Below, one piece after another: positions 1 to 64,000 of a stretch of 64,000 nucleotides of DNA; position 1 is the first letter of the stretch, and each line of letters opens with the position of its first letter. A program made the translations under genes and the position numbers. Below the pieces are notes generated by a model that was not told where the DNA came from, searched no databases, and saw nothing but the letters and a program-made list of their open reading frames with translations. Source of the stretch: Nageia nagi (lineage: Eukaryota > Plantae > Pinophyta). The stretch spans positions 34,472,001-34,536,000 of the forward strand of contig JBITNC010000002.1 in assembly GCA_050084985.1 (NCBI GenBank), in the 5' to 3' direction.

Positions 1-239
1 AATAAGCCACTTCGAGGGGCAACCTCCTTTACATCACATCAATTACACAACAATCGACATCTTCAAATGATAATACCTCCTTAGTATATATAGGATTCCA
101 AGGGGTGCCACTACAATGAAAGGACACTAGCTGACATAACAATAATAATGTAAGGAAATAATAATAACCATAGCCGACCTAACAATAATAATGTATAGGG
201 ACCTAACATACTCATTCGATTTCAACTCACACTCTTGGT

Positions 240-2600
240 GCATTAATTAGATACTTGCCACTTTGGTGAAAGGAATAGTGAAATATGAGCTCTACATTAT
301 GGATCAAGTGCCAACAAAGAAGTGCATTACTATGAATATTTGCTCTAAGGGAAATCTTTAGCACCACATATTAGGCCACCTTAACCACAAAAGCATTTAA
401 GTCATAAAAAATGAACTTGTCAAATATTTGCCTTTTATATCACCTATAATTGGTCTTTGTGAGAATTACATCTTAGTAAGATGAATAGGGAAAAATTTAA
501 GAAAGATAAGGCAACCAGGGAAACTCAACCACTACAGCTTATGCATTCAAATTTGATGGGTCCATTTTAGACTAAGTCTCTTGGAAGAGCATCTTATGTA
601 TTGAACTTTATTAATGACTTTAGTAAGATGATATTTAGTTATCTACTTGAGCACAAGGATCAATCCTTTGATAGGTTGAATGACTATTACACCAAATATG
701 GGATCAAGAGGTAATTCACAATCCCTTACACCTTTCATTAGTATCTTATATGTTGAAGTTGTGAGTATTGTGATCTACACCCTGAATAGATCCAAAAAGT
801 GCATCTTTGTGGGCTATAATAGTCACCATAGAGGCTACAAGCTCCACTCTCCTTCCTCCAAAGTAGTGTTCATCTTGAGGGATGTAAAGTTAAATAAAAT
901 TCTAAATGAATATGTTTTTTGTGATGAATTGAATGATTTTTATGACTCTTTTGTTGCACCTAATTGGATGGATATCTATGTAGATAAGTCACCTTAGGAG
1001 AAACATTCTTCAACACAAATGATAACCAAAAGTATGACCTTAAACAAATCCAAATTTTCCAAAATTAATAAAAAGAATGAGCCCTCATCATTCAAAGAAG
1101 CTTTGAAGCATGAATGTTGAATGAAATCCATTAAAGTGGAGTATGAGGCTTTGATGAAAAATCAAACTTGGGACTTGGTTCTCTATCCCAATGAATGAAT
1201 TATGATTGGCAATAAATGGATTTACAAGGTCAAATACAATTCAATTAGATAAATTGAGAAATACAAGGCAAGGTTAGTAGCGAAGTGTTTCACTCATAAA
1301 TACAAAGTTGATTATAGGAAACCTTTGCTCCAATAGTGAGGATTCCCATAGTCAAGTTAATCCTTTCTCTTTCAGTAGCTCAAGGATGGAAAGTTTACTA
1401 ATTTGATGTCAAGAGTGCTTTTCTCAATGGTGACTTAGATGTCAAGATCTACATGAATCAACTAGAAGGACTTATTGTGAAAGGCAAATAGTCTCTTATG
1501 TGCATGCTAAATAAATCGTTATATGGACTTAAGCAAGCACCTAGAGCTTGGTACAAAAAAATTTCAATATACTTTGCAGATATTGGATTCTCAAAGTGCT
1601 TCTCCAATATATGTCTATATGTGCTCAATTAGGGAAAATATTTGGTCTTGATTCTTCTCTATGTGGATGATCTTTTGATCATAGGAAATAATAACAAAAT
1701 CATCTAAGAGTACATATCCAAACTTAAGGCAACATTTGAAATGATTGATCTTGGTCTCTCGCACTACTACATTGGTATGCAAGTGTACCAATACAAAGAT
1801 TGTACTTTCCTTAGTCAATCCATATATATATCAAATATATTACAAAAGTTTAGAATGGATGAATGTAAACTTGTTGCGATCCTAGTATCTCATGAAATCA
1901 CTCTAACTCTTAGCTCCAATTCTTAGTTGGAAGATGCTACATCTTACAGGAAACTAAGTGGCAATCTTCTTTATATGACTATCTCCAAGCTATATATTTC
2001 TTTTGTTGTTAATATTATGGTATGGTTTATGCAAAAATCATATGTTGAGCATCTCAATGCTAAGCAAATCTTGAGGTATGTTGTGGGAATGAACGATATT
2101 ACTTTCAAGTATTACAACTTTTTCTCATTTATTCTCTCAAGGTACTCAAATTTTGACTATGGGGGAGATAAAGATGATAAGAAATCAAACTTTGCTTATG
2201 TGTTTAGCATTGGTTCAAGTGTTATCTCTTCTAATAAGTAGCCTACTACTCTCTCCACCACAAAAGTAGAATATCAATCCATGTCTTTCGTGAATAAGAA
2301 GCTATTTGGTTTAAGAATCTTCTAAAAGAAATTGGGTATGAAAAAGCTCACCCATCTTAGATTTTTTTAAATAATAAATTGATCATTACCTTAGAAAAGA
2401 ACCCTATTTTCCATTAGAGAACAAAAATATTAAAATCCAAGCATATTTTATCATGGGGAAGCTTTGTATGGTATCCTATAATTACAATATTATTCATTAG
2501 TCCTAAAATCCATTGATTTGTTCACCAAGCCCCATCCTTAAGCTTAATTCTACAAGCTTAGGGAATCTATTGGGTTGGTGAAGTGGCCCTCAAGAGGGAG
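240..2600 (+). mobile_element. Degenerate Ty1/copia pol region (pre-integrase, integrase, RT, RNase H), ending in a PPT
   Basis: Broken-frame motifs in copia order: LGHLN (~370), LMHSNLMGPF (~540), SKKCIFVGY (ORF 680-997), KYKARLVAK (~1260), FDVKSAFLNGDL (~1400), LYGLKQAPRAWY (~1520), LYVDDLL (~1658), RNase H YSNFDYGGD (ORF 1927-2241) and FTKP (~2521). PPT AAGAGGGAG precedes TG at 2601. Many stops and frameshifts. Confidence 0.93.
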
Positions 2601-2930
2601 TGAAGATTAAATTATTGTTGAATTCATGTCTATGATGATAACTTCATCCTTAGGAGGATTTTTAGATGTATAGTGTTGATCTTTTTATGTACATCTTTGT
2701 GGTTAGTTCGCTACGTGGGATGAATTAGTTGCATATGTTTTAGCATGCAATGGCTTCTGCTAAGCACTATTTCAGATATCCATATGTGAGGAACTAGTAT
2801 ATGCATTTTGGCATTATTTAGTTATCCATATGTGAGGAACTTGTATATGCTTATTCTCTGTGAGGAACTTGCATATGCTTATGCTTTATTTTTTTATGTT
2901 GATCAACATGTATTTTTATATAGTAGGTAA
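2601..2930 (+). mobile_element. Probable truncated 3' LTR of the preceding copia element
   Basis: Starts with TG directly after the PPT. Contains three copies of (ccata)TGTGAGGAACTwGyATATGC at ~2780-2880. The 3' end was not identified. Confidence 0.5.
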
Positions 2931-5639
2931 CTAAGAGTATTGGCTTGGAATCTTGTTCTTCTTCTTCCCCTTCACTCTCACCTTTGGTAGCTTCATTAGG
3001 TCCTCTCTAGTGTACATACCAAGCTCCTTTAGCCTAGATCCTACCCACCAGTATATGTAATCTTGCTCAAATTGTAACCATCATATATGTCATCAATCTT
3101 CTCATCACTATCACTACCTAGCTCATCATAATATGGTGGTTCCCAATCTTCTTTTCACTTGGGCAATATTTCATATATCTAATGATCATATGTCATATGC
3201 CTCCTTTTTCATAAAACTAGCCTACATATAAGTTCCACTAATTGTTTCTAGCCAAATTATCGCATCATACAATCAAGTCTATATGGCTCTATGAAGGTAT
3301 TCCTTTTCTAGAGGTAGCAAGGTGTCCGTTGACATCCTAGTTCTCCCCTTGGTTCATTAGCCCAATATGGTAGGGTTACATAGGGTCTATAAATAATGTC
3401 ATATGAAACCAAATAAAATATTGTATGTTAGTTTATGATTTGATATTACATAAATGTACTAAAAAATAAATAATTGTTTGATATAATTCATACCAACCAC
3501 TAGGTTTTCCACCACCTTTCACCATGCCTATACTCCTTTGAGCTAACAAATGAGCTTGTCACGTTTAGTCCATGTGAACCATATGGTATCATTAGTTAAC
3601 ATCCCTGATACTGATAGCTCTTTAGCTTTGACTACATAAATATGTTCACAATCCCAACATTGTAATACAAAATCATGTGATATTCTCTTAACACCCTTTT
3701 GAACCATAACAAATTTGTGTAGGTAATGATACAAGTGTGGTAGAATTTAGGGTTCCCATACAAACCTCATAGCTTGGTGTATCTTATGGATCACATGAAT
3801 AATCCCAAGTGGAACTATCTCATAGTTTTTATATAGATACACAATTCTAAACATGTAGGCTTCCATGATGAGTCAAACTCGCCTCACCCTTTATGATTTC
3901 CTTTGGAATGCTCAATGAAGGTATGTCCCCTTCTTACCCTCAAGATATAATTTGATCCTCATGATCCATGTAGCTAACTACCCCTTTAGTTAGCCTTTGG
4001 AGTATTCCATCATGAATGAAAATAAGTCTACCTTTCATAATAACATAAAGAATCTTGTGAATGTTCTTCAGAATAATGGTCACCTCTTCCCATAGGAAAA
4101 TAAATTATATTCATGGACTTGGACCACCTCTCCATCAAGCTCATAAGCATGTATCTATCCACTTGTACATATTAGGCTTGTAGAAGGTACCCCATACCCA
4201 CATGGTTAAGGAGGCTAATTTCTTTCATGGTTAAATTGGTATACCGACTATATCCCTCTATCCAGCTCCTCGATATAGGCTTCGGTTCCATGAGGAACTT
4301 ACGACACTAAAACAACACAAAAAAGGAGGTATGTGTTAATTCCATATTGAGTAATTTCATAAATTCAAAAAGTAAAATTTTTTATTTAATATTTTGTAAA
4401 CACATGTGGCATCCTATAATCATGATAAATACAATATTAGACATATCTTTTATCTGCTATGCACACATTGACACCTACACCAATGCCCATGTGGAGTTCT
4501 TTTGGTTTCTCTTCCCTAAAACTCAAGGATAAATGATAAAAAAATATATATATTATGGAAAATTATACTATCAATAAAATTTACAACATATGACATGAAA
4601 CCTATGATGCCCTAGCTCCTAAAAATTAAAACCCTAGGGCTTCAAAATGAAAACATAGGAAAATTACTACAACTATATGGTGATACATTTCATAACATAA
4701 AGATATAAGATTACAAGACTTATAATGTGTGTAGATACCCTATTATTGTGAAGAAAGAATACATAATGTGTGTCTTGCTCAATGATCCACATCCTAGCAT
4801 AACTAGAATGGTCTCATAAACCACTAGGGGAAATCAACAACCAAATGATATCATAAACCTACCAATTATACCTCCAAAAATCACTCAAAACTTTAAAATA
4901 CAATTCTCCTTCTCCTGGATAAGAGCACATATAGCAACAAATGAATGTGACAAATGAATTAGGGTTTTCTCTATTTAAAATGAAATTAGGACATAATCTT
5001 TGAGATAATATTAAAATTTTGCAAATAAACTTGACAAAAAAATTTAATTCTTTGGAAATCAAAATCTACATTGACATAAAATCTTATTGTATGAATTTAC
5101 AAAGTCATTTATGACATGGCTTAGCATGAACGCTCAAGGTAACATCAACATTGAGGCCAATGTTGGTGCTAGCATTCACAAGCTATTTTCATAGATGAGT
5201 TTTAGATTGGTATTACTTGAGGTATGAATGATTTGAAAAATAGTATAAGATTGAATAAAAAATAATCATCAAATATTGGAAATCGAGAATGAGAATTTCA
5301 ATTTCAAGGTAATACCATTCAAGGCACACTTCAAAATTAGATGGGTGATTTATCAGTTTAGAATATGGTAAAAGCATAACATGCAATGATTTTTGTTGAA
5401 AAAGTTATGTTTTAGCATGATTGGGAATAAGATGATTGACCCCAACACCAAAGCAAGCATCAATATTAGGGTGTTTATTCAGTTATCAATTTTGGATCAT
5501 GGTCATAATACTTGATGGCATACCCTCAAGCATCTATTAGGAAAATTTTCTAACTTTTGATCTTTTACAACCTTGATGTTCCTTATGTGCACATTGCTAT
5601 GATTAGGATATGCTTGAAAAAGGTTTATTCATTTGGAAT

Positions 5640-5900
5640 ATTTGAAATCACTTGAGGCTTGGAAATATGAAATTCTTGTTTGGTAATATGACAACCCTAT
5701 GGGTTGAAAATTAGCATCTTGTTTGGAAATATGAAAACCTTATGGGTTGGGCATTTAGTATCTTGTTTGGCTTTATGATTGCTATATGTATTTATTGGAA
5801 ATACATAGATAAAATCCCATATTAAAGTATATGATAACCTTTTGGGTTAGGCATTTAGCATTCTTTTTGGTAATAACCATTTGGGTTAGGTATTTAATAA
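5640..5900. repeat. Degenerate ~40-45 bp tandem repeat
   Basis: About 4-5 recurrences of CTTGTTTGG(t/a)AATATGA..ACC.TATGGGTTG..CATTTAGCAT. Confidence 0.6.
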
Positions 5901-6738
5901 ATTTATCTTATGAGACATCCATGAATTGGGTATCTTTTTTGCTACCATGATAATGTTCACTCATGAATGGGGAAAATTGTTATTTCTATGATAGTGTGAC
6001 CCTCATTTGCTTTTGCTACCTTTCTTGGTTGGGTTTAAACTAACCATCACTATAATGACTCTTTATGATCATGTGTTTACAAACACAAATGAGGCATATT
6101 TTTACTTCCATTACGGTGTGACTTCCATGTGTTTATGATCATATTTATTTGTTGGGTTTAAATTAACTATCACTATTTTATGATCACATGTGTTCGCATC
6201 CATGAATAATACATTAGGCACTACTATGATGATTATTATATATGAATAGGATATATTTTTCTTTCTTGATGATGTATACATATTATATCAATTTCATCCT
6301 TGCTCTTTATTTCTATATTTTTTTAGATGAAATGTTTTGTATGAGTCCATGAATGGGATGCCTGGTTCTACTATGATGATTTATACCCATGAATAGAGAA
6401 TTAAGTGTTACCATGATGATATCATACACTTATGATGATCATTGCTCTCATTATCACTGCTATATTTTTAAGAGTTTTTATCACATGTATGTTTGGAAGG
6501 TGGTATTTTTGTCTCTCTTTTCTAGGTTATTCTTTGCTCTTGGTTGATCTTATTCCATGAGGATAATTTTATTTCATAATCAAGGAAAAGAGGGGGAAAT
6601 AAATACCATCAACTTTTGATGATCAAATGACTTCATAGAAAAAATAGAGAAGTATCAAATTTTTCTTTCCTTATTTTTTATGTTTCCTTTGCAATCATAA
6701 TTACATTTCATTTTATTATATTTGCAAAGGGATGCATT

Positions 6739-7510
6739 TGTTGACACTTAATTTTGGTCCACCTTAGGTGGTCCCATTAAGTGTTTTATTATGTTGATCT
6801 TATATCATGTTATGGGTGTTTTCTTGGTCCTTTCTTATGCAATCTCATCTTTTATTATGCTAGGTACCCTAGCATTGATGCTCATCTTTCTAAGAGATAG
6901 TTGGTGGATATCTTACATATATAAGGGTAAGTATGATTGCAAGGAAAGTTATCAAGATTTCAATCTCGATAGTTAGTACCACTTCAAATTTTTAGTGTTT
7001 ATCAATACCACCTATTGATATTGGGATCTTATTATCATGAGCATATATGTTATTTCATATTCTACAAATATATTTTTGTCTCAACTTGTTTACCATCTAT
7101 TATGCATTGGATCTTGATTGTAAACTCATTCCTTTGGATGCCTAGTTTCTATGTTAATGTATGCATTGGTACTATTTTTAGGGGCTTAATGTCTGCACTC
7201 CCATTGACATATACACTATTATTCTAGTCTATTGTACTCTATGGGGATTTGCATATCAAGATCATTATCTTCAATAAGCTCATGTATACATATAATATTC
7301 ATCTTCCATGTAATATTTATAGCTATATATCCTTCACTTGATCCTATTATCAATAGTGTGTTTGGTTATCTAGATCCAATAATTTTAGATCGATTATTCA
7401 TTATCACATTCCCTATATCTTGGATTAGTGTTATTGTTATCCTTTGTTATCTTTACTATTTATCTTAGTGTAAAGAATACATCATTTTACATGTGAATGT
7501 GAATGTTAAC
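6739..7510 (+). mobile_element. Possible LTR of a decayed retroelement
   Basis: A purine-rich AAAGGGA tract precedes TGTTGACAC at 6739, a TATA-like ATATATAAG lies at ~6917, and the segment ends near GTTAAC just before the next copia fragment. No partner LTR seen. Confidence 0.3.
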
Positions 7511-7619
7511 CTAGTTACCACTTAGCTCACACTAGGGATCACTAAAAACATTCAACAGACTTACATCGTACAAAAAGATATTATAGAATTCACATTCGAG
7601 TGCTCTCCCATACATGTCT

Positions 7620-9439
7620 ACATCTAGACCAAGGACAAGCAATATGAATCGTATAAAAGAACATGAAGCATGGATGATGAGAAAGTGAATTTGGCATTGA
7701 TGAGCACAATGTAAATACTCTTCAACCTAAAATAATTCATAAAGCCCTTAAGATACCATATTGAAAATCAACCATGGAGGTTGTGTATGATGCTTTGATG
7801 AAGAATGTCATGTGGAAGTTGGTAGATATTCCATTTGCTAAGAAGGCTATCATATGCAAATGGGTATTCAAAATGAAGTAAAACACTGAAATAATACTTG
7901 ATAAGCATAAGCCCAAACTAGTTGCCAAAGGATATGCCCAAGAGGAAGGTATAGACTATGAGGAGATATTTTCTCCCACAACCAAGATAAATACCATTAT
8001 AATTGCTTTCACAATGGATTCATAGTTTGTCTAAAAAGTATATTAGATAGATGTGAAGAGTGCCTTTCTAAAAGAGATTTAAATAGCAATAACCTAAGGA
8101 ATTTATTATTGATCCAAAAAAAGGAAAAGTATGTGATTGATAAAGTCTCTATATGGTTTAAAATAGGCTCCAAGAGCATGGTACATCAAAATTGATAAAT
8201 ACCTCCTACAACATGGTTTTGTTACAAGCCCTTATGATCCAAATCTTTACCTTCAACAACGTTAGGGGAGATAGATATTGTTGTAGTGTATGTAGATGAT
8301 TTGGTCATCATAGGGAGTAATAAGGAGTTGATCTTATCTTGTAAGGATGACATCAAAAACTTATTCAACATGACTAATATTGATTTACTTCACTATTTAT
8401 TTGGATTGGAGGTATAGCAAATGTAGGAACATTTATTTCATAGGTGAAGTACATCAAGAGTTTGCTAGAGAAGTTCACGATGAAAAATTGGCAACTTATT
8501 TTTCACCACACAATATTCAACTTTGTTACATTTCCATGAAAGAAAAAGTTACATATGTTTTCTCCAAGTCTCTTGATTATGAAAATTTTGAATACTTTTG
8601 AGCTTCCTCTATTGTTATTTGAGGACCTAATGTATTATAGAGGGGAATATTAGAAGTTGTAATACAGTAGATATAGATGAATAAAATAGATGTTAGGTAT
8701 TTAGAATACCTTAATTTAGTATATTTCATTTATTAAATATTATTAGTTTAATTATTTAAATGGGAACCCTAAATTCTTGACTACTTATGCATTTAAGCGC
8801 ATTTTGATGTAAGACAATCATTTTTGTCTTGTCTTATCTTTATCTGATAGTATATCCTTTAGATAAAAGAGTGAACTAAATCAAATTTGTTTATAAAAGT
8901 ATACCCTTTGGATAAAATGGTGAACCAAATCCAATTGTACATAAAGGATATATTTTGGACAAAAGGGTGAACCAAATATGATATTTACATAAATTATATA
9001 CTTTTTTTATGGTATCTCCCTTTAGATAAAAGGATAAACCAAATAAGATATTTTTCCTATATAAACAAGGCTTGGCCTTGAAAAAAATTATCTTTTAGAG
9101 GGAAAGTTTATGTTAGAAGTTTATTTATAAGATATTATGTTTATTATATTTATAGAGAAATAGAACAAGATTAGTATTATCTTGTTTATGAGAGATAAGA
9201 GCATTATGACCTCAAGCTAAATGTTTTTATAACTTTCTTGAAGATATACTTAGTTCATCTTTCATAATAGATGTTTCTCACTACTTTTTAGTAATGAGTT
9301 TTACTACTATATATTATATGTTATTATCCTTCTTAAGTGATTGTTTATGGTGGATTAAATAATTGTTTGGAAGTTGTAGAGATGCTACAAATGATCTTGG
9401 TGGAGGTTTCTTTATAAACCTCTCATTTGGTATCAAAGC
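7620..9439 (+). mobile_element. Degenerate Ty1/copia RT-RNase H fragment with PPT, LTR (8648-9425) and a tRNA-iMet PBS (9428-9439)
   Basis: Motifs [31 protein letters not shown] (~7915-7978), DVKSAFL, LYGLK*APRAWY, VYVDDL (~8287) and IQLCYIS..VFSKSL (internally deleted RNase H). PPT AGAGGGGAA at 8639-8647. CA-TT-TGGTATCAAAGC at 9424-9439. Confidence 0.88.
8851..9050. repeat. ~48 bp tandem repeat x4 inside the LTR
   Basis: TATA.CCTTT(a/g)GATAAAA.(a/g)GTGAACCAAAT recurs at ~8851, ~8900, ~8948 and ~9013. Confidence 0.7.
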
Positions 9440-11444
9440 CAATTTGTAGACCATCTCTTTCAAACAATATTTTCTTGAGGCAATCCTAACCTTTAAGTAT
9501 TATCCAAAATATTTCTTTTTATTTCATATGTAAGGGAGTTTTCTATTTATCTTAATAATTTCTTTTGAGGTAAAAGATCTTCTTATTTTTTTAGTCAAAT
9601 ACTAACCATGGGAAGTTTTTTATTTGATCTAACAATAGTTATTTGTAAATTTGTTTTACATGAAAAAGAGAGTGTTTTGTAGAAAATTTTAAAATTGCAA
9701 TTTTTTTCTATAATTATTACTAGCATAACTTTAAAAAGAAATTTTTTTGTTTTGTGTTTTTTGCCTTATCTTTAGAAACAGCTCATTAAAAGATTTCCAA
9801 AATTTCATAAACCTAAAACCAACATGCAATTTTCAATATATGTATATTTGAAATTGTCCATTATTACAATTATTTTTGCAAGTGTAACAAACAAAAGTTT
9901 TTTGTTATTTTTTCAAATCCTAGCATAAAGATGAAAATTTATGTTTTGTATTTTTTGGAAATACTCATTAAGTGCTTTTCAAAGGTTGAAAAATAGCTTA
10001 AAATTGACTTACAATTTTCAAGATATGAGTATTTAAAGTTGATCATTGTAATTTTCTTACAAATTTAGTTTTTGTTTTGGTAAATTTTTTAAGTTTTTCC
10101 AAAAATAATTGAAAAATGACATATGATTTTTGTTATACTTATACTATGTAACATTTACAATGTAATAGCTATGAGTTGTGTTATACTTATACTATGTAAC
10201 ATCTACAAAGTAATAGCTGATTTTGTGAATCTTGTTAAGATCCTTTGGATGATAACAAGAAGTAATTGGTTCTTTGACATGAATGGTTGAGTATTCTATT
10301 CATGTGTAAAAAGTTGGATGCCTTTTCGAGCCTATGAAGGGAGGCTATTATATCATTTTATTTTTTGTTTCTTAACAATTTAATTGAAACATATGGAATC
10401 TCATGATAGATTTCTAACTCACAAAAGGAGAAAATGCAAGCCAATTGTTAAAACATTTGAACCAATAAAAATATGTGAACTAGTTACTTTTGAGGATCAT
10501 AACTTTGGATGTATGCATTGATTTCATGCAAGGAAATGATTTTTGTATAATTACTTCAAATAGAAACCAATAATATATGGTTCATTGATTTTTAGGTACA
10601 TTAATTTATTTAAATGAATCTTCAAAACTATGAAGAAAACAAAATCTATTTTTTAAAGAACTATCAAAAAAAATATTGAATTTCCAATTTGATTGCATCT
10701 TTGGTTATATGACTTTGTTTGCAATAAGTGATGACCACTAGAAAGTACTTTTTAAATACTTTCTAATAGTATATTTGTTTATTAAGATTTGAGGTTTTTT
10801 AGTTCTTCAATTTTGATATATGAAATTGTATGTTAAAAGCTTTGCAAAAAGACATACACAACTCATTTGTATTTGATGCATGATAACTTAAGTATGTTAT
10901 TTTAACTAATATGGTGATAATGATTAGATCAAATATAATAAAAGAGGAGAAATATATTTTATAAAATAAAAAATAAGGAGATATTTTTTCTTACAACTAA
11001 AAAATGGAGAATATTTATTTTGCAAATAACAAGGGGGGAACAATACTTACCTTCCATGATCTTTTTTTTTTCACTTCTTTCCCTTGTTGCATATAAGTAT
11101 TAGGATGAAAAATATATATCTTATATAAAGTTGTTCTCAACTCTAAATGTGTTTTTTATGCAACTTTATAAAGATTTGATTTTTGAATGTAACTTTATCA
11201 AAATTGATTTTTTTAATAAATATTTGATCTTTAAATTGGAATTTTATATAGATTTTTTATAACTTAGTAAAAATTTAATTTTTAAGTGAAACTTTCTAAA
11301 CATTTCAAATTGTTTAAGTATCTTAAATATTTTTTAACTTATTCTTTTTGCTAAAATATTTTGATATGTGAAATAGGATGAGATTGTAAATCTTAATATT
11401 TTTGGAAGGAAATTGATTACTTAGCCATATCATTTTTTTGAACT

Positions 11445-11580
11445 CAAATTTGCATATGATTCCTTTCAAAATGATTTGAAACCTTTCATGTAATTTTAAA
11501 ATCATATCATACTTGAAATTTGCATATGATTCCTTTCAAAATAATTTGAAACCTTTCATGTAATTTGAAAATCATATCAT
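11445..11580. repeat. ~70 bp direct tandem duplication
   Basis: AAATTTGCATATGATTCCTTTCAAAAT(g/a)ATTTGAAACCTTTCATGTAATTT(t/g)AAAATCATATCAT occurs twice. Confidence 0.85.
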
Positions 11581-11595
11581 GCTTGATCAAGTCTG

Positions 11596-11660
11596 ATATG
11601 ATTCGAACCTGGGACCTCCCATAGATGAGTCAAAGCATTTAACCATCATGTTGTCCCCTT
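11596..11660 (-). other. tRNA-derived (Pol III A/B-box-like) sequence, not a functional tRNA
   Basis: The minus strand reads GGGGACAACATGATGGTTAAATGC...GGGAGGTCCCAGGTTCGAATC, with a perfect B box (11600-11609) and a degenerate A box. The acceptor stem does not close. Confidence 0.5.
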
Positions 11661-11932
11661 AGGGACTTTTCATTGGCAATATTTGGCATTGGAATAATGA
11701 TATATTTATTCAAATATGAAAAGGATACCATCGTAATATTTTAATCAATAATTAAAAATTGTTCAATCCTATAAATATTTGACAACATTGAAAGCATTTG
11801 ATCAAGAGTGATCAAGCCTCTATCTTAAACTAAAAATATACTTCTTATTGGTTGGAGTACCAACTTCTTGAAAGGTACCTAATCCCTATAAATAAAGGTG
11901 AAGATTGAGATAAAATTCTATATGGAAAATGA

Positions 11933-12425
11933 ATATTATGCAATGGTAACTTATGTTATATTAACATATTGTTACTTCGATAAATAGATGCTATATAATG
12001 GTAACTTGTTTTGCATCGGTAATTGTTGCTTTGCTAACTAGATATTGTATAATGGCAATTTGCAATGGTTACTTTGGCAACTTGAAATTGTGCAATGGTA
12101 GCTTATGTTGCATTGGAAATTGTTACTTTGGTAACTTGATATTGCATAATGGTAACTTTATGTTACATTGGAAAATGTTGTATTGGAAAAACTTCATATT
12201 GCATAATGATAAATTTATGTTACATTGACAATTATTGCATTAGTAACTTGATATTGTGCAATGGTAACTTCATGCAATATTGGCAATTATTACTTTGGCA
12301 ACTTGATATTGCATAATGGCAACTTTATGTTACTTTGGTAATTGTTATTTTGGCAACTTCATAATGTGCAATGGAAATTTTGTATTGTATAAATAATTGT
12401 TGTTTTAGCAACTATATTATGTAAT
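11933..12425. repeat. ~55 bp minisatellite, about 9 degenerate units, probably inside an LTR
   Basis: Consensus approximately ATATTGTGCAATGGTAACTTTATGTTGCATTGGTAATTGTTACTTTGGCAACTTG. It follows a TATA-like CCTATAAATA (~11885), and the segment ends ...ATCCAACA at 12613. Confidence 0.8.
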
Positions 12426-12689
12426 GAAAAAGATATGAAAGCTCAACTCTTATATTTTTACTACACTTGGTTGAATAAGAAATTATTGTGCTTTATCTTT
12501 ATGTGAAATCAAGCCAACAAATTCAAGATCTTTGTAATCATCTTAAATATAAACTTTGATCAAGATGTTGAAACAATCTCCTTAAACTCTCTCTCAAGTC
12601 TTTTAATCCAACATGAGGAGTCACTAAGGAATAACTAAAAGGAAAATAAAAGGTTACACCAGTCCCATATGTTTTGAAAAGGCAAAATT

Positions 12690-14490
12690 TGAAAATTTTC
12701 ATAAATACAAAGGAAATTGAGCGATAATTAGTGATAATTCCAAACTTGAAGTGCATGGAATTGGTAATGTTACCATAAGTGGAAAACTAATGGAGAATAT
12801 CCTTTTTATGCCTAATATAAGGATAAATCTCATCTAAGCATTTCAAATTACAAAAGACAAATTTTCCATAGAATTCAAAGCATCTTCATGAACCAAAAAG
12901 AATAGTATTTTTGCCTTAATCTCAGGTTCAGTAAAGAATAATTTGTATGTAAGTAAATCATGTTCCTTCCAAAGTTTGTTTACCTTGAATGTTTATTCTA
13001 ATTATAATTTATGGCATCAAAGGTTACAACACATAAACTACAAAAATATTCAAATTATGAAAAATAAAAACCTTCTTGAAGTTTTGCTTGATATCTCATT
13101 GAGTATAGGCTTTTTTATAAATTGCATCTTGTGAAAAAAGAGTAGGCAAAAGATATAAAGGATAAAGGAAAAAAATTGAAAAGGATAAAAGAAAAGGATT
13201 GAAAAGGATAAAGCCACAAGGGAAATATATATTCTTCACTTGATTCATTCTAACTTGATGGGCCCTTTCCAAGTCAAGTCTCTTTACAGATGCATCCTAT
13301 GTTGTAACTTTCATTGGTTTATTAGGATGAGCTTAGCTTATATTCTTAAGCATAATTCTAATTACTTTAACGTATTCAAGGAATTCAAAGCTTTTGTTAA
13401 ATAAGAAATATGTTAGAATGTCAAAATAATAAGTCAAAAAAATGCATCTTTGTTATCTATGATAGTCAACATAGAGGTTGTAAGCCTTATTCTCCTTCTT
13501 CAAGAACATGATAAGGTTATTGAAAACCTTAATACTTCCAAACCAAGTGACAGTTTAAATGAAGCTTGTTCAAAAGGCCTAAGTGGTTGGATCGAACCAC
13601 TAATAGATATCCAATGAAGCAAAATTCAAAAAATCAAAAGGTAACAAGAAGCATGATAGCTAACATGACTCTTCTTACAAAAATTAAGAATCATGGTGAA
13701 TCTCAAACCTTTAAGGAATCTTCTCAATACTCTTGTTGAAAAGAAGAAATAGAGGTTGAAATGGATATTTTTCTAAAAAATGGAACTTAGGATCTAGTTC
13801 CTTAGCTAATTAATTAGAATGTTATTAGAAATAAATGGATTTTTAAGATTATATACAATTCAAGTAAACAAACTGATAAGTACAAAACAAGGTTAGCCAC
13901 TAAAGGTTTTATGAAAAAAATATAGTATTAACTATGAGGAATTAGTTTCTTTAATTGTGAAAATTACTTAAATAAGGCTTCTCTTTACCTTATCAGTAGC
14001 TCAAGGATGGAGTACTTTCCAAAATGATGTAAAAAATACTTTCCTTAATAGAAATTTGAATGTTAAACTCTATGCAAGCCAATCTAAAGGGTTTATAATA
14101 CCAAAAAATGAGTCCCATGTGTGCAAGTCAAATAAAATTTTATATGGACTAAAGCAAGTTTCTAGAGTCTAATATGAGAAGATTTTAGAATACTTTGAAT
14201 CTCTTGACCCATCAAAGTGCTTCTCATATTCAAATCTCTATTTGCTTAACGAAGACAAAAACTTAGTCTTATTCTTCTTTATGTTGATGATCTTTTACAT
14301 AAATATACTTAAGTCATAAAATGAAATTATTGATCTTGGTATCTTGTATTACTACTTTGAACTAAAAGTATATTTGAATAAGTATTGAACTTGTCTTAAT
14401 CAATTCAAATATATCTCAAATATTCTAAAATGTTTAAAATGGAAGAAAGTAAACCTTTTTCCATCCATGTTCTCCTAGAATCAACTTAGA
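12690..14490 (+). mobile_element. Degenerate Ty1/copia pol fragment, same family as 240-2600
   Basis: Motifs MENILFMPNIRINL, LWHQRLQHINY (ORF 12943-13134), LIHSNLMGPFQVKSL (~13240), KKCIFV, YKTRL, LYGLKQ (~14140) and LYVDDL (~14278). DNA similarity to the first element is visible by eye. Confidence 0.88.
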
Positions 14491-15462
14491 GGTCAATTCA
14501 ATTTCTAAATATTCAGCTCATCATGCTCTATATGTAAAACAAAATGAAGAAAAAAGACTTCTCAACACATTTTAAACTATATCATACCATTGAACTTTTA
14601 TCTTAATTTGAACATGTGTATCTTATTTTTAAATTGGTAACATCAACAAAAATAAAATAAAAAAAGTAATTTAAAAAATGTATATAAAAATCAAATTTAA
14701 AGTTTAAAAATGTATAATATTTCTTATATATCAACATTTACATGGATGGTTACTCCAAATGTCTTAAAAAAAATATCATAAACAACTTCCTAATACCCAA
14801 AATAGATTCTTAAGCTTCATTTATGTGGAGTATTGATAATTTAAATTTAATATTAATAGATGAAAATAATCAATGAAACTGTAAAAAAATACATATAATA
14901 ATGAGATACATTATAAACTATATTTAGAAATAATAGTAAATTTCTATTATTATAAATCTTATTATTGCAAAGGATAAAAAATTAAAGAATTAATCATATA
15001 GATAAAAATAATAATAATAATTTAAACTAAATTTTAAAGAAAAATATCGCAAAGAATCAATTAAATGACAACTCAAAAGAAAAATATCACAAAGAATCAA
15101 TTAAATGACAACTCAAACAATCCAACTGATTTTGTTACATTATATTATATATCATATGCAAAATTTAATTTTCTAATACATCAATACTTATAAGTAACCA
15201 CTTTGAATAGATGTAGAATAGTCTACAATACAGCACAAGTAGTTATAAATCTTTACCTATTTTATATTTTGTTATTTATATGGCATTTTCATAATTTGAT
15301 CAAATACAATATCAACCTATAATTCTTAAAATATTTATAAATAGTTATTGCCAAATTAAGCAACACCTGTTGGCGAGTTAATCAATATATAACATCTCTG
15401 GAACAGTTAAAGATTCACTCCTACGGCACAGGGCATAATGGTCAAGCAGACAATGCAAACAC

Positions 15463-15892
15463 TCAATTCCGTTTTGGTTGAGGGGTATTTGCAAACTGCC
15501 ATGTCCTTTGGTGAAGATATTCAACATACCTCAAACCTGCAATCTCATGTTCTGGAACAGCTGAAGAGACCCCATTCAGTTCTTGCTGTGATAATTTTAT
15601 TTCTAAAGATGCAGTATTTACATCAAAATGGTTTACGTTGGTTGTTCCTGCAGCAAAAGTAGTATACAATTGATTTAATAAAAATCATTATAGACACATT
15701 TTAATTCCATGGTAAAATGCGCTATTTGGTATTGTTACCTGGAATGGGGGCAACATCATTGCCTTGGTGAAGCACCCATGCAAAAGCAAGTTGTGCAGGT
15801 CTGCAACCATGTTTCTTAGCAAGTATAGAAACTCGTTCATATACTACTTTATTCTTCTCCAAATTCTCTCCTTCAAATCATGGCTGTCGGAC
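15463..15892 (-). pseudogene. Aldo-keto reductase (AKR13 / auxin-induced PCNT115-like) last two exons, with a premature stop
   Basis: Exon 15892-15739 reads [56 protein letters not shown] intron spans 15738-15648. Exon 15647-15463 reads GTTNVNHFDVNTASLEIKLSQQEL...ANTPQPKRN*. The QLA.AW and PIPGTT motifs are typical of plant AKR13. TGA at 15880-15878 replaces the R of the conserved PRF. Upstream exons were not found in the window. Confidence 0.85.
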
Positions 15893-18474
15893 CTAACCAA
15901 ATACAATGGTGAAACAGAATAAATACACAAAAATGGAAATTTCACACAATCTTATAAACATTCTCAGCTACTGCTGAAGAATTACATTTGCCATTAAAAC
16001 AATTTTGTAGCCTTCTTTGAGTGATCTCCCTGACAATTATGACTCTCACCACAGTTCCCTGCTATGGTAAAAAACTATTGGAACTCATTGCAAAAAGGTA
16101 ACTGCAGAGTAATCAAACTCTATTGGTAATTTTGGGGTCCATATTGTTGATAAATACTGACTTGATTTTACACTTCTAATTAAAACGTCTTTAGAATAAC
16201 AATGCCTTTCATGAAGCCTGAAAACATCCTTCCTTGTAGTCCTGGCTAAATTACGTGTACTAGTTATTGGAAATTTGGAACAGAGCAGTCCCGTGCCTTG
16301 GATTATAAATATTGTTTAGTGTTTAGTAATTCTGCCACCAGCAAATACGTTAGAGCTCTCAAATTATGACCAAGTTGAATAAGTTCACACGTATTGTAAC
16401 TCTGGTGCAAATGCAAGACAAGTTGCTAATAGATGCACACCTTTAATGTGAATGAAATGAGGATTCTCATAGTGGAATATTTTGAAGATATATAAACGAA
16501 ACCAATTCCCTGATATTTATCACTGATATCTTAACTGTTAGTTGGGTTTGCAGAAATCATAATTAGCATATTAAGCTTGATATTCTATATTTTATGTAAC
16601 ATTTGAATTAGACCTTTAGTTAGATTCTGTAAGTCAAAAAGAATTTCACATATTCACCACGTGATGAATTTTGTGTTTTTAGCGTGCTTTCACTAATCAA
16701 AAACCTATAATACCACATGATTAAATACACTTAATAAAAAACAACTAATGTCACAATGATCATTGGAGACGTTAAAAAAGCAAAGGAAGTACTGGTTTAA
16801 GACATATAAAGAGAATGGGCCTCACACCCACATGTTAGATGAAAAAACACAATACAGGCAAAATTGACCAAAAGGGTTCCAAATTAACGATGCTTAGATA
16901 AGAACCTTTGATGAGATCACCAAACAAGAATGGGGCCATACAACAATTCAATCTAGATGGAACTCTACATACACAATTAAAAAAATTCTTCACAATTTAA
17001 GAATATCACTCATGGGTGGACATTGGTATCCTATATATTGAACTCGAGAAGAGTGAAAACCAATAAACAACCAAGACCTAGTTGTCAAGGAATTTACAAT
17101 TGATTATTACATAATGGAATACTTGAGGTTCAAAATAATACAAGATGGTGCTCAACAAGTACTCTACCACTCAATACCAATAAATGGTGTTTCGCAGATT
17201 GACACAGAAATTAAGTAAAGAAATAAGGGTGCTCAGCGACCCTGTGCCAACCGACTCTTGAAAAGAGCTTTCAATCCAAAACGAATCTAGGCAGGTATGA
17301 CCTCCTAAAGAGATTCCTAAGACATAGTGTGGTCAAACACATGAGAAAACCAAAAACAAACAAGCAAGGTGGTGCATGCCAAGTATCAAGGCAATCAATG
17401 TTTCAGATGATACTAAAAAATTATAAAAAAAAAATATTCTTACCCACCATAGAGGTGCACATATGTGCTTACATAAATAATACAAAACCAAATAAGTTGT
17501 CTCAAAAGGAGTGATCACATGACCTTTAGATACTGCATTTAATAAAGCTAAAATACACAATAAAGGAAACTACAAGATCCTAACTCCACTCAAAAACAAT
17601 ACACTAATTTGCATGAAACAAGGAGTCCACCAGACAAATTTATACAAAAGAAACTAAATTCTTGTAAATCCCTTCTACAAAATCATCCAAGATTCCAAAC
17701 AAACAAACACAGAGAATAGCAGAATCCTTTTTAAATGAAAAGCAGCACAACTATCTTTGCATTGTTGCATTCCTAGATTAATTGTACTACAGGGTGGTAG
17801 TTCGGGCTTTGGTCCAAGATAGTCGATTTCAATAAGAAAGTCAAATCATGTTCTTTGATTCTTGATAATTCTGGTACTCTTGTTAACCTAATCAGTAGAA
17901 ACTCCCAGTAGTTAGAAACTTATATGCTTAACATAATATAGATGCTTGACAAAGTGGTACCTGAATGTCCCACAGCTAATTCAATCACCATTTAGAGCTA
18001 AAAGAAATTATTAATATAGAAATGCTTTTGTTGCCAAAATTTTGACCTTACGTTTCTTGCACAAACAAGTTCAAAAAGTGAATAGCCTCAAACCCAAAAA
18101 TACCAAACACCAATTTCCAAGGTGAAGTTGGCTTTAAATCAAAATATATGCAAAAAAATCCCTAATTTTTTTGTGAGCATTTAGAGAACGTAAATGCATC
18201 CAAAACATTCACCCATTTGTAGCTTATAGAGCAATTTTATTAGAAACCTTTAAATTGCAATATCTTGGTCAAATAAAGCTCCAACAAACGGAATTTGAAC
18301 CACATTGTGTCCATAACAAACCCCATGTTCGCTCCATAAAGATTTGGGAATGGCAAAGATGCTGAAGGGTATTGTTCCAAGATCCTTGAAAGTCATACAA
18401 ACCCCTTATTCAAGGGCGGAGAGGCAAAAGTCAAATTGAGTCTCTATTCAGCTAAACGATGGATAATTGTAATA

Positions 18475-21400
18475 GCACTAATACCATGTAGGAAGTTAAC
18501 ATACATTTCCTGAAAGATTATGATAGTTTGCAATATCGGGAAACAATAAAGAACACTGTACAGAGGGAAAATATAGTTAGCTATAAGCCAATATCAAACA
18601 CTGACCACAAGCAAAACTTTTGGGAGTTAATGAGGTTATCTTAGAATCAAGAATCAACCATCTAATATAGTAAGAAAACATAACTGGCCATGCCAAGCCT
18701 ATTTGAAATTAAAGTTGTTCGAAAAACATATCTTCTATAGCAACTGTAACAAGCAATTTACTGCAACTCACCAAAAGTAGATCATAGCCAAACACAACCT
18801 GTATTAATTTACTTTGTAGCCAAATTATTCTTTTAATTGTTTTATCTAGTGTTCAGGTTGCAATCTATTTTAAAGTAACGGTGTATTAAACTACCTGCAA
18901 ACCTTAATAATTTATTAATATTATTACCATTAGTAATAATACTAATGTATTATTCTAGTCTAGATACCTAAGTATCTAATATATAATGTATTATTCTAAC
19001 ATTCCCTCCCCATAATACATTAGGTTCTCAAAGAACAACAAAGGAAGCACTGGAAGTATTTAAACTTTCCATAATCAAGTGACTTTATGAAAATATTTGC
19101 AATTTGTTCTTTTGTGGAAATATAGCAAAGTTGAATTTTGTGTAATAAAACATGGTTCAAATAAAGTGCACTCATATCTCAATGTGTTTGGTATGCTCAT
19201 GACAAATAGGATTACAAACCAATTTCAGTACACTCTGATTGTTGTAATGCAAAATGGTGGGATGATTCTATGATATTTCAATATCTGATAAAATGTGACG
19301 GAACTATATTGCATCACAAACAACATCTACAGTAGCACGGTATTCCAACTCTATGGTAGATTTAGATGTGATACTCCATTTTTTGCTACCCCAAGAAATC
19401 GGTCTGAATCTAAGGAAGAACACATATATTATCATTGATCTCTTATCAATCAAGGATCCTTCTTAATCTGTATCCATGTATCCAATCAAGAACTTATCAT
19501 TCTTCTTATACTCCAGGCCATAACTATTAGAACCATAGATGTATCTCAACACATGTTTGTTCATTGTCCAATGTGCTTTCATAGGTTCATGTATAAACCT
19601 AGAAAGATAGCTAACAACATAAAAAATATCTAACTTGGGTATATAACAAGTAAATTAATCCTCCAATCAACTAACGATAAAGAGTTGCATTTACCAGTGG
19701 AGAACTATCTTACTCTAACAGATGTAAACTCGATTCAATAGGCATGGACATAGGTTGGCAATCTATCATTTTGAGGTTCTCCAACAAACTCTTGGTATAC
19801 TTCATCTTTGAAACAAATATTCGATCCTACATCTACTAGACCTATAATCCAAGGCAATAATCAAGTAAACCAAGATAATTCATGTCGAATGAATTTTTAG
19901 GTCATCCTTACAAGATATGATCAACTCCTCAATACTATCCATGATGACTAAATCATCAACATACACTACAACTATGGCTATCTGCCCCCATGTTGTCGAA
20001 GGTAGAGATTATGACAATAAAGGCTTCTAAAAAAGTCATGTTGTAGGAGGTGTTCATAAATATTGATGTACAAGGCTCTTAGATCTTATTTCAGACTATA
20101 TATACTTTATTAATCTACACACATTTCCCTATCTTGAATCAATAACAAATCCTTTAGGTTGTTACATGTAGACTTCCTCCTCTAAGTCTTTATTAAAGAA
20201 GGCACTCTTCACATCCATTTGATGTACTTTCAAACCAAACTATGCAGCCATTGCAAAAGCAATTTTGATGATCTTTATCTTGGCTATGGGAGCAAATGTC
20301 TCCTCATAGTCTATACCTTCCTCTTGGGCATATCCTTTGGCAACTAGTCGAGCCTTGTGCTTATCAAGTGTTCCATCAGCTTTGTACTTTATTTTGAACA
20401 TCCATTCATATCTTATAGCCTTCTTACCAAGTGGAAGATCTATCAGCTTCTACATGCCATTCTTCATCAAAGCATCATATTCATCATCCATGGTGGATTT
20501 CCAATGTGGTGGCTCAAGGGCTTCATGAACTATTTTAAGTTCAAGAGTATTCACTATTGTGCTCATCAATGCCAAATTCATTTCCTTACAAGCCATGTTG
20601 TGTGTTCTTTAACAAGTCATGTTGTGTCTCCTTGATCTAGATGTGGAAGTGTTAGGTAGGGCACTTTATGTGAATCCTAAAATGTCTTTTTGTGCTATTT
20701 CAATTATTTGGAGTCATCAGGTGGAAAGCTCACAATTAAAACTACTTTTCCATTATCCTCATCATCAAAAGTGATTATGGGAGCATTATCAGGATTATGT
20801 GGTGTTGTATGTGGACTAGTTGGAGGATCACCAATCTCATTAAAGATAACATCTCTACTTATATAAATCTTTCAAGTAGTAGGATCCATGAATCTATAGC
20901 CTTTAGTCAAGAAGAATGAACCTCATAGACTTTTCATCCAATTTGTTTCCTGCTCTTTGAGAATGTGCATGTAGGCAATGCAACCAAATACTCAAAGATG
21001 AAAGATAGATGGTTTAACTCATGTCCATGCTTCTCAAGAGTCATCCCCTCAAGAGCTTTACAAGGTGCTCTATTCGATAAATATACTACAATTTTTTGAT
21101 GTTCTATTTTTAATATTATTTCTTTTATTGAGATTTAAGCTCGCCATAGGTCCTTGATTGTTGATTTGTCTCTTGGATTGGATAGAGCATCTCTTGCCAA
21201 ATGTTTTGATAGGTTATACGACATGATTTCATCAAGAAACTAGTGAGATATTGTATTTTGAAGTTTGCCTGCTAGACCAAACTTCTATAGTCGTGCACAT
21301 GGGAATTTACTATTTTCTCCCATTTAATGGGATTGCTCTATGTTACATCCCTCTCCATATAATTGATTGTATCTAAGAGTGAGCTATGTAATTAGGAATA

Positions 21401-22361
21401 AAAAGTACCTTTTTTTTAGTTAGGAATGCTTTTTAGCATTATATATGATTGTGGTGACTACGAGAAGTGATTATGTGGATCTCAAGGTCAATCTATGCTC
21501 CTATGGATGAGGTGCCTAACCAAGCATGATTCCTAGGTGAGAGCTAGATCTAGGATGATGTTCTATAAAGGGGGAGCACATCATTGTAAAAGGATATTCA
21601 GCTTATTCATTTATCTTATACTCTTCTTCTTCAAAGCATGGCATTGAGCCATCTCGTAGGCCTCTTGTTGGACAACAACCTAGCAAGGGAAGGATTTAGT
21701 GGGATGCAAACCTCACTAGATCTTGGCTAAGGGAAAAAAACCCTTAATCCATCTAGTTCTTCATTTTAGATTTGGGGGTTAAAGGCCCTAACAATGTGAC
21801 ATCAGCTTTCCAGTTGCAATTTTATTGTGTTGTGGCCTAAATCTAGTGCTTTGAGCCAAACATCAGCCCTATTGAGCCATATTTTCCTTGTAATTGCTCC
21901 ATCATTAATATAATTTGAGAATTTGGCACTTGATCTTATATTTTTCTTATGCATTGAGGTATTTTTGGAATTGTTTCATTATTTCTTGCTCATTTCCTAA
22001 TTCATTGAATAATTGGCTAATAATTTGGAATAAGGAAAATTTGGGAACATTACAAATTCATATTGCTTCAACCCAAAATTCTCTATTTAATATTTTAGTA
22101 TACTTCTCACAATTTCCACTGTGGTCAGCTATTACTAAATTCCATTTTATTTAAAAAATGCAAAAAAAACTCATTTGAGATGTATTCTCCCCCTTGATCT
22201 GAGCAAAGAACATGGATATAACAATTCATGGTATTCTCCACACTAGCTTTGAACTCCTTGAAATACAAAAAGGTTTCTTCATTTGTCTTTAATAAATACA
22301 CCCACATCTTTTTAAAGTAGTCATCAACAAACAACAAGAAGTGAAAGATTGTAGTGTTCAT
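18475..22361 (-). mobile_element. Degenerate Ty1/copia (same family as 7620-9439): integrase, RT, RNase H, PPT, LTR (19001-18487) and PBS (18486-18475), interrupted by unrelated DNA at ~21100-22120
   Basis: Integrase ORF 22125-22361 reads FVDDYFKKMWVYLLK...SDQGGEY. The minus strand shows [21 protein letters not shown] (~20350-20290), MDVKSAFFN, YVDDL (~19965) and RNase H (TKHIE, IFHKS). PPT GGGGAGGGAA precedes TGTTAGAA at 19001. CA-TGGTATTAGTGC lies at 18488-18475. Confidence 0.9.
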
Positions 22362-25195
22362 TGGTTTGAATTTTCAACCTTGTGATGTCATGTTGGTGAC
22401 TTGGCGAGTTTTGAATCTAATCTAATATAATCTCCCCCAACAACCATCAACCTCTAACTGGCATCCAATCTCCTACAATACTTATCTTATAGTTGAGCAT
22501 TTAATGCTCTTAGTATAATCTTATTATGATCAAATCTTCTTCTTAATATTTTTAATTCGATCTTCTTGTGATCAAATTCTTTTCTATTGTAAAGGATGGG
22601 AATCCATAAATATTTTTTTATCTTATTATGCATGCACCATACCTATTTCTGATCTTACCTTCAGTTATAGAAGGATGTTATCCCTCATTTCATTGTATTT
22701 TAGCTTATCTTAGCTTAAAAGAGTGCTAATTAGATAAGTTTGTATTCATTTTACTCAACAAATAGCAAGAGAAAACACTTTGCAACTTTTCCTTGCATTT
22801 TTGTGTTTGAGTTTCTCATCTTCTGGGTGTGTAGTGAATATAAATCACTCTTATAGTGTTATACACTAGATTTGGAGCTAAACCAAGGTGATATTCACCA
22901 TTGTTGTGGTATTTTATCCTAGTGGTTATTCATTTGTTTTTCACTTCATGCACTAGATTTGGAGATAATTGTTGTTGTATCAAACTATCTTATTTTAGAC
23001 CAATTTGCTTTTAGGTGATATAAATTTTCTTCTAGTTCTCCTTATTAGGTAATTTTTTTTGTGTTTGATATTACTTTTAGATAAATTTCTAACCATGTAT
23101 CATTTATCATACTTCATATGGAAATCGCCACCTTCATCAATGATTTCTAGTAGGGCATTTACCTGATCTTTCTTAGTAGTAGTCCTTGAATACATTCACT
23201 TTCACCTAAGATTCATCACATTTATCTTACTCCATGATTTGTGGGTATTTCATTTCTGTAAACTATATTTCTTTCCCTTCCCAAACATGTATAACATGAC
23301 ACCCTTTTAATACAAGTTTCCATTTTTCCAACCAATTCCTTTGGCACTATCAATCCAATCTTGTTATAGCAACCCAATGAGTACCTTGTGTGTCATCAAA
23401 AAATGCTAGATATTGACAATTCCTTCTGATTTTATTCTTTAATCATTAGAAATTATACTTTAATACCTTTCCAATGGTATATAACATGACATACTTTATC
23501 ATTAGTTATCATTAGCGAAATCCCCACTCTTTAACACCTAGTTTTGAAATAGTAGCTGGAAAACATTATTTTTAAACTATATATTATGAAATATCTTATG
23601 AATTGTAATGCTTTGAAATTTCACGTCTTAAATATTATTTTTGGATGTATTTATTTCAACATATCAATTATAAAATTAATATATTTTAAAAAATATCATT
23701 TTCTAAATTATTATTTGATCAAATTTTGAAGTATCTGCTAATTCATTTCACAATTATCGAATTTTATCTATGTTTCATGTTTTATCATTACTATGGGGGG
23801 TGCCTTATCACTATCAAGAATTATCATTTCCCTCATCATCATCTAAGGTAGGCAACCAAGCTCTCTCAATTATTTTTGTTTCGCAAGTTTTAAATGTTTT
23901 TCTTTGAGCTCCATCTTTCACCACAAGCTTTCGCAAGCAACCCATAACAAAAAAGGAAATCAATCCAATTCATTTGGCTCTGAAAGAACATGTTCATCCA
24001 AGCTCTCACTTGTCCTTTTCAACCTTTGGGGCAAGAATAGGTCTCCAACCATATCACAGCAGACTTGACCATTATGTATTTTACAAAAGTTTATTCTCTT
24101 TTGCATAACAATTTCTTATCAAATCGTGGCAAGGATAATTGCACAAGGCTTCATTAGGCTCTACATCTTTTATATTTTGGGTATGTGATCTTGATTTTTC
24201 TCCTTCAACCACATCCCTAAAAGGGGCAAACTATATATGCTTAAATTTGCATTTTAACTGTTTAAAATGATTTTATTTTAGTGATTCTCTATATTTATGC
24301 AAAACATCAATTTGGACCCACTTTAGAAAAATTAAGGTTAAGTGGATTTTTCTAAATTCACAATATATTTTATGCATAGTGTTTTAAGTGGATTCACCTT
24401 GGTGAAATAAAAATCTAATTTGTGAATCCTTTATAAAACACTCCCAAGTGCTTATTTTAAATATCATGCAAGTTTAAGAATAATCATTATCCAATATCAT
24501 CAAGAAATAGAAAGCAAATGTACAATATCTTCTTCTATCATCATAATTGAATCGTAGAAACATCTAACAAATTGAAAGACTTCTCTTGAATAAGTGTGAG
24601 TTGAAATGGAAATTCAGGTCATAATGCCCAACATTTTGGCATCCAAGCCCAAAAAAGCCCAACACTCTAACATTGCAGGCCCAAACTCAAATGCTTTGGT
24701 CTTCATTCTTGCCAACTCCCACAATTGAAACAATTTGGTTAAGAAAAATCATCATCTTGGAATTACCTTCAAGATCATCATCTCAAAATTTATCTAAATT
24801 TTTCATTTGGCTACAACTCATATTCACCTTCCAAGATCATGAGTTATCTATTACGAAGCTTTCAATCCTCAACCTTCCACATAAGTTTTTTTTGTAACTA
24901 CTCTTGTAAATTTGCATAATCTTTATTGTGAGATCTTATATTGCATATTGCTATTAATCTATGTTCATTTTGGAGACAAATAAATGTGCATGTTTTGATA
25001 CATCATTCATTAGTTTTGCATCTATAGGTAGACATCTTATCTTTTCATGATACTGATAGTTATACATAGTACAAAAATACTTGTTCTTTCAAAATATAAA
25101 TCATCGATATAGGAAAGAAAAATGGGATTAGATTTGGCTTTTTTGCATCATGGTTTTAGCAAACAGCAAGGCAAATTTACACAAAGGGCCCTATG

Positions 25196-25197
<2 letters not shown>

Positions 25198-25281
<84 letters not shown>
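25198..25281. repeat. (TA)n microsatellite, about 40 units
   Basis: Directly visible run with one interruption. Confidence 0.97.
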
Positions 25282-25282
<1 letters not shown>

Positions 25283-25308
25283 CTTTCAAATAAACTATCT
25301 TTGTACAT

Positions 25309-26550
25309 GTAGTTAAATGTTGAATATTTTCTATATTAATTAATTACTTTTATTTTAAAATGAAGCAAATTTTTGCATATAAATGTCCTAAGCCCCTCTT
25401 ATTATTTAAGAAAAACTTAGAACTCTTTAGAATATACTAATTACAGTAGTAATGTTTTATGGTTAAATATCTTTTAAAGTTATAATTATAAATGGTGTAG
25501 GCTATCAAGCCTCCAGAATCCCCTTATACTCTAATACATTATCCCACTGCTATGCATGCATGACCCGATGAGCCATGCCATCAAGTTATATGAACTTCGA
25601 TTATCCCTCACTCCATGCATTTCATATAACCTTGTATATGCATAGGTCACTAGCTCATGCCTATCATGGCATGACATTGCCCCCATGCCCATGTAAAATT
25701 AATCAAACATAGTATAATAGGTACTTTTATAATGTTCGAATAACCCTTAGAATATACGAATGCCATAGATCTCATTGAATTTACAATGTTCGATTAACCT
25801 ACATCTCAACTATATTCGATTAGTCAAATTCTTAACATCATTTGATTAATCAAGATCTAATCAATGTATCAATAAACTCAAGATATAGATGATGTGCAAT
25901 AGTGACATATGGGCTAAGCATCGTACAATTAACCCAAATATCGATGATGTTCAATTAATCCAATGAACAATTACATTCTCTTAACTTCTATTTTCACGAG
26001 TTTGCCACCTTGAATGCAATTTGAATATCTATCTTGCATATAAAGGATTTCATTAATGGCCTAGGCTAATTGAACTATATTTATAGGTTTATACATTGGT
26101 CTATTAACCCATATGTTATATCACCTTACCTCCATTTTGAATATTGCCAACCATCGTACATGCATCCATTAATACGATTGTTAATCGAACATTGTAAATT
26201 CAATGAGCTCTAGGTTAATCAAACTTTATTTAGCCCAATAGATGAAGTTTGATTAACCCCCTTTAAATATATGAAAATATGGTCATTCTCTTTCACATTG
26301 TTGTTTGTATGTTGGGATGTTGATGTTGAAAGGATCTCTCAAACTTCATTTTGCAATCCATAAGTATCTACATGTCCTTAGGTTTTTTGTGTATGGGTTT
26401 TTATTTATTCTTCAACTTGCACTCCATGAAAGTTTGCATGCATATTGCAGTTTTTAAAAAAATACCCATGTATTCTCTATGCTTCTAAATTTTTCCATAA
26501 CCCATGATAATTGCATTCCATGAGATTGCATTTTAATGAGGCATTTTATC
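25309..26550 (+). repeat. Segmental duplication block A (paralogue at 62692-64000)
   Basis: Collinear from GTAGTTAAATGTTGAATATTTTC to GAGGCATTTTATCAA, roughly 90% identical by eye with a few indels. Confidence 0.95.
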
Positions 26551-27744
26551 AAAAAAATTGATATGCCCTTTCAATGTATCCATTTTGTGCATATTATATG
26601 ATCATTGTAGTCTATGAAACTATTTTTGCATCATGCATTTCAAACCTTCATGCTCTAATTCTCTCTTGATGGTTAATTTTAAAACCCTCTAGCTTGAATT
26701 CCTTCTCTCAATGATAATGGTTAGTTTTAAAACAATAAGTAATTGTCCACAAGTTTACTAAACTTCTCCTTGATGCTTGGTTGTAAAATCCTCTTACTCA
26801 ATCCATTAGTAATGTATGTATAATTATTCATATCAAGAATAATGAGATAAGAATCATTCATGCTATTAAATTATTTGTGAAACTTATGTGTTCTAAATTT
26901 TTTTCATACATGTTTATCAAGGTTGCTACCACAATTGCGTATGAAAGAAATTAGCATCGAATTAATGGTTTTTGCAATCTAACAACAGATTGGGATAAAT
27001 TCCTAGAGAGATTATGCTACAATTTTGCAACACAACCATCATTTCGTGGTATTCAAAGACTTTTCCAAAATAAATAATTTACTAGAAAAAACTTCATTCC
27101 ATTTACACAATAAATATCCTTTAATCAATAAATAGTAATTATTGCATGAACATTGTAAATCTTTTTAAATGCTTAAAATAGTTTGCATCTCTGACAATAA
27201 TTTATTGTGTAATAATTTTAGAAAGAATCTTTATATTAGAGTGAAAATTAGTGCATCTACTAACAAAGGTATCAAATCGAGGCTGTGAACCTTATTTGAA
27301 GAAATGTAAGGATCATTACATGTCTTCGAATAAATATGAGACTTTATAGTCAGACTAAAAAAGATATCAAAAAGTTAAAATTTTTGGAGGAAATAAAAAT
27401 TACATGTATGCTCCCTCTAGACCAAAGCCTCATAGTATCGATCTAATCGCCTTTTAGTAACATGTATACAATTGATGAAAACCTAGTGGGTGTATTTTTC
27501 ATATTCAAATTATTTGATACTTACATAGATTTGTGATAAATAAGTATATTGTGAAAAGATTTGGGTCCAATGGAGTAAAATTGAGATAAAAAAAAAAAAT
27601 CTTAATGAATTGGGATATAACCTTATGAAAATCTTTGATACATTTCATTTATGTAACACTTTTGAAGTTATTAGAAGAATTATAGTGTTTGTATATCCTA
27701 TACTCAAATTATCCAAATATAAAAATTAATAGGCAAAATAAATG

Positions 27745-28460
27745 AGAAAATATTTTGAGGTTATTCCATATTAGCCCTGCTGACCAGTGATTGATCATTT
27801 TCAGTATGAAGGTATGGTCTACAATGTCATTCTTGCTTTTGATGGGTCATCTTCAAAATGCAACAATTGAAATTGTTGCAATCTTCATCTGGTAATTTGT
27901 CCCTTAATTCATTTTAATTTAGAAAATTGTAAGTTTCCCTTAGGTGACTACTTATACTTTACAAAAATATATGCCATGATCTTAGTACTATATCCTTATA
28001 AACTCACCTGAAGATGTCCAAGACCCCCTACATCTCTTCGATCAATGTGCCTCCTTAGGTGTTGACTCTTGAGTTAAGCCATACAAGAAACCTTTGTTTT
28101 ATTGCTATTCTTATTGCAAAAGTACATACTTTGACATTTTCACTTATTTCTTTTGTAGCATGAATTTGAATGGATAGGTTATGATCTTCTTTGGTTCCAA
28201 TATTGGTATTGGGTATGTTTTTTCATACATAGTATCACATTTTCTATTATGCATTTGGGATTTTTATAATGAAATTATATGAAAATTAAAAAAATTTAAT
28301 AGAAATGCTATTAATATTTGCAAATAACATATAAATAGTTTAATGAAAAAGATAAATTATGGATAAACATATTGAAGGAAAGCACAATGCCACTAAATTA
28401 AATATATCTAAGGAGAGCCCAGTGCTTCTCAAGACTCTATTGGTGACATATATGTATCAA
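27745..28460 (+). pseudogene. MATE/DTX pseudogene fragment (exons 3-4 with flanking introns)
   Basis: Collinear with 38925-39580 of the intact gene, introns included. The exon 3 copy is 27805-27891. The exon 4 copy (28159-28212) has TGG>TAG and a 3-bp loss. Other exons were not found. Confidence 0.9.
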
Positions 28461-29849
28461 TTATATGAACATGTTTCTCATGCCTATGTTCACTATCTCC
28501 TCCAAGGTCAAGGATCTTATGCCCTTATGTTCTCACATTTCATATATTTTAATCTTTAGTTTGTTTTGTTTTCCTCACCATCATACTATTGTAAATTTTC
28601 ATTGATGGTTATCTTAGCTTCATTTGATAGTCTCTCATAAGACCCCACATTTTCTTTATAATGTCATTATTGTATGATCTATATTGTTTACTCTCATATT
28701 ATTTGTCAATTACCTTGCCTATATCCTTCTTTTCAATCAAAGATTCAAATATCTACCTCTAAAATATGTGGATGGCTTTTATTAATTGGCTTCTTACTCC
28801 TTTTGCAAGTATATAACAAGTGATAAATGATTAATTTGACTCATATGCACATTTAATCTTTAGTGATAAGCTTGTGTTTATCCCTCATATGTACCACAAA
28901 CCACATGGTTGCATATATACAAACTCCTCCCAACCACCCTAACAACATGCCACTTTCCTTTTAACAGCATCTATGAAAATCTCTCTAGGATCAAGAACTT
29001 GTTGTACTAGCCTCATCTCTTATCCATAAACCTATAAGATATACATGAGATTATGCTATAAAATGTTCAATTTATGTATACCCAACAAAAAATGTAGAAA
29101 TAACAACTATTAAAATCTAAGGCAACTACCAATATCTAGAGTATGGATAGCATAACTTAAAGTTTCTTTTCATGTATGAATTGTAAATATTTTATCTTTC
29201 TTGAATTTGTACCTATAAAATTAAAACTTGAAAAAACTTAGGTGCAATATGCACTACATGGGAAGCCTCCTTGGGACTTCAAGATCCAAGACAAATTGAT
29301 CTAAAAAAGAATAAAAATATTTCAAAGCCTATCAAAATCGTGTTTGACTATATAACAAAATTAATATGGATATACTTTTATGTAATTTTGTTTGATACCA
29401 TTACAATGTGAAGACCAATAAGATTACTCAAACTTAAACTAGGATTTTATAATCATCTCTTTGTAGAAAAAAATTGATGTAAATCATCCTTTATATATGA
29501 CCAATATTATTGATCCTTCACATGTTTTTAATAACATCAATTTTCTTCCTTGAAGAGATTGTATAAGCTCTTTGTTTAAGTTTGAGCAATCTTATTGATC
29601 CTACATATGTTATTAATGATGTAAAAGAAAAATAAATAAAAATATAATAACTATGATTTCTTCCACTCATTCAAACACAAAAATTCATACTAAGAACTAA
29701 AAACATAAATGAGTTTCTTATAAAACAATTCATTACATTTATAAATGAAAATTAATGAATATGTTTCAAGTAATTATTATATGTTGTCTCTATTAAGGGA
29801 AAACATTTTTTTTCATAAAATATACAACATAAATTAGTTTCTTATAAAC

Positions 29850-30900
29850 AAAATGATGCCTCATTGAAATGTAGTTTCAAATACTAGAATGATTGCATGA
29901 TATGCATAAAGTGGATTTTCTAAAAAGGTTATAAGAACTTTTAAGCATATTTAATTATCATGTATAAAGCCCAAAGCTACAACCTTTGCCTAAATTGGGT
30001 GTGTGGATGTGTCTCCTTGGTGCTTGTAGATCACATATGAATGTAGGAATTTAAATAAGTCATTAAATAAATAATTATAAAAAAATTAAATAAGTAATTT
30101 TACAAAAAAATTAATAAGTAATTTTACGAAAAATAAATAAGATATTAAAAAAACACTATTTTTTAAATAACTTTAAATAAGTAATTTGAAACAAATTTAA
30201 ATACATAATTTAAAAAAAAATTAAATATGTAATTTGAAAAAAAAAATGTAAATTTTAGAAAATGAAGAAGAAAATGCAATTGTGAGGTGTAAAGCTAAAA
30301 TCTTCAAACTTTGCCTAATTTGAGTGTGTCGATATGTCTAGTTAATGCTTCTAGATGACATCAAAATGTAGAAATAGGTGAATTTTTAGCAATAATCATT
30401 TTTTTGTGAGAGCGTAAATGTTCTCCATCTTATGTTCTTATGTCAAATATTTATGTTGTAGTGGGTAATTGGGATGATCTTAAAAGAGTATGTACATTGA
30501 TCAAAGATAGATAAATAAAAAAGACATAAAGATGTAGTTTGATTGGAGTTACAAAAAGGGAACATGATTTTCTTGTAAGAGACAAAATGACACCTAAACT
30601 AAGGAAATCTATGAAAATTTGGAAAAATTGAATAAGATGAATGTAGATGGGTATATGCCAAATATAGTACTTGTGTTGCATGATGTAGAGGCTAACGATA
30701 AAGAATTACATCAATACTAGAGTAGTCAAATGTTGGCAACTATTTTTAGGTTGTTAAGGACACCCCTTACAATATTTATTAAGGTTATGAAGAACCTTTG
30801 AGTATGTGATGACTACAATACTGCAACCAAATTTATCTTCAAGATTGTCTCAAGGGACATTGTTGTGATGGAAGGGAACCAATTTCATCATTTCAAATAT
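29850..30900 (+). pseudogene. PLS-class PPR protein remnant with E/E+ and DYW domains
   Basis: Reads MP..NVV...MIA.YA, KP..TTFA, VWMCLLGACRSH, SYVLMSNIY..VGNWDD, GYMPN..LVLHDVE and IKVMKNL*VCDDYNTATKFIFKIVSRDIVVMEGNQFHHFK. The HSEKLA and CxxCH zinc motifs are destroyed and the terminal DYW is missing. Confidence 0.85.
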
Positions 30901-31244
30901 TAAATATTGGAAAAGGTATTACAAGTAACCTAGTACTTTTGTATGAACAAACTAAAGTAACTCTTAATTATCCTTTATTGGTAGATTTTACAAAATGAGT
31001 TTTTTGCAAAGGCCCCAAAGACTTTTAATTAAAGGCAATTATAAGGTATAAAGCTAGACTTTGTAACCTTTTTCGGTATTCTTCCAGCAAGTGTGATGAC
31101 CCATTTGAACATGACTTTATGCCATACGAGTTATATGAACTTTGATTATCCCTCACTCTATGCACTTCATATAAACTTGTATTTGCATTCGTCACCGGCT
31201 CATGCTTATCATGGCATGACATTGCCCCCATGTCCATGTCAAAT

Positions 31245-34200
31245 AAATTACATTATATATATGCTTAGTTTTTATGAGAAACCTTTAGCTACTAATCTTT
31301 ATATATGTCTTTTATTTATTAGACATAATTTAATTCATTGACATAATAATTTACTAGAAGATTAATTAACTCCCACATTTCACTCTTTTATATGGTATCA
31401 ATCCTATAATTCATAGCTTTCCACAAGATTTCATTCTTCATTTCATCTTCAAAATATCTTAATTCTACTTGAATTTGAAATTGAATAATATTTAAACTAC
31501 TATTGATTATATTATAAAATTTAGCTTAATACCAAAAAGTCGACATAGATAATATGCTTGTATCTTTTAAACAAAAATTGAACTTAATACCAAAGAATAG
31601 AGATAGATAATATACTTGTATCTTTTATAGTTTTTAAAAGTTCTTATCTGATTTTTAGGCTAAGAACACTTCTAAAAACTTACTAGCAAATGGATTAGTC
31701 CACTAATGCTACTTTCTTCACAATTCTAACTCTCAACTTTTGCAATACAGGATCTTTGCAAAAAAATGTGCCTAAGTGTACATTGATTAAACTTTTATTA
31801 TTAAAAAACTATATATCTCTTTCATCACAAACAAACTATGGTGCCAAATATTAGATTTTAAAGAAGAAAAATAAAAGAAACATAATATATTTTGACTAGA
31901 AAAAGACACAAAATAACTATCCCTTAAGTATCTAATATTAATTTTATTTATTAATATTATTAATATTTTATATATGCTTAGTTTTTATGAGAAAATATTA
32001 GCTACTAGTCTTTATATATGGAGTTTATTTTATAGATTTACTTTAATTCATTGACATACTTTTTTACTAGAAGATTAACTCTCACATCTCATTATTTTTT
32101 ATGGTATCAATCCTATAATTCATAATTTTACATAAGATTACTTTAGTTTATTGATATACTATTTTACTATAAGATTAACTAACTCCCACATTTCATTATT
32201 TTCTATGGTATCAATCCTATAATTCATGATTTTACATTAGATTTCATACTTCATTACATCTCCAAAATATCTTGATTCTACTTGAATAATATTTAAACTA
32301 CTACTAACTATATTATAAAATTTAACTTAGTATCAAAGACTAGAGATAGATAATATAATTATATTTTTTTGATAATTTTTATTTTTAAAAACTCTTATCC
32401 AATTTCTAAGCTAACAAATTTTGTAAAAACTTAACAGATGGATCAATTCCTTGATGTACTTTCTTCACAATTCTAACTCTCAACTTTTGTAAAATAGGAC
32501 CATCTACAAAACAAATGTGTTCAAGTTAAAATTGATTAAACTTTGCTTATTGAAATACTATATATCTCTCTCCTCACAAACAAACTATGGTGATAAATAT
32601 TAGATTTTAAAGAAGAAAAATAATTTGACTTGAAAAAGGCACAAAATAAGTGTTGCTGAACTACCCAATATTAATATTTATTAATTGATTGCACCCTACA
32701 AACCTAATTGCACTTTATGTATAATTCTTATCTAAAATCTACAAATAAACTCATTTATCTTGAACTATTTTCACATATAATTACTTTGATAAATAGTAAA
32801 ATTTAATTAACATGCTTTAATATTATATTTTATTTTTAAAACTCTATTAAATTTAAAATTATCTCAAAATAATTCAACGATCATTTATGTCTTACAAAAT
32901 TATATCTTGATGTCCACCCAACCATAATGAGCTTCATATTGTCATTCTTAAATATGAATTTTCCTTGTATAAATGGAAATGATAGCTCCCCGTTTTAATA
33001 AGTAATTTGTTAATTGGTGAAGTTTAGGCTTGAAATTTCTCCAACATGTTCTTTCTTCTTTTAAAACCTTTTTAGAGTGCCATCATGACTCTCTTTTGAA
33101 ATGAAAGCACAAAAATAAAAAATAAAATTCTATGTATATATTACTTTACATAATCTAGCTTGTGTTGAACTCTACTACTTACATCTACTTAAGTGTTCAA
33201 TTTTCAGGGTCATCTTTCAACTTGAAATCAACTTCATGGTCACATCTTTGCAAGGGATAAGCTTTACTTTCCATTTTAGAACATCAAAGCTTTCAAATTC
33301 ATTTTTTATTATATCTCTTCAAAAACATTTCTTTTTGATACCCTTGTTAAGCTCATAGTTCTTTCAACATTTCATTTACTACTCCTCATCATCTTTGACC
33401 TTTTAAAGCAAAACTACATAGATCTATTAGAGTAAAGATTTATCATCACTAAATTTAGGTTATTTGGGTCTTTCCTTCATAACTTTTCAGCCCTAAACTA
33501 ACTTTTTATGCATAGCATTTTCTTGCATATCACTGATGGTATAACTTTCATGCCCATGTATCTCTAGCACTAGTGGTCTCCCAGCCAAAGAGGACTTGTC
33601 AAGTATGAGATTTGAGGATGATATTATTTCTTGTATAGGGAGTCTAGAGGCTCTTTGTCCACATTTTTTCATTATCCTAACCACATATGCCTAGCAATAT
33701 TATTTCAAGAGATCATACTCTTCAAGCAAGTATCCTTAGAGAAATCTACATATACTCGTACCATCAAATTAATCAGCTTTTTCTTCCAACCTATTTTAGA
33801 CCCCACTATTAGAAAATGACCTTCAAACAATGCTCTTCATCATTCTCATAGTCTCAGGTCAATGCAACATGTATCACATTTCATATAAGTACCATCCACT
33901 CATAGCTTGGGTGATAGCTATGTATCATGAGTTTTACTTTCTCTATGAGTGATCCCTCTTCTAGATCAAGACACTCTTTATAATGTAGTTTTATGATTTT
34001 GTTTGTTTATGTCAGTCCTAGGATCCTCAACCCTAGCACTTTTTTTCATTTAACAAGATTGTACTATTGAGTTTCATTAACCTATTTTTGGAAATAAGTA
34101 GATATTACAATATATTTTTATTTCTATATCTATGATAAAATAGGTGGAAATCTATCATAGCTAAAGTCAAGGTGAGGAATTGATGTAGGATGACATGCGA

Positions 34201-34791
34201 AAAATGAGATATACATGGTAAGTTGCTTAAGCGACCATGAGGATGTTCCCTCTCATTTTAGGATCATTTCATGATGCCATTACATAAGTGGAGTATGGCA
34301 GTTATATCATTTCAAATGGATAGAAAGTGAGTAATAGGCTAAACTTAGTTTAGATAAAAAAAATTTATGATCATGTTACAGTATAGGTTTCATGTTCAAT
34401 TTGTTTCCATCTAGAGACATACATTGCTTGGGCACACATTAACAGTGGAAAGTCTTATCCCATAGATCTATGTTGATCTTGAATAGACATTAAAAACCTT
34501 TCCCTTTCCCTTTTCTCGAATCTAAAATCCATTTCCTAATTTATAATTGATGGTTCTCTTCTCAGTTTCATTGGTACAAGTCACTCTACACATATGAAAG
34601 TAGAATTTTTCACATCCCCTTTCGAATGCAAACCAAAGAAGTTCAGCAAAAATAGCTTAATGCAATACACTTATTTACCTTTTGGAGGTGGCCTCTAGAT
34701 ATGTGTGAGGATTGAGTTTATGATGAAATGAAAGGAAATATTATTAATGTCTACAATGGGCCAAATATGACCCAAGGTACTAAAAAAGTAG
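31245..34791 (+). repeat. Segmental duplication block B (paralogue at 59151-62695), containing an older ~710 bp internal tandem duplication
   Basis: Collinear from AAATTACATTATATATATGCTTAG to AAAAAGTAG. ORFs 33493-33684 and 61406-61657 are paralogous. The internal repeat starts at ~31256 and ~31970. Confidence 0.95.
34135..34770 (+). pseudogene. Cytochrome P450 pseudogene, last two exons (CYP85 clan, CYP716/CYP725-like)
   Basis: The exon ending at 34326 reads DDMRKMRYTW*VA*ATMRMFPLILGSFHDAIT*VEYGSYIISNG*K, matching MKYTWQVAQETMR..PP..GSFR.AIT.I.Y.GY.IPKGWK. A GT-AG intron spans 34327-34565. The last exon reads HSTHM...YTYLPFGGGL*ICVRIEF (heme motif). Confidence 0.88.
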
Positions 34792-35759
34792 AACAGTGAA
34801 AATGATAAGTAGGGGGGTAAAAGTGCCTAGCCAAAGAGAAAATAAAAATAATACAAAAGAGTGCATAATCATGCATAGAGGAAATAATATCATCCATAAG
34901 ACACATTCTCTCTTAATTTCTCCTAATATCATATGTTGATGAATCAATGCTAAAAAAATCATTGATCTAGCTTTGTCTATCATTATTCTACAATCCTAAA
35001 GATCCATAGGTACATTGTATAGTGGCCTTACTAATGTCTGGATAATCTAGTGCCTATCATTTTTGGCCAATATCTATATGATCCCTTGGTAGATCAAAGC
35101 TAGTGAAGTAGGATGTGATAAACTAAGATTGTTGAGTGTGGGAGACACCTAAATGAGAGCTTTTCTATTGATGAAATTGGTTTTCATCTTTGATATAAAG
35201 CCCCAAGTAATGTTGGTCCTCATAATAGGAAAAAATGGATATAGAGCATGAATCACCCCTAAAGAGGTAGTGGAATCTACCTCGAATCTCATAATGTATC
35301 AAAAAATGAAAAATAAAATAGTTTAGAGTTTCTACTTTCCCTAGGGAACAAAACGTACATATTCGCTCCTCTCTTGGAATATGATGATCTTTTTCAACCC
35401 ATAGCTAATGGGAGCATACTCAAAGTTGCCCAATGGAGACCTGTATGGCATGTGTAAAAGATTGCTAGAGGTATTGAGGAGGCACTATCTACCTATCTTG
35501 GATATGGAGAAAGTGCTCATTATAAAATGATAGCTTGGGGGAGAGGGGGTTAATGGGAGATATCCAAGTGCAAAAGGTATAATGAAGAACGATGTTCTTC
35601 CGAATCTCATGAATGATTTTTTCCTTCTTATTCTATGATGGAACTCTAAGAGAGTAAGGTAGAATTATGTCAATATGAATCTAAATAGTTTCTAAAAGTA
35701 TAAATACCTCATAATACCAACCCCTTTGCCTCCTCCTAAGAATCAATGAAAGGGCCATC

Positions 35760-36140
35760 GAAGAGCATAAAGCAAGGTAAGGATACCTTCTAAACCCATA
35801 AGGGATGTCTCCCAAAGTGTGAAGCCTTCAAAGACAAGTGATGATCTTTATAATAATCTCCAATTGAATAGGTGAAGCTCCAAACTTTTCAAGGATGATC
35901 GAATGAGGGAATCATGTGCTTGAATTGTATTAAGCTTCAAAGAAAAAGAGTTTGTACTCGTTCAACACGAGATCATTCAATCGAAATAAGACTAGGGCCC
36001 CATAGTTTCAATTTGTAGGTAATAGTTGGCTTCACCAAGGTGTTAAAAATCTTCATCTGGACTGGGATATCTTGGAAATGAGCTCTAAAGCAACTACGCT
36101 CTATTAAAATCTTCAAAGGCTAAATATTTTGCAACAATGG
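35760..36140 (-). mobile_element. Non-LTR retrotransposon (RTE/L2-type) ORF2 C-terminal remnant
   Basis: The minus strand reads MKIFNTLVKPTITYKLKLWGPSL...RVERVQTLFL...IILEKFGASPI, resembling the post-RT motif LF..LV.P.L.YG.E.WG....IE.VQ..FL. Confidence 0.5.
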
Positions 36141-36704
36141 TCAAAGGATTTTGCTCATATGTTTCATGTTTAGTTGTTTATATCATATATGTTTAATGTT
36201 TAAGTACATGTATGTTTAAGTTTAGGATTTCTCTTTTTTACTTTTTTATACCTACTCCACAAGATACCTCATGTATATGTAATAAAACTTAATGTTTGTA
36301 ACATTTACTGGCATGGTAGATATGTAATTGCATTTGTATTTATAATGGTAAACCTTATGTATTTATATAATTATTTTGCATATATAATACCAAATCACAT
36401 GCATACATAAATATACTTAGTATGCACATTATGAGACTATGTGTGTATATATAATCGATGAATGTTGCATGCATAGGAAGAATTCAAGATTTTCTTGATT
36501 TAATACATACATATGTAATAATATTTAATGCATATAATAATAAATCACCTGCATTTGCAAATATATTCTATACATATAATAACAAATTACATGTTTACAA
36601 AGATATTTTGTGTGTATAATATAAAACTTTGTGTATATGTAACTATACCTAGCGTATATATTATGAGACCTTGTGCATATATATGATGTGGCAAATATTT
36701 TGTG

Positions 36705-36812
36705 CAAGAAGAATTCAAGATATTCCTATTTTGATGTAAGTGTATATTGAGATAAATAATCTTTGTGTGTGTGTGTGTGTGTGTATAAAAGAAGAATTCA
36801 AGATATTCTTTG

Positions 36813-36864
<52 letters not shown>

Positions 36865-36912
36865 GAAGAATTCAATATATTCTTACTTTGATATGTGTGT
36901 GTGTGTGTGTAT
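36705..36912. repeat. Compound (GT)n microsatellites embedded in a larger repeat unit
   Basis: Three GT tracts (~36764, ~36820, ~36894), each following AAGAAGAATTCAA(g/t)ATATTC. The locus lies ~700 bp upstream of the MATE ATG. Confidence 0.9.
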
Positions 36913-37606
36913 TGGTATTCTATGAATGATTCATTAGATTTTATGCATATGTATTGATACTTTATTTGAGAATCATGATATTTTATGTATATAATGATAT
37001 CTTGCACGTATGTAATTATAAGCTTTGTATATATATGATTCACATTAACTTTGGGTAGGTGTTTGTATATATATGATTCACATTAACTTTGAGTAGGTGA
37101 AGACATGTCAGTTGACACATGCATAAGGTATCTACTCAATTAAGAAATGGTAAACTGAAAAAGTAGGTATACATATGCACATGATAAACTACCTAATATT
37201 TTCTCACCAAAAAAAATAAAACACCTGAAATATGATTAACATGTCCACAAAGTACACAACATTTTAATATACACCCAACATTTATAAACAAATTTGAACA
37301 AGATAGCCTTTTCCTATTTAAAATGGTGTACGTTGATTGTAACTTTTTGAAATGTTGGGTCCATGTATCTTGATAGGAGCTTTTTCAACACACTTTGTTT
37401 AGGCGTGAGATTCTTTCCAGCCATTTTATAATAATAATTTTTTTTTATATTAATATAATATTGATAAATCGCAGACGACATAACAAACCACATTGTCGAA
37501 TGAACTTTTGTTTCAACTAAGATTCAAACCTAACAAAAGGGATGATTGTAAACATTGTCTATATAATATTTCTACAACGAGAGCTGATAGCGAGTGATTG
37601 TTAAGC

Positions 37607-40444
37607 ATGGAGGACTCTCTACATTCCCCACTGTTGAATGAAGATTCGGTAGATGCAGGCGACATGCGTGAGATTACATCATGTAAACAGTTCACGACGG
37701 AATGCTTGCTTGAAAGCAAACGACTGTGGGTGATTGTTGGTCCTTCAATTTTTATCAGTGTGTCTACGTTTGCGCTTGGATCCATTACACAAACCTTTGC
37801 AGGTCACTTGGGAACGATAGAGCTGGCTGGCGTTTCCCTTGAGATTTCTGTAATCCAAGTACTGAGTTATGGAACCATGGTGAGTACTGAGTAGTACACT
37901 CAAATCATTAAACTTTTATGTCTCGTTTGTTGGTGGAATTGGTCAAGTGGTGACCATGGTCTCATGTTCAATTCCTTTCACTAGGAGACATACAGGTAAG
38001 TCCCATAGATTTATGTCGGTCTCCTGCGGACGTTAAAAAAACTTTTCCTTTTTTTCTGTTATTTGTTGAGTTGATCATGTTTTTATCTTGCTGCATCTTG
38101 TGTCCTATATATTCTATATATTCAGTTACCACTAGAAACATACATGCTATGTATAAGCTTACTACGGTCTTTCCATAGATCTGTTGATCTTCCTGTTACT
38201 ACGGTCTTTCCATAGATCTGTTGATCTTCCTGGAGGTTAATATACTTTACCGGAATCAACCTTAATGGATTAATCAAATCAGTTTATATTATATTGACTA
38301 CAGATGGGAATGGGCAGCGCATTGGAGACACTCTGTGGCCAAGCCTTCGGAGCAGGACAAATTCACATGCTTGGAGTTTATTTGCAGCGTTCATGGATAA
38401 TATTATTGAGTACAGCATTGTTTTTGAGTCTTGTTTACGTGTTTGCTTCTCCTATTCTTAAACTGATTGGAGAGGCAGATGATGTAGCTGACATAGCAGG
38501 AGTGTTTGCAATTTGGATGCTACCACAACTCATTGCCTTGGCGTTAAATTTTCCAATGCAGAAGTTTCTTCAAGCCCAGAGAAAAGTCATGGCCATGACT
38601 TGGATTTGCTTAGCTGCCATGATAATTCATATCGTTTTGAGTTGGTTTTTGATCTTCAAACTAAGTCTCGGGTTGGTTGGAGCAGCTATTTCATTGAACT
38701 TATCATGGTGGATAATTGATCTTTGTCAGTTTTTGTATATTGTTTATTATTGCAAGGATGCTTGGAAAGGTTTCTCCTGGCTGGCTTTTCATAATTTAGG
38801 GATTTTTACAGGACATTCAATTGCTTCGGCTGTCATGATCTGGTTAGTAAAACAATTATGGTGTTCGTCTATACTGAACTCAAATTTCCCAAATAAAAAA
38901 GCTAATAGGCAGAATAAATGAGCAAATATTTAAGGTTATTATATTTTAGCCTTGCTCACCGGTGATTGATCATATTCAGTTTGGAGGTCTGGTATATAAT
39001 GTCGTTGTTGCTTTTGACGGGTCATCTTCGAAATGCATTAATTGAAATCGATGCAATGTCCATCTGGTAAGCAGTCCCTTAATTCATTTTCATTTGGAAA
39101 ATTTTAAGATTCCCTTACCTGACTGCTTGCACTTTGCAAAAATATATTCCATGATCTGGGTACTGTATTCCTCTAAACTCACCTGCCCACATGTCCAAGA
39201 CCTTGCCTCTCTTTGTTTTATTCCTATTCTGAGTGCAAAAGTACGTACTTTGACATTTTCACTTATTCCTTTTACAGCATGAATTTGAATGGATGGGCTG
39301 CAATGATCTTCTTTGGTTTCAATATTGGTATTAGGTATGATTTTTTCATACATGGTATCAGATTTTCTGTTGTGTATTTGAGATTTTAATAACTAAATTA
39401 AATGATAATTAAATAATTTTAATAGAAATGTTACTTATATTCGCAGATAAACAAGAAAAAATAGTTAGTGAAAAGATAAAGTATGTATAAACATATCGAA
39501 GGAAAGTACAATTCCTTTAAATATAAACATATCCAAGAAGAGCCCAATGCTTCTCAGACCCTAATGGTAACATATGATAATGCGTCTCAATGACTTTTAG
39601 TAGTAGTTCCCACACACTAACTTAATCAGTATTTAACTACTTGCACAGTGTGAGAGTATCAAATGAACTGGGAGCAGGTCGCCCAAAAGCTGCAAAGTTT
39701 TCTGTTCTTATCGTGGTTGTAACGGCCTTGTTAATCGGCATTTTTTGTATGGGAGCCATATTTGTTACCAAAAATAAGTTTGCACTGTTGTTCACTGATA
39801 GTAAGGTGATCATGAAAGAAGTGTCCAGCATGATAACTTTGCTTGGACTGACAATGCTTTTATATAGTGTACAACCAGTTCTATCAGGTAAAGTTCAAAA
39901 TCATACTTCACATGACCTTCCTTCTTTAAATTGGGAATTTTTTTGTAGTTTCAAAATGTCACACAATTGTTACTAAGAGTTCTGTACATCAGGTGTGGCT
40001 GTAGGTGGAGGATGGCAAGCGGTAGTAGCCTACATAAACATAGGATGCTATTATCTCGTTGGAATACCCCTTGGTCTTCTTTTGGGATACAAGTTGGACC
40101 TTGGAGCAAAGGTGAATTTTTTCCTACCTATCTAGAATGTGAATTCCAAATTACTACTTTTGGTTCCTTGTTGCTACAAAACTAAAAGGGCTTTTGATTT
40201 TGATCTTCAGGGCATATGGGGTGGTATGCTTTGTGGAATAACACTGCAGACTCTCATTCTATTGCTAATCACATATTTCACTAACTGGAATAAAGAGGTA
40301 AAAAACATCATATTACTGAAATGGCTCTTGTGGCCCTTATCCCATGACTATGGTTTTTATCGTTTTCACATAATACAGGCTTCTCAAGCCGAGGATCGCC
40401 TCAACTCTTGGGGAAGTTCAGGTGAAGGCCATATTAATGAATAA
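37607..40444 (+). CDS. DTX: MATE family (DETOXIFICATION) efflux transporter, 8 exons, 488 aa, apparently intact
   Basis: Exons 37607-37879, 38304-38842, 38980-39066, 39278-39334, 39649-39887, 39993-40111, 40211-40297 and 40379-40444 are all GT-AG and total 1467 nt in frame. Motifs: [79 protein letters not shown] and TNWNKE. It resembles the DTX33-35-type clade (inference). Confidence 0.96.
37918..38041 (+). mobile_element. Putative short tRNA-derived SINE in MATE intron 1
   Basis: A-box-like TGGTGGAATTGG (37931-37942), B-box GTTCAATTCC (37966-37975) and an A7 tail (38035-38041). Flanking direct repeat AAACTTTT at 37910-37917 and 38039-38046. Confidence 0.55.
38159..38232. repeat. Perfect 37 bp tandem duplication in MATE intron 1
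   Basis: TTACTACGGTCTTTCCATAGATCTGTTGATCTTCCTG occurs twice. Confidence 0.95.
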
Positions 40445-42417
40445 CCCAGAGTAAGTACATGCATGCAAATAGCTACAGGTACCTATAGGTTCTAGAAAGA
40501 CGTCGTTTTGACTATATTCTAATCACTCATTGAAATTTGATCAGCAGAGGAACAAGGATGTTGAGAGTGAAAAGAGGACAAATGTATTTCAGCCTGAGAC
40601 ATCTTGTGAAGTGTGAACGGCTGAGATTGTTCTTCTGGGTGCACATGCTATGCAATAGCAAAGTTTCATGCTCCAAACTTGCAACATTCAGTGCCTTTAG
40701 CGAGAGAACCCACCAAATGATGCTTTCATGGCCCAATTTTGCTATTCTTATTAGCAACCTGGTTAGATTTTAATTAGGCAGAATACAATTGATTGTGAGC
40801 TGTGATTAAGTGGTAATACTTAAAGTTGATATTATGTGAATGATGCCTTTTAGGACTTACTAAGTAGCATAGTGATAAATGGTTAAATGTTTTCACCCGA
40901 TTACACTAAGATAAGTATGATAATTAATCTGTTCATTCTTAATGATTGTTACCATAAATGCCTTAAAAGAAGGACATTTTGCTATTTATCTTATACTAAT
41001 TTTATTCATCTTGGTTAATGACATTTGAGTTTTAGCTCCATTGTTTATATAGGTGTGTGATTGTCTAGAAAGAAAGGTGGGAAGTCAATAACTGTATATA
41101 AAATATTTGTGCTATCTTAAGGAATGAAGGTATTACGATGGGTGTAAGAAGTTGGGTCCATTTTAAGGTCGGAAAGTGGAAGTGTTTTCCTTGTTTTTTA
41201 AGTTTGGATATGATTGATCTCAAAATTTGAAGCACTTAGATATGGAATTATGAAAAATATCGCTACGATGAAAATATAGTGCTTAGAGTCTAGTTTTCAA
41301 ATATATAATTTTTCTAATACCCAGATCATAGAATTTAAAATTCGATTAGATGAACAAAAAACACTATTTAAAAAAAAACTATTTTTGGACCATACAATGC
41401 ACTTATCTGTCCACCGTAATTTGACTAAAATCAAAGTATTTTTTAAAATCCTTGTAGGCAAAGATACTTAACACATTGGATCTTAAACTGCATATTTTTT
41501 TCATTAGTATTTTTTTATTAATTTTGTACGAGGCATGTTTATGGTTTCGAAAAGTGCTCATGTTCATCCACCATAATTTGACGTAAACTTAATCTTTTTT
41601 CAATTTTTATTATTATTATTATTATAGAGAATTCTATGAAGCTTATCCCTATATAATTTAATTTTCATAACTCTCAAAAACCAAAACCTTATTAAGAAAA
41701 TATGAGACCCTCATATTTCAAGTTTATGGACTACTTTCACTAAAAATTAATAGAAAAATAAAAAATGTACTCCAATTTTAAAAAATTTGCATATTTGAAT
41801 TCGTCACTCTTTCATCTAAAACAAGTTTTAATTTTGTGAAAAAATTCAATCGAAATCACTATGAACATATGCTCGAAGTTACAATTTTGTACTAAAATCA
41901 ACCTTAGACATTTACTTGCAGGTCTAAGGCACAGGCTTGGCTCAACTAGCCTTTTTCGAGCATAAATCTAAGGCTGGTGGGCGGGTGAGGGGTGGTTGTG
42001 GGTAGGTAAAGAATTTTGAATATATCAGGATCTTGATATTTTATAGCTGTTGATATATCAAGATCTTGATATTTTATAATCGTTTAATTATTGGGATCTC
42101 GATTTGTTCGATTTAAGATTAAAAAAACAATTATCCATACATAAATGTTCTCTACATCATTCTCTTCCATTTTCATATAGTATGGCAAAGCATAACGATT
42201 TTTGTAGGAAATGAGTTGATATTATCATGCATGCATAATATTCAATTAATATACTAAGGTTATGATCTAAGGCACCTTTTTCAATCAATCTAAGGTTGAA
42301 ATAAATTTTTTACGAAGATATTGAAGGCCTTAATTTTGAAGCAATCATTGCCATTACAGTTATCTTTTTGAAGATATATAAAGTTGAATTTGTAAACTTT
42401 TCATATTGATCAACATC

Positions 42418-45400
42418 ATGGGTGATAAAAAATGCCAACAAAAGAGAGGAAGGAAGGTCATGACATCTGAAGATATTCTTGCAAAAAGAGAGAAGGATGC
42501 AAAAAGGAAAAGAGAGAGAAGAGCATAAAATAATGAACCAAATTGTAATGAAGTACATGAAAGTTCCATCCCAATTGAAGATGAGAAAATTTAAGAGAAC
42601 ATAAATGTAGATACGAATGTAGATATGAATGAAGATGATGCACCATTGAATGAACTTTCAAATTTAATGACTATGGAAATGAATGCAAGTATGTCTTTGA
42701 ATCTTTGTATCCTATTAGAGTTTTTGGTATTTTTCAACATTCTCATAGACCACTTAAAATGATAGCTCTAGCTTATGTTTTTACTTTTATTATTAGAGTA
42801 TTTTTTAGAATTTTGGTGCAAGTATACTAAATTCTATATGTAATCAAGTTATTTGACACTTCTATTAACCATCTTAAGAACCTTAATTATGAGAATAACT
42901 AATAATGGCTAATATGTAGGACCTAACAGAGTATATCCAACAATATTTACAAACATATAGTTGAATGATTGCTTCTCACAAACATATAGGAGATTAATGC
43001 ACCCACTTGACCAACAGGTTTGAAATCTTTACCAATGATTATTTGTAGGACCTTTCAAAGTTTGTCTAGAAGCGAATAGATAGATAAAATTCTTTTAGTA
43101 TCCTTTTTAAAATAAATTGGATTAATTTAGGACATATGATCAATGTTTATTCCAAAGTATTTACCAACATATAGTTGTATGATTGTTTTTATAAAAAAAT
43201 AGGAGACTAATTTAGGACCACTTAATCAATGTGATTCAACATTTTGCAAAAAGGGTTAAACATTTTACCAATGGGGTTACTTGGTTGTAGGGTTTAGAGT
43301 TTTAAGTTTGAAGGATTAAAGATTTTAAGAATTACTTATGTTTACCCATTTAATGATTAAAGGTTTAAGATTTTATCAATTTACAATAAAGGGTTTAAGA
43401 GTTTAAGGGTTTAGGGGTAGGGTTTTATAGTTTATTAGGGTTATAGTGTTTACATTTTAGTGTTAAGGTTTATAAGGTTATAAGGGTTAAAAATTTGACC
43501 AATGGGGCCAAACATGATGTTAAAGGGGTTCAAGACTTTAAGGGATAGTTGGGCTTAGGAACTTAAGATTTTAAGAGTGTAGTGGTTTAGGGAAAGTAAG
43601 GGTTTAGGGTTTAGGATTTACAATTTTAGTGTTTAGGTTTGTTTAAGGATTTAAGTGTTTTTAAGGCTTAAGGGTTTAGGGTTTACATTTTAGTGCTTAG
43701 ATTTGCTTACTTGGATTAAGGGTTTAAGGTTTAGGTTTTAAGGTTTAAGGGTTTAAGGTTTAGGTTTTCATGTCCTATAAAGGTTTGGCCAATGATTTTA
43801 AATTCAAAATTTGGCCAATGGAGTTAAACATGTGATGTCTTAAGGGTTTAAGTGTGTAGCAGTTTAGGGAAAGTAAGGGTTTAGGTTTTTAGGGTTTAAG
43901 ATTTAAGGTTTTAGTATTTAAGTTTATTTAAGAATTTAGGTATTTTTAAGGTTTAAGGGTTTAGGGTTTACATTTTAGTGCTTATATTTGCTTACTTAAC
44001 TTAAGGGTTTAGGGTTTATGTTTTAAGTTTTAAGGTTTAAGGGTTTAAGGTTCACATTTGTATGTCCTATCAACATTGGACAATGATGTTAAATTTAAAA
44101 TTTGGCCAATGGGGTTAAATATGTGATGTCCTATCAACCTTTTAATGCTCTTCAAATTAGGATAAGCATATATGTCACATAATGCCACTATATATTAATT
44201 TGTTTAAGACTTAAGGGTTTAGAACTTAAGTTTTTTATTTTCTTTGAGTTTACATAATGCTATTATATATTGGTTACTTAATTTCTTTAATTTAATTAAC
44301 TAACTATTAGTTTAATGATTGATTAAATCTTCAACAAGTCACTAATTAATTATTGTATGCTAAGTTTTTTTCATGTGTAGTAAACTTTGGTGAGCCAACC
44401 CTTAGCCTTGGAGTACCAACTATGGACACAAATACATTTATATCTTCAAACCCACATGTTAATGATATTGAGAATGAAAATATTGATAATACTGATGATA
44501 AAAATATTTTTTTTACGTATTGAATGTGATATCTTAGATAATGTTCCTAGTACGATATCTATGAGATAAATAAGAACACATGCAAATAGAATATATGATC
44601 AATTTTTTCTTAATAAGGAGCTAGGATTTCAATGTCAACTCATGTTACAATTAATGAGAATGTCTTAAATGGGAAGAGTAATGAAAAATTTAGGTGTTTG
44701 TATGAAAAAGAGGAACCCTTAAAATAAGTTATACCACTATTGCTAATGCCATGGACTCTATTAGGAAGAAGAATCATTTTAAAGACACGAATGTAGCATG
44801 ACGAGCCACAACAACTACTTTAGTAAATAGATCAACTGTAAAGGAAAAAATGATTGGTAATCTTAATGGATATCTAAATATAAACCCTAAAACTTTGCAA
44901 AGAACTATGAAGAGAAGAAAAAGCATTAAAATTGATTCAATCAACCAATGTTGAAGTTTTAGTGGTAGACTTCCTAGGTCTGATAGGAAATTCACTAATG
45001 AGATAAAAAAATGTAATTGAAAAATATTGGCAATCATCATCAATCTAATCATGCAAAACACTTTTTAGATATGACTTAATGTGAATTATACAATAAATTT
45101 GTAAATGAGAAAGTGTTAAGTAGTTTTAATATCAGCTTAAATCAAAGATTTTTTGAGAAATGCAACCATTGGTATGTTAGAATTAACAAGAAAAGAATGA
45201 CATGTTGTTGTAAAACTCATATGCAATTTAGATATTATTATAAAAAAATTTTATATATACATGGTACTTAGTATATGAACAACTTACTGTAGGGATGTGG
45301 TTTTAACATGCCACCTGAATCTATCAATGAGTTTATAGCAAATTTATTTTATCAAATTCCAAATGGTCAATCATTTTATTCATATGCATGTATTTCAAGA

Positions 45401-47052
45401 TAATGAAGTATATGTGGGAACCTTTTATTTTTAGGATAATGTGTACATGAAAGTAGTTTACATGATTTTTGAAAAATATTAGTGGATATCCAAAAATTTA
45501 AGAATGTTGAGTACGCATTGAAGGATGGAAAAACTGGGAAGCATATTGATCTAATCATTGAAAAGGTTAGTATACATACATTTATGGATGATTTTAAGAG
45601 TAACTTTATTCCAAAATATGTGAAACATTCCCAACATGCTCAATGGCTTGATAGTGAATTTTTTCAATGTAGAAACATATTCCCATATGGAACTATATTA
45701 TCAGTTGTAGACTTTGCAAAACATTATACTCTAACACTATAAGAAATACAGTCTCAATATTATAATTCTCAACAAGTTTCCATTTTTATTCATAATGTAT
45801 ATAGACATGATAGTACAGAAGATAATAAAAAAGTTTTATGGGAGTACCATTTTTATGTAAGTGATAACATATTGCACTCACCAAAGTTTATCCAATTTTG
45901 CTTTGAGATATTTTACACAAATTTGAAGGAATGAAATATTCATATGGCACAACATTTGATATGGTTAGATAATTTTACAGGGAAATTTAAGAATGCATGC
46001 ATGTTTTATTGGTTAATTAGGATGCACAGAGAACATAATATCCAACATATATGGTCATTTTTGAATCTGTACATGGTAAAGGTGAACATGATGGAGCTGG
46101 TGCATGTGTTAAAAGAGCTCTTGCTAGAGAACAACTTAAATTTGTAGATTCAATGAAATTTCAATATGCATGTGCAATTATGGATTGGTGTAATGCAAAT
46201 ATATCTACCAAATCAAAAGAGAATTCTACAGTTCAATGATTCTTTTGGTTAGTTGAAGAAAATAATATTACTAGTCATCATGATTGTGAGACAATTAATG
46301 GATCAATGAAATGGCATTCATTTAGGAGTTCAAATACAAGCACATGGATTATTTGGACAAGGGAGCTTGCATGTTTTTATGATTCTTGTATTGTAGGTGA
46401 ATTAGAAGCATGTATAAATACAAAATAGGTTGAGGAATGAAAAAAAAGATCTTTAACACCTACAAGAGCGCATGATGAACAAGATTTATTTATTGAATAT
46501 GAGAATCAATTATTTGCATTAGAGGACTATGATTAGGTTTTTGACCTTGTACAATAAGGTAATTTAAAATTTATTTTTTATTAGTTTATTTATATGAATG
46601 CTCTTTTTTGTATATATTTAACTAGTTTTATATGTCATACTTAATTGATATAAAATTTATTTGCAAGACATGTGTATGCTATTATGGAACCTGAAGGGAA
46701 TGAAGAGGAATTAGAATAATTGTTGGCTCAATGTGTTGAAAAAAAACATAAGTTAACTTATCCTTGATGTGATGATGATGGGTTTGAGTTCCCAACAAGT
46801 TCCATGGTTTTTGTTGGTACATGGATACAAAAAATAGTATCAACAAGGAATGGTCTGAGAGTATATAAAGATTATGAACCAAACAAGAAAATTATTCACT
46901 ATTTGCATTTGATACAAGCAATAAATATTAAACTATTTAGATATAAAGGGAGGCCTACTAATAGAGTGTTGTGGAAATATTCAATGCAAGAACATGAGGA
47001 GATTATGAATGCATTACATGAAATAGAGGATGTAGATGGTATCAATGATTAA
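42418..47052 (+). pseudogene. Decayed spliced DDD/E transposase, Sola2-like
   Basis: Putative exons 42418-42688 (MGDKKCQQKRGRK...KRKRERR), 44381-46558 and ~46667-47052. Motifs: FFEKC..WYV...TCCCKTH, LSVVDFAKHYTL, EIQSQYY..QQVSIFIH, YHFYVSD...HS, HLIWLDNFTGKFKN and FESVHGKGEHDGAGACVKRAL (ORFs 45482, 45944, 46051, 46804). Multiple stops and frameshifts. Confidence 0.8.
43270..44220 (+). repeat. Degenerate telomere-like (TTTAGGG/TTTAAGGG) repeats, including a ~300 bp tandem duplication
   Basis: For example GGGTTTAGGGTTTAGG at ~43600, ~43672, ~43957 and ~44005. The segment 43500-43810 is similar to 43815-44120. Confidence 0.85.
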
Positions 47053-47059
47053 AAAATAT

Positions 47060-48617
47060 AGGTAGGCTTATCTATTCTTCTTCACCTCCCCTTCATATCC
47101 ACTTCCCCTTCTCCTTCACCACTTCATCTCCACTTCCCCTTCCCCTTCATAACTTCATCTCCACTTCCCCTTCCTCTTCATCACTTCATCTCCACTTCAC
47201 CTATGCACTTTTATCGCCACTTCCCCTTCTCCTTCACCCCTACGCCCCTTCATCTCCACTTCCCTTACCTTCTCCTTCACCCCTATGCCCCTTCATATCA
47301 ACTTCCCTTGCCTTCTCCTTCACCCCTATGCCCCTTTAGCTCACCCCTTTAGTTCCACTTCCTCCTTTCCTTCACCACTACACCACATCATCTCCACTTC
47401 CCCTTTTCCTATGAGATGCACCTAAAGTGGAGCCTCCCATTATCTACGATAAAACATGTAAAGGTGTTTACATTTGAAATTAAGTATCCATATATAATTT
47501 AAATTAATTTAGAAATACATAAATTACATACATATTAAACACACTAAAAATATGGTAAATGTATCTCTCTCTTAGTAAGATCAACATTATCCATGGACAT
47601 CATCTCTATATAAGACACCCTAGGACTAGCTAAAGTGGGAACAACACAAAAAATGTCACAACTAGGACAAAAATGAAGTATAAATCCACTAACTCTAGCA
47701 TCATCTCTATGCTCACTAACATTAGCTACCGTAGCTTATTCAGTGAGAGTCTAGGTCACCTAACTCAATACTCCTAATGCCAAAATAATTTCCTGATGAA
47801 AAGCTAGGGCAAGAACAAAAGGAGTAGGAGGAGGGATGAGTGGTGTAGGATGTGTGGGTCGACTTGGATTAACCCATGCTCCAATTCTATTTTTTCCCGA
47901 GCCATGACCAATCCCTTGATTACATCTCATATCAAAATAATTCACATGTTTTCCTAAAATACACTCAACATATATTTTTTCCAAAAATATAAAGGTACAT
48001 CAAAATTGGAATGTGGTGGTTTATTAAACATCATCCACCATTGACACCAAAAATTTTCAACTATCATAGGATGGATGCATCAGTCATAGGGAATTCTTTC
48101 TTTGTTAGGTAGGATGGATTTTTTGGTAGATGGATCAATGAAAAGTGGAGAAAGGGTGACTTTGGTAATACCTAACTTATTCACCTCTCGAGTGGAGAGA
48201 CCATTTGAATAATATTGTCTCATGCGATCTCTCCATGACTTGAAACCATGCATATCACCATCACCACTACTAATGGTATCAACTACAATTTGAATCAAAT
48301 ATACAAACCATATAACATGGCTTAGAGAGCTATGAATACTTTGAATATGGTGAATCTTTTCTTGTAACTAGTTAATGTCATGAGCAATTGCATCTTAATG
48401 TTGCTCATCAACACAAATGGGTTGGGGTAGGGTTGGTGGTGTGAGGGGTAGAGATGGAGAGGGTGGTGTGGGTGGAGGATTAACATGTGGTGAGGGTGGA
48501 GTATTTACATGTGGAGGGGGTGAATTATGTGGGATATTTTGGGTGACATCATCCAGTGTCTGATATATGTCATGATAAAATTCTTGGGATGATTGGGCCA
48601 TGATATGAAAAGACACC
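47060..48617 (-). pseudogene. Decayed unknown protein gene inside the transposon, convergent with the transposase
   Basis: ORFs 48395-48622 and 48080-48298 share a frame, separated only by a TAA and a TAG. ORF 47760-47984 follows after a 1-nt shift. There is an acceptor-like TTTGCAG at ~48618, a Pro-rich N-part, an aromatic core (FWCQWW, PLYFLEKIYVECILG..VNY) and a Cys-rich FCPSCDIFC. A probable last exon is formed by G/E-rich repeats at ~47440-47070. Confidence 0.6.
47075..47410. repeat. CT-rich low-complexity tandem repeat (~30-45 bp units)
   Basis: CTTCATCTCCACTTCCCCTT(C)TCCTTCA recurs about 8 times. Confidence 0.85.
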
Positions 48618-51600
48618 TGCAAACATTATTGCAATAACATCAAAATAAAAATAAACTCACTATCACATATGCCATAACATTAGGCAATATGATGTCATGT
48701 ACATGTTTAACAATAAATACAATAAATATGCAAGGAAATCATGTACATGGGTTGAATTTGTGAACATATTTAGAACTAAAATTATAGATATTTATCTAAA
48801 CTACTATTATCAATAAGAAGGAAGTTTGAAATAAACTTTCTCTGCTTGATCAATAGTCTAAGTGCTACAAATAACCTACTCCAACACTATATTTTAAGTA
48901 GGAAGTTAAACCATATGGAACTTGGTAAATTTTTATAGGAAATATGTCTATAACTTCAATGAAATACATATGCATACATCATGTGACTATATTTGAAAGA
49001 TGAACCCTCCTAGGACCTTTAATTATTATATTTCATAATTAATTTTATGAAGATATTACCTATGTCCCCTAGGATTATTTTTTTCTTGCCTAATAATATT
49101 TGTTGACAATACAACAAATAGGTTTTTGACACATCTTCCAAAATGAAATGAAATACTTGTTAAAAATAAAAAATATCATTAATTTCTAAGTTTACACATT
49201 TTACCTTGAATTCCAAAGGTACTAGGAAGATTCATGTAAGTCGTTGGAAAGAATAAGTTTGAAGGCATAATTCCAAATGTTATACTGTTGATGCTAAGTT
49301 AGAGTGTGAAAAGGTTTGGAAGAGATCCTAAAATTCCTTTTTGATTGCTATAAAACATGATTAAGCATCTTAAAATATAAAATTTTACCAATAGATATTC
49401 TTAAAAATTGCATAAGAAATAAAAATGCATAAATAAAGTCCAAATCCAAGAGATCTACCATGTATTTGTTGATGGTTTTTGATAGATTCTATTTAACTTA
49501 AAGGAAGCTTCAATATATCATGCATTTAGATCAATTCCATTGATTAAATCCTCAAATCAATTTATACGGGTATGAATTTGAGTTCAATTAATTGGAAAGA
49601 TATTGGCATAAGGTTCTCATAAATTTTTGTTTATGATAGTATGCTTGAAGATCTTTACATCCTATAGAAAAACAAAATAGTTAATTATATTAAATAAGTT
49701 ATTCTTCAAGAAACTCTAGGAAAGAGTGAAGCTCTTTTTATTAAAAAAAAGCATAAGGTTAAGGCTCAAGAAAATGGGACAAAAGAAAATGATCAAGATT
49801 AAAAAAAGTGATAAACTCAAGGATAGGAAGGGATATTATTATCATGTCTAGTCAAATCATAAGGAGAAGAAAATTTTGAAGAAAATAAATGACCTCCAAA
49901 ATGAGATAGAGAAAATGAATGGTATGTCATCCAAGGGGGATTCCTCTAGTAACATTATGATAGAAAGGACCTCTCATGAAGAGTAAGTAATACTTTTCTA
50001 TTCTTATGGAACTAGAATGTTTTCTATGAATGAGGATTTACATCCATCAAAATATTTTATTTTTAAATAAAAAATTTAAAACCATCTAGATTTCAAGATA
50101 ACATTTATTATATAATTTATATTATATTCATTTTCAAATTAATGTGGTTAATCTTAGGAGATTTATAAAAGTATCAATGTTATTTAGATTAACTTAGATA
50201 TATTAAAGATATATCTAGAAAATGTATTATAGTTTATTTTACAAGGGATGAAAACCATTTAAGAAAGTGAATTATATGGATTAACCACACCTTAAGAAGT
50301 TGAAGTAGGAAGGCCACATGAAAATAAAATTATGAATCTCATTAAATTTCATAAGAAATTACAAGTTAGTGAGTTTAAGGTTGATAAAAGGTAGAAAACC
50401 AAAAGTATAGATGAAATATTAAAGGTATCACTCAAGGAGAGAGGCACTAAGAATAATCCATGGGGTAAAGAACCTAAGCTTGGTATCAAGAAGCTATAAA
50501 AACATCTAAAAGATATATTTTAGATGTGTAACTAATATACAAAATATGGTTATTTATCTAGATGGTACCAAAACCACAAATATTAAAGAAGTGTAATAAA
50601 AAGCAACTGCAAAAAATATTATTGTTGGATAAATTCAAGCATAGAAAATGAGAATGCAAATACATTTAGCAGCATGGAGGAAGATTTCATCTTGTATTTG
50701 TAATATTATTTTTTAATTCTTATATTATAAATGTGCTTTTAGTTTTTATTTCTTACTCAACATAAAGGGAGAGAATATTATAATATGTGATATTGAGTGT
50801 TCATATGTGATCATGATACTTATTAATCACCATTAAAAAAAATTATTTATTATAAATATATTTTTTGTAATTGAAGGGGTTATGACTAGATGAAGATTAT
50901 GGAATCATAAATAGACATCCACAAGCTTGTAACACATTCTATATTATGTTGATGACTAATGTACTAAATGTAAATATAGTAGTTAGGTGTTTATAATATG
51001 GAAAATAACAATTATTTATAAATTTTATTTATTATGTTGACAATAATAGATATATGTGATCCTTCAACTAAGTATGCAAACTACTTTAAAATTAGTTGTT
51101 ATAGTTTTTAATCATATAGAAAATGGCATGGATATAAAGAGTTGAGATAGATCACTTTACAAGTGTGGAATGATAATAAGAGAGAAATTGTAAGCCCTTA
51201 GAAATATATTAAATGTGAGACTAGATGAAAAAAATAAGTGTATACTTATATTATTAGTTAAGAACTATGAGATGTAGTTTATGAGTAATATGGAGACTTT
51301 AAAATGAAAACTATATTGGATTCAAATGATTTTTTATATTTTAAGAGCAATTAATTAGTACATTGATTTAGATTCTTCTAACAATATGACCACATGAACA
51401 AGAGTTCATTTTTTACCATAAACATAGCAACAATGGTCATTTTGATATGAAAATAACTAATAATGAGGTTCTCATAATTATCAAAACTAGATATTTCAAG
51501 AATAAATATGGACATATTCAATATGTCTTCTATGTACAAAAATTAGAAATAATATATTAATATAAATCTCTTATCTAACATTCAACTAGAACCTAAATAT

Positions 51601-52234
51601 GATTAAGCATCTTAAAATCTAAAATTTTACCCATAAATATTCTTAAAAATTGCATAAGAAATAAAAATGCACAAAGAAAGGAATCCAAGAGATCTACTAT
51701 GTAAATATAAAATTATAGATAGTACTTAATTTCATATTTTCTAACAATAGTTAAATCCTTGAATCCTCTTTGAAATTTATCCTATTAGTTGATTATTTTA
51801 GAGGTATTCATAATTGCCTTGGATATTTTTTGAGGATAGGACCAAATGTTCTTGATGATACTCAAGACTATTTCCATACATTAAATGAACCATAGAAGGA
51901 TTTGAAAGGAATAATATAGGAATTATTACCTTTTGGAAATAAGTGAGGGTTACAAACCCATAGATTCTAGGCAGTGATAAAATATTATATGTTATTTTAT
52001 ACAAATATTGATAACATGTATTTGTTGATGGTTTTTGATATATTATACTATAAGTTAAATGAAGCTTCAACATCTCATGCATTTGTATTTTTTGATGGTT
52101 TTGCTAGATAATATGTTTGATGATCTTTACATCCTATAGATATAAAAAAATAGTGAATTATATTAAATAAGTTATTCATCAACCAACTTTTGGAAAGAGT
52201 GAAGCTATTTTCATAAAAAAAAGCATAAGGTTAC

Positions 52235-52930
52235 TTGGCTTAGGAAAGTATAATTATTCACTTATTTCTCCTTTAAGGAGTTGATTATGTAAGAATTCAT
52301 CTATTTTGTAAGGAGTGTTAGAATATCAGGGAGAAACTTTTTTAATTACCTATTCTTCTACTATCTCTTTAAACCCAATCAAATTTTCAAAATAGTGAAT
52401 TTCATGAATCTCTAATTTCAAAGATGTCATCTTTTAAGGATGCATTTTCCTTAATAATTTCTATAATCATATTAAAGCTTTAATGTCTTGATGTTTTTGT
52501 ATGAAATAATTTGATGTTGTCATTCACATCCTTTAACTATAAGGCTTATCATTTATAGCTCCAAAAGGACTCCTCATAGGCTAAGGTATTGTATAATATG
52601 CTAGGAGTTATTTTTTCTTCTCTCTAGTTTTAACTACAAGAAGACCCTCCTCTATAATTATCTCAATATTAGATAACTGATACTTTAGGTCTAATTTCCT
52701 TTGAAACAGTTTCTTGAAAATAGTTCTATTCTATCATTTTAAAATGATTTTGATAAATTTAAGATTTTTAATACAACTTATGAGATTAAAGGCTCTAAAA
52801 CTCCTACTTCAACCATTATTCTATGTGAGGCTCAAGGTTTTCATGTTTCAACCATATTTATTCAAAATGAGGACGGATATTAAACTATTTGCTAGGAATC
52901 ATATATTTTGAACTTGCCTTACAAAACGTG
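52235..52930 (-). mobile_element. L1-type LINE ORF2 remnant (endonuclease-RT linker) nested in the transposon
   Basis: The minus strand reads PHFE*IWLKHENLEPHIE*W...KNLKFIK...LFQRK...AYEESFWSYK**AL*LKDVNDNIKLFH, matching the plant L1 motifs PFRFE.MW and EE.FW.QKSR..WLK.GD.NTK.FH. Confidence 0.65.
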
Positions 52931-53459
52931 CTTAGAATAACATCTCTAAAATAAGGTTAATTGGTGGGTTGTTTCTTCCCTCCACCCATAGCTAAGGTTA
53001 ATTGGGTTTAGTTCTAAGTTACTTCTTTAGTAGTTTCTCCCACTCTAATTTTCTATTATGAAGGTCATCTATAAACTTTAGATCATAACCAACATCTATT
53101 GCTCTATTTTTACTACTAGTTATTCAAATTGAACTACTTCACTCCTTTCTAGAATTCATTTCTTTTAGGGAGTTATTTTGCACCTCTTCCACTCCTCCTA
53201 TAGATTATGATTTCCCCACTTGGTAAGAATCTAATCATTTATAATTGTATATAGATTTCTTTACATTCCTAGATGTCATTTTGGATTTTAGTCTCCAAGT
53301 CATCCTCATGGTCATATAGAAAATCAAACATATTTGTAACATATAACTTATTTAAAATTTAAAAAATTAGTCAAAAGAGGGGTAAGTATCCTCATGCTAA
53401 AGATAAAGGAGGATCCCTTGGAGTCTCACCCAAAGGATTTGAGTCAAGGGATGGAAGTT

Positions 53460-53715
53460 AACTGGTTTATCTTAACAAATTTAAGAAAAGGAAAAAAGGA
53501 TTTTAACCAAAAAAAACCCTACTTTTTTTATTATTTTATCTTACAAAATTAAGAAAAAAAAATGGATTTTAACAAAAAAAACCTGCTTTTTAACTGTTTT
53601 ATCTTAACAAATTTAAGGAAAAAAAAAGGATTTTAACCAAAAAAAAAAAACCTTACTTTTTAATTGATTTATCTTGACAAATTTAAGAAAAAAAGTATTT
53701 TAAGCAAAAAAAACA
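53460..53715. repeat. ~65 bp A-rich tandem repeat x4
   Basis: TTTATCTTAACAAATTTAAGAAAA..GGATTTTAACCAAAAAAAACC occurs four times. Confidence 0.85.
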
Positions 53716-55363
53716 TGTTGATATGAAGGAGCACTTACTCAGACACTATAGGAAGAATTTGGAGGTAGTTGGTGGCTTTGGAGTGAGAAAAATTAGGATA
53801 TTGAATTCACTTGGTTGTCTCCCCCACTCGTTGTAAGTTGCAAGCTATAGAGATGCTATAGGAATTCAACTTCAAAATATCAAGATCTCGATATGTTCTA
53901 AGATTGGGGTCCCAAAATATTAGGATCTCAATATTTTTGACCTTGAATTTTTTACTCCATACTTCCTCTCAAAGTGGACCCAACTTCTTGCTTCCACAAG
54001 ATAGTATTATTTCTAAGTACTAATTGGTTGATCCAAAATAACTAGATGATGGATTAATATTGTTAAGTTCTCATCTAGGTCAACCATATTAAGGTATGGA
54101 AATGAAAGCATTTAATTGAGAGTTTTTAGTGAAATTAAAACAAAGGTTTAAATATGCTAACTAATGAATTATTATACCTCATTACGAGAAAAAATGTGAA
54201 GACTAAATGTATAATGCCAAAATAATTAGAAAGGCACCATGGATTCCACTAATAGGGATAAGAAAGTTTGATGATTTTGTCAAAATAAGAAATTATTACT
54301 TTTATAAGTATTTATTTGAATAGTTAAATAGGAAAAATACTATCTATGGATATAAGTCCAAATGCCATTACTAAATATATTCCAAGGAAGGGATATATTA
54401 TGTTAGTGCTAATATTATATTTAGGGGAAAAAATGGGCAAGGATAAAATTAATATACTTATATATTCGAATAATGGTATGATCTATTTAATACCTTTGAC
54501 ATGAAAATTTGAAAAAGATATTCATAAAAATATCCAAGCCTAAGGAAATTAACATTATTAAGATTATATAAGTCTTTGATTCTACATATTACTAGGAGAG
54601 AATTTCAATTAATAAGTAGAGAGAAATCCATAATAAAGGATTTGGTGATTATCAAAGTAATTGGTTAGCGATTGATAACTCATCCTTCTAGTGATTGAAT
54701 CTGGTAAGTGGCGAATGAAGTATGAATTCAACAACTTAATGACTCCATAACAACTAGTATAATCAAAAATGATTAAGGAAGATAAATATCATGTTAAAGA
54801 AGAGTCACCACCTAATGAGGAAGTTGTCATCCTAAATACAAATTGTCTTACATATTTGTTGAAAGATAAAGCATATAAAAAGATAGAAGCAAATAAAAGA
54901 AAAGGGAGTTTTATTAGGAGATGTATTAGTTACTTAGATGGTACTATAACAATTGCCTAACTTATTAGCATCGTATAATATTACATATTCATACATATGA
55001 TACCTCCACTACTTCAAATCATTAAGTATTCGAGATATCTTAATTTTTACAAAGCTCTTATCCTATCTTTCAAAGCATCTCATTTTCTCATCTATAAGAA
55101 AGGACTCTAATGGATCATTTGCATCATTAGACCAATCAACGAATCCTTTATTGGGAAACATATTCAAATAATGTAATTATTCTTATAGTACCAAAGATTG
55201 CACAAATGTTGCTGATGAAATTGGCTTTGCAGGATATAGGAGAGTAAATAATTCCTTCGAATGAAGCTAACCCTCAAGTGGAAATGGTAAAAGGATGGTA
55301 AAATTTGTATCCTATCCCCTCTCTCTCTCACTTATTTACATATTAATCATTTTTTATTGCACA

Positions 55364-55376
55364 TGGTATCAAGAGC
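55364..55376 (+). mobile_element. tRNA-iMet primer-binding-site-like motif marking the end of a decayed LTR
   Basis: CA-TGGTATCAAGAGC, preceded by a CT-rich tract. No coding region recognised downstream. Confidence 0.45.
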
Positions 55377-57449
55377 TTATTTTGAATTTTATTTAATCTA
55401 GACACCCAAAAGTTTAAATATTAAACATTAATCAAAGCACCAAAACCTATCCATAAATCATTCTATTAATATTTGGATAATCATATAATTGCTCATTAAA
55501 CTTTATTTAAACTCAAATACACATAATTTGAAAAGAAATATGAACGCCACTCCTATACATCATTAACAACATCAAAATAAATTTATTGAACAACACCATA
55601 TATCTAATGATATACAACGAAATGCATTCAAAATAAATTAACATTAAAAGTAATATTAATAGTGACATTACAATCATAAAATAATAAGTGATATGCAATG
55701 AGATGTAATAAATTAACATATTGTCTCGTAGTAGATGAATGATATAGTAATAATGAAAAACTACAATAGTAGAATAGATTATATAATTAGTGTCAAAATT
55801 ATAGTAGGATGCATCAATGTTTATTAAAAAGAATATAGTGATGTATTACAAGGCATTATAGTATATAAATAAAATAAAGTAAGCATATTAAAACATCGAT
55901 CGTCGCACAAATATTTTAGGGTTGACATCCCCCCTAAGCATTCAATATTTTAAAGGGAAAAAAAAAAAGGAGAATGGCACGCATCATCTCCCAAACTTCT
56001 CACTGCCCAGGCTGCACGCAAACAAAAACTAGAAATAAAATGTCCAGAGGAATTTCTGAAACAAACCCTAATAGAACAGAGTTCGATTGTCACAGTCATC
56101 CAAAGTTTTATCAATCATTTATGAGCCAAATCCGATTACGATCATAGAGGAAGGTTTAAGATTACTCCTATTGATAGTGAAGATTACTCCTATTGATAGT
56201 GAAACCTTTGGATTAGTACAAAATCATGGACCTCACTTTATCCTCCACAAATTAAACTTACTATGCAATCCCAACATCCATGGTGGAAGGATTGAAAATT
56301 GTATCAAATACATCCTCATCATGAGGCCATTCGATGCATGATTACCCCTGGACATCCTTAGGCTCCTTGTCCACATCACACTCGAGAGAAGATTCTCAGA
56401 GACCCTTGAGTATACCCAAGAAAGTTCCCTTCTCTTGCGTTGGCCATTTCCCTAACCATAACCACGAAGTTCGAGTTGAAGTCTAATCATGGTGGAGTGA
56501 CCACCAAGGAGATTCATCGTCTATGTGAGGGTAGGGTTGAGATAAAAATGGTATTTTAAAATTCATCATCAAAAATAAATATAAAAAATCTTGATAAATG
56601 TGATCCATTATGAAACCCACTAAACCAAAATTATTATAATTGCTTTTTATTCTATTTTATAAAATATAAATGATATAAAGCATATCCAACTACTCTTAGT
56701 TATTTTCGTTTGTATATTAATTTAGTATTTTTTTAAACAAAAGAAAAGAGGGTGTTAAATGAAAAGGGGGGCAGGATTTGTGGAGGGCCACAAATGCATA
56801 TATTATTCTTATCTTATTGAGATAAGCATGTTGAAGAAGACAAATTGTGGATGGAAAGGCTGCTGAGGGCAGGATAATCTATACATTCTGTACGACTGAT
56901 TCAAACTTAGTATTTTGGATAAAGATGCCTCTAAATGTCCACATGTATATTAATATATTGAATATCTATTTATTAAAAGAGGATATGCCATCATTCAATT
57001 TGCAAAGATTTTGGAGTGATGAACAGACTTTAGATGGTAATTACTGCTTTACAATCAATAATACGCCAATCACGTAATCAGGATGAATTGTTTTTTTTTC
57101 CGGTTTTTGGGGATCAAAGCTGGTCCGATGGCGTAATTGGTACCCCTGATATTTTGATAGTTGGATTTTGAAACGAGTAATCTATCATTCTGATCCCAGT
57201 TTTTTCTTTTTTTTTGTATATTCCTGACATTAATGGTTATGGTTAACTGTCATCTATGTTATTATTGATAGGATATTGTATGGAATTTGTTGATTATCGT
57301 AGAATTAATTAATTATCACAAGGAAATAGTTGATTATTACACAGAAATAGTTGAATATTGTATGAAAATAATTGATTATGGTACGGAAATAGTCAAATTG
57401 TATAGTCAAAAAAATTCTAAGTGTCAGATTTTTTAAAAAAAGTGATTGT

Positions 57450-57505
57450 CAAGATTCGAACGTAGGTTCATGTGTCTTCAATACAATATCCTAACCGTTG
57501 TTGTT
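57450..57505 (-). other. tRNA-like B-box sequence within a small repeat-containing element
   Basis: The minus strand reads CAACAACGGTTAGGATATTG...CCTACGTTCGAATC. It is adjacent to ~21 bp repeats GAAATAGTTGATTAT (57275-57395). Confidence 0.35.
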
Positions 57506-59150
57506 CATCAAAACCACTCTCAAGTGATGATACCAATAGTTTACACACAGATTATTCATGTGAGATAATTATTATTTCTATGCGATAATTAGGGTGCCCC
57601 ATTGATCAATGACAACGTAGGCAACAATTAACTCCAACCAAAACTAATATGCAAAAAAATACGAAAATATAGTGTCATGTTGTTAAAGGAGCAAAAGTTC
57701 CATAACTAGACAACCCCTCTGAATTGATCATATACATTCTATAATCAAATATTAAAGGAATAAATTTATTTATCTTGAGTTATCATCTTATGTATGAATG
57801 TTCATACATAGTTACTTTGTGTATATTACAATTTAAATTAATATCCTTTTAATATTTTTAAAATAGCTGTTAAATTTAAAATTATCTTAAAACTCATTAT
57901 CTTTAACTCTTTTGTTTTAATAATCATTGCATTAACTTTAGATTTATTTGAAGGGATATAAATTATATTTTTCCAAGTTCTTTAGTAAAAATATCTTTTA
58001 TTTGATTTTTTGTCAAAAATATTGTGTGGGTATTCTTGATCAATGATCATTATGTTTGATATGATTATGAATGATAATTTTTTTTTATAATGGGTATTGT
58101 AGAGTTATTAATCTAATAAATAATTTTCAATTTTTGTAGCTACATGTTCATATCTCAAATATGCTAAAATAATCTTTAATCAAACTATTTGACATATTGA
58201 TGATATTAGTATAATATATTTTTCAAAGATAATAAAATAATTAATTACTCTTTTGAATACCAACAAATTTACACTTAATCCAAAACTAAATACATGGCTT
58301 AAAGCACCTTTCCTATCATCAATGGACAGTAGTTAGCCATTATTTACATATCTTAAATCCAAAATTATCAATTGATATATAAAAATATCAAAGTTTTATG
58401 TACCACAAAACCTAGTATTTTTTTAGGTTATAGAATTAAATCTTGCATTCTTGAAAACAAACCTAGAACATACATAGTATAAAGCACTTAAACATATATA
58501 AGAGTGATAATTAAACTTGTATATATTGTACCTATAGTTTTACTACTATAGTCTTACATACTTTTCATATATAAGATAAAAAAAAGACATCATTCAATTA
58601 TTTTATTTCTAAGAAAAGAAAGTAATCCATCAAATATAAATATGTAATTTCAAATTTATTCTTTATTGTATTTTCAAATTTCTTTATTAACATTTTGTTA
58701 GTGCTGGTATAAATTAAATTATCAATGTATAGTAAATAATAAGTAAATCATTAATACTATAAAATTTTACATAGGGTATGGGTTTACTTTCATTCCTACT
58801 AAAACATTTTTTTCTGAAAATATACATCTATTATATTATCTTAGGATTTTAATGCTTTCTTAAATTTGTAAAGAGCTTTCTTTAAAATATAAACCATTTA
58901 TTTTTTTCATGCAATTTTATAATAATATGATTGTCCTATTAATACTTTTTCACTCAAAATTTTATATTCAAAAATGTTGGTTGAGTTGGTTATGTGTTGA
59001 ACTTGCTACAAGCTATGCCCCATGTTCCATTCTCAAGACATACATGCTATGTAATAGCCTATTAATATAATTTACCTTTACCTTTACTTAAATTATACTA
59101 CTAAAACTAAAATAGTTCTAATGATATTCAATCTTTCAACAAAAAATAAA

Positions 59151-62100
59151 AAATTACATTATATATATGCTTAGTTTTTATGAGAAACCTTTAGCTACTA
59201 ATATTTATATATGTATTTTATTTATTATACCTAATTTAATTCATTGACATAACTTTTTACTAGAAGATTAATTAACTCCCACATTTCACTCTTTTATATG
59301 GTATCAATCCTATAATTCATAGCTTTCCATAAGATTTCATTCTTCATTGCATCTTCAAAATATCTTAATTCTACTTAATTTGAAATTGAATAATATTTAA
59401 ACTACTATTGATTATAATATAAAATTTAGCTTAATACCAAAAAGTAGACATAGATAATATACTTGTATCTTTTAAACAAAAATTGAACTTAATACCAAAG
59501 AGTAGAGATAGATAATATACTTGTATCTTTTTATAGTTTTTAAAAGTTCTTATCTGATTTTTAGGTTGAGAATATTTCTAAAAGCTTACCAGCAGATGGA
59601 TCAGTCCACTGATGCTACTTTCTTCACAATTCTAACTCTCAACTTTTGCAATACAGAATCTTTGCAAAAAAAATGTGCCCAAGTGTACATTGATTAAACT
59701 TTTCTTATTAAATAACTTTATATCTCTTTCATCACAACAAACTATGGTGCCAAATATTAAATTTTAAAGAAGAAAAATAAAAAAAAAACATAATATATTT
59801 TGACTAGAAAAAGACACAAAATAACTATCCCTTAAGTATTTAATATTAATTTTATTTATTAATATTATTATTATTGTATATATGTTTAGTTTTTATGAGA
59901 AAATTTTAGCTACTAGTCTTTATATATGTAGTTTATTTTATAGATTTACTTTAATTCATTGACATACTTTTTTACTAGAAGATTAACTCTCACATTTCAT
60001 TATTTTTTCATGGTATCAATCCTATAATTCATAATTTTACATAAGATTACTTTAGTTTATTGATATAGTATTTTACTAGAAGATTACCTAACTCCCACAT
60101 TTCATTATTTTCTATGGTATCAATCTTATAATTTATGATTTTACATAAGATTTAATGCTTCATTACATCTTCAAAATATCTTAATTCTACTTGAATAATA
60201 TTTAAACTACTACTAGCTATATTATAAAATTTAACTTAGTACCAAAGAGTAGAGATAGATAATATAATTGTATTTTTTTGATAATTTTTAATTTTTAAAA
60301 GCTTTTATCCAATTTCTAGGCTGACAACTTTTGTAAAAACTTACCAGTAGATGGATCAATTACTTGATGTACTTTCTTCAAAATTCTAACTCTCAACTTT
60401 TGTAAAATAGGACCATCTACAAAACAAATGTGTTCAAGTTAAAATTGACTAAACTTTGCTTATTGAAAAACTATATATCTCTCTCCTCACAAACAAACTA
60501 TGGAGCTAAACATTAGATTTTAAAGAAAAATAATAATTTGACTTGAAAAAGGCACAAAATAAGTGTTGTTGAACTACCCAATATTAATATTTATTAATTG
60601 ATTGCACCCTACAAACCTAATTGTACTTTATATAGAATTCTAATCTAAAATCTACCAATAAACTCATTTATCTTAAACTATTTTCACATATAATTACTTT
60701 GATAAATAGTATAATTTAATTAACATGCTTTAGTATTATATTTTATTTTTAAAACTCTATTAAATTTAAAATTATCTCAAAATAATTCGAGTCATTTATG
60801 TCTTACAAAATTATATCTTGATGTACACCCAACCATAATGAGCTTCATATTGTCATTCTTAAATATGAATTTTCCTTGTATAAATGGAAATGATAGCTCC
60901 CATTTTGATGAGTAATCCATTAATTAGTGAAGTTTAGGCTTGAAATTTCTCCAACATGTTCTTTCTTCTTTTAAAACCTTTTTAGAGTGCCATCTTGGGT
61001 CTCTTTTTAAGTGAAATCATAAAAATAAAAAAATAAAATTCTATGTATATATTACTTTACATAATCTAGCTTGTGTTAAACTCTACTACTTACATCTACT
61101 TAAGTGTTCAGTTTTCAAGGTCATCTTTCAACTTGAAATCAACTTCACGGTCACATCTATGTAAGGGATAAGCTTTACTTTCCATTTTAGAATATCAGTG
61201 CTTTCAAATTCATTTTCAATATATAGCTTCAAAAAAAAAAAATTGATACCCTTGTTAAGCTCACAATTCTTTCAACATTTTATTTACTACTCCTCATCAT
61301 CTTTGACCTTCTAAAGCAAAGCTACATAGATCTATTAGACTAAAGATTTATCATCGTTACATTTAGGTTATTTGGGTCTTCCCTTCATAAATTTTTAGCC
61401 ATAAACTAGCTTTTTATGCATAGCATTTCTTGCATATCACTGATGGTATAACTTTCATGCCCATGTATCACAAGCACTAATGGTCTCCTAACTAGAGAGG
61501 ACTTGTCAAGTATGAGATTTGGGGATGATATTATTTCTTGTATAGGGAGTTTAGAGGCTCTTTGTCCATATTTTTTTGTTATCCTAACCAATAGATGCCT
61601 AGCAATATTCTTGCGAGAGATCATCCTCTTCAGGTGAGTATCCTTAGAGCAATCCACATATACTCATACCATCAAATTGATCACCTCTTTCTTCTAGCCT
61701 ATGTTAGACCCCACTATTAGAAAATGACCTTCAAACAATACTCTTCATCATAATCATAGTCTCAAGTCAATGCGACATGTCTCACATCTCATATAGGTAC
61801 CACCCACTCACAACTTGGGTGATAGCTATGTATCATGAGTTTTATTTTCTCTGTGAGTGATCCCTCTTCAAGGTTGGGACACTCTTGATAATGTAGTCTT
61901 ATTATTTTGTTTATTTATATCAGTCCTAGGATCCTCAACCCTAGCACTTTTTTTATTTAATAGGATTGTACTATTGAGTTTCATTAACCTATTTTTGGTA
62001 ACTAATAGATATTACAATATATTTTTATTTGTATATCTATAATAAAATAGGTGGAAATATATCATAGCTAAATTCAATGCGAGGAGCTGACGTGGGATGA

Positions 62101-64000
62101 CATGAGGAAAATGAGATATACATGGTAAGTTGCTCAAGCAACCATGAGGATGTTCCCTCTCATTTTAGGATCATTTCATGATGCCATTACACAAGTGGAG
62201 TATGGCGGTTATATCATTTCAAATGGGTAGAAAGTGAGTGATAGGTTAAATGCAGTTTAGACATAAAATTTATGAGATCATGTTATTGTATAGGTTTCAT
62301 GTCCAATTTCTTTTCATCTTGAGACATACACTTGCGCACACATTAATAGTGGAAATTCACATCCCATAGATATATGTTGATCTTCAATAGATGTTAAAAA
62401 CCTTTCCCTTTCCCTTTTCTCTAATCTAAAATCCATTTCCTAATTTATAATTAATGGTTCCCTTCTCAGTTTCATTGGTACAAGTCACTCTACACATATG
62501 AAAGTAGAATTTTTCACATCCCCCTTCAAATTCAAACGAGAGAGGTTTAACAAAAATAGCTTAATGCAGTACACTTATTTACCTTTTGGAGGTGGGCTTT
62601 GGATATGTGCAAGGATTGAGTTTACGATGAAATGAAAGGAAATATTATTAATGTCTATGATGGCCCAAATATGACCTAAGTGAATGAAAAAGTAGTTAAA
62701 TGTTGAATATTTTCTATATTAATTAATTACTTTTATTTTAAAATGAAGCAAATTTTTGCATATAAATGTTCTAAGCCCCTCTTATTGTCTAAGAAAAACT
62801 CAGAACTCTTTAGAATATACTAATTATAGTAGTAATGTTTTGTGGCTAAATATCTTTTAAAGATATAATTATAAATGGTGTAGGCTATCAAGCCTCCAAA
62901 ATTCCCTTGTACTCTAATATATTGTTCCATCGTTATGCATGCATGACCCGACAAGCCATGCTATACGAGTTATATGAACTTAGATTATCCCTCTCTCCAT
63001 GCACTTCATATAACCTTGTATGTGCATGGTTTGTTGGCCCATGCCTATCATGGCATGACATTGCCCCCATGCCCATGTCAAATTAATCAAACGTAGTATA
63101 ATAGGTACTTTGACAATGTTTGAATAACCCTTAGAATATACGAATGCCATAGAGCTCATTCAATTTACAATGTTCAATTAACCTACGTCTCAACTATATT
63201 CAATCATTCGAAGTCTTAACATGGTTCGATTAATCAAGATCTAATTAGTGTTTGATTACATATGTATCAACAAACTCAAGATATAGATGATGTGCAATAG
63301 TGACGTACAGGCTAAGCATCATATGATTAACCCAAATATCGATGAAATTCAATTAATCCAAAGAATAATTATGTTTTATTAACTTCTATTTTCACGAGTT
63401 CACCACCCTGAATGCAATTTGAATATCTATCTCACATATCAAGGATTTCATTAATGGCCTAGGCTAATCGAATTGTATTTAGAGGTTTATACATTGGTCG
63501 AGTAACCCATATGTTATATCACCTTACCTCCATTTTGAATATTGCCAACCACCATACATGCATCCATTAATATGATTATTAATCGAATGTTATTTAGATG
63601 TTTATACACATTTGGATTAACCCCTAACCCATACAGTTTAGTACGTGTGAAGGATTACTAGGTTAATCGAACTTTATTTAGCCTGATAGATGAAGATGGA
63701 TTAACCCCCTTTAAATTTATGAAAATATGGTCATTCTCTTTCACATTGTTGTGTGCATGTTGGGATGTTGATGTTGAAAGGAGCTCTTGAACTTCATTTT
63801 GCATTCCATAAGTATCTACATGTCCTTAGGTTTTTTGCATACAAATTTTTATTTATTCTTCAACTTGCACTCCATGAAATTTTGCATGCATATTGCAGTT
63901 TTTAAAAAAATTCCTATGTCTTTTCTACGCTTCTACATTTTTTCATATCCTATGATAATTGCATTCCATGAGATTGCATTTCGATGAGGCATTTTATCAA
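59151..64000 (+). repeat. Duplicate copy: block B' (59151-62695) fused to block A' (62692-64000+)
   Basis: Collinear with 31245-34791, then immediately with 25309-26550. The junction shares GTAG. Confidence 0.95.
62045..62680 (+). pseudogene. Second copy of the CYP716/725-like P450 pseudogene fragment
   Basis: Reads EELTWDDMRKMRYTW*VAQATMRMFPLILGSFHDAITQVEYGGYIISNG*K, then intron 62234-62469, then YTYLPFGGGLWICARIEF. Confidence 0.88.

Follow-up and report, generated by a model that had tools for sequence, protein, structure and literature searches.

A pair of imperfect inverted repeats (41139-41167 and 53968-53996) encloses about 12.86 kb of the window, by which we mean the whole 64 kb stretch of DNA that was analysed. 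Between the repeats lies a broken transposase gene, and the element further carries non-coding repeats (a minisatellite of telomere motifs, CT-rich arrays and subterminal tandems) and the remnant of one other, decayed reading frame, ORF2, converging on the transposase gene. No tRNA was detected in the whole window (ARAGORN), and no other RNA in the element (Rfam, E up to 1). The element is situated approximately 0.7 kb downstream of a host gene for a MATE transporter. The features are as follows.

41136..41167, plus strand: left terminal inverted repeat (TIR), with the 29-nt arm at 41139-41167
41168..42103, plus strand: left subterminal region, 72-79% conserved in sister copies L002, L004, L005, L007 and L011
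43384..44234, plus strand: degenerate telomere-motif minisatellite (TTTAGGG, TTAAGGG and TTTAAGG variants)
44419..45112, plus strand: stretch preceding the transposase core, also conserved in sister copy L004
45113..46558, plus strand: Sola2 transposase remnant, main block, including every catalytic block and the CCCxxH zinc-motif region
46559..46667, plus strand: probable short intron, 109 nt (AAG/GTAATT ... TTGCAAG/A)
46668..47052, plus strand: C-terminal part of the transposase (profile positions 519-586)
47060..47416, plus strand: CT-rich 31/43-bp tandem repeats, directly 3' of the transposase gene
47957..48625, minus strand: ORF2 remnant, convergent with the transposase; 223 codons, 3 internal stops
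49353..49761, plus strand: internal direct repeat, first arm, 87-93% identical to the second
51595..52233, plus strand: internal direct repeat, second arm, enlarged by an insert of about 310 nt
53458..53714, plus strand: right subterminal 64-bp tandem repeat, 3.9 units
53877..53894, plus strand: right palindrome copy, ATATCAAGATCTTGATAT with 1 mismatch
53968..53999, minus strand: right TIR, with the 29-nt arm at 53968-53996

We consider it very probable that these features belong to a single Sola2 cut-and-paste transposon (Sola superfamily, DDD transposase) in a conifer-like seed plant, an old and inactive copy of the full-length type.

An earlier note on this DNA had described imperfect TIRs of ~28 bp, 12.9 kb apart, and such a pair is present: the 29-nt arms are 83% complementary, and their exact 15-nt core, AAGAAGTTGGGTCCA, occurs just twice, in inverted orientation, in all of the 64 kb window, with a chance expectation of 0.12 matches even if 2 mismatches are permitted. 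A search for other copies bounded by the same TIRs, as the note had proposed, recovered left ends in six metagenome contigs and right ends in four related runs. Likeness to the window starts at 41139-41142 in the six sister left ends, the flanks of which are unrelated, and 42, 12, 67 and 3 contigs of the four runs are unlike the window directly past 53997; both ends are thus common to other copies. They were seen in separate sets of contigs, and L004, which carries the left end and the transposase, diverges past the CT-rich repeats. By sister-copy consensus the left terminus reads GGGTGGGTGC, then AAGAAGTTGGGTCCA; in the window it can be read either as GGGTGT (4-nt deletion, start at 41140) or as CGATGGGTGT (ungapped, start at 41136). 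Related copies add two more C past 53997 and then diverge, which places the right terminus at 53998-53999. The sister consensus puts the termini a few bases outside the coordinates 41140-53996 given in the note, at about 41136-41140 and 53998-53999.

If the termini are set at 41140 and 53999, GAT (3 bp) is common to both flanks; the 4-bp flanks are CGAT and GATA, or CGAT and AGAT if the right end is 53998, and a defining 4-bp target-site duplication (TSD) is not visible in the window copy. The flank of the six sister left ends mostly terminates in T and the right-flank consensus of relatives begins with A, a pattern compatible with A..T but no proof of it.

The left subterminal region closes with 33-bp repeats (42016-42103) carrying the palindrome ATATCAAGATCTTGATAT, and the recurrence of this palindrome on the right, together with the 64-bp tandem repeat there, bears out the structured subtermini described in the note. 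The telomere-motif minisatellite has a higher-order unit of about 290 nt and is common to sister copy L005; the CT-rich repeats are also found 3' of the L004 transposase. Three candidate features were rejected: minus-strand frames at 42.1-42.8 kb as a gene (three overlapping frames with strong GC skew, a composition effect), 49353-52233 as a nested LTR element (no TG..CA ends, no TSD), and 48655-53629 as an insertion bounded by a 48654/53630 joint (no TIR or TSD), a joint supported by one contig whose 20-nt side lies within a tandem repeat.

All five motifs of the series that had been listed for the transposase (TCCCxxH, DFAxxY, SDxxxH, DNxxGxFKN and HGKGEHDGAGxxVKR) are located on the plus strand, as TCCCKTH, DFAKHY, SDNILHS, LDNFTGKFKN and HGKGEHDGAGACVKR. 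The ordered core blocks are VDFAKHY, YVSDNILHS, WLDNFTGKFKN and SVHGKGEHDGAG, and all three acidic residues are retained despite the broken gene. Premature stops number 13 in the main block, which is also frameshifted near 46040, and 2 in the C-terminal part, whose natural stop is at 47050. The copy is unable to move by itself, its transposase gene being broken by 15 premature stops and one or more frameshifts. The transposase had also been described as spliced, which does not hold for the core: 45113-46425 forms one block colinear with its homologues, interrupted by stops and one frameshift and not by introns. One 109-nt GT..AG intron (46559-46667) is likely, with no others; the candidate is AT-rich and stop-filled, inserts about 110 nt into the otherwise colinear match with homologues, recurs in L004, and is one base off in phase in the decayed window copy. 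The N-terminal part of the transposase is probably encoded in a different frame within the upstream region 44419..45112.

The second gene of 6.7 kb that had been claimed is reduced to the 223-codon decayed frame on the minus strand, since the remainder has no coding signal: a stop-density scan inside the element marked only the transposase, 47981-48789 on the minus strand and the compositionally odd stretch at 42.1-42.8 kb, and gave no signal in 48.8-53.9 kb. Two-gene DNA transposons have parallels, as MuDR carries mudrB, and we give somewhat less than an even chance to a genuine two-gene element here, with ORF2 as a family-borne accessory gene that the active element would need or exploit. 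The frame, which is proline-rich in its N-terminal part, has just 3 stops in 223 codons against an expected one in about 12; almost every contig of four related runs has TGG (Trp) in place of its stop at 48080-48082, three of the six other best-supported differences in these contigs are synonymous, and the segment is the most highly repeated part of the element in related genomes. This reading is weakened by a word-level search of 5.8 billion clustered proteins that returned no ORF2 homologue, by the lack of any Pfam match or ESM Atlas neighbour, and by L004, which has nothing similar to ORF2 within 3 kb past its transposase; the seven substitutions are also too few for a selection test. No TnpB/OrfB Pfam family was matched by 13 stop-free pieces from both strands of 47.5-53.6 kb, pieces whose shortness and decay limit sensitivity. 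It is quite unlikely, though worth stating, that the conifer Sola2 lineage has a conserved accessory gene of its own in ORF2 (convergent, with a proline-rich N-terminus) that has been amplified even more strongly than the element ends.

A composite origin, in which the interior would consist partly of later insertions, duplications or captured DNA and the 12.9 kb length and two-gene layout would be accidental, seems to us doubtful; in its variants all of 48.65-53.6 kb would be foreign, or the ORF2 segment would itself come from a different high-copy repeat. In two deep related runs the contig depth, when summed, reaches 9744 and 5221 at 48050-48249 compared with 2015 and 3574 at the right end, so the ORF2 segment is more abundant than the TIR itself, and depth in the same runs is mostly <70 between 48650 and 53850; such low interior depth is, however, also produced by deletion derivatives of any DNA transposon. 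The internal direct repeats (0.4-0.6 kb) point the same way as the depth maximum, and contigs in which 49273 is joined directly to 51595, present in two related runs, show that forms without the 2.3 kb between the repeat arms (49274-51594) exist. Between the left end and the end of the transposase, L004, also a dead copy, is colinear with the window (72-79% identity); beyond 47.4 kb the two have nothing in common. Against a composite origin, the candidate internal boundaries have no TIR, TSD or LTR-type ends, and the interior matches no other repeat in the 64 kb window. The interior also exists outside this copy, since 50.1-53.4 kb is covered, at 95-99% identity, by contigs from two small runs.

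The assignment of the copy to Sola2 rests on its transposase, the stop-free pieces of which were searched separately and unjoined. One 86-aa piece yielded 67 matches among 1.84 billion representatives (phmmer), and a profile of 17 longer homologues matched six pieces in colinear order (E = 1e-16, 5e-13, 8e-3, 3e-13, 9e-9 and 1e-3). This family profile retrieved 181 proteins, mostly from echinoderms, molluscs, hemichordates and hagfish, with S. purpuratus among them; the liverwort Riccia sorocarpa also has annotated homologues. The family is linked to echinoderm, mollusc and S. purpuratus proteins at E 7e-16, and at 1e-110 by profile. The blocks D[FYW]xEN, SDG....FK and HGK..D are present in 114-123 of the 130 retrieved relatives of at least 450 aa. 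Judged by eye on a printed alignment, the window has the same four blocks as the published core of Sola2-1_HM and its S. purpuratus partner, which form group E.12 (Majorek 2014), and Sola1 (E.10) and Sola3 (E.13) differ. The link to named Sola2 elements runs through intermediate homologues and this alignment, not through a Repbase or Dfam consensus. Neither the pieces nor the longer homologues matched a Pfam or NCBIfam family. The pieces and six longer homologues had no Pfam match to CACTA, hAT, Mutator, PIF/Harbinger or Tc1/Mariner (E up to 1), which excludes these superfamilies, as the earlier note had held, and the note's Sola2 call is upheld by the profile matches and the core alignment. 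A distinct, undescribed DDE/DDD superfamily with just short motifs in common would agree with the lack of a curated Pfam model, the weak matches of an animal-only profile to the decayed pieces (E = 2e-5, 4e-4, 0.25 and 0.93) and the absence of a clear 4-bp TSD in the window copy, but is most improbable given that all four core blocks match the published Sola2 core in order and spacing, that Riccia and metagenomic proteins of ~600 aa tie to echinoderm proteins at E 7e-16 and better, and that the block series is so widely kept among the longer relatives.

The Sola2 group was reportedly established within the Sola superfamily by Bao, Jurka and Kapitonov in 2009, with Sola2-1_HM from Hydra as reference. 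The window element resembles this group in its core blocks (DFAENY...EIQS, F(I/V)SDD..H, SDG..QFK and F..S.HGKG..DG.G..K, in the same order), in the CxCxxH region upstream of them, in its short imperfect TIRs, and in that relatives of its transposase are most abundant in marine invertebrates. It differs in its host, a conifer-like seed plant, and in its length and repeat arrays, and its nearest full-length relatives (~600 aa, metagenomic and Riccia) are only 25-45% identical to animal proteins. By analogy with the Sola2 family, the transposase of an active member would bind 30-40-nt TIRs and probably also the palindromic subterminal repeats; its RNase H-like DDD active site would then excise the element and reinsert it with a short target-site duplication.

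Sola2 has long been listed as a group of animals and protists and, to our knowledge, is not covered by the usual plant TE tools; in giant gymnosperm genomes such copies are consequently left among the 'unclassified' repeats. A 2015 survey recorded Sola2 in animals only. The earlier note had held that Sola2 is known mainly from animals and protists and is not standard in TE catalogues of seed plants. In the conifer Cupressus sempervirens, Sola2 is given as the commonest class II superfamily (bioRxiv 10.64898/2026.07.23.736688); in the accessible part of this preprint the superfamily label comes from an automatic pipeline, and the text there presents no ends, gene structure or accessory frame. 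As in Cupressus, the host of the window family is a conifer-like plant, and the family is likewise abundant, being highly repeated in related genomes.

Sola2-Fanzor1 chimeras of 10.3-15.3 kb are known from the amoebozoans Dictyostelium fasciculatum and Polysphondylium pallidum (DFa-2 is 12,887 bp); they have imperfect TIRs of 12-22 bp and AT-rich 4-bp TSDs (AWWT), and copies share the transposase side while the other side is entirely different (Bao and Jurka 2013, PMC3627910). The window element is similarly large, with a transposase, a second frame and short imperfect TIRs, and L004 shares only its transposase side; its second frame, however, has only about 223 codons and no Pfam signal of TnpB/Fanzor (RuvC, zinc-ribbon), and the host belongs to another kingdom. 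A conserved ORF2, if real, would be a plant parallel to these chimeras and a protein of a new kind. MuDR resembles the window element in layout only, with two convergent frames between TIRs; the window transposase is unrelated (no MULE or Transposase_mut Pfam match) and the window TIRs are far shorter.

The earlier note had seen here a poorly described plant lineage with introns, structured subtermini and a second gene. The Sola2 call and the subtermini stand, but the novelty was overstated on four counts: Sola2 is reported in Cupressus and has annotated homologues in Riccia, Amoebozoa had yielded two-gene Sola2 elements of 10-15 kb in a 2013 description, there is at most one short intron, and what was taken for a second gene is a short decayed frame that has no relatives. 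As a single copy the element adds little, as it is dead and its superfamily is already recorded in a conifer. A reference comprising ends, subterminal repeats, gene structure and the optional second frame would improve the annotation of conifer repeats, and would allow the Sola2 elements of land plants (liverwort and conifer) to be tested for ancient vertical inheritance versus horizontal acquisition. Sequences of the family, which is highly repeated in several related genomes, are also present in air metagenomes.

The element at 41139-53996 (about 12.9 kb) is a real, correctly classified and ordinary dead copy of a Sola2 DNA transposon. A 2015 survey found Sola2 in animals only (PMC4438587), and the superfamily is already recorded in conifers: a 2026 preprint, in which Sola2 is a superfamily label from an automatic pipeline, ranks it first in abundance among the class II superfamilies of Cupressus sempervirens (bioRxiv 10.64898/2026.07.23.736688). 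What the window copy adds is modest: ends that are now defined, palindromes in the subterminal regions, an array of telomere motifs, one likely intron and evidence that a second frame was once open. The features outside the transposase are as follows.

37598-40444, plus strand: exons of a MATE/DTX efflux transporter gene, left of the element
41139-41167 and 53968-53996, inverted: terminal inverted repeat (TIR) pair of 29 nt, 83% complementary
42022 and 42055, left subterminal: palindrome ATATCAAGATCTTGATAT within 33-bp repeats
43384-44234: degenerate telomere-motif minisatellite, 0.85 kb
47060-47416: CT-rich 31/43-bp repeats after the transposase, also in L004, a metagenome-contig locus from a TIR-pattern scan
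48625-47957, minus strand: remnant of a second reading frame (ORF2), 223 codons with 3 internal stops and a proline-rich N-terminal part
49353-49761 and 51595-52233: arms of an internal direct repeat
53458-53714: right subterminal 64-bp tandem

The transposase motifs quoted in the earlier note are all present on the plus strand within 45113-47049 (TCCCKTH, DFAKHY, SDNILHS, LDNFTGKFKN and HGKGEHDGAGACVKR). Its exclusion of the usual plant superfamilies also held, as no Pfam or NCBIfam model matched the transposase pieces or the longer homologues, which excludes the common plant superfamilies having Pfam models. One 86-aa stop-free piece, searched with phmmer against 1.84 billion representatives, gave 67 matches, mainly short fragments. 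Riccia sorocarpa (liverwort) and Lithocolla globosa (protist) proteins are among the longer ones, and an onward search from the Riccia protein led to an echinoderm protein (E 7e-16) and to metagenomic proteins about 600 aa long. A profile of 17 such homologues was run on all stop-to-stop pieces of the window, the pieces being searched separately. It matched six of them in colinear order and no further piece, so this is the sole transposase copy in the window.

Window pieces matched by the 17-protein profile
45473-45739: profile 119-202, E 1e-16
45743-45931: profile 207-266, E 5e-13
45935-46144: profile 269-311, E 8e-3
46039-46236, other frame: profile 307-364, E 3e-13
46240-46425: profile 370-432, E 9e-9
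46768-47049: profile 519-586, E 1e-3

A profile search with 12 relatives retrieved 181 proteins. Their hosts are in the great majority echinoderms (among them S. purpuratus), molluscs, hemichordates, hagfish and fish, the range of animals classically associated with Sola2. The blocks D[FYW]xEN, SDG....[FY]K and HGK..D occurred in 114-123 of the 130 retrieved proteins of at least 450 aa. An animal-only profile matched the decayed window pieces weakly, with their order preserved (E 2e-5, 4e-4, 0.25 and 0.93); the window transposase is therefore part of a divergent branch associated with plants. Majorek et al. 2014 print the RNase H-like cores of the reference elements in their supplement, where the group holding Sola2 (E.12; Sola2-1_HM and its S. 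purpuratus partner) has the blocks ..DFAENYT..QxEIQSxHW.., ..F(I)SDDxxHD.., ..(T/S)DGxxxQYK.. and ..(S)xHG, and those of Sola1 (E.10) and Sola3 (E.13) are clearly unlike them (PMC3985635). Compared by eye with the printed Sola2-1_HM core, the motif series of the window fits E.12 block for block; this fit and the profile matches support the Sola2 call of the earlier note.

The frame colinear with the homologues has 8 premature stops in 45113-46040, a frameshift near 46040, 5 more stops from there to 46558 and 2 in 46669-47049, before the natural stop at 47050. The catalytic core is a single contiguous block, so stops and the frameshift account for most of the splicing that had been read into the transposase; what survives of it is one likely short intron at 46559-46667. 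This candidate starts AAG/GTAATT, finishes TTGCAAG/A, is AT-rich with many stops, splits the homologue alignment precisely where ...GD gives way to NFAV... and is also found in L004, and its phase is one base off in the decayed window copy.

In this AT-rich window (GC 0.22-0.36), the 15-nt TIR core AAGAAGTTGGGTCCA has exact matches at the two TIR sites only, in opposite orientation; its chance expectation in the window is 0.12, with up to two mismatches. Public metagenome contigs searched with a 19-nt TIR pattern yielded 11 loci, six of which (L002, L004, L005, L006, L007 and L011) are left ends of the same family, 72-79% identical to the window, beginning at 41139-41142 each time and adjoined by DNA unrelated to the window flank. 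The left terminus of the sister consensus is GGGTGGGTGC followed by the 15-nt core; that of the window can be aligned either as GGGTGT with 4 bases lost, starting at 41140, or ungapped as CGATGGGTGT, starting at 41136. For the right end, contigs from four related sequencing runs were aligned to 48050-54049. Right after 53997, 42, 12, 67 and 3 contigs of the respective runs continue in a window-unlike manner, their consensus being CC and then divergent AT-rich DNA, so the right terminus of the family, ...GCACCCACCC, lies at window position 53998-53999, mirroring the left one. The TIRs proposed from the window thus bound other copies as well, and both element ends are common to them.

The flanks of termini 41140 and 53999 have GAT in common (3 bp). 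Their 4-base flanks do not match (CGAT vs GATA), three of the four bases are the same if the right end is 53998 (CGAT vs AGAT), and the ungapped start at 41136 gives a left flank of ATTA. In most sister copies the left flank ends in T, and the right flank in relatives mostly begins with A; this is compatible with, without being proof of, the AWWT target-site duplications (TSDs) of amoebozoan Sola2, elements with TIRs of 12-22 bp and 4-bp AT-rich TSDs (PMC3627910).

The left subterminal region is kept in sister copies, and its palindrome is found again at 53877, close to the right end. The minisatellite, upstream of the transposase and common to L005 (6047-6750), consists of TTTAGGG, TTAAGGG and TTTAAGG variants with a higher-order unit of about 290 nt, and holds 8 of the 14 TTTAGGG and 10 of the 11 TTAAGGG of the window. 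Position 49273 is joined straight to 51595 in contigs from two related runs, so some forms of the element lack the 2.3 kb that separate the internal direct repeats here, arising either by recombination between these repeats or through a duplication in the window lineage. No tRNA or other Rfam family was found in the element.

A coding scan inside the element (stop density, 150-codon windows) marks three places only, namely the transposase, 47981-48789 on the minus strand and 42.1-42.8 kb. The last was rejected as a gene: three frames overlap there in a stretch of strong skew, which points to a composition effect. At 48080 within ORF2, TGG (Trp) replaces the TGA of the window in almost every contig from the four related runs, and the other best-supported differences are synonymous in three of six; to judge from these substitutions, the family probably once had a second, convergent reading frame. 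The ORF2 pieces have no word-level homologue among 5.8 billion protein clusters, no Pfam match and no Atlas neighbour. A TnpB/Fanzor signal was not found in them either; Fanzor1 was looked for because amoebozoan Sola2 elements carry it, those of 10.3-15.3 kb in two Amoebozoa encoding a transposase and a Fanzor1 gene (Bao and Jurka 2013; PMC3627910). Families of these amoebozoan elements have the transposase side in common, and the other side is completely different (PMC3627910).

Two readings are possible for the ORF2 segment: no other part of the family has been amplified as much, or the segment comes from a different repeat that is itself abundant. Both readings are kept alive by the summed contig depth in the two deep related runs, which is 9744 and 5221 over 48050-48249 vs 2015 and 3574 at the right end and low in between, and by L004, which has nothing in common with the window past the CT-rich repeats. 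The L004 transposase is followed downstream, at 287-517 on the minus strand, by a gag-like frame with a zinc knuckle (C..C....H motif region). A retroelement thus seems to have inserted into L004 at this place, which would account for the divergence of L004 from the window. The stretch 48050-48450 under the ORF2 remnant may have been amplified independently. Of the second gene seen in the earlier note there stands a decayed 223-codon frame, read through at 48080 in relatives, to be set against its want of homologues and the absence of anything coding-like at 48.8-53.9 kb in the stop-density scan; the two-gene claim is unproven.

About 0.7 kb separates the last MATE exon from the left TIR. A 205-aa frame of this host gene (38304-38921) matches Pfam MatE (E 1e-24). 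Three further exon-like frames (37598-37894, 39641-39976 and 40139-40444) resemble the N-terminal, middle and C-terminal parts of MATE. A plant genome is in keeping with these exons and with the plant telomere motif in the element. Parts of the transposase region also turn up, at low proportion, in air metagenomes and in the runs of at least 11 organisms. The right half of the element is matched at 80-99% by hundreds to thousands of contigs in the four related runs, so the Sola2 family is abundant in several related species. The L002 flank (436-550 and 1810-1885) matches other window repeats at 26505-26607 and 63865-64000, so the DNA on the metagenome contigs Ga0181464, Ga0115848 and Ga0181473 comes from this plant or a close relative. 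A short tandem repeat at 25196-25293 matches repeats at 8662-9372 of L003 (81-92%), a contig that is otherwise unrelated and was found through a chance TIR-pattern match only.
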